Position numbers and translations under genes: made by a program
The notes under the pieces: generated by a model
The model's input: only the letters and a program-made list of their open reading frames with translations
The model's database searches: none
What the model was told of the DNA's origin: nothing
Shown here: positions 1 through 32,000 of the stretch, one piece after another
How positions within the stretch are numbered: the stretch's first letter is position 1
Layout of the letters: each line of letters begins with the position of its first letter
Origin: an uncultured Chloroflexia bacterium
GTDB lineage: Bacteria; Chloroflexota; Ktedonobacteria; Ktedonobacterales; JADMIN01
Length of the DNA stretch: 32,000 bases
Assembly: GCA_963718915.1 (NCBI GenBank)
Contig: CAVRAI010000013.1
Coordinates: forward strand, 240,001 to 272,000
Reading direction: 5' to 3'

Positions 1-1844
1 TCGAAATCGCCATGCTTAAGACGACAGGCTACCGCCGAAGTAATCTCTATGCAATGTTCGGCCTGGAAGCCGGTATCTTGGGTGTCGTAGGTGGGGCGCT
101 GGGCGCGGCTATCGGCATCGGCGTCAGCTTCCTGGTGAAAGGATTGGTTGAACGCGCTTTCTTCATTAATCTGCCAAACTCGGTTGATCCACTCACCGTC
201 GCTTCCGGCGTGGCTATTGGCTTCTTCACCGCGCTGATCTTTGGCCTGATGCCCATCGTACAGGCGAGCCAGATTCGCCCGCTGGCCGTGCTACGCGGTC
301 AGTCAGAGGGCGCAGGTAGAGAAAGCATACTGCTCACGATAGTGCTCTCGGCGCTGCTGGTGGCGATGTACTTCACCCTCAGCCTAGTCATCCTGGGTGA
401 CTTGCGAAATACAATCCTTGCCGTTGTCATCACAGGTATATTGCTCATACTGCTCAGTCTATTCTTTACCGTGGTTGTGCTGGTCATCAGCCGGTTGCCA
501 GTGCCTGATGGGTTCCCCTGGTGGTACGTGCTGATCGTGGTCGTGGGATTGCTGATCGCCGCTGGCATCACCTTGGCCATCCCTGACTTCGGAGTGCTAT
601 TCCTCGTTTTGGCTGCGTTTGGCTTCGTGGTGGTGCTGTTGCCGCGCACCTGGAAATCCAACGTCAAGATGGCGCTTCGCAACATTGGTCGCCAACGTGC
701 GCGCACTGTGACGACGCTCGTTGCGCTATTCGTGGGCGTCTTTGTTATTGGAATCATTCTGGTGTTGGGCCAGAATATCAAGGATCAAATCAACCAGGCG
801 CTCCTAACCAACCTCCCGTATAACTCATTCATAGTAGCTGGCATCGACAACAAGGCACAAGTCGAACAGAAGCTGAATGACATCTCAGGTATTCAGGCGC
901 GGCAGGAATACAGCATCGCCCAGGGTCTACCAATCTCAGTGCGCGGCGTGCCAATGGCACAGGTGGTGGCAGACGCTGGCAGGCCTAGCCCTGAAAGTTT
1001 AGGGCGCGAAGGCGCCTACGGTATTCTGAGCAGCGTACAAGGATCTGATCTAACACATGGCGCGCTACCTCAGGTAACCATCATGCAAGGTCGCAATCTG
1101 AAGAAGTCAGATGCGGGCACGGGTAATGTGCTCATGCCAGAGTCCGCTGGATTCAACCCGTTGAAGTTGAAACTCAACGATACATTTGTCGTTGCCAGCC
1201 AGGATGGCAAAACGCTTGTGACCTTCAAGGTGGTCGGCGTCTACACAACCAGTGATTTGTTTACTGGATCATCCATACGAGCAGACGACAGCCAGGTGAG
1301 TACAATTGCTGGCGGCAAGCCGCTCTACCTTTTCGAGCTCAAGATTGACCCAACCCAAGCCGATCAGAAACTCAGCCAGGTGGAGAAGGCGGTACCGAAT
1401 GTCCAGACGTTTAGCGTGGTCGACGTACTGCTGTTGGTCAACACACTGCTCAACAACCTAATAGTAATGCTAACTGCCATTGCGTCACTGACCATGATTG
1501 CTGGCATCATCATAATTGCGAACGCGGTGGCGCTGGCAATGCTGGAACGACGGCGCGAGCTGGGCATCCTCAAGTCGGTTGGCTTCACCAGCCGTAGTGT
1601 CCTGAGCGAGGTGCTGCTCGAAAATGGCATTGTGGGCTTCACAGGCGCACTGCTGGCCATGCTGCTAGTAACATTTGCAGTTGCTGTACTTAGCACAATC
1701 GTTTTCGGTTCATCGTTCAGTGTCTCCGCACCGCTGGTTATAGGTAGTGTATTAGGCGTCGCCTTCATTTGTATGGTGGTAGCCGGGTTTGTCGCCTGGG
1801 GCGCAACGCGCGTCCGTCCGCTCGAAGTGCTACGCTACGAATAG
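1..1844 (+). CDS. ABC transporter permease, FtsX/MacB type (5' end outside window)
   Basis: The ORF is open to the window edge (in frame from nt 3), so the listed ATG at 12 is internal. It has several N-terminal TM helices, a ~250-aa soluble loop, then MLERRRELGILKSVGFT followed by three TM helices, which is the typical C-terminal FtsX domain. Confidence 0.75.
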   Translation, partial: EIAMLKTTGYRRSNLYAMFGLEAGILGVVGGALGAAIGIGVSFLVKGLVERAFFINLPNSVDPLTVASGVAIGFFTALIFGLMPIVQASQIRPLAVLRGQSEGAGRESILLTIVLSALLVAMYFTLSLVILGDLRNTILAVVITGILLILLSLFFTVVVLVISRLPVPDGFPWWYVLIVVVGLLIAAGITLAIPDFGVLFLVLAAFGFVVVLLPRTWKSNVKMALRNIGRQRARTVTTLVALFVGVFVIGIILVLGQNIKDQINQALLTNLPYNSFIVAGIDNKAQVEQKLNDISGIQARQEYSIAQGLPISVRGVPMAQVVADAGRPSPESLGREGAYGILSSVQGSDLTHGALPQVTIMQGRNLKKSDAGTGNVLMPESAGFNPLKLKLNDTFVVASQDGKTLVTFKVVGVYTTSDLFTGSSIRADDSQVSTIAGGKPLYLFELKIDPTQADQKLSQVEKAVPNVQTFSVVDVLLLVNTLLNNLIVMLTAIASLTMIAGIIIIANAVALAMLERRRELGILKSVGFTSRSVLSEVLLENGIVGFTGALLAMLLVTFAVAVLSTIVFGSSFSVSAPLVIGSVLGVAFICMVVAGFVAWGATRVRPLEVLRYE

Positions 1845-1863
1845 CGACGGCATGAAAGCATTC

Positions 1864-1901
1864 GCCTCCTCCTGTCGACTGGCAGGAGGGGGCTTCTTAT
1901 T
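1864..1901. terminator. Hairpin plus T-tract between convergent permease and PHP genes (possibly bidirectional terminator)
   Basis: GCCTCCTCCTG (1864-1874), an 8-nt loop, then CAGGAGGGGGC (1883-1893) form an 11-bp stem with one G-U pair. TTCTTATT follows the stem. The element lies between stop codons at 1844 (+) and 1897 (-). Confidence 0.5.
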
Positions 1902-2718
1902 GGACAATCACACCGCAACGCTCCAACAATTCACCGCACGTCGAAGCCGGATAAGCGATAGGCAGCCGCTGTTCAGGGTCATGCGAATCGGAGCCAGCGC
2001 TGACCAGCAATCCGCGCTCATATGCAAACGCGCTGTAAGCCGCCACCTGCTCCTCGCTATATGTAGGATAGCGCACCTCGATGCCATCGAGCGCTACATC
2101 AGCTACCAGGTCGGATAACAGCGGAATGTCATAGCGAAAAATCTCGCCACCACCACGCCCCGGATGCGCCAGAACAGCCAGCGCGCCGTCAGCGTGCGCA
2201 GCCGCCACCGCCTCAGCCAGCGGCACACTGATCGAGCGATAGCCCGCGTCGGCAATCATCCGCAATGCAACATCCAGCGTCGCCGCGTAGCCATAGGATT
2301 GTAACAAGCGCGCATTATCAATTGGCCTCGTTGGCATAATGGTCTGTGGCGAGAAACGATACCCCGTACGCATCAATTCCTCATAAACGGCCTGTGTGTT
2401 GGCCAACTGACTGGCAACGGTGCCGCGCGCCATCTGGCTCAGGGCGTCATCACGAAACGCGGCGGCATAACAGAGCAGGTGGGCGCTCTTCCCATGCCAG
2501 TTGGTCGTCATCTCCACGCCCGGCAGCACATAGACACCATGCTCGTCGCCGAGCGCCCGCAACTCATCGAGATGTTCCATCGCATCGTGGTCAGTAATCG
2601 ACACGAGACGAAACCGTTCTTGCGCGAGATGTTCAAAGAGAGCCGCGGGATACCACTGGCCGTCGCTGTAGATGGTATGTATCTGCAAATCGATGTGGTC
2701 GCTGGCCTCCAGAATCAT
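1897..2718 (-). CDS. PHP-domain phosphoesterase (TrpH/YciV-like)
   Basis: The 273-aa ORF carries IDLQIHTIYSDG, ITDHD, HPGR and SAGSDSH, which resemble the PHP metal-ligand set. Its start ATG overlaps the stop of the upstream GT gene (ATGA at 2715-2718). Confidence 0.75.
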   Translation of the reverse strand: MILEASDHIDLQIHTIYSDGQWYPAALFEHLAQERFRLVSITDHDAMEHLDELRALGDEHGVYVLPGVEMTTNWHGKSAHLLCYAAAFRDDALSQMARGTVASQLANTQAVYEELMRTGYRFSPQTIMPTRPIDNARLLQSYGYAATLDVALRMIADAGYRSISVPLAEAVAAAHADGALAVLAHPGRGGGEIFRYDIPLLSDLVADVALDGIEVRYPTYSEEQVAAYSAFAYERGLLVSAGSDSHDPEQRLPIAYPASTCGELLERCGVIVQ

Positions 2719-3836
2719 CCGCGCGCCTCCCTGTGACCAAGCGCCTCATGGTAGACCGCGACTGTCTTCCGTGCCACCCGCTCCTGCGTAAACCGCTCCA
2801 GCACCCAGGCGCGGCCAGCGCGGGAGAATCGCTCGCGCATCGCTGCATCACGCGCCAGTCGCAGTAGTCCAACTCGCAAGGCCTCGACGTCCCCTTCTGG
2901 CACGATCATACCCGCAGCGCCAATCACATGGGGTATCTCCCCAGAATCCGAGCCAATGACGGGAACGCCACAGGCCATCCCCTCGACCAACACCCGCCCA
3001 AACTGCTCTTTCCAGTTCGGCTGAGTCAACGATGGCGCCGCCAGCACATCCATATCGGCCAGCGCATGCGGAACCTCGGCGGTAGCAATCGCTGGCACAA
3101 AATCGACTCGCTCCGCAACGCCACGTTCACTGGCGATGCGGCGGAGCGCGCGCTCATCCGGCCCGCTGCCAACCAATCGCAGCCGACAGTGATCTGGCAT
3201 CCCTTGCAGGGCCTCGATGAGCAGGCCAACACCTTTGTACAAGACCAGTCGCCCCAGATATCCGATGACGAATGCATCGGAGGAGGAAGTGCGCGGTACG
3301 GGACAGTAAATATCAGGGTCAATACCGTGTACGGAAAAGACAGCAGTCGGGCCAATGTATCCCTTGCGGCGCAACACATTAGCGGCATCGGCGTTGCCAG
3401 CGATGATCGCGGCAGCATGGCGATAGTTAAAACGTTCTATCCAGGCATACGGCGCGGGATAGGTTCGATAAAGATTCTGCCACGAGACGAAGACTGTACG
3501 AGCGCCGACCGCATCCGCTATCCTTTGGGCCTGCGCTCCAGCAGGGTTATACGGCTCCTCGTCGATATGCAGCACGTCAGGGCGCTGCTGACGAACTACC
3601 GCACCAAGTCCAGGGTAGAAGTAGAAGTGGTATTGCCCATTGAAGGCGACCGGCACTTTGCGCACCTGATAGCCTGCGGTAAAACGTTGAACAAATGGCA
3701 GGCGGCGGCCATCATCGGAGCGCCAGAATGGTGGGGTGACCAGCGTCAGCTCGATATCTGGCTGGCGGGCAATCCATTCGAGCTGGCGCTGCGCAGTCTC
3801 AGCCACAAAGGTCTTGGAGACGATGACAACCCGCAT
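2715..3836 (-). CDS. Glycosyltransferase family 4
   Basis: The 373-aa ORF has the Glycos_transf_1 C-terminal pattern EQFGRVLVEGMACGVPVIGSDSGEIP (E-x7-E). It starts 6 nt after the upstream GT stop. Confidence 0.8.
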   Translation of the reverse strand: MRVVIVSKTFVAETAQRQLEWIARQPDIELTLVTPPFWRSDDGRRLPFVQRFTAGYQVRKVPVAFNGQYHFYFYPGLGAVVRQQRPDVLHIDEEPYNPAGAQAQRIADAVGARTVFVSWQNLYRTYPAPYAWIERFNYRHAAAIIAGNADAANVLRRKGYIGPTAVFSVHGIDPDIYCPVPRTSSSDAFVIGYLGRLVLYKGVGLLIEALQGMPDHCRLRLVGSGPDERALRRIASERGVAERVDFVPAIATAEVPHALADMDVLAAPSLTQPNWKEQFGRVLVEGMACGVPVIGSDSGEIPHVIGAAGMIVPEGDVEALRVGLLRLARDAAMRERFSRAGRAWVLERFTQERVARKTVAVYHEALGHREARG

Positions 3837-3842
3837 GATTGC

Positions 3843-5006
3843 CTATTCCCTTGTCGTGCCGGTCACTTCAGCATACAGCGCGCTGGTTTCCGCCGCCACT
3901 TGCTCCCAGTTGAACTGGCGCACGTGCGCCAGACCGCGCGCACGTAAATCATCGCGATGCTCGCGCGAGGTCAGCACCCGCAGGATCGCAGCCCCCAAAC
4001 GATCAGTATCCATTGGATCAACCTGCACCCCCGCGCTCCCCACTACCTCCGGAAGCGACGTGCGATTCGAGCAGACTACCGGTGCGCCACACGCCATCGC
4101 TTCAAGCGGTGTCAAGCCAAAGCCTTCATAGATCGAGGTGAAGGCAAAACAGGACGCGGCGCTATAGATTGCTGGCAAGTCTGCCTCATCAACAGGCATA
4201 CAGACAACATTCTCGTCGACTTCAAACATCGTGGCGAGGTAACGCCAGTCAGGATAGAGCGGGCTGCCAAGACGGTCAGGGTCGCCAGCGATGAAAAGCT
4301 GGAGGTCGGGGTTTTGCATCTCGTGATACACGGCGGCAAAAGCGCCTACGAGCGATTTGATGTTCTTACGCGCATCAAGCCCACCGACATTGAGCACGAA
4401 CGTGTCACTGAGACCATATTTCTCGCGGATCTCCATCAGCCGCCGAGCATCCAGCACCCGGCGATACTGCGGTGAGACCGCCTCGCTGATAACCCGCACA
4501 CGATCTTCTGGAACGCCGAGCACTTCCATGATGTCGCGCTTCGAGAACTCAGAAACGGCAATTAGCATGTCGGCGCGTTTAGCGGCATCTGAGACTAGCC
4601 TCATATATGCCTGGGCAGTAGGAGTAGCATGATAGACTGGTAACTGCAAGCTGATAAGGTCATGAATCGTAGCAACGACGGGGATTCGTAGCCCGCGTCG
4701 TGGTGGCGCGAAATAGGGCACGTGCATCACGCGTGCGCCGCGCTGTTTGGCGGCATGTGGAAAGGTATGCTGCTCCCAGAAGAGTTTGGCAACATTCTCG
4801 CCAGCGTGTCGTAGCCGCCCAGGAGGTAGCGCCTCCCACTGGAACGTAGAGGGCGTCTCAGGGACGTTTTTCACGTCAGCAGGGCTGAGTACTAGATACT
4901 CGTTAATCCCATCCACACGCCCGAGCGCGCTCAAAAGATTGGTAATATAGCGCCCAGTACCAGTGTATGGTTCCTGTAGAGGGAGCGCACTGAACGCGAC
5001 ACGCAT
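3843..5006 (-). CDS. Glycosyltransferase family 4
   Basis: The ORF carries EGFGLTPLEAMACGAPVVCSNRTSLPEVVG (E-x7-E). The longest ORF starts at 5036. The ATG at 5006 (MRVAFSALPL) has GGGGA 9 nt upstream and gives a typical GT4 N-terminus, so it is preferred. Confidence 0.8.
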   Translation of the reverse strand: MRVAFSALPLQEPYTGTGRYITNLLSALGRVDGINEYLVLSPADVKNVPETPSTFQWEALPPGRLRHAGENVAKLFWEQHTFPHAAKQRGARVMHVPYFAPPRRGLRIPVVATIHDLISLQLPVYHATPTAQAYMRLVSDAAKRADMLIAVSEFSKRDIMEVLGVPEDRVRVISEAVSPQYRRVLDARRLMEIREKYGLSDTFVLNVGGLDARKNIKSLVGAFAAVYHEMQNPDLQLFIAGDPDRLGSPLYPDWRYLATMFEVDENVVCMPVDEADLPAIYSAASCFAFTSIYEGFGLTPLEAMACGAPVVCSNRTSLPEVVGSAGVQVDPMDTDRLGAAILRVLTSREHRDDLRARGLAHVRQFNWEQVAAETSALYAEVTGTTRE

Positions 5007-5107
5007 TGTCAAATATCCCCGATTCCCAGGCCTCAATGCCGCCTTTATCGCAACCAGCGGCGACTTGCGGTTTTAGCATAACACAAACCCCTGCGTGCCG
5101 AAGCCCA

Positions 5108-6535
5108 TCAAGATGACATCCCCACTACGCTCATGCGAATAAGCGCAATCAGGCAACCAATGGTAAGGGCAAATTGTAGCTCTATCGCATGCACGAAGAG
5201 ATCATCTGTCAGATTGTGAACTGCCAGCGCCACGAGGGCGCCAAACAGACCAAGCGCAATTGCTGGAAGTGAACTTCGTACATTGGCAGGGATCCGCACT
5301 GCACACCACCCTATGTAGAGTGTGGCGACTGTCAGCGCCAGAAACGCGCAGAACCCAAGTATACCCGTCTCCGCAGCGGCATTGATGTAGTAGTTGTGCG
5401 CGTGGCCAAGCGCGTCGGGCCAGTCGGGTAGGGCATACCCGGCATAGGCCGCGTCATAGTTGCCTGCGCCCACACCCAGGATTGGATGGGCCGCGAACAT
5501 GCGTAGACCAGCAATCCAGTGAGCCAGGCGTTCGACCGTCGAGAAGTTGGCGCTGGTCAGTGATCCGTTGAGCGCATCGGAGACACGCAATTGATCAAGG
5601 AATGCCTGCTGAACGTGCGAAGGGATGACGTTGGCGAACCAGCCAATCGCAATCAGCGGGATGCTCACCGCGACAACGATAGCCACCAGTCGCTCGCGCC
5701 GCCATCCCACGGCCACGATCACGATCAATGCAGCCAGCAACCCCAGAAGCGCACCGCGTGAACCAGCAAGCGCCTGCGCGCCGAGTAACAACACGCTTGC
5801 GCCTGCCGCCACCCATCGTTCGCGGAATTCATGGCCAAAGAGAACCAGCGCCAGGGCCAGCAGCAGCCCGAAATTGAGGAAGCCGGCAAAGGGGTTGGGC
5901 TGCGCGAACGTGCCGTAGACACGCAGATTCTCTCCGCCAGCGCCAGCTTGTCCGGTCGCCACAACCCACTGCGCATACCCAAGCAACGCTTCCGCTGTCG
6001 CCGCACCGATGGTTGCCCATACAACTACACGCACGCGCCATTCTGTACGCAGATAGCTGGCGCAGAGCGCCACAAGAACCAGCACTTCACTCCACTTAAT
6101 GATCTCTTTGAACGCAGAGACCCGATCGGTTGCGACTATCACCGACAGACAGACGAACACCAGATAGGCGGCTAGCGTCAGTAACACGGCGAGCTGCGCG
6201 CGCTCACTCTGCGAGGCTGTGCGCCAATGGCCCAAGGGGAGCCGTAGTTGAGAGCGAGAAAGGTTATGACGATGACCCATGAGCCAGCGGGCTAAGAGCG
6301 CTCCGACTAGCAGGTCGGTTGGGCCAACATTGACATGTAGCACCGAGATCGAGACAAGCGACCCAAAGGCTATGGCAAACGGCAAGAGCAGGAAGGCGCT
6401 CAACGGTTCGAGGATGACCAGAGCCACGACACCACTGCCCGCTACCAGCCACAGCGACACCGTATATGGCAGTGTCACAATCGCGACCGCCAGAACCACC
6501 GCCAGCATTCCAGCGATAATGGCAGAAGTCGCCAT
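5108..6535 (-). CDS. O-antigen ligase / Wzy_C family polytopic membrane protein
   Basis: The protein has many TM helices and the loop AHPILGVGAGNYDAAY...GHAHNYYINAAAETGILG typical of Wzy_C. The start is uncertain. ATG 6622 would overlap uxs by 61 nt. GTG 6562 (1-nt overlap with the uxs stop) or ATG 6535 is more plausible. Confidence 0.7.
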   Translation of the reverse strand: MATSAIIAGMLAVVLAVAIVTLPYTVSLWLVAGSGVVALVILEPLSAFLLLPFAIAFGSLVSISVLHVNVGPTDLLVGALLARWLMGHRHNLSRSQLRLPLGHWRTASQSERAQLAVLLTLAAYLVFVCLSVIVATDRVSAFKEIIKWSEVLVLVALCASYLRTEWRVRVVVWATIGAATAEALLGYAQWVVATGQAGAGGENLRVYGTFAQPNPFAGFLNFGLLLALALVLFGHEFRERWVAAGASVLLLGAQALAGSRGALLGLLAALIVIVAVGWRRERLVAIVVAVSIPLIAIGWFANVIPSHVQQAFLDQLRVSDALNGSLTSANFSTVERLAHWIAGLRMFAAHPILGVGAGNYDAAYAGYALPDWPDALGHAHNYYINAAAETGILGFCAFLALTVATLYIGWCAVRIPANVRSSLPAIALGLFGALVALAVHNLTDDLFVHAIELQFALTIGCLIALIRMSVVGMSS

Positions 6536-6561
6536 CCGCTCTGAGAACGCGCCCCGTAACA

Positions 6562-7542
6562 CTAACTGTCGACGCTGGACGAGATTGTCAGACCATCGCG
6601 CTCCAGCTCGCTCCGGAACCATTCGATGGTACGCGCCAGGCCAGTCCGGGGATCGATCTTTGGCTCCCAGTCGAGCATACGCTTTGCCTTCTCAATATCA
6701 GGACGCCGACGCTCAGGATCATCCTGCCGCTTCTCCTCGAAGATTAACTCCGATGTCGAGCCACACAATTCTCTGACGAGTTGTGCCCACTCGAGGATGG
6801 TATGTTCATCAGGATTCCCAAGGTTGAAGACCTCGGCAGTTGTGCCATAGGCAAACATCGCGCGGATTAGACCGCTCACCAGGTCATCAACGTAGCAGAT
6901 ACTACGAGTCTGCTGCCCAGTTCCATGGATGACTATAGGCTCGTTTGACAGCGCCCACATGATGAAGTTGGGAATCATACGACCATCGTTGAGCTGATTG
7001 TGCGGACCATAGGTGTTGAAAATACGGGCTATGCGCGCATCAACACCATGCTGGCGATGAAATTCCATCGTGATTGTTTCACCCAGACGCTTGGCCTCGT
7101 CGTAGCATGCGCGCACGCCGATGGGATTGACGTTGCCCCAGTATTCCTCGCGCTGTGGATGCTCGAGTGGATCGCCGTATGCCTCAGAGGTAGACGCCAT
7201 CAGGAAGCGCGCGTTGTTGGCGCGCGCCAGGTCAAGCATACGCCACGCGCCCTCGGTGTTGACACGTATCGTCTCGAAGGGAAAAGTCCAGTATCCAACG
7301 GGGCTGGCAGGGCTGGCGAGATGAAATATCGCGTCAACCGGGGCGTCTATCTCCAGGTCAAGATGCTGCGTGACATCTCGCTCCAGAAAGTGAAACCTGG
7401 CCTGGCTCCTCAACGGGTCGATGTTGCGCACGGAGCCGGTTAGCAGGTTATCGACACACCAAACCTCATGATCTTCCTGGAGCAGCCGAGCGCACAAATG
7501 AGATCCTATCAGACCCGCTCCCCCGGTAACGACGACCTTCAA
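6562..7542 (-). CDS. uxs: UDP-glucuronate decarboxylase (UDP-xylose synthase), extended SDR
   Basis: The gene uses a TTG start with GGGGAGG 6 nt upstream. MKVVVTGGAGLIGSH is the Rossmann motif. STSEAYGDPLEHPQREEYWGNVNPIGVRACYDEAKR contains YxxxK in the context characteristic of UXS enzymes. Confidence 0.8.
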   Translation of the reverse strand: MKVVVTGGAGLIGSHLCARLLQEDHEVWCVDNLLTGSVRNIDPLRSQARFHFLERDVTQHLDLEIDAPVDAIFHLASPASPVGYWTFPFETIRVNTEGAWRMLDLARANNARFLMASTSEAYGDPLEHPQREEYWGNVNPIGVRACYDEAKRLGETITMEFHRQHGVDARIARIFNTYGPHNQLNDGRMIPNFIMWALSNEPIVIHGTGQQTRSICYVDDLVSGLIRAMFAYGTTAEVFNLGNPDEHTILEWAQLVRELCGSTSELIFEEKRQDDPERRRPDIEKAKRMLDWEPKIDPRTGLARTIEWFRSELERDGLTISSSVDS

Positions 7543-7615
7543 CAGAAACCTCCCCAGAACTGGCTGGAAATCAGCGATGCCAGCTCAAACACCGCCGCAC
7601 AATGCACTGTTCCTG

Positions 7616-7644
7616 ATTTTACCGTCTTGGCTGATTGAGCGCAA
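7616..7644 (-). promoter_or_regulatory. Candidate sigma70-type promoter of the glycan operon
   Basis: On the minus strand, TTGCGC (7644-7639) is followed by a 17-nt spacer and TAAAAT (7621-7616), about 70 nt upstream of the uxs start. This rests on a hexamer match only. Confidence 0.4.
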
Positions 7645-8032
7645 CGTACATACCCAATATCCGCAAATACAGCGCTTTATTGCTAACCATTTCCGGGGCA
7701 TCCAGATCACTGTCTGTAACATACGTCATCCCGCCCGTCGTGATCCAAAGGTGAAGTCATGGCTATGGTACTCCTGAGCCGCGAGTAGCCACAGATGCGC
7801 CCGACAGGTATACTTGTTGTCTTAGCAGGGGGCGAACAGATATACAAGATACCTCTATCGCTGCCTGTGCGTCTTATGTACTGAGGTGTTAGCCCGCGCC
7901 TGCGTCTTCAGCGCGCATTCCAAATATGCACTGGCACGTCTGCATATGCGTCGTTACACGCGACACGGCGAAACCGCCCTGGTGGACTGGCTGTTTTGAG
8001 ATACCCGCACACCCGCATGGAGGAGTGGAATC

Positions 8033-10873
8033 GTGGATAGCACAGGACGTACTCCCGCACCCGGCGACAATCCAGGCGAGTCCCCCGACGAAAATACCCT
8101 CGACTCGAACAATCTTTCAACCGATTCGCCGATTCCGTCAGAGCTTCCGGCAATTGAAGACGAGCCGACACAACTTCTTGAACCGGATATACCACTCGTA
8201 CCGACACACGCGTACCCAGCCGATGACTACCCAGAACCGATCCAGGTGCCTGTGGTCTCCAGTATGGCAAGCGCGCCGGATGAACCGAGCGAGTCTGATG
8301 TGCCGGACGAAATCGAGAACATCGAAGACATTCCCACACAGGTCAACACGTTCGATGAGCCGACAACCGACAGCTATGGGGATTATCCCGACGAAAGCGT
8401 CTATCGCGACCGGGACGATGTTTTCGATGATGATGAAGACTACACGGAACCTGACGACGACGCTCGCACTCAGGGCGGAATCGCTGTATGGGATACGTAT
8501 GACCAGCGTGCCCCTAGCTATTACATTGCCCCTTCAGTCTCTCCACGTCGGCTGCAACTGTCTCGCCGTCGTCGTCGATATATCTTTTACATTCGCCACT
8601 CGGTTCGTGCCCGTCAGGCGGCACGCAGCAGCGCGCTGACACGGCTTGCCTGGGCCTCGGCTATCGTGACCGGAGCGATCATCCTTACTCTGCTGACTGG
8701 CTCCATCGGGATCGCGGCATCATACTATCAATCCCAGCAGGCTGTAATCACATCACTCAATCGCACCGTTTCGTCACATGACAGCGTGCGCATCTACGAT
8801 AGCACTGGCGTTCTGCTCTACCAGTTCTCTGACTATGGCGCGCAACACAGTATCTCATTGGCGAACGTGCCAATTTCGCTCGTCAATGCCACCGTCGCCA
8901 TCGAAGATCGCTCGTTCTGGGTCAACCAGGGCATTGATTTCACCTCAATTGTCCGGGCAGCTGTCGCCGACATTCAGACAAAAAGCATCAACCAGGGCGG
9001 CAGCACCATTACCCAGCAGCTCATCAAGCAGAACGTCCTTAACAGCAATGAAACATTTGATCGCAAACTGCGTGAGGCGATCCTCTCTGTGGGCATGACA
9101 ACATCGGGCGCGTATAGCAAGAGCCAGATTCTGGAGATGTATCTTAACTCGATACCGTATGGTCAGGAGGCGTACGGCATCGATGCGGCGGCGTCGGCCT
9201 ATTTTGGCTATCAGGATGACCCGGTCACAGGTGAGTCGGCAGCGCAGCAACTCGATCTGGCGCAGGCATCGATGCTGGCAGGTATCCCGCAAAATCCAAA
9301 TACCAATAATCCGCTGCTGCACCCGCAGCATGCGCACGACCGCCAGAAAGACGTCCTCAACGCAATGATCACCGCAGGGTACATCACCCCAGCGGAGATG
9401 ACAGCGGCAGTGCAAGAATCGTTGTCGCCGAACTTCTTCCACCCACAGGCATCGACCAAGAATCTCGCGCCGCACTTTGTCAACTTCGTCGAAGATCAGC
9501 TCTCGACCATGTTGCAGACCGGTCAACTTCACCTGACACGTTCTGGTCTCAACGTCTACACCACCCTCGACATTGGCCTGCAGAACAAAGTGCAGCAGGC
9601 AATGAAAGATCATCTGTATGGCAATGATCGGGACGACTATCGCGGCTACATCCGTAACGACCATTTGTCGAATCTCGCCGGTATGGTTGTTCAGCATAGC
9701 ACCGGCGCGATTCGTGTATTTCTGGGCAGCGTCGATTACAACAGCACAACCATCGATGGCCAGTTCAATGTCTTGACACAAGGTTTAGGCCGAGGCCCTG
9801 GATCATCGTTCAAGCCTATTGTCTATGCCACTGCGTTCTCCAAGGGCTGGTTCCCCGGAATGTCTATCGCGGATTTACCCACGATCTTCTGGGATAACGG
9901 CCAGGAAAAGCCCTACAATCCGCTGGACTTCAACTATAACGAATTCTGGGGCAACATCACCTTGCGGACCGCGCTACAAAACTCGCTCAATATCCCCGCG
10001 GTCAAGGTGATGCAGTTCGCGGGCGTGGATGATGTGCGAACCATGGCAATGCGCATGGGCATTACCGATTGGAATGGTACCTGGGGGCTTTCGTCGGTGC
10101 TCGGTACCCTTGACGTACACCCTTACGAGATGGTGCAAGCGTATACAGTCTTTGCCAATTATGGCCAGTACATTCCGCTATACGCGATTGACAAGATCAC
10201 CGATAGCTCAGGCGATACGCTGTTCCAGTACACACAACCGCGTCCGATCCAGGTGATGAGTCCGCAGGTGGCGTTCCTGGTAACCAGCGTGCTCAGCGAT
10301 AACTTCACACGCGCCAAAGACTTCGGCGCGTGCAGTCCGCTGTTCGTCGATGCGACGCTCAAAGGTGGCGACTGCCAGGCGTGGCTACGTCAACGACCGC
10401 CCGGAGACCCCACCGGACAGGCTACATGGCCATCACCCAACGCCTGGCCAGCGGCTGCCAAGACAGGTACCGGCGAAAACTTCAAAGACGACTGGACGCT
10501 TGGCTACACCATGGACTACACAGCGGGTTTCTGGGGAGGCAACGACGACCACTCGCCGATGTACCACATCGATGGTATTACCGGCGCCGCGCCTATCTGG
10601 CGCAAAGCACTGCTCTATGCCGAACAGGGAAAACCCAAGACGCCGTTCCCAGTCCCTGAAGGGGTTCACAAGATCACTTACACATCGAATGGGGTCTCCT
10701 CGACCGATTGGATCATCAATGGCGTGACGCCGCCGAAGGATATTGGTAACGCTGGGCCTGCTCAGCTTCCCTGCATTGTATTCACCAATGATGACACTGA
10801 TCCGTGGAGGTACAGCTCTGGCAACTGCCAGGGCACGCTGATACCCGGTGGGGGCAGCCCCTATAGACCGTAG
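8033..10873 (+). CDS. Class A penicillin-binding protein (PBP1A family transglycosylase/transpeptidase) with long acidic N-terminal extension
   Basis: The gene uses a GTG start with GGAGGAG 7 nt upstream. A TM helix lies near aa 205-230. GT51 motifs are EDRSFWVNQGID and GGSTITQQL. Transpeptidase motifs are SSFKP (SxxK), SLN (SxN) and KTGT. Confidence 0.85.
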   Translation: MDSTGRTPAPGDNPGESPDENTLDSNNLSTDSPIPSELPAIEDEPTQLLEPDIPLVPTHAYPADDYPEPIQVPVVSSMASAPDEPSESDVPDEIENIEDIPTQVNTFDEPTTDSYGDYPDESVYRDRDDVFDDDEDYTEPDDDARTQGGIAVWDTYDQRAPSYYIAPSVSPRRLQLSRRRRRYIFYIRHSVRARQAARSSALTRLAWASAIVTGAIILTLLTGSIGIAASYYQSQQAVITSLNRTVSSHDSVRIYDSTGVLLYQFSDYGAQHSISLANVPISLVNATVAIEDRSFWVNQGIDFTSIVRAAVADIQTKSINQGGSTITQQLIKQNVLNSNETFDRKLREAILSVGMTTSGAYSKSQILEMYLNSIPYGQEAYGIDAAASAYFGYQDDPVTGESAAQQLDLAQASMLAGIPQNPNTNNPLLHPQHAHDRQKDVLNAMITAGYITPAEMTAAVQESLSPNFFHPQASTKNLAPHFVNFVEDQLSTMLQTGQLHLTRSGLNVYTTLDIGLQNKVQQAMKDHLYGNDRDDYRGYIRNDHLSNLAGMVVQHSTGAIRVFLGSVDYNSTTIDGQFNVLTQGLGRGPGSSFKPIVYATAFSKGWFPGMSIADLPTIFWDNGQEKPYNPLDFNYNEFWGNITLRTALQNSLNIPAVKVMQFAGVDDVRTMAMRMGITDWNGTWGLSSVLGTLDVHPYEMVQAYTVFANYGQYIPLYAIDKITDSSGDTLFQYTQPRPIQVMSPQVAFLVTSVLSDNFTRAKDFGACSPLFVDATLKGGDCQAWLRQRPPGDPTGQATWPSPNAWPAAAKTGTGENFKDDWTLGYTMDYTAGFWGGNDDHSPMYHIDGITGAAPIWRKALLYAEQGKPKTPFPVPEGVHKITYTSNGVSSTDWIINGVTPPKDIGNAGPAQLPCIVFTNDDTDPWRYSSGNCQGTLIPGGGSPYRP

Positions 10874-10896
10874 ACATCCATGGCGAAGACAACGAA

Positions 10897-10923
10897 GAGG
10901 TGCGGGCTTTTCACCCGCACCTC
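10897..10923 (+). terminator. Stem-loop downstream of the PBP gene
   Basis: GAGGTGCGGG, loop CTTTTCA, then CCCGCACCTC form a perfect 10-bp stem 24 nt after the stop. The following T-tract (tagctttat) is weak. Confidence 0.45.
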
Positions 10924-11129
10924 TAGCTTTATAGCCTCTTGAGACGCATCTGTCTTACAGAGAACTGGCCAGAAAGCCCCTGATTTCAAGCAGTGGATGA
11001 TTGGCCTCTTGAAATTCCCACGCCCGGATGCTACACTGCCTGTGAGCTTTGGCTCTCGCCCTGGGGCATCATGGCGTGGGGTACGACCCCTAGAAGCTCC
11101 CGGTTTTAGCTGGGAGAGATGTCACAGAG

Positions 11130-11654
11130 TCAATCTGGCTTGCCGAACTCATCGAGCGCATCAAGGGTATTGATGAAGTCGCGATACACGTCCAGATTGT
11201 CGGCCGCCGACTGCTCGCGTGTGGCCGAATGCGCCTCGTCGAGATCAACCCCCTCCTGCACAGTAACGCCCGCCTGTTCCATCACACTATCAGCCACAAA
11301 GATGGGCACCTTCATGCGAACCGCCAGGGCAATGGCATCGCTCGGACGCGAATCGATTTCCACATGGCGTCCGTCAGCGTCTAGTACCAGGCGGGCATAA
11401 AAAATATCATCGATCAAATCGCTGATAATGACACTGGATAGCGTACCGCCCAACTCGGTAATGACTGTTTTGAGCAGATCATGCGTGAGCGGGCGAGGGG
11501 ATGAGGTACCCTGGAGTTCCATCGCAATCGAGTATGCCTCTGGATTGGCAATCCAGATGAATAGATAGCGATCCGTTTGTGCGTCCTTGAGGATCACCAC
11601 CCGCTGGCTCGTCGCGAGATTAATACGTACACTCTCGACCGACACTTCCACCAT
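11130..11654 (-). CDS. Bifunctional nuclease family protein (DUF151/BFN domain)
   Basis: The 174-aa ORF has an AGGAGGGAG RBS. VVILKD...RYLFIWIANPEAYSIAMELQG...PRPLTHDLL...FYARLVL matches the DUF151 pattern. Confidence 0.75.
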   Translation of the reverse strand: MVEVSVESVRINLATSQRVVILKDAQTDRYLFIWIANPEAYSIAMELQGTSSPRPLTHDLLKTVITELGGTLSSVIISDLIDDIFYARLVLDADGRHVEIDSRPSDAIALAVRMKVPIFVADSVMEQAGVTVQEGVDLDEAHSATREQSAADNLDVYRDFINTLDALDEFGKPD

Positions 11655-11942
11655 GGGTTATGCTCCCTCCTGAAATCCAGTCCTGCCTGGTGAGGTCATC
11701 CCAGTACACGACCCACTCATTTTACATCCCCGCATAACTAGGGCGCAAATGCCACTGACCCCCAGTGATGCCAGGCAGACAGGCGCAGCTTCGGCCACAA
11801 TCCGCTTCCATCTCATGATTGGTGGCCGCCGTCACCAGTCCAAACGAACCACTCTTCTCCATTGGTACGATTTCACAGGCGCGTGGTTAACACCTGTTTT
11901 CCCGTTTCCTCGACGAGCAATGCATGCGTTGTCTCAAGGATG

Positions 11943-11972
11943 TTGACAGAAAAACATTCTCTCTGCTACACT
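11943..11972 (+). promoter_or_regulatory. lexA promoter candidate
   Basis: TTGACA (11943-11948) is followed by an 18-nt spacer and TACACT (11967-11972). The SOS box follows immediately. Confidence 0.5.
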
Positions 11973-11973
11973 G

Positions 11974-11989
11974 TAGAACGTGGGTTCTA
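11974..11989. promoter_or_regulatory. SOS box (LexA operator), Cheo-box type
   Basis: TAGAACGTGGGTTCTA is a perfect palindrome with core AGAAC-N4-GTTCT. It starts 2 nt after the -10 and lies 46 nt upstream of the lexA ATG. Confidence 0.7.
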
Positions 11990-12034
11990 TGACATTGCAT
12001 GTCAACGTGCTGTTGGGCACAAGGAGTTCCGGCC

Positions 12035-12652
12035 ATGAAGCGGGAAATGAGCGATATCCAGTCAAAGATTCTAACTTTTATCGAAGAGTACACTCGTAAA
12101 CATGGGCGCCCACCAACCAATCGCGAAATCGGCCAAGAGGTGGGTATTCATTCCACAGGACATGTGGACTACCATCTGACGGTGCTCGATAAGAAAGGCT
12201 ATATCGAGCGCGAACGTAAAAAAAGCCGCGGTATCCGTCTGGCGAATCAGGAGCCAGCTGGGCTTCAGATGTATGGCGCCATTGCCGCTGGCCAGCCTAT
12301 CGATATCTATGCCGATCAGCAAGAGCCGCCACTTGACCTGAGCCGCCATCGGCGCGAATACGTGCTCAAGGTAAAAGGCAACTCGATGATAGACGACCAT
12401 ATCAACGATGGCGACTGCGTGCTGGTGCTGCCAGATGTCGCTGTTAACGATGGCGATATTATCGTCGCCACGCACTTGACTGAAGGCTCAAATGGCGCCG
12501 CGACGTTGAAACGCATCTATCGCGAGCGCGACCGTATTCGGCTGCAACCGGCCAATTCTGAGATGGACCCAATCTATATCTCGAAACACGAGTGGGATGG
12601 TGAATGGAAGGTCCAGGGCAAGGTCACGGCCGTCTATCGCGAATTCAAATAG
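12035..12652 (+). CDS. lexA: LexA repressor
   Basis: AAGGAG lies 8 nt upstream of ATG 12035, and the longer ORF from 11999 lacks an RBS. The protein has a winged-helix N-domain and an AIAAGQP Ala-Gly cleavage region. The S24 peptidase Ser is in KGNSMID and the Lys in TLKRIY. Confidence 0.9.
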   Translation: MKREMSDIQSKILTFIEEYTRKHGRPPTNREIGQEVGIHSTGHVDYHLTVLDKKGYIERERKKSRGIRLANQEPAGLQMYGAIAAGQPIDIYADQQEPPLDLSRHRREYVLKVKGNSMIDDHINDGDCVLVLPDVAVNDGDIIVATHLTEGSNGAATLKRIYRERDRIRLQPANSEMDPIYISKHEWDGEWKVQGKVTAVYREFK

Positions 12653-12883
12653 CGTGGCGATAGCATACTGGTTTCTTGCTCACTCTTTGTGCCACTCGCT
12701 CTAGCCAGCTTTGTCAGGTCGTCCCATCAGCTTGCGTCGCGTGGGTTGCTGTGCTACGCTGCCCGCGACTCTGACAGACGATTGGTGTCTGTCTATCATG
12801 GCTTTGCCTGGGCAGTTCACTGATGCCAATGCATCTGGCGACATCGCTCCAGAGACAGAGCGACGCTGGCCAGGGAGTTCCAC

Positions 12884-13519
12884 TTGAGTATCGAGCAGAC
12901 ACTGCTAAACCTGATAGAGCACTGGTATCTAACTGCCGGGTATGCTGGTATTGTCCTGGCGATGGCGCTCGAAAGCTGTTGTATTCCTTTACCGAGCGAA
13001 CTGGTAATGCCACTTGCCGGATACATGGTTTTCAAACATCCCGACCAATTTTCGCTCATTGGGGTAGGTGTCGCGGGCGCGCTAGGATGCGTTATCGGAT
13101 CCGCGGTTGCCTATGGTATCGGCGCGGCGGGCGGGCGTCCACTATTGCTGCGCTACGGCAAATATATTCTCATCTCCAAGGCCGACTCTGACCGCGCCGA
13201 CCGCTGGTTCGCGCATTATGGCGCTCCAGTAGCTTTCTTCTCGCGACTACTCCCCGTCGTTCGCACCTACATTTCGCTGCCAGCCGGAATCTCCCGGATG
13301 AATTTCCCACAGTTCCTGCTCTTTACATTACTTGGCTCGTTGCCATGGACTTTCGCGCTGGCATGGCTGGGAATGACATTCGGCGAAAGCTTCCAGAAGG
13401 CTGTCTCCGAGATGACCACGGTCTTCCATGGGTTAGATATCCTGATACTGGTGCTGCTTTTGGTCGCGGTTGGACTGTACATCTACCGCCATATTCGCCA
13501 CGCACGCGCAGCTGAGTAG
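12884..13519 (+). CDS. DedA family membrane protein
   Basis: The gene uses a TTG start with GGGAG 6 nt upstream. AGIVLAMALESCCIPLPSELVMPLAGY and FSRLLPVVRTYISLPAGI are DedA/SNARE-associated signatures. Several TM helices are present. Confidence 0.85.
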   Translation: MSIEQTLLNLIEHWYLTAGYAGIVLAMALESCCIPLPSELVMPLAGYMVFKHPDQFSLIGVGVAGALGCVIGSAVAYGIGAAGGRPLLLRYGKYILISKADSDRADRWFAHYGAPVAFFSRLLPVVRTYISLPAGISRMNFPQFLLFTLLGSLPWTFALAWLGMTFGESFQKAVSEMTTVFHGLDILILVLLLVAVGLYIYRHIRHARAAE

Positions 13520-13537
13520 TTGCGCGTCTGTCTTCGA

Positions 13538-16500
13538 TTAATCTCGTGGTTTTACATCGTACCAGTTGCGCCCCAACTTAATCTCGACCTGGATAGGCAC
13601 GCTTAAGACCAACGCACTTCGCATCGCGCCATCGACAAGCTCTGCCACCAGGTCGACCTCATTGTCTGGCGCCTCGAGCACCAGTTCGTCATGCACTTGC
13701 AAAATCTGCCGGGCAGCGAGACTCAACTCCTCCATTTGTCGCTGGAGGGCGATCATAGCCATCTTGATCATGTCGGCGTTCGTTCCCTGGATGGGCATGT
13801 TGATCGCCTCACGCTCCGCTGCCTGTCTTTGCACAACCGGCAGACTACTCATCTCAGGAAAATAGCGTCTGCGTCCCATTAACGTCTGCACGTAACCCTG
13901 GGTGCGGGCCTGATGCAGCGTATTCTGCACATATTCGCGCACGAGTGGGAATGTCTGTTCGTAGTTGCGAATGAATTCGACCGCCTCAGCATTGGCCATA
14001 CCTGTCGTGCGCGCTAACCCAAAGGCAGACTGCCCATAGAGCACGGCAAAGTTTACCGTCTTCGCCAACCGGCGTTGATCTGACTGCACCTCAGCCAGCG
14101 GCACCTTGAAGAGCCGACTCGCCGTCGCCGCATGTATATCTTCACCTGCCTCGAATGCCGCCACTAGTGCAGGCTCGCGTGTCATATGCGCCAGAATACG
14201 CAACTCAATCTGTGAATAGTCCGCAGCCAGCAAGTATGAGCCGGGATCAGCAAGAAACGCGCGGCGGATACGACGTCCTACCTCAGTTCGGATGGGGATG
14301 TTTTGCAGATTTGGGTTCGATGAACTCAGTCGCCCCGTCGCCGCGGTGGTCTGGCTGAATGATGTATGCACGCGCCCATCGCGCGGATTGATCAGGTCAA
14401 GCAGACCATCCACATATGTCGATTTCAGTTTGCTGAGTTGCCGATATTCGAGTAAATGATCCACCGCGGCGTGCTGCCCGCGCAAGCCATCCAGCACCTC
14501 GGCATCGACCGAATAGCCGGTCTTGGTCTTGCGCCCATGTGGCAGTTTCAGCTCACCAAACAGCACATCTCCGAGCTGGCGCGTCGAGTTGACATTAAAC
14601 TGGTGGCCAACTGAGTCGTATATCTCCTGCACCAGGGCGCTACATTGCTCCTCTAACTCGCCACCCATCCGCCGCAAGAACTCTTTATCCACGAGCATGC
14701 CAGTCAGCTCCATGCGAGTTAGCACGGGAACGAGCGGCACCTCGATCTCGTCGAAGAGCGCGCGCAGGCCACGCGCATCCAACGCTGGACCGAGCATATG
14801 CATCAAGCGAAGAGTCATATCAGCATCTGCGCCGGCGTAATCCGCCGCGAGACGTACCGGAACCTGTGCCATTGTAATTTGATTGCGGCCCTTGCCGATC
14901 AGCTCATCGATTGTCGTCATAATGATGCCGAGATTCTCGAATGACTGCTCCTTCAGGCCGAGACCACGCCGCCCGGGATTGAGCAGGTATGCGGCAATCA
15001 TTGTATCGAAGCGCAACCCATGCACTTCGATTCCATGGTTCGCCAGCACCAGCATATCGAACTTCGCATTGTGTCCAACTTTCCCCGCCGATGCATCACC
15101 AAACACGGGACGCAAGCGTTCCAGGACATCAGCACGTGGAATCTGACGTGCGGGTGGGTTCCCTTCGACATCGGCGATATGCCCCACCGGAACATAGTAC
15201 GCCTCGCCCGCGCCAAGCGAAAACGACAGCCCGACAATCTCCGCCTGCAACTCGTTCGCGCTGTCGGTTTCCAGGTCAAACGCGAAAATATCTGCACTTG
15301 CCAGTGCCCGCGCCAGTACGTCGAGCGCCTCCGCAGAGTCAATCACCATCGTGTTTGTGCTATGCGCGGAGGCGAGTGGCGATTTTGCCGCAGATGGCCT
15401 GGCTACTGGAGGCGCAACAATATCTCCATCTTCGGCAAGCGCCAGAAGCTCATCAGAGCCAAAGAGGCTGAGTTGCGCCGTAGCATCCGGCATGGCTGGC
15501 GCGGCGGATCGAGTGGGTCGCGTGGCGACGCTGGTGGCGGGGGGCTGTGTCTCGCGCAATATGGCCGTTGGCGTACTCTCGTCGCCGAGCCGCCGTGGTA
15601 ATTTATCCGCCAGACTGTAAAACTCGAGTTCGTACAGCACTCGGCGCGCGTCGTCAGGATCATAGTTGAGCGCACGCGCGCCTTCCAGGTCAAGCGTCAC
15701 CGGAACATCGGTCACGATGGTCGCGAGGTATTTGCTATGCAGCGCCTGCTCGCGGTTCTCCGAAAGCAGAGTCTTGGTTCGGCCAGACAAATCGTCCAGA
15801 TGCTCGAGAATATTTTCGAGCGTGCCGTACTCACGGATAAGTTTGCTCGCCGTTTTTGGTCCGATGCCAGGCACCCCTGGAATATTGTCGGATGTGTCGC
15901 CCACAAGCCCCTTATAATCCACAACCTGCACCGGCTCAACACCAAAGCGCGCCTCAACCGCCGCCCGATCAAAGTACTCGAACTCACCTTTACGTGGCGA
16001 GCGCGCAAAGGTGACACGAATCCAGTCATCCACCAGTTGCAGCGTATCGAGGTCGCCAGTGGCAATCACCGTGCGTACGTGCTTTGCCTCCGCTTGTCGT
16101 GATAGTGTGCCGAGCAGGTCATCAGCCTCGAAGCCATCTATCTCGTAGATCGGAATGTTGAAAGCAGCCACCACATCACGGATACGTCCAAATTGCGGAC
16201 GCATCCCCTCAGGGAGCGATGGGCGGTGGGCCTTGTATGGAGCATAGTCTTTGTGCCGGAAGGTGGGTGTGGGCCGGTCGAACGTGAGCGCAAGGTATTC
16301 CGGTTTAATGATCCGCAACACATCAAGCAGCATGCGTGTGAAGCCATAGATGGCGTTCGTCGGCTCGCCCGCTGTTGTGCTCATCTCATCTGGAAATGCG
16401 TGAAAAGACCGGTGGAATAGCGCATGGCCGTCGAGCAGCGCCAATGTGGGTGCGGACGATATATCGTCGCCTTGCTGGCCTTCAGCAGACTGAACATCAG

Positions 16501-16540
16501 GTAGTGTATGTGTCGATGATGCGTGTGGCGCGCGATCCAT
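13538..16540 (-). CDS. polA: DNA polymerase I
   Basis: The 5' nuclease domain includes GVPGIGPKTA. The 3'-5' exo motifs are FAFDLETDS, GHNAKFDMLVL and YAGADADMTL. Polymerase motifs are A (LLAADYSQIELRILAH), B (RRLAKTVNFAVLYG) and C (QVHDELVLE). Confidence 0.95.
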   Translation of the reverse strand: MDRAPHASSTHTLPDVQSAEGQQGDDISSAPTLALLDGHALFHRSFHAFPDEMSTTAGEPTNAIYGFTRMLLDVLRIIKPEYLALTFDRPTPTFRHKDYAPYKAHRPSLPEGMRPQFGRIRDVVAAFNIPIYEIDGFEADDLLGTLSRQAEAKHVRTVIATGDLDTLQLVDDWIRVTFARSPRKGEFEYFDRAAVEARFGVEPVQVVDYKGLVGDTSDNIPGVPGIGPKTASKLIREYGTLENILEHLDDLSGRTKTLLSENREQALHSKYLATIVTDVPVTLDLEGARALNYDPDDARRVLYELEFYSLADKLPRRLGDESTPTAILRETQPPATSVATRPTRSAAPAMPDATAQLSLFGSDELLALAEDGDIVAPPVARPSAAKSPLASAHSTNTMVIDSAEALDVLARALASADIFAFDLETDSANELQAEIVGLSFSLGAGEAYYVPVGHIADVEGNPPARQIPRADVLERLRPVFGDASAGKVGHNAKFDMLVLANHGIEVHGLRFDTMIAAYLLNPGRRGLGLKEQSFENLGIIMTTIDELIGKGRNQITMAQVPVRLAADYAGADADMTLRLMHMLGPALDARGLRALFDEIEVPLVPVLTRMELTGMLVDKEFLRRMGGELEEQCSALVQEIYDSVGHQFNVNSTRQLGDVLFGELKLPHGRKTKTGYSVDAEVLDGLRGQHAAVDHLLEYRQLSKLKSTYVDGLLDLINPRDGRVHTSFSQTTAATGRLSSSNPNLQNIPIRTEVGRRIRRAFLADPGSYLLAADYSQIELRILAHMTREPALVAAFEAGEDIHAATASRLFKVPLAEVQSDQRRLAKTVNFAVLYGQSAFGLARTTGMANAEAVEFIRNYEQTFPLVREYVQNTLHQARTQGYVQTLMGRRRYFPEMSSLPVVQRQAAEREAINMPIQGTNADMIKMAMIALQRQMEELSLAARQILQVHDELVLEAPDNEVDLVAELVDGAMRSALVLSVPIQVEIKLGRNWYDVKPRD

Positions 16541-16642
16541 GGATGTATCCTTGAAGTGTGGAATGTTGATGGCGCTTCTTCTCTATTCCAGGCACACCTG
16601 CTGAAACCGGTCAGTCGTAGCGATGAGTCCGGTTCATGCGTG

Positions 16643-17494
16643 TCATGTGTGGCGGATCGTTATCGTCAGTGTACCATCCCCAACGATCACGGATTCCACA
16701 AAATCCTGCGCGGGCAGCCGCGCTAGCGAACTGTTCAGCGCGTCCTGCAATTCATCGCCGGTCTCGAACTGCGCCAGCCAGCCCTGCACCTGAGTGTTCT
16801 GCACAAGCAGACGCCCATTGATTGCGACAATGTTCGTGGATATCTTGCCAGGGCTGCCCCACAAGAGATAGGTCATCGTGACCTCACCCGGCACGAAGTG
16901 GACGCGAATATCTTTCATGTCACCCTGATCGTTTTGCGGGTTCCCCGCGCGCGCCTGCCGATTTAACTCCGTGTCGGTAATCTTCCGGGTAATCGGCGCA
17001 TATCCTGTTGGAATGACGGGTATCTTATCAACCTGCGCCGCCAGGCCCGAACGCAGGCTCTGATCTAGAGACCGGTGCAAGGCTGGCCGCACGACAGCCG
17101 CCCATCCACAAGCCATCATCACGATGAGCAGCACCGCCGCAATAGCGAGCGAGATGAGGACGCGCCCCAGGCAGCTTTTACTTTTCGTGTGCGACTGGCT
17201 ACCAGCGGCAGAGCCAAATTGAGGCGCCCCACGCAATGGTGTGGCAGCGACCGTTGACGTTTGTGGTGAAAACTGCTGCGGATAGCCATGCGCCGTCCAT
17301 GCCGCCGTCCGTGTATCGGGTGACAATGGCGGAGGGGCGACCGCGCCTGACGCAGCAATAGTAGGCGTATGGTCGGGAGCTAATCCAAAGGACGAGCCTG
17401 AGTGATACAGTGGCTGGCCACACCCACCGCACATGCGATCACCCGCATCATTCTGCCAACCACACTGCGCACAGCGCACTTTTCCTGGCTGCAT
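16643..17494 (-). CDS. Zinc-ribbon membrane protein, function unknown
   Basis: The N-terminus has CAQCGWQ...CGGCGQP (CxxC-x11-CxxC). A Pro/Ala/Ser-rich segment follows, then one TM helix (VLISLAIAAVLLIVMMACGWAAV) and a ~140-aa C-terminal domain. GAGAGGA lies upstream of the ATG. Confidence 0.6.
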   Translation of the reverse strand: MQPGKVRCAQCGWQNDAGDRMCGGCGQPLYHSGSSFGLAPDHTPTIAASGAVAPPPLSPDTRTAAWTAHGYPQQFSPQTSTVAATPLRGAPQFGSAAGSQSHTKSKSCLGRVLISLAIAAVLLIVMMACGWAAVVRPALHRSLDQSLRSGLAAQVDKIPVIPTGYAPITRKITDTELNRQARAGNPQNDQGDMKDIRVHFVPGEVTMTYLLWGSPGKISTNIVAINGRLLVQNTQVQGWLAQFETGDELQDALNSSLARLPAQDFVESVIVGDGTLTITIRHT

Positions 17495-17604
17495 CGGCGA
17501 CCCATCCTCTCACCCATAGAAAGATTTCTGCCCGCTAGAGGATAACCCTCCAACGAGCAGATGTCTATGGTTATAGCCTGAGAATTCTCTGAGCGTTTGT
17601 CGCC

Positions 17605-18060
17605 TTAGCGGAGCAACTGACGCGCGCGGCTGAGGCCGCGCAGTACGACACTCGGCGCAGACCGCAGGCGGCGGACAATGACCGGCGTGATCGAACCACG
17701 AATCTCATCATACAGGCGCGGAGCCTGGTCGAGCGAATCCAGATCTATCTCACCGCTCCACCGCTCGCGGCTGTAGAGGTCGGTCAGTTCATGGATATTC
17801 GCCTGTTGGTCCGGGAGAACCACCGCCAATTGTTCGGCGTACTCCTTCGGCGTCTGAGCGCGTGAGGGAGGCGCGCCAGCCCAGGTTCCCAGCCGCGCGA
17901 CCCGTGCCAGCGCGCCAGCCGCCGGAGCCAGGCCACGGAACTTGATCCGCCACCAGAAGAGGAATCCAATGATCGCCAGCAAGATGAGCAGGATGACTAC
18001 GCTCATGCCCAGGCCAACACGCACCACTGCGGAATTCTGTGGAGCGTTCTGGTCCACCAT
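17605..18060 (-). pseudogene. Frame-shifted C-terminal segment of the TgpA-like gene (TM helix plus DUF4129-like tail)
   Basis: In another frame (open from 18324), the TM helix VVILLILLAIIGFLFWW is followed by SRAQTPKEYAEQL...LTDLYSRERWSG. That pattern normally forms the C-terminus of TgpA-type proteins. Confidence 0.55.
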
Positions 18061-20002
18061 TGCCAAAGTTAGGATCGGTGACGCCGGTGCCCCGGTTGCC
18101 CCCTGGAGGGGTAGCCACTGTCCCTGTGCCAGTGGCGCCGGGCGTGGTACCTGGGGCAGCATCTTGCGCGCGGAAGAACTTGGTGAACGAGGCGGTCGGC
18201 TCAAAGTTGACCCACCCGTACTTCCCGAAGTAGATCTGCGTCCACATGTGCGCCTGCGTGCCGCGCACAACAAAGTCCTCATGGTCCTGGTCATACGTCC
18301 CATTCGTGAAGCCAAGGGCGACACGGGTCGGCATTCCCAGCGAGCGCCCCATCATCGCCATCGCCGATGCGAAGAAGGTGCAGAAGCCTTTCTTGGTCTG
18401 CAAGAACCAGGCGATAGCATCCTGATCGGCGGGCGGCTCGGGGTTGGTCGTACTGTAGGTAAAGCCAGCGCGCAGGTAATTCTCCAGATGCTCCGCAGCA
18501 TCGTACATGGAGGTCGTACCTTTGGTGGCCTGTAACGCAATCTGTTTAACATACGGGTCTATATGATCCCCTGACGGCAGATAGAGGAGCAGCGCATTAG
18601 AGGGGTACATGGCAGGGTCAGGATTGCTCAGATTGGGATATGGCACCTGAGAGAGCTGGTCGACCGTAGCTGTCGAGACATAGCCCTCCGCAACGTACTG
18701 ATCACCGGCCTGTAACGGGTTGTCTGCCTGCCAGATAGTCCCTTGAGCAGCGTCACCACGGGTCGTGTACGTGGTGTTTACGTTGAAACGGGCTGCCTCA
18801 GCGCCAGGGGCAAACAGATAACTCTCACCGCCCTGTGGCACATTATCGAAGGTGATCGCATACGTGTCTATTTTTGTATCAGCCGAAGAGGGGGGCATTA
18901 ACTGATTCGCGCGAGCGCTTCGTTGCTGCCCAGTCGTTGAGGACCAACTGGCGACTCCATCATAGGAATCATAGGTTTCTGTGATCAGATATTGCGAACC
19001 GTCATCGGCAGGATGAGGTAGCGTGTAATGCAATATCTTCGTATTGGGCAGATTCACCGTTCCCCGCAGACGAAGCGAGGAGTCAAAGAAATTGATGCCT
19101 CCAGGTCCGGAGCCAGTTCCCACCACACCCGCGAATATCTGCGCGAACTTGGTTTGCAGCGTGGTAAGCGGATTCCGCGGTGAGGCAGCCCACTCCTGGA
19201 GTTGTGCGTTCGCCTGACCAACCGGCAAGAGATATGCTACCAACAACACCGCCACGGCAAAGATAGCGCCCGCCTGCATAAAGTCCCAACCGAGATCGGG
19301 CGAGAAGCGCAGGCCGCGAGCCTTCCACTGGCGAATATTCTCGGCCAGGGTAAAGCGCACGAGCAAGAGCAGTGAGACCAGCAGGAAGAGCAGCAGAAAA
19401 ATGAGCTTGTCGGGAGTGGCCCAGTTGAGGTTGATGAGCAGCACCACGCCGTTCGCCAGCACAGCCAGCCACGGACGACGCGTGCGAAGCACCAGCCACA
19501 CGGTGATATAGGCGAGCAAAAACGTCAGAATCCCCAGGAAGAGAAGAAAGACCGTATTATCACTACTCTGCCCCCCGTTCACAATCGCGCGCTGGAACCA
19601 ATTACTGGTATGCTGGAGGAGCAAGAGACGATTGCCGTTGAGTACAGCATCGGCAGTTTGGAGAAATGCGAACACAATGCCCAGACAGACGGCGACAGAA
19701 TGCACCAGCACACCAGGCAAACGTCCCTGCTGTACGGCAAGATACCCTAACAGCAATCCGAGGCTGGTTGTCGCGGTAAGGATTTGCATGCCTGGCGCCC
19801 AGGGCGGCGTGACACTCTCGATACTGAAGACTGTGATGTAGACCGAGAGCGCCAGCAGAATGAGCGTAAACCAGCCGTCCTCCGGGAGAAGTCGCAGCCA
19901 GGGCGCTCGTGGCGCGAGCGGGCGGCGTACATTTGGCGCGTTCTGTACGCTCGGCATACTCTCTACGTTCTGCGACGAAGGTGTTTGCGTAGTAGTTTCC
20001 AT
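17789..20002 (-). CDS. Transglutaminase-like membrane protein (TgpA/DUF3488 type); 3' tail probably out of frame
   Basis: The N-terminus has multiple TM helices. The transglutaminase core is KKGFCTFFASAMAMMGRSLGMPTRVALGF (Cys), AHMWTQIYF (His) and GWVNFEPT. Below about 18050 the ORF tail becomes Gly/Arg/Trp-rich and looks non-native. Confidence 0.7.
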   Translation of the reverse strand: METTTQTPSSQNVESMPSVQNAPNVRRPLAPRAPWLRLLPEDGWFTLILLALSVYITVFSIESVTPPWAPGMQILTATTSLGLLLGYLAVQQGRLPGVLVHSVAVCLGIVFAFLQTADAVLNGNRLLLLQHTSNWFQRAIVNGGQSSDNTVFLLFLGILTFLLAYITVWLVLRTRRPWLAVLANGVVLLINLNWATPDKLIFLLLFLLVSLLLLVRFTLAENIRQWKARGLRFSPDLGWDFMQAGAIFAVAVLLVAYLLPVGQANAQLQEWAASPRNPLTTLQTKFAQIFAGVVGTGSGPGGINFFDSSLRLRGTVNLPNTKILHYTLPHPADDGSQYLITETYDSYDGVASWSSTTGQQRSARANQLMPPSSADTKIDTYAITFDNVPQGGESYLFAPGAEAARFNVNTTYTTRGDAAQGTIWQADNPLQAGDQYVAEGYVSTATVDQLSQVPYPNLSNPDPAMYPSNALLLYLPSGDHIDPYVKQIALQATKGTTSMYDAAEHLENYLRAGFTYSTTNPEPPADQDAIAWFLQTKKGFCTFFASAMAMMGRSLGMPTRVALGFTNGTYDQDHEDFVVRGTQAHMWTQIYFGKYGWVNFEPTASFTKFFRAQDAAPGTTPGATGTGTVATPPGGNRGTGVTDPNFGNGGPERSTEFRSGACWPGHERSHPAHLAGDHWIPLLVADQVPWPGSGGWRAGTGRAAGNLGWRASLTRSDAEGVRRTIGGGSPGPTGEYP

Positions 20003-20046
20003 AGCAATCGCTCCGTTTCGCGGAGAATGGTGAGAACGAGCAGATT

Positions 20047-21243
20047 TTAGCGCGGACCCTGCTCCAGGACATGAACCAGCGGATCGCCGCGCTGCACCGG
20101 AATTACCGGCACCCCCGCCGCAACCAGCATGTCGCGCGTGCGAGCATTGCCTCCCAGTCGCTCATCGAACGACTGTGGATCCATCAGGATGACCAGTGGT
20201 CGCACACCGCGCCGCTGCAAATGATGTAATGCCTGCGGCCAGTCCAGTTCGGTCGAAGGCGTGATAACGATCAGTACCGTGTTGCGCGCCAGGCGCGTCT
20301 CCTGCACAGCAAGCGCCTCGGCCAACGAGAAACGCCGCGTGGCATGAGCCACCGCAAGCAACTCGAGCACACGATCAAGCTGGCGCTCGCCGCGATCCAG
20401 AGACAATCCAGACTCAGCCGTGCCGTTGACCTGCAAGCCGACGGATAGCTCCTGGTGGCGCAACAGATATGCCGAAATGCTGGCAGCCATCGTCACGCCA
20501 TACTCTTCGGTCGAGCTATCACCCTCGCCTGCCTGTGCTTCGCGGTCGAGATCAAGCATGACAGCCACATCAATGGTGGGATCGAGGTCAAACTCTTTCA
20601 CCATAAACTGATTGAGCCTGGCGGTACTCGGCCAGTGAATCCGCGTGAGCGCGTCGCCGGGCACATAATTGCGCACCGTCACGACGTTCGTGGTCGTCTG
20701 TTGCGACCGCTGCGACCCACGTCCGCGTCCCGGCATCAGCCCGGGCACCAATTCAAAGTGTGACAATGGCAGCGTCGGCGGCAAGACAAGCAACTGGTGC
20801 TCGGGAGCCAGCACCAATTCGCGCCGGAATAATCCGAGCGGATCGCCCGTGGTAGCAGTGACTGGGCCGAGCGTGAAGCGCCCGCGTCGACGACACACTG
20901 TCTTCGCCCGCCACGCGATACGTTGATGTGGGCCAACGCTCGACACATAGCCCGCGTGATGGCCGGGGAGGGTCGAACCGTCGGAGACCTGTATCCACAA
21001 CTTCGGAATCACCGAGTGGTTTTCAAGCGTGAGGCTCTCCTCCACGCGCTCGCCCACCTGTGCCCGCCCGCCAAGCGCCGACCGCGCGAACGTAATACCG
21101 CGCACACTCAACGCCAGCCAGACGACCGAAAGCACCAGTGCGCTCAACAGCGCATAGGTCAGCACCCAGAACGGTTGCCACCCTATTCCGACCCCGAGGA
21201 CGAACGTCACCGCGATCAAGAGAATCAGTTGCCAGGGGCGCAT
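20047..21243 (-). CDS. DUF58 domain protein (MoxR-associated, vWA-like)
   Basis: Two N-terminal TM helices are present. VRNYVPGDALTRIHWPSTARLNQFMVKEFD is the DUF58 signature. The gene lies 29 nt downstream of the MoxR gene. Confidence 0.8.
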   Translation of the reverse strand: MRPWQLILLIAVTFVLGVGIGWQPFWVLTYALLSALVLSVVWLALSVRGITFARSALGGRAQVGERVEESLTLENHSVIPKLWIQVSDGSTLPGHHAGYVSSVGPHQRIAWRAKTVCRRRGRFTLGPVTATTGDPLGLFRRELVLAPEHQLLVLPPTLPLSHFELVPGLMPGRGRGSQRSQQTTTNVVTVRNYVPGDALTRIHWPSTARLNQFMVKEFDLDPTIDVAVMLDLDREAQAGEGDSSTEEYGVTMAASISAYLLRHQELSVGLQVNGTAESGLSLDRGERQLDRVLELLAVAHATRRFSLAEALAVQETRLARNTVLIVITPSTELDWPQALHHLQRRGVRPLVILMDPQSFDERLGGNARTRDMLVAAGVPVIPVQRGDPLVHVLEQGPR

Positions 21244-21272
21244 ATGCCCATGCCTTCCTTATCCACCGATTC

Positions 21273-22265
21273 TCATCGGCGGCCATTAAGTGATCCAGGG
21301 CCACCAGGCACGGGCACCAGCCCAAGCACTTCATCGAGCACGGCGGTTGGGGTCACACCGCGCACACGCGCCGCCGGGGCAATAATGAGGCGATGGCTCA
21401 GCGCGGGCTTCACCAGCGCCTTGACATCGTCAGGCGTCACATAATCGTGTCCCTTTAACGCGGCGTACGCCTGTGACCCACGGAAGAGCGCCAACGATCC
21501 GCGCGGGCTGGAGCCGAGATACACTTGCTGATGCTGCCGGGTGGCGGTCACCAGCGAAACGATGTATTCGCGAATCTCCTGATCGACGCGTACCTCGCGT
21601 ATCTGTCGCTGCATAGCGGTCAGCTCATCTGCCGTCAGGATCTGGCCGAGCGAGTCAATCGGATGAACGCGCTGCTGGCGGTCGAGGATGGTCACCTCAT
21701 CGGCAGGGGCTGGGTATCCCAGGCTGATGTTGAGCATAAAGCGGTCAAGTTGCGCCTCTGGCAGTGGAAAGGTCCCCTCATATTCGATAGGATTCTGGGT
21801 CGCCATCACGATAAATGGATCAGGCAACAGATGCGTGTCGCCATCCACGGTAATCTGTCCCTCTTCCATCGCCTCCAGGAGCGCCGACTGCGTCTTAGGC
21901 GTCGCGCGGTTGATCTCGTCGGCCAGCACAAACTGACTCATGATTGGCCCGGCGCGGAACTCGAATTCGCCGCTGCGCTGGTTAAACATCGAAACACCCG
22001 TCACGTCGCTCGGAAGGAGATCGGGCGTAAACTGAATGCGCTTGAAGGTACAGCCGATGGAGCGAGCGATGGCTTTCGTCAGCACGGTTTTGCCCACCCC
22101 TGGCACATCTTCGATCAGCACATGTCCGCGGCAGATCACGGCAATGAGCGTCAGGTGCACGGCGTCGTGCTTACCAACGATGACCTTCTCGACATTCGCG
22201 ATGACGCGCTGTGCGGCGTCGCTGATGTCCGCCACAGACAAAGTGGGACGATCTTCCAGTTTCAC
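21273..22265 (-). CDS. MoxR-like AAA+ ATPase
   Basis: Walker A is DVPGVGKT and Walker B is [24 protein letters not shown]. The longest ORF starts at ATG 22304, which has no SD. The in-frame GTG at 22265 forms a GTGA overlap with the upstream small-ORF stop and gives the usual ~30 aa before VIVGK. Confidence 0.85.
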
Positions 22266-22543
22266 GCATGTTCGCGGCCCCTCCGACTGGCGAACACCTG
22301 ACATGGTTCACCAGGCAGCTCATGCAGGCCGCACTCCTTTCTGAACACTCGCTCTACGCACTGGCGGGTGATTTCGCCAGGCACTGCCACACACGCGATT
22401 GTAATTGCGTCATCCATGAAAAGGCCCGTATCGACCTTTATCCTCAATTTTCCGTCACATTGGTCGTTGGCGTCAAATCTCTCGGTATACCGATTCAGTC
22501 GCCGCCAACCGATGAGCGACATTTGTGTCATCTTCTGCTTCAT
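22262..22543 (-). CDS. Candidate small protein (93 aa, Cys-containing), possibly first gene of the MoxR operon
   Basis: The ORF's TGA overlaps an in-frame GTG of the MoxR gene (GTGA at 22262-22265). An extended -10-like TGgTATGAT lies on the minus strand at 22641-22633. I recognise no family and the RBS is weak. Confidence 0.3.
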
Positions 22544-22753
22544 CGCCCTTTGTGCAGTTCTGACGAATAGACGCGGTTATCCTTTACGAATGTTCCGAGG
22601 CGGCCCAAGTGAATACGCATACTCTGGGCCACATCATACCAGCGCCAGGGCTTGTCTCGCCGCGCCATCTCAGACGATAATACCAGGCAGAAGGCTGGAT
22701 CGCTGGTTTACTAATGAATACGTACGAGATACACACAGGTAAAGGCAAATCCA

Positions 22754-23947
22754 ATGAACAGCGTTGATGAGCTTCAGGAAACCCTGCGTACCCAACACCT
22801 GGACGGCTGGCTCTTCTTCGACTTTCGCCACTCCAACGCGGTCGCGCTGCGTGTGTTGGGACTCTCGCCCCATGCGTTCTTCTCGCGACGCTGGATGTAT
22901 TATGTACCGTCTAACGGCACGCCGACAAAGCTGGTAAGTTCCGTCGAGTCGCATGTGCTCTCCAACCTGCCGGGCGACACACTGATCTATCGCTCGTGGC
23001 AGGAGTATCGGCAGATGCTGGCGCGGATGCTCGCGGGCGCGAAACAGGTCGCGATGGAGTACGTTCCAGATAACGCCATCCCATACGTCTCACTGGTAGA
23101 CGCGGGCACGGTAGAACTCATCCGGGGGATTGGGCCAGCGGTTGTCTCATCCGCTGACTTCGTCCAGCGCTTCGAGGCAGTCCTGACGCCAGCGCAGATG
23201 GAGTCGCATCGTGTCGCGGGACGCGCGCTCATGGAATCGCTCGACCGGTTGCTGCCGTGGCTGCGCGAGCAACTCATCAGCGACGCGGTGGTGACCGAGC
23301 TGAGCGTGCAGCAGGAGTTCGCCACATTGATGCGCGACGCCGGACTGGCGGTTCCCCCAGATGACAAACCGCTGGTCGCCGTCAACGGGAACGCCGCCAA
23401 CCCGCACTACAGCCCGACCGCCGCGCGCCATGCCATTCTGCGCAAGGGCGATCTGCTGCTGCTCGATTTCAGCGCGCCGCTCGTCGGTGACGAGACCATC
23501 TTTGCCGACTATACCTGGATGGTCTACCTGGGGGAGCAGGTTCCTGAGAGAATCAAGACGCTCTTCAACATCCTGAAGGATGCCCGTGATACCGGCATCG
23601 AGCTGCTCAAGCAGCGCTTCGAGGCGGGGCAGCGCATCGCGGGCTACGAGGTGGACGACGCGGTGCGTGGGGTCATCACCGCCGCTGGCTACGGCGACGC
23701 CTTCCTTCACCGGACAGGCCACAACATCGGTACGCGCGTGCATGGCAACGGCGCTCACCTGGATAATCTCGAAACGCACGATACGCGCCCCCTGCTCGCC
23801 GACACCTGCACGAGCATGGAGCCGGGCATTTATCTGCCTGATGAGGGGCTTGGACTGCGCACCGAGGTGGATATCCTGCTGCTGCCCGATGGCATCGAGG
23901 TAACGGGTGAGCCGCGCCAGAATGAGGTCATTGCGCTGCTGGCGTAG
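22754..23947 (+). CDS. M24 family metallopeptidase (Xaa-Pro aminopeptidase-like)
   Basis: The C-terminal pita-bread ligand pattern is present: LLLDFSAP, ADYTWMVYLG, HRTGHNIGTRVHG and EPGIYLP...GLRTEVDILL. Confidence 0.85.
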   Translation: MNSVDELQETLRTQHLDGWLFFDFRHSNAVALRVLGLSPHAFFSRRWMYYVPSNGTPTKLVSSVESHVLSNLPGDTLIYRSWQEYRQMLARMLAGAKQVAMEYVPDNAIPYVSLVDAGTVELIRGIGPAVVSSADFVQRFEAVLTPAQMESHRVAGRALMESLDRLLPWLREQLISDAVVTELSVQQEFATLMRDAGLAVPPDDKPLVAVNGNAANPHYSPTAARHAILRKGDLLLLDFSAPLVGDETIFADYTWMVYLGEQVPERIKTLFNILKDARDTGIELLKQRFEAGQRIAGYEVDDAVRGVITAAGYGDAFLHRTGHNIGTRVHGNGAHLDNLETHDTRPLLADTCTSMEPGIYLPDEGLGLRTEVDILLLPDGIEVTGEPRQNEVIALLA

Positions 23948-23965
23948 TCGATACGCTGCCAGTGG

Positions 23966-25078
23966 TCAGGATGCGTTTTCCCATGCCTGAGCCATGGTGT
24001 CGCGGTAGCGGTCGAGCCAGAGCCAGAAGGTATCGGCCCAGTGTAGCCGTGAGAGCGCGTCCTCCTCATCGGCGCTGGTCTCGAACTCATCCGGGAATAC
24101 CAGGTCTTCGACGATACCGTTGACGAAGATAATCGGGAAGACGAGGGCCAGCGCATCGGCGAGCAGCGGCGCCTCGCCCTCAGCCGGGGGCGCCTCGCGA
24201 CCATACGCGCCGAGGTAACGGTGAACCCGCAAAATGTCCAACCCATCATCCACCAATGGTGGAGTCGGGCTGATAGCGTCATCCCAGCGCACACCTGTGA
24301 AATAGAGCAGGCTATAGGCCAGTTCGAGGAGGCGAGTATCCCAGCGGGCGGCGTCGAAATCGTAGATCGCGCTGACCTCAGACGAGCCAAACCGGAGATT
24401 GTGCGCCTGAAAGTCGCCGTGGATGTGTAGCTGCGGCGGCGCTGGCTCGACGGCGAGCGCGCTGGCGGCAGCCTCGCGTCGGCCTTCGCATGCCTCGGCG
24501 ATGCGGGTCAGAGCGCTCTTGACCGCAACAGAAGCATCTTCGCGTTGCGCCGCCTGCTGTATCAGGGCAATGTATGAGCTTGCCAGCCCATCAGCCGAGC
24601 GATCCTCAGGCCAGCGATATGGCTGCCATTGGAAGCCTGCCGACGCCTGATGCAGTCTGGCGAGCATACGGGCGGCTGCCTCAAGCTCCGCCTCGCCCGC
24701 GGCGTCTTCGGTGGCGAACTGCCGCCCATCCAGCCATTCCTGCACCTCATAGACGCCGTTATCTGTGATCGCGTGCGTGACGCCATCCGGACGGGCAAGC
24801 AGTCCTGGCACAGGCAAGCCAGCATCCCGCAGGTGCGCCATGAAGGCGTGGCGGAAGCGCAGATCAGCTTCGGAGAGTTCGGGCGACTGCCCGCGCACCA
24901 GATAGCGCTGCCCGCGCACCTCCACCACCGGACGGAGGATGGCGCCAGCCATGCCTGGCACTGCGCCGACGACCCGCACATCTTTGGCCGAGAGTCCCCA
25001 TTCCGCGAGAACCATCAGCGCCTCATCGCGCGCTTCGTTCAGTTCCTCATCCTGTATCACTACGCGCCTCCCGTGCAA
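23966..25078 (-). CDS. Phosphotransferase, APH/choline-kinase-like family
   Basis: The Brenner motif LHIHGDFQAHNLRF (HGDxxxxN) and the metal-binding IYDFDAARW (DFD) are present in a 370-aa ORF. Confidence 0.75.
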   Translation of the reverse strand: MHGRRVVIQDEELNEARDEALMVLAEWGLSAKDVRVVGAVPGMAGAILRPVVEVRGQRYLVRGQSPELSEADLRFRHAFMAHLRDAGLPVPGLLARPDGVTHAITDNGVYEVQEWLDGRQFATEDAAGEAELEAAARMLARLHQASAGFQWQPYRWPEDRSADGLASSYIALIQQAAQREDASVAVKSALTRIAEACEGRREAAASALAVEPAPPQLHIHGDFQAHNLRFGSSEVSAIYDFDAARWDTRLLELAYSLLYFTGVRWDDAISPTPPLVDDGLDILRVHRYLGAYGREAPPAEGEAPLLADALALVFPIIFVNGIVEDLVFPDEFETSADEEDALSRLHWADTFWLWLDRYRDTMAQAWENAS

Positions 25079-25141
25079 CGCACATATGCTCTCGCCTGTT
25101 CATCAATACGATAGCGCATCGAGATGGGCCGCGGAGTGATG

Positions 25142-25150
25142 TGCTACAAT
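25142..25150 (+). promoter_or_regulatory. Extended -10 promoter element upstream of add
   Basis: TGCTACAAT (TGnTAnnAT type) lies 62 nt upstream of the GTG start. No good -35 is present. Confidence 0.4.
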
Positions 25151-25211
25151 CTTGCAAATATTCAGCGCCATTTGGCACGAACGGAAACACGAACGGAATG
25201 AGGAGGAGCGC

Positions 25212-26225
25212 GTGACCTCGCCGAGCATTCTCAACCAGCGACCGGAGATGGCAGAGTTACATGTGCATCTTGGCGGCGCGGTTGACCCGGCCATCATGTG
25301 GAGCATCGCCCATCAGCAGGGCATTCGTCTGCCAAGCAAAGACTACTGGCAATTTGTCGAACTCATCACCGTCAGCTATCCCGACAAGGTCAACAACCTC
25401 GCCGAATACGACCAGATCTTCCGCTGGACCGAGTTGATTCAATCCAGCCCGCTGGCCATCGAGCGCTCCGTCTACGAGGTTATCGGCGGGGCGTATCGCA
25501 AATGCAACATCACGACGCTGGAGCTACGGTTCAACCCGATGAAGCGTAATCGCGAGGGCGAGCAAGACCTGGATCACATTATTTCCGCCGCCATCCGCGG
25601 GCAGGATCGCGCGCTGCTGGAATACCCCAAGATGCGCTCCGGGCTGATTCTGATGATGGATCGCACGTTTCCGCTGGAGCTGAACGCCATCATCGTCGAG
25701 AAAGCGCTGCGCTACCGGGGACGAGGCATCATCGGCATTGACATCGCAGGGCCGCCCAACTCCGATTTCTCCTATCGCGCCCACGCCGACCTGGTGGAAC
25801 AAGCGCGTGACGCTGGACTCGGCGTCACGATCCACACCGGCGAGGAGGGGCGAGTTGAGGATATGTGGGAGGTCGTGGAGTACCTGCGGCCAGATCGTAT
25901 CGGCCACGGCATCCTCTGTGTCTACGATGAGAAGCTGATGCGGCGCGTGGCTGAAACGGGCATCGTGCTCGAGGTCTGCCCGACCTCAAATCTGCGCACT
26001 CGTGCTGTGCGCGATATCGCCGAGATACGCCACATTCTCGATACCATGCGGGCGAACGGGGTGCCGTTCACGATCAACACCGATGGCCCCGATATGCTGA
26101 TGACCACAATTCTCAAGGAGTATCAGTTCTTGCTCCAGCAGGGCATCTTCACCGACGCCGATGTGGTGAGCTGCAATCAGACCGCTATCGACGCCAGCTT
26201 TCTCAATCGGACCTGCCCGGTCTAA
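25212..26225 (+). CDS. add: Adenosine deaminase
   Basis: A GTG start has AGGAGG 5 nt upstream. The TTG at 25152 overlaps the -10 element and is rejected. ADA motifs are ELHVHLGG (HxH), HTGEEG, RIGHGI, EVCPTSN and INTDGP. Confidence 0.85.
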   Translation: MTSPSILNQRPEMAELHVHLGGAVDPAIMWSIAHQQGIRLPSKDYWQFVELITVSYPDKVNNLAEYDQIFRWTELIQSSPLAIERSVYEVIGGAYRKCNITTLELRFNPMKRNREGEQDLDHIISAAIRGQDRALLEYPKMRSGLILMMDRTFPLELNAIIVEKALRYRGRGIIGIDIAGPPNSDFSYRAHADLVEQARDAGLGVTIHTGEEGRVEDMWEVVEYLRPDRIGHGILCVYDEKLMRRVAETGIVLEVCPTSNLRTRAVRDIAEIRHILDTMRANGVPFTINTDGPDMLMTTILKEYQFLLQQGIFTDADVVSCNQTAIDASFLNRTCPV

Positions 26226-26310
26226 ATCTGACTTCGCCTTCAGCCATTCACTTTGTGAAAGAACGAGCAAGTCGGTGAGATCCGTCTTTGCCCGGCGGAT
26301 AGCAATCTTA

Positions 26311-26319
26311 TGCTAGAAT
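26311..26319 (+). promoter_or_regulatory. Extended -10 promoter element upstream of the TIR-TPR gene
   Basis: TGCTAGAAT lies 80 nt upstream of ATG 26399. It has the same architecture as the add element. Confidence 0.4.
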
Positions 26320-26398
26320 GAACCAGCAAGCGGCATTCTCGGCGAGCCAAACATCCAGTCCACAGGACCAGCGCTTTCGCGCGCGGGAGGGACAGCAC

Positions 26399-27490
26399 AT
26401 GGCGGAAACGACACAACTGCGGGTCTTTGTCAGCCACAGCCATGAGGATGACGCTTTCTGTCGCACGGTCGTCCAGGCGCTGCGCGAGGCGGGCGCGGAC
26501 GTCTGGTACGACGAGCACAACCTGGGCTCGGGCCAACTGATGTCGGTAATCCAGCGCGAGCTGAGCCGCCCGGTCTTCATCGTCATCCTCTCGAAGTCTG
26601 CCTTCGCCTCCCGCTGGGTCAAGCGCGAGACCACCTGGGCGTATGAGATGTACGACCGCGACCCCTCGCGCCTCATCCTGCCTGTCACCGCCGGGCAGAT
26701 CGAGCGGGACGACTTCAGCCCGCAGAACGAGTGGCTCTTCCTGCACGACTTCAAGCGCGTCGAGGCTCCCGGCTTCGCACCCTTTGCGCCGGATGAGGCG
26801 GCCAACCGCCTGCTGCGCGCCCTCGGCCTGACCCCAGCGGGCGAGGCGCCCGCGCCCATCGCCCCACAGCCCACGGAGGATGTGGATGACCTGCTGACCC
26901 GTGGCAAGGCGCTAATCGCGCAAGATAAATACGCCGAGGCGCTGCCGCTCTTCGAACGCGCCAGCCAGCTCGCCCCCAGCTCGTTCGACGCCTGGGCTAA
27001 CCTGGGCTACGTTCTCGGTGAATTGGGACGCTATCAGGAGGCGCTGGCCGCCGATGAGCGCGCCCTCGGCCTCGACGATCAGCAGGCGTGGGTCTGGAAC
27101 TGCAAGGGGAAAGCGCTGGATGGGCTGGGACGCTATCAAGAGGAGTTGGTCGCCCTTGACCGGGCGCTGGCCCTCGACTCCAACTACGCGATAGCCTGGA
27201 ACAACAAGGGCACCGCGTTCAACGGGCTGAAGCGCTCCGACGAGGCGCTGGCCGCCTACGACCGGGCGCTGGCCCTCGACCCCGACTACGCACTGGCCTG
27301 GAACAACAAGGGCAACGCGCTCTGGGGGATGAAGCGCTTTGCCGATGCCGTCGTCGCCTATGACCGGGCGCTGGCCCTCGACCCAAACCTCGCCCAAGCC
27401 TGGAACAACAAGGCGATCAGCCTGCGCGCGCTGGGGCGGACCGCCGAGGCGGAGGCGGCGGAGCAGCGGGCGAAGGCGCTGGGCGGGTAG
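26399..27490 (+). CDS. TIR domain - TPR repeat protein (363 aa)
   Basis: ATG 26399 has GGGAGGG 7 nt upstream. The N-terminus carries RVFVSHSHEDD...VWYDEH...FIVILSKSAFASRWVKRE, a bacterial TIR_2-like pattern. A Pro/Ala linker follows, then six 34-aa TPRs (AWNNKGNAL...ALAAYDRALALDP). Confidence 0.85.
   Translation: MAETTQLRVFVSHSHEDDAFCRTVVQALREAGADVWYDEHNLGSGQLMSVIQRELSRPVFIVILSKSAFASRWVKRETTWAYEMYDRDPSRLILPVTAGQIERDDFSPQNEWLFLHDFKRVEAPGFAPFAPDEAANRLLRALGLTPAGEAPAPIAPQPTEDVDDLLTRGKALIAQDKYAEALPLFERASQLAPSSFDAWANLGYVLGELGRYQEALAADERALGLDDQQAWVWNCKGKALDGLGRYQEELVALDRALALDSNYAIAWNNKGTAFNGLKRSDEALAAYDRALALDPDYALAWNNKGNALWGMKRFADAVVAYDRALALDPNLAQAWNNKAISLRALGRTAEAEAAEQRAKALGG
27089..27487 (+). repeat. 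102-bp periodic coding repeats (TPR units 3-6)
   Basis: GACCGGGCGCTGGCCCTCGAC recurs at 27158, 27260 and 27362, and GCCTGGAACAACAAGG recurs with the same 102-bp period. The repeats are in frame within the TIR-TPR CDS. Confidence 0.9.
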
Positions 27491-27538
27491 GGGTAGCGGC
27501 TGGCGACTGAAGTCGCGCCTGAAGGGCCTGCGGCCACC

Positions 27539-27558
27539 AAGTCCGCCTGCGCGGACTT
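27539..27558 (+). terminator. Stem-loop downstream of the TIR-TPR gene
   Basis: AAGTCCGC, loop ctgc, then GCGGACTT form a perfect 8-bp stem 49 nt after the stop. There is no U-tract, so terminator function is uncertain. Confidence 0.3.
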
Positions 27559-27688
27559 CCCAGCACCAGACGCTGCCTGACGAGATGCCCGGTCGAGAGC
27601 AGGTCTGCGCAACCCGCGACGGTGGGTTTTGTGGCAGAGTGCAGCGAGGCCGTTCAGGCGCGGTTTTAACCGCCCGCATGTTCATCGT

Positions 27689-27720
27689 CCTCATCGCCTA
27701 CCTCATCGCCTACCTCGTCG
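27689..27720. repeat. 12-bp tandem repeat (about 2.7 copies)
   Basis: CCTCATCGCCTA occurs twice in perfect copies (27689-27712), followed by the partial copy CCTCGTCG. Confidence 0.85.
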
Positions 27721-27802
27721 TCAGGCATCGCCTGCCAGCACACCTTGCAGCGCGGCCATCCGTCGCCATCGCGGGCCGCGCCATACTCATGCGCCCCACC
27801 TG

Positions 27803-28276
27803 TCATCGGGCAGACGCCGCCAACAACCCACGGTCACACCGAAGGTGGCCATCTTCGTGGATGTTGGCCACCTTCGGTGTGACCGTCTCCTCATCAACCC
27901 ACTCAAGGGTCTCATCGTCTGGGAGCGTCCAGCTCCATCCCTCTTCGTAGCCGACCTTGATGGAGGGAATCCGCAACTTGCGCTTGCTCCGCCTGAGGCT
28001 GCGCTCGCTAATACCCCAGACCTTGGCGCGTTCTTGAATCAGCCGCTCCGGTTGCGGACCACCCGCGAGGATATCGGTGAGAAACGTGCCAGCGCGCGCC
28101 ACCGCCCGCCGCAACTGCGACCCCCCGACCGTCCACGGCACGCCATCGGTTTCCCAGCGCACCACCTCCCCGCTGGGATGGAGAGACGGCGGCGCGATGG
28201 TCTGGCAGCCCGTCGAGCGCAATTCGATGAGCATGGCGCTGTGGCGGGTGGGGACCCTCTCCCGGCCTTCGGCCAC
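27803..28276 (-). pseudogene. Truncated bifunctional primase-polymerase (Prim-Pol) like gene remnant
   Basis: IELRSTGCQTIAPPSLHPSGEVVRWE matches only the distal part of the Prim-Pol domain (G-x-D/E-x-R...GGY-x-x-x-PPS-x-HP-x-G-x-x-Y/W). AKVWGISERSLRRSKRKLRIPSIKVGYEEGWSWTLP follows and is HTH-like. The N-terminal catalytic part is absent, and the ORF start lies inside a GC-rich repeat. Confidence 0.5.
27831..27885. repeat. Perfect 21-bp inverted repeat with 13-nt spacer
   Basis: CGGTCACACCGAAGGTGGCCA (27831-27851) and TGGCCACCTTCGGTGTGACCG (27865-27885) are exact reverse complements. Confidence 0.95.
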
Positions 28277-28364
28277 CCTCCCCTGCGAGGGGAGGGACTA
28301 GGCGAACAAAAGCGGCCACCTGGCTGCCCTCCCTCTTTCGGGGAAGGGGTTGGGGGAGAGGGTC
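28253..28364. repeat. GC-rich nested inverted-repeat element (two inverted ~45-bp copies)
   Basis: The outer arms are GACCCTCTCCC (28253-28263) and GGGAGAGGGTC (28354-28364). An inner perfect hairpin is CCCTCCCCT-gcg-AGGGGAGGG (28276-28296). An imperfect counterpart lies at 28327-28348. Confidence 0.7.
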
Positions 28365-28369
28365 TCTCC

Positions 28370-28450
28370 GAGCTGCCGCTGAAGCAGTACGGTCATGCGG
28401 TGGACGCCACCCGCTACACGCTGCATACCGCGCTGGGTCGAGCTGTACCT
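28370..28450 (+). pseudogene. Possible tyrosine-recombinase C-terminal fragment
   Basis: ELPLKQYGHAVDATRYTLHTALGR resembles the integrase box II region (LGH-x5/6-T-x-x-Y-x-H, with the catalytic Tyr). It reads toward the tRNA 3' end about 60 nt away. Nothing integrase-like lies upstream. Confidence 0.3.
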
Positions 28451-28512
28451 CACACGGCGGGGCGAGTAAGAATGCTCTGTAGGGATAAGACAAGAGGAAG
28501 TGGAGCAAATAT

Positions 28513-28587
28513 TGGTGAGACCGGTGGGATTCGAACCCACGACACGAGGCTTAAAAGGCCCCTGCTCTGCCCCTGAGCTACGGTCCC
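28513..28587 (-). tRNA. tRNA-Lys (anticodon UUU)
   Basis: The 75-nt cloverleaf was folded by hand. The acceptor stem is GGGACCG/CGGTCTC with one G-U pair. The D arm is GCTC-AGGGGCA-GAGC. The anticodon arm is GGGGC-CTTTTAA-GCCTC and the variable loop is GTGTC. The T arm is GTGGG-TTCGAAT-CCCAC. The discriminator is A and CCA is encoded. Confidence 0.93.
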
Positions 28588-28845
28588 GCATGTCATGGCG
28601 CACGCGCACAACGGGTAGCATAACACGCCGCCCGCCGGGCCGCAAGGCCCGCGCGCAACATGCCGCTTGCTCTGCGCGCTGTGATACACTGAGACACCGA
28701 CCATAGACGCCCGCCAGCCACAGACAGCGATGGCGGGATAGGGCGCGTAACACATCCAACGCGATAGCAGACAATGCGTATATCATATAGCTAGCGTCTG
28801 GCATCGAGCCAGAGCTTTGCCCCACGCATAAGGAGACGTTTCAGC

Positions 28846-29883
28846 ATGGGATTCTTTGGACATTCACGAGACGAACAGCGCGCGTCCGCGACGCCACCCG
28901 CACAGGACGTTGCCGCCCTGGACGCCTATTCCAAAAGCATTATCACTGTCGTCGAAAACGTGGGGTCCGCCGTCGTACAGATCGGCGTCACCAAGGTCGT
29001 TGGCGCCTCAGGGTTCGGCGGTGGCCAGCTCGCCCAGGGCGCTGGATCGGGCGTCATCTTCGCACCCGACGGCTACATCCTGACGAATAGCCATGTTGTC
29101 GATGGCGCGCGCCAGGTGATGGTGACACTGGCCGATGGGCATGACGTGCGCGGCGATGTGGTCGGGCAGGATACCGATACCGATGTCGCCGTCGTCCGCA
29201 TCTCAGCGCCTGAGGGGATCACCCTCCAGGCGGCAAAGCTTGGCGACTCCGATAAGCTCAAGGTCGGGCAACTCGTCGTCGCGATTGGCAGCCCGGTTGG
29301 CCTGCAAAGCACCGTGACCGCTGGCATCGTCAGCGCCCTCCACCGCACCCTGCCTGGCTACGGCGGACAATTGATCGAAGATATCATCCAGACCGACGCC
29401 GCCGTCAATCCCGGCAACTCCGGCGGGCCACTGGTCGACTCGTCTGGCGCGGTCATCGGTATCAACGTGGCCGTCGTTCAGCAGGCGCAGGGTCTCTCGT
29501 TCGCCATTCCCATCAATACGGTCAACTGGGTCGCGGCCCGGCTGATGAAAGACGGCGAGGTGCGTCGTCCCATGATGGGCGTCGCCCTGCAATCTGGCAT
29601 GCTCGCACGCTCAGTCCGTAACAAATTCCATATCGAGAAAGAGATGGCCGTTCGGGTCATGGAGGTGGTCATTGGCGGCCCGGCACAGCGCGCGGGCATT
29701 CAACCAGGCGACATCATCTTTAAACTGGACAATCATAACGTGGGCACCGCGATCGATGTGCGCCACCACCTGGAGCGGCTGCACGACGGCGCCGAGGTGC
29801 GCGTCGGGCTGATCCGGCTCACCAACAACGGTCCACAGGAAACCGAGGCGAAGGTGACGATTCGCGTCGTCACCAAACGCTAG
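28846..29883 (+). CDS. HtrA/DegP-family serine protease (S1C) with C-terminal PDZ domain
   Basis: AAGGAG lies 9 nt upstream of the ATG. The catalytic triad contexts are ILTNSHVV (His), DTDVAVVRI (Asp) and NPGNSGGPLV (Ser). The PDZ-like C-terminus contains GGPAQRAGIQPGDIIFKLD. Confidence 0.9.
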   Translation: MGFFGHSRDEQRASATPPAQDVAALDAYSKSIITVVENVGSAVVQIGVTKVVGASGFGGGQLAQGAGSGVIFAPDGYILTNSHVVDGARQVMVTLADGHDVRGDVVGQDTDTDVAVVRISAPEGITLQAAKLGDSDKLKVGQLVVAIGSPVGLQSTVTAGIVSALHRTLPGYGGQLIEDIIQTDAAVNPGNSGGPLVDSSGAVIGINVAVVQQAQGLSFAIPINTVNWVAARLMKDGEVRRPMMGVALQSGMLARSVRNKFHIEKEMAVRVMEVVIGGPAQRAGIQPGDIIFKLDNHNVGTAIDVRHHLERLHDGAEVRVGLIRLTNNGPQETEAKVTIRVVTKR

Positions 29884-29887
29884 CTCC

Positions 29888-31087
29888 CTAGGGCACATCG
29901 ATGGCGATGTCATAGGTGAAGTAGCGGCGCACCTGGCGATAGACGTCGGCATGCGGCGGGGCGGGCGGCTCCATGCCCGTGTAATGCGGCCACGCGGTGA
30001 TGCGCCACTGCTCCAGCGCGATCCGCCGGGTCGCCTGCCACTGTTCCGCCGCCTCCACAATCTGTCGCTCCGCCGCGCGCCCACCGAACGAGACCAGCAT
30101 CGGCAGGCGTGCGGCAAAGATGCACAGCGAGGGTCCATCCGCGCCCTCAGCATAGACACCGTAACGAATCCGCGGGCGCACAAACGAGCGGCGATGAGCA
30201 TCGGGGCCAAGGATCACCAACCGCATGCCTCGCAGCCCCATCCAATGCACCAGGCTGGGATCAGTCTTGAAGTGCAACGTGCGCCGTGGATGGGCAGCCA
30301 GCAGCGCCCTGACTGGCTCGGCGAGAAGCTCGGCATCCTCGCTGCCCAGGCTCAATCCATTGCCCAGCGGAATCCATTGCATCGCGCTCTTCTCGGCGCC
30401 ACGCAGCCGCATGAAGCCACACGGCGCCAATGACTCGCTGTATAACGCCTCGGCATGCTTGCGGAACGCGACACTGGCATCCGACATCCCCAGCCAGAGC
30501 GGCAGCGTCAAGAGTCCACCATCGGCGAGCTGCTCGAACCACGCGGGGGTCACATCCGTCGCGCCCACCGTCAGTTCGATCCGGTCGTAGGGCGCGTCTT
30601 CGGCCCAGCCTGCCGCCCCATCCGCCGTCACCACTTGTACGCGGCCATATCCGGCGACAGCCAGATGCGCGCGAGCCTCAGCAGCGATCTCCTCGCCAAT
30701 GTCCACCGTGGTGACATGGCCCGCTGGCCCGGTGAGTTCCGCCAGCAACGCCGCGTTATAGCCCGTGCCCGCGCCAATCTCCAGCACGCGCATACCCGGC
30801 TCGATGCCAAGCTGCTGGAGCATGATGGCGACAATCGCTGGCTGCGAGGCCGAGCTAATCGGCTGGCCGTCCTCCTCGTGGGTGAGGATGGCGTTGTCAC
30901 TGTAGGCCGCTGCGAGCGGCGCGTCTGGCAGAAAGAGGTGGCGCGGAACCGTATTCAGCGCGCGCTCAACCGCCTCGTCGCGCAGCACGCCATCGCGCCG
31001 CAGCTTCTCGACCAGCGCCTGGCGTAGCTCCTCTGGCGTCACATTATTCGCGTTATTCGCGTTATTCGATTCGGTCGGTGCGGACAT
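29888..31087 (-). CDS. PIMT-like (protein-L-isoaspartate O-methyltransferase fold) methyltransferase with ~200-aa C-terminal extension
   Basis: ATG 31087 has GGAG 7 nt upstream. VPRHLFLP, MRVLEIGAGTGYNAALLAEL (SAM motif I) and APYDRIELTVGA fall in the first ~200 aa. About 200 aa of unassigned domain follow. Confidence 0.75.
   Translation of the reverse strand: MSAPTESNNANNANNVTPEELRQALVEKLRRDGVLRDEAVERALNTVPRHLFLPDAPLAAAYSDNAILTHEEDGQPISSASQPAIVAIMLQQLGIEPGMRVLEIGAGTGYNAALLAELTGPAGHVTTVDIGEEIAAEARAHLAVAGYGRVQVVTADGAAGWAEDAPYDRIELTVGATDVTPAWFEQLADGGLLTLPLWLGMSDASVAFRKHAEALYSESLAPCGFMRLRGAEKSAMQWIPLGNGLSLGSEDAELLAEPVRALLAAHPRRTLHFKTDPSLVHWMGLRGMRLVILGPDAHRRSFVRPRIRYGVYAEGADGPSLCIFAARLPMLVSFGGRAAERQIVEAAEQWQATRRIALEQWRITAWPHYTGMEPPAPPHADVYRQVRRYFTYDIAIDVP
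31044..31070. repeat. 9-bp tandem repeat (about 3 copies) at the purL stop / methyltransferase N-terminus
   Basis: TTATTCGCG occurs twice and is followed by TTATTCGAT. The repeat encodes NNANNANN in the methyltransferase frame. Confidence 0.85.
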
Positions 31088-32000
31088 GCGCCTGCTCCGC
31101 TTCAGGTGTGTCGCCCACCTGCCGGAATCCCTGCCGCCAGGCGGCATACATCTCGTCAATGGTGGCATCGAGTAGCGGCGGGAACGCAAGCCGGTCGCCT
31201 CCGACAACGCCCAGGCGCGTCAACAGCATGCCATGTGACTCCGCCAGCTCGCTGAGCGCGTCCCAGTTCTCCGGCGCGGCGGAAAGCACAATGCGCGAAG
31301 GCGCCTCGCCAAAGAGCAGCGCCGTCGCCGCCAGCGGATCGCCCGTCAGCTGCTCGGGCAGTTGCAGCTCGCCGCGCATCCCCAGGCCCGACCAGATACA
31401 GCACTCCGCCAGCGCCACTCCCAGGCCGCCATCCGAGCAATCATGGGCGCTCTGGAGCAGACCCGCGGCGCACGCGGCCAACACCACCTGCTGCACCGCG
31501 CGCTCCACTTCCAGATCGAGCTGTGGCGGACGGCCTGCCCGCGTCGCATGAAGCTCTGCCAGGTAGCTGCTGCCACCGAGGGTATCGGGCGTCACCGCCC
31601 AAGGCCCCAGCACGCCCACGATGGCTCCGTCGGCCTGGAACGCGCTCGGCGTCGGCTCGCGTCCCTCCAGCAAACCCACCATGCCCACGACCGGCGTTGG
31701 GTAGATCGCCTTGCCGAAGCTCTCGTTGTAGAGGCTGACATTGCCGGAGATCACCGGGGTTTCGAGGATACGGGCGGCGGCGGCCATGCCATCAATCGCC
31801 CGCGACAACTGATAATAGACCGTTAGTTTTTCGGGGTTGCCGAAGTTGAGGCAATTGGTCAGCGCAAGCGGCGTCGCTCCTGTGCAGACGATGTTGCGGG
31901 CGGCCTCGGCGACGGCCAGCGCCCCACCGTTGAATGGGTCGAGCCAGGTCAGACGTCCGTTGCCATCCGTCGTAAGCGCCAGATATTTGCCCGTCTCGCG
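31062..32000 (-). CDS. purL: Phosphoribosylformylglycinamidine synthase subunit PurL (5' end outside window)
   Basis: The ORF is open to the window end (313 codons in frame). LTNCLNFGNPEK...AIDGMAAAARILETPVISGNVSLYNE...IYPTPVVGMVG is typical of the PurL C-terminal half. Confidence 0.85.
   Translation of the reverse strand, partial: RETGKYLALTTDGNGRLTWLDPFNGGALAVAEAARNIVCTGATPLALTNCLNFGNPEKLTVYYQLSRAIDGMAAAARILETPVISGNVSLYNESFGKAIYPTPVVGMVGLLEGREPTPSAFQADGAIVGVLGPWAVTPDTLGGSSYLAELHATRAGRPPQLDLEVERAVQQVVLAACAAGLLQSAHDCSDGGLGVALAECCIWSGLGMRGELQLPEQLTGDPLAATALLFGEAPSRIVLSAAPENWDALSELAESHGMLLTRLGVVGGDRLAFPPLLDATIDEMYAAWRQGFRQVGDTPEAEQAHVRTDRIE

Follow-up and report, generated by a model that had tools for sequence, protein, structure and literature searches.

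The gene examined here resides in a 32,000-nucleotide stretch of DNA (hereafter termed the window), and encodes a 363-amino-acid protein in which an N-terminal TIR domain is connected through a short linker to an array of TPR units (Table 1). The open reading frame is intact. An alternative upstream ATG at position 26318 would extend the product to 390 amino acids, but the start at 26399 is favored by the N-termini of homologues, by the point at which DNA homology begins (26386/26409) and by the presence of a Shine-Dalgarno-like sequence. Exact-sequence look-ups with the 363- and 390-amino-acid products returned no record. Purine-rich stretches resembling GGAGG likewise precede the start codon in most loci of the TIR-TPR family.

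An initial annotation of this DNA had assigned the gene its own extended -10 element and a leader of ~75 nucleotides. This motif is indeed present, with a predicted leader of ~73 nucleotides to the ATG. A generic scan of the locus for sigma-70 -35/-10 promoters and terminators found none, and a family-wide count of the TGnTAnnnT pattern was used in its place. The pattern occurs in 18 of 25 family loci, nearly always 34 to 90 nucleotides upstream of the start, where 0.09 occurrences per 229 nucleotides are expected. This recurrence supports the assignment of a putative promoter to the TIR-TPR gene itself. Directly downstream of the stop codon is a palindromic repeat that is predicted to fold as RNA with a free energy of -99.8 kcal/mol (z = -3.4). 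Copies are present in at least nine other loci, two of which (L010 and L020) also carry the repeat directly after a TIR-TPR stop codon. This sequence may represent a hairpin, a terminator or a MITE-like element.

Table 1. Features of the TIR-TPR locus and its flanks (window coordinates).
Feature	Position	Strand	Remarks
Synteny breakpoint	26225..26226	.	Homology to closest relative ends at adenosine deaminase (Add) stop codon
Extended -10 promoter-like motif TGCTAGAAT	26311..26319	+	Read from sequence
Shine-Dalgarno-like GGGAGGG	26385..26391	+	7 nt before ATG 26399; read from sequence
TIR-TPR gene	26399..27490	+	Intact, 363 aa
TIR domain, aa 8-142	26420..26824	+	PF13676, PDB profile search, AF2, Foldseek
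WxxxE motif W73-V-K-R-E77	26615..26629	+	E77 codon 26627-26629
Pro/Ala-rich linker, aa 143-161	26825..26881	+	Conserved with TIR as one ~200-position module
Six TPR units, aa 162-363	26882..27487	+	Unit starts 162, 196, 230, 264, 298, 332
Palindromic dispersed repeat, ~180 nt	27498..27677	.	Directly 3' of TIR-TPR stop codon; inverted repeat I2
Prim-Pol/AAA_25 replication gene remnant	28098..28324	-	~aa 201-241 of 770-aa protein left
Large terminase C-terminal remnant (...DATRYTLHTALG)	28339..28437	+	77% DNA identity to 3' end of L024 terminase region, inverted
tRNA-Lys (UUU)	28513..28587	-	ARAGORN; Rfam RF00005, 66 bits

The TIR pattern originally noticed at the N-terminus of the 363-codon frame is borne out by profile searches. 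The protein matches PF13676 (TIR_2) over amino acids 9 to 116 with an E-value of 3.5e-17 and 63.4 bits (gathering cut-off 28), and its score for PF01582 (TIR) falls below threshold. A profile search of the PDB recovers PdTIR (4e-17), BtTir (3.6e-14) and AbTir (4e-12), and also TcpB. An AF2 model of the TIR domain alone (pLDDT 92) was used for structural comparisons, as a Foldseek search with the full-length model was swamped by TPR proteins and was uninformative about the TIR portion. The neighbors of the TIR-only model are the TIR domains of SPARTA, plant NLRs, AbTir and SARM1, all of which are enzymatic TIRs. TM scores of 0.7 to 0.77 against the SPARTA TIR are consistent with the flavodoxin-like TIR fold, with predicted strands at amino acids 8-12, 34-37, 59-64 and 92-97 and the alpha-C helix at 72-87. 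The model is nearer to ligand-bound AbTir (7UXU, TM 0.68/0.75) than to the apo form (7UWG, 0.50/0.54).

The WxxxE motif is on the alpha-C helix. The initial annotation had placed E77, within an S-x-W-x3-E element, at the site of the catalytic glutamate of NAD-cleaving TIR domains, and the alignments agree with this placement. Residues W73 and E77 align with W204 and E208 of AbTir (‘DWTNYE’), E77 also with the WxxxE glutamate of PdTIR and TcpB, and G44 with the BB-loop residue G174 of AbTir. Among 68 homologues, E77 is invariant (68/68), W73 is retained in 66, and F10, S12, W36, D38, R57 and R120 are also invariant. In AbTir, W204 and E208 are essential to NADase activity, the E208A variant is inactive, and G174A has no or very low activity; the role of the WxxxE motif has been confirmed (JBC 2023). 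As judged from these alignments, the domain has the complete set of catalytic hallmarks known from bacterial NAD-cleaving TIRs, namely the WxxxE motif with its invariant glutamate and the conserved BB-loop glycine, and it is probably an NAD-cleaving enzyme.

The remainder of the protein likewise conforms to the first reading, which described a Pro/Ala linker followed by six TPR units and no STAND NTPase module. Most of the top 150 representatives match the TIR-module profile through approximately position 200, and the linker, which also stands out in the family consensus, is conserved as part of this module. Pfam TPR_1 matches six stretches (4e-36), the full-length AF2 model (pLDDT 94.8, pTM 0.89) contains 12 helices between amino acids 162 and 360, and the corresponding DNA exhibits a 102-base-pair periodicity (Tandem Repeats Finder, period 102 x 3.1). 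Foldseek matches this part to CTPR and OGT TPR structures. The C-terminus is a canonical six-unit TPR solenoid. No STAND or NTPase match was found in Pfam, NCBIfam or PADLOC, and the TIR, linker and TPR regions fill all 363 amino acids, with no central NB-ARC or NACHT domain between the putative effector and sensor.

This protein belongs, by its sequence, to a large and uncharacterized Ktedonobacterales family in which the TIR-linker module is followed by 5 to 10 TPR units, such that the lengths of family members step by ~34 amino acids. All of the best 120 homologues (43-77% identity) share the TIR_2+TPR architecture, and the TIR-module profile recovers 391 clusters at E<=1e-30. Every family match with a source name is labeled Ktedonobacterales, and several genomes carry more than one TIR-TPR locus. 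Only one of the 150 best TIR-module relatives is of STAND size (1,773 amino acids). Within the TPR unit, the most variable positions are 2, 12, 9, 33, 13 and 5, a pattern that places the sequence variability of the family predominantly at concave groove positions. The novelty initially attributed to this protein was overstated, since the TIR-TPR architecture is very common in Ktedonobacterales, with thousands of database proteins already labeled as containing TIR or TPR domains, and since DSR1/DSR2 and TIR-NLR proteins offer precedents.

Comparison with known systems reveals both similarities and differences. The closest solved relatives by sequence are AbTir, BtTir, TcpB/BtpA and PdTIR, which have in common with the window protein the alpha-C WxxxE motif and the BB-loop glycine at an identity of only ~20-25% to the AbTir-type TIRs. 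However, AbTir-type proteins carry the TIR domain at the C-terminus, after a coiled-coil dimerization region, whereas the window protein carries it at the N-terminus ahead of six TPR units. The TIR-NLR or TIR-STAND-TPR proteins (Rst_TIR-NLR, PDB 9M0N and plant TNLs) resemble the window protein in having an N-terminal TIR and a C-terminal repeat sensor, but they include a central NTPase oligomerization module that it lacks. The window TIR matches PDB 9M0N (an 824-amino-acid ‘tetratricopeptide repeat protein’ for which a literature search found no paper) at 7e-10 and the PADLOC TIR-NLR model at 3e-5. Rst_TIR-NLR is known to be carried at a mobile P4 satellite hotspot.

Other precedents are related more distantly. 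Thoeris ThsB is also a TIR sensor and enzyme, and its profile similarity to the window protein is weak (16.6 bits for PF08937 against a cut-off of 21.2, and 1.7e-7 for PADLOC ThsB). ThsB is adjacent to ThsA and has no TPR array, whereas the window protein has a TPR array and no adjacent ThsA; neither the window nor the sampled loci contain a SIR2, SLOG or Macro gene that could encode a ThsA-type effector. In the BcTir/BcTpr system, TIR and TPR elements likewise combine in immunity against phages, with formation of the NAD-derived product modulated by the TPR part, but each of the two has its own protein, and the NADase is not the TIR but the N-terminal glycosidase domain of BcTpr (bioRxiv 10.1101/2023.05.26.542521). 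The window protein instead fuses a TIR that is putatively competent for catalysis to the TPR array and involves no second gene. No PADLOC model spans the full protein; the matches are confined to the TIR part, as with PDC-S66 (282 positions), which matches only through positions 146-240 (E = 6.9e-15).

A putative TIR NADase fused to a repeat sensor, with no STAND module, is an uncharacterized arrangement, and by analogy it is comparable to DSR1/DSR2. In both cases a single polypeptide would join an NAD-depleting effector to a repeat sensor with no NTPase switch, although the DSR effector is SIR2 rather than TIR, no SIR2 match was found in the 363-amino-acid protein, and there is no sequence homology, such that the likeness is one of mechanism only. 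Compared with six canonical 34-residue TPRs, the DSR proteins and the sensors within them are much larger and more irregular. A canonical six-unit TPR array falls well short of Avs and DSR sensors in size, and it may bind a short host peptide rather than a phage protein. DSR2 senses the phage tail tube protein, and a capsid-sensing domain is common to DSR1 and Avs7.

The genomic setting indicates that the TIR-TPR gene is accessory at this site, a classification that follows from the break in synteny exactly at the Add stop codon. Window positions 24562-26224 are 85.5% identical to positions 1-1680 of the closest relative (L054), which has no homology past this stop codon and lacks the TIR-TPR gene at the syntenic site. 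The order of the M24 peptidase, APH and Add genes is also kept in L055, where the downstream region differs. None of 48 related loci compared shares the Add, APH, M24 or HtrA genes of the window. We considered a functional link to the upstream Add gene and rejected this candidate, since Add is a conserved core gene that never adjoins other family members; its PADLOC CARF_ADA match spans the deaminase domain only.

Fragments of two element genes are located between the TIR-TPR gene and tRNA-Lys. The Prim-Pol/AAA_25 remnant has 80% tblastn identity over 41 amino acids to the corresponding protein of L049, DNA identity of 73.6% to L049 and of 85% over 85 nucleotides to L024, and a weak Pfam Prim-Pol match. 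The terminase remnant corresponds to an L024 open reading frame that matches phrog_2, the terminase large subunit (3e-30). L024 and L049 are the two nearest relatives, with TIR-TPR genes that are 81% identical in DNA, and each carries an adjacent, convergent Prim-Pol/AAA_25 gene at a different chromosomal site, accompanied in L024 by TerL. In L051 and L052 the two backbone genes lie side by side and no TIR-TPR gene separates them, and Prim-Pol is absent from all family loci outside the sub-clade formed by the window, L024 and L049. The gene had been described as lying at the edge of a decayed element at tRNA-Lys. The remnants uphold the decayed element, but the closest relatives indicate that the gene is not merely at its edge and instead belongs to the same element lineage. 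Among the features examined for mobile cargo, absence from the syntenic site and linkage to backbone genes were observed, whereas the window contains no integrase open reading frame, no partial copy of tRNA-Lys and no direct repeat of either tRNA half that could serve as att sites. The window copy seems to have been brought in by a small phage-like element, of which only decayed remains are now left beside tRNA-Lys. In the window, the TIR-TPR gene stayed intact while the linked Prim-Pol/AAA_25 and terminase genes decayed.

The proposal that this is a typical location for defense cargo does not extend to the broader family, whose sampled members are not in recognizable defense islands and have mostly housekeeping neighbors. 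The only defense-like genes observed are a PIN toxin-antitoxin-like pair and a TIR-FGE-sulfatase gene, at one locus. No SIR2, SLOG, Macro or membrane-effector gene occurs within ~10 kb of the TIR-TPR gene, as had been noted from the outset, and all-versus-all clustering of open reading frames from 49 loci yielded no recurrent neighbor. Pentapeptide-repeat genes adjoin three loci (L001, L012 and L021), which we judged too few to identify partners. Close relatives of TIR-TPR were not found in IMG/VR viral contigs, nor were relatives of Prim-Pol/AAA_25 found in IMG/VR, and a search of phage genomes returned only two weak TIR matches. For some TIR-TPR paralogues the local gene order is preserved from one species to another, suggesting that they have long been retained by vertical inheritance.

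On balance, we give roughly even chances to a model wherein the gene, as element cargo, encodes a cytoplasmic, single-polypeptide TIR enzyme that is gated by its TPR array in response to a phage or invader ligand, and that cleaves NAD+ to cause arrest or abortive infection. The TPR groove would bind a ligand, either peptide or protein, whose most plausible source is a phage or another invading element. Binding would relieve autoinhibition or bring TIR domains together head-to-tail, thereby creating a composite active site as in AbTir, SARM1 and SPARTA. The active TIR would then cleave NAD+, leading to its depletion and/or to a cADPR isomer, and thereby to growth arrest or abortive infection. 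A small Prim-Pol/terminase element would have delivered the gene as its cargo next to tRNA-Lys, and the gene would have been kept after the element decayed. A role in anti-phage defense or cell death is one that we infer, and the overall interpretation offered by the initial annotation holds in part: the TIR-TPR fusion, the catalytic glutamate, the promoter motif and the accessory, element-associated status stand, and a defense-island setting is not seen in the broader family. Points that run against a defense model are the housekeeping neighborhoods, the synteny of paralogues, the lack of IMG/VR relatives and of a full-length PADLOC model, and the small sensor.

Several other explanations deserve consideration. 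TIR-TPR proteins might form a repertoire of sensors, akin to multiple ThsB proteins, that upon activation make a cADPR isomer, to be read by an effector whose gene lies at another genomic location. W73 corresponds to a tryptophan important to ADPR cyclization in bacterial TIRs, and the numerous paralogues per genome with their variable sensors, together with the weak ThsB-type matches, fit a logic of many sensors and one effector. However, no ThsA-like gene (SIR2, Macro or SLOG) is present near any of the ~50 sampled loci and the ThsB profile score is subthreshold, and we regard this arrangement as unlikely. The restriction of source-named matches to Ktedonobacterales, the multi-copy nature of the family, its variable repeat number and hypervariable groove, and its housekeeping surroundings would also suit a receptor for self/non-self recognition or developmental cell death, serving kin discrimination or programmed death, rather than phage defense, in filamentous Ktedonobacteria in the manner of fungal HET/NLR proteins with TPR/WD sensors. 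The literature does tie effector-plus-repeat proteins to multicellular prokaryotes and allorecognition, but the described multicellular conflict systems center on an NTPase that TIR-TPR proteins lack, and the travel of the window sub-clade with phage-type replication and packaging genes is a better fit to inter-element conflict. Such a receptor is quite improbable in our estimation.

We see still fewer prospects for the two remaining explanations. The convergent pairing with Prim-Pol/AAA_25 in three of three sub-clade members, each in a different chromosomal context, could mean that TIR-TPR is a functional partner of that gene (for addiction, exclusion or copy control) rather than independent cargo. 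This is very unlikely given that Prim-Pol is reduced to ~40 codons in the window beside an intact TIR-TPR gene, that the Prim-Pol relatives in L051 and L052 have no TIR-TPR gene, and that all other family loci have no Prim-Pol. Similarly slim is the prospect of a non-catalytic scaffold, or a housekeeping protein resembling a co-chaperone, whose TIR serves solely as an interaction module. Short canonical TPR arrays are a usual feature in co-chaperones and assembly factors, there are NCBIfam matches to PilW, LcrH and Ycf3 (all far below cut-off), and the neighborhoods are of the housekeeping kind. An invariant catalytic glutamate, conservation of the tryptophan and BB-loop glycine, absence of the gene at the syntenic site in the closest relative, and a multi-copy family with variable groove residues all argue otherwise.

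For the family as a whole, a broader possibility, which we advance tentatively and consider doubtful, is that TIR-TPR proteins constitute a minimal innate-receptor repertoire without STAND modules, with dozens of paralogues per lineage in which a short TPR groove, variable in its number of units and hypervariable in its contact residues, directly gates a TIR NADase, and with some copies carried on Prim-Pol/terminase elements. If true, ligand-induced TIR assembly would need no NTPase switch, and a multicellular bacterium would keep a diversified receptor family for the recognition of phages, mobile elements or kin. To our knowledge, TIR immune proteins are activated via a second-messenger sensor domain (SAVED or CARF), an Argonaute partner or a STAND NTPase. 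With a short canonical TPR array fused directly to it, a TIR would have the simplest combination of sensor and effector found so far for this domain, in parallel with the SIR2-based DSR1/DSR2. Because the grooves of canonical TPRs are well understood and engineerable, the family would be a tractable model of ligand-driven TIR assembly. The TIR-TPR proteins also represent a large, unstudied candidate family for immunity or cell death in a multicellular bacterial lineage. Should the protein turn out to be no more than a housekeeping TPR protein, this would be an ordinary finding.

Profile searches and structure prediction agree with the architecture that the initial annotation had read from the sequence, namely a TIR domain, a linker and six TPR units with no STAND NTPase. 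The TIR_2 profile of Pfam (PF13676) matches residues 9 to 116 with 63.4 bits, well above the cut-off of 28, and TPR_1 matches six stretches (E=4e-36); no NTPase, SIR2, SAVED or transmembrane family was matched in profile searches of the protein. In an AlphaFold2 model of the full protein, generated from an alignment of 68 sequences (pLDDT 94.8, pTM 0.89), the TIR domain has five strands, the linker is ordered, and the six TPR units are built from twelve helices. The sequence observation on this gene is confirmed, and its genomic context is sharpened.

An alternative in-frame ATG at position 26318 would add 27 residues. We prefer the start at 26399 because homologue N-termini coincide with M1, the DNA of the closest relatives becomes homologous from 26386 and 26409 onwards, and a Shine-Dalgarno sequence (GGGAGGG) is located 7 nt before this codon. 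Although a generic -35/-10 promoter scan gave no match, the extended -10 motif and leader originally ascribed to this gene hold as a family feature, as reflected by the presence of TGCTAGAAT or near variants upstream of the gene in 18 of 25 family loci. The distance from motif to start is 34 to 90 nt in nearly all of these 18 loci (chance expectation 0.09).

By alignment, the TIR domain carries the complete catalytic signature. Among solved structures, PdTIR, BtTir, TcpB/BtpA and AbTir, all bacterial TIR domains, are nearest in sequence, and W73-V-K-R-E77 aligns with ‘WPQKE’ of PdTIR, ‘WPARE’ of TcpB and ‘WTNYE’ (W204 through E208) of AbTir. In the latter enzyme, E208A abolishes activity, W204A lowers it (this Trp governs ADPR cyclisation), and the BB-loop change G174A leaves no or very low activity. 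All three residues are kept in the window protein, as E77, W73 and G44 (aligned with G174). Among 68 homologues, E77 is invariant, as are F10, S12, W36, D38, R57 and R120, and W73 is found in 66. The alignment with E208 and this invariance bear out the proposal that E77 occupies the catalytic-Glu position. A model of the TIR domain alone (pLDDT 92) has only enzymatic TIR domains as its best structural neighbours, including SPARTA TIR-APAZ (TM up to 0.77), plant NLR TIRs, AbTir and SARM1, and is closer to ligand-bound AbTir (7UXU) than to the apo crystal form. From alignment and fold together, E77 is predicted to lie in the pocket, and the protein, a TIR superfamily member, belongs by motif and fold to the enzymatic TIRs.

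A full-length search yielded more than 2,000 matches, of which the best 120 are all TIR_2 plus TPR proteins (283-591 aa, 43-77% identical), those with a named source being labelled Ktedonobacterales. With the TIR-plus-linker module as profile, an exhaustive search returned 391 clusters at the 50% identity level (E≤1e-30). Among the best 150 of the TIR-module matches, the TIR is nearly always N-terminal and lengths range from 125 to 760 aa with one exception of 1,773 aa, so that STAND-sized proteins practically never contain this TIR subtype. The database protein P0338 (1,773 aa) has seven separate matches to the module, an unusual multi-TIR architecture. Several genomes carry more than one family copy. 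The novelty is smaller than first proposed, since proteins of TIR-TPR architecture are numerous and already bear such labels in databases, yet none of them has been characterised.

Family protein lengths step by ~34 aa, equivalent to 5-10 TPR units. Within the 34-residue unit, scaffold positions W4, G8, L11, A20 and A27 are nearly fixed, and variability is highest at positions 2, 12, 9, 33, 13 and 5, which, going by the known structure of TPRs, would face the concave groove where ligands bind. Asn mostly occupies position 6, presumably comparable to the Asn ladder of OGT.

Conserved core genes for an M24 peptidase, APH and adenosine deaminase (Add) lie upstream. In the closest available relative, whose Add protein is 94% identical, DNA identity of 85% continues through Add, ends precisely with the Add stop codon (window 26224) and gives way to unrelated met genes. 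This synteny break indicates that the TIR-TPR gene is accessory at the window site. The closest TIR-TPR relatives, in loci L024 and L049 (81% DNA identity over ~1 kb), reside in two chromosomal contexts, both other than the window's, and both genes contain frameshifts that may stem from assembly errors. Each has a convergent phage-type Prim-Pol/AAA_25 gene beside it, and L024 has in addition a large terminase and a transposase-like ORF (putatively IS110-type, judging from its translation). In L051 and L052, which hold more distant Prim-Pol relatives, the Prim-Pol/AAA_25 and terminase genes are directly adjacent with no TIR-TPR gene; this ~4.5 kb two-gene block, flanked by housekeeping genes, lacks genes for an integrase, a capsid or a portal, which is unusually minimal for an element. 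The same backbone genes in L024 have the transposase-like ORF and, in opposite orientation, the TIR-TPR gene between them, the arrangement expected of inserted cargo.

Remnants of both backbone genes in the window argue that the TIR-TPR gene is part of the decayed element, of which it alone is still intact, rather than its neighbour. The earlier description of a decayed element at tRNA-Lys with core genes upstream therefore stands, but the gene belongs to that element and not to the edge of an island. Compared with L024, the terminase remnant lies in the inverted orientation, which points to rearrangement in the history of the element. No integrase or att repeat was found for the window element.

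Locations of features in the window and in related loci
Feature	Location	Strand	Remarks
TIR-TPR gene	26399-27490	+	intact ORF, 363 aa
Extended -10 motif TGCTAGAAT	26311-26319		window copy of family motif, upstream of TIR-TPR gene
Palindromic dispersed repeat	27498-27677		~180 nt; RNA fold -99.8 kcal/mol, z = -3.4
Inverted repeat, 27 nt	27830-27886		decayed element region; near-perfect (93% complementary, 3-nt loop)
Prim-Pol remnant	28098-28324	-	~40 codons
Dispersed repeat, core ccctcccctgcgaggggaggg	28247-28330; L001 8993-9055; L024 6476-6547, 9266-9372; L049 11274-11380		short
Terminase C-terminal remnant	28339-28437	+	shortly before tRNA-Lys
tRNA-Lys	28513-28587
Prim-Pol/AAA_25 (782 aa) then large terminase (597 aa)	L051 1090-5152; L052 8001-12063
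tRNA-Lys; partial copy of its 5′ half	L012 3280-3354; 9904-9948		96% identical to window's; 45 nt
TIR_2/FGE-sulfatase fusion; PIN-domain gene with small ORF	L050 1-55; 8155-8863		fusion 338 aa, gene runs off locus, 9 kb from TIR-TPR gene
MoxR (AAA_3), DUF58, TgpA-like transglutaminase operon	17789-22304	-	zinc-ribbon protein downstream; no PADLOC match, treated as housekeeping
PCMT-type methyltransferase	29888-31207	-	439 aa, long C-terminal extension; core matches PADLOC mad2 (5e-20), domain level only
tRNA-Asn (ARAGORN)	31164-31254		91 nt; overlaps protein-coding ORFs; no Rfam tRNA; probably a false positive

The ~180-nt palindromic repeat, a possible MITE or terminator hairpin, has copies in at least nine other Ktedonobacterales loci; in the window, L010 and L020 it comes directly after the stop codon of the TIR-TPR gene. 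The ccctcccctgcgaggggaggg-core repeat follows this stop codon in L001 and L024 and appears to be inserted in frame within the L049 Prim-Pol ORF (aa 154-200). In L012, a TIR-TPR gene lies together with two pentapeptide-repeat membrane proteins in the 6.5 kb between tRNA-Lys and its partial copy, a stretch that may reflect an old integration event; pentapeptide-repeat proteins occur near TIR-TPR genes in L001 and L021 too. In L050, a PIN-domain gene and adjoining small ORF, resembling a toxin-antitoxin pair, lie directly next to the TIR-TPR gene, and the sulfatase fusion is a further TIR-plus-sensor protein lacking an NTPase.

All-versus-all ORF clustering of 49 loci revealed no neighbour recurring from genome to genome, consistent with the stand-alone, partnerless gene initially described, and annotated neighbourhoods present TIR-TPR genes as monocistronic amid ordinary metabolic genes. 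A functional pair with the Prim-Pol protein, the convergent gene of L024 and L049, is given little credence. Thoeris was ruled out, as previously asserted, by a ThsB profile score below threshold and the lack of ThsA; production of a Thoeris-like signal for an effector whose gene lies at another genomic site is unlikely, yet the strongest of the rivals. Somewhat less probable is a receptor that serves kin recognition or developmental cell death in a multicellular bacterium. A non-catalytic scaffold, set against the residues shared with AbTir, is the least probable.

Other systems were also excluded: TIR-NLR and Avs by the absent STAND module, SPARTA, CBASS and Pycsar by the absence of all their partner domains, PADLOC PDC-S66 by a match limited to the TIR part, and BcTir/BcTpr because its TIR and TPR are separate proteins, the enzyme there being the N-terminal glycosidase domain of BcTpr (bioRxiv 10.1101/2023.05.26.542521). 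DSR1/DSR2 are closest in working logic, being direct fusions of an NADase with a repeat sensor that have no NTPase, whereas the window protein has a predicted TIR enzyme and, as putative sensor, a short canonical TPR array.

The functional interpretation first offered for the TIR-TPR protein is plausible, and we give even chances to an explanation in which a ligand bound in the TPR groove would release or cluster the TIR domains. These would then assemble head to tail and so complete the active site, as happens in AbTir, SARM1 and SPARTA, and the resulting NAD+ cleavage would lead to growth arrest or signalling.
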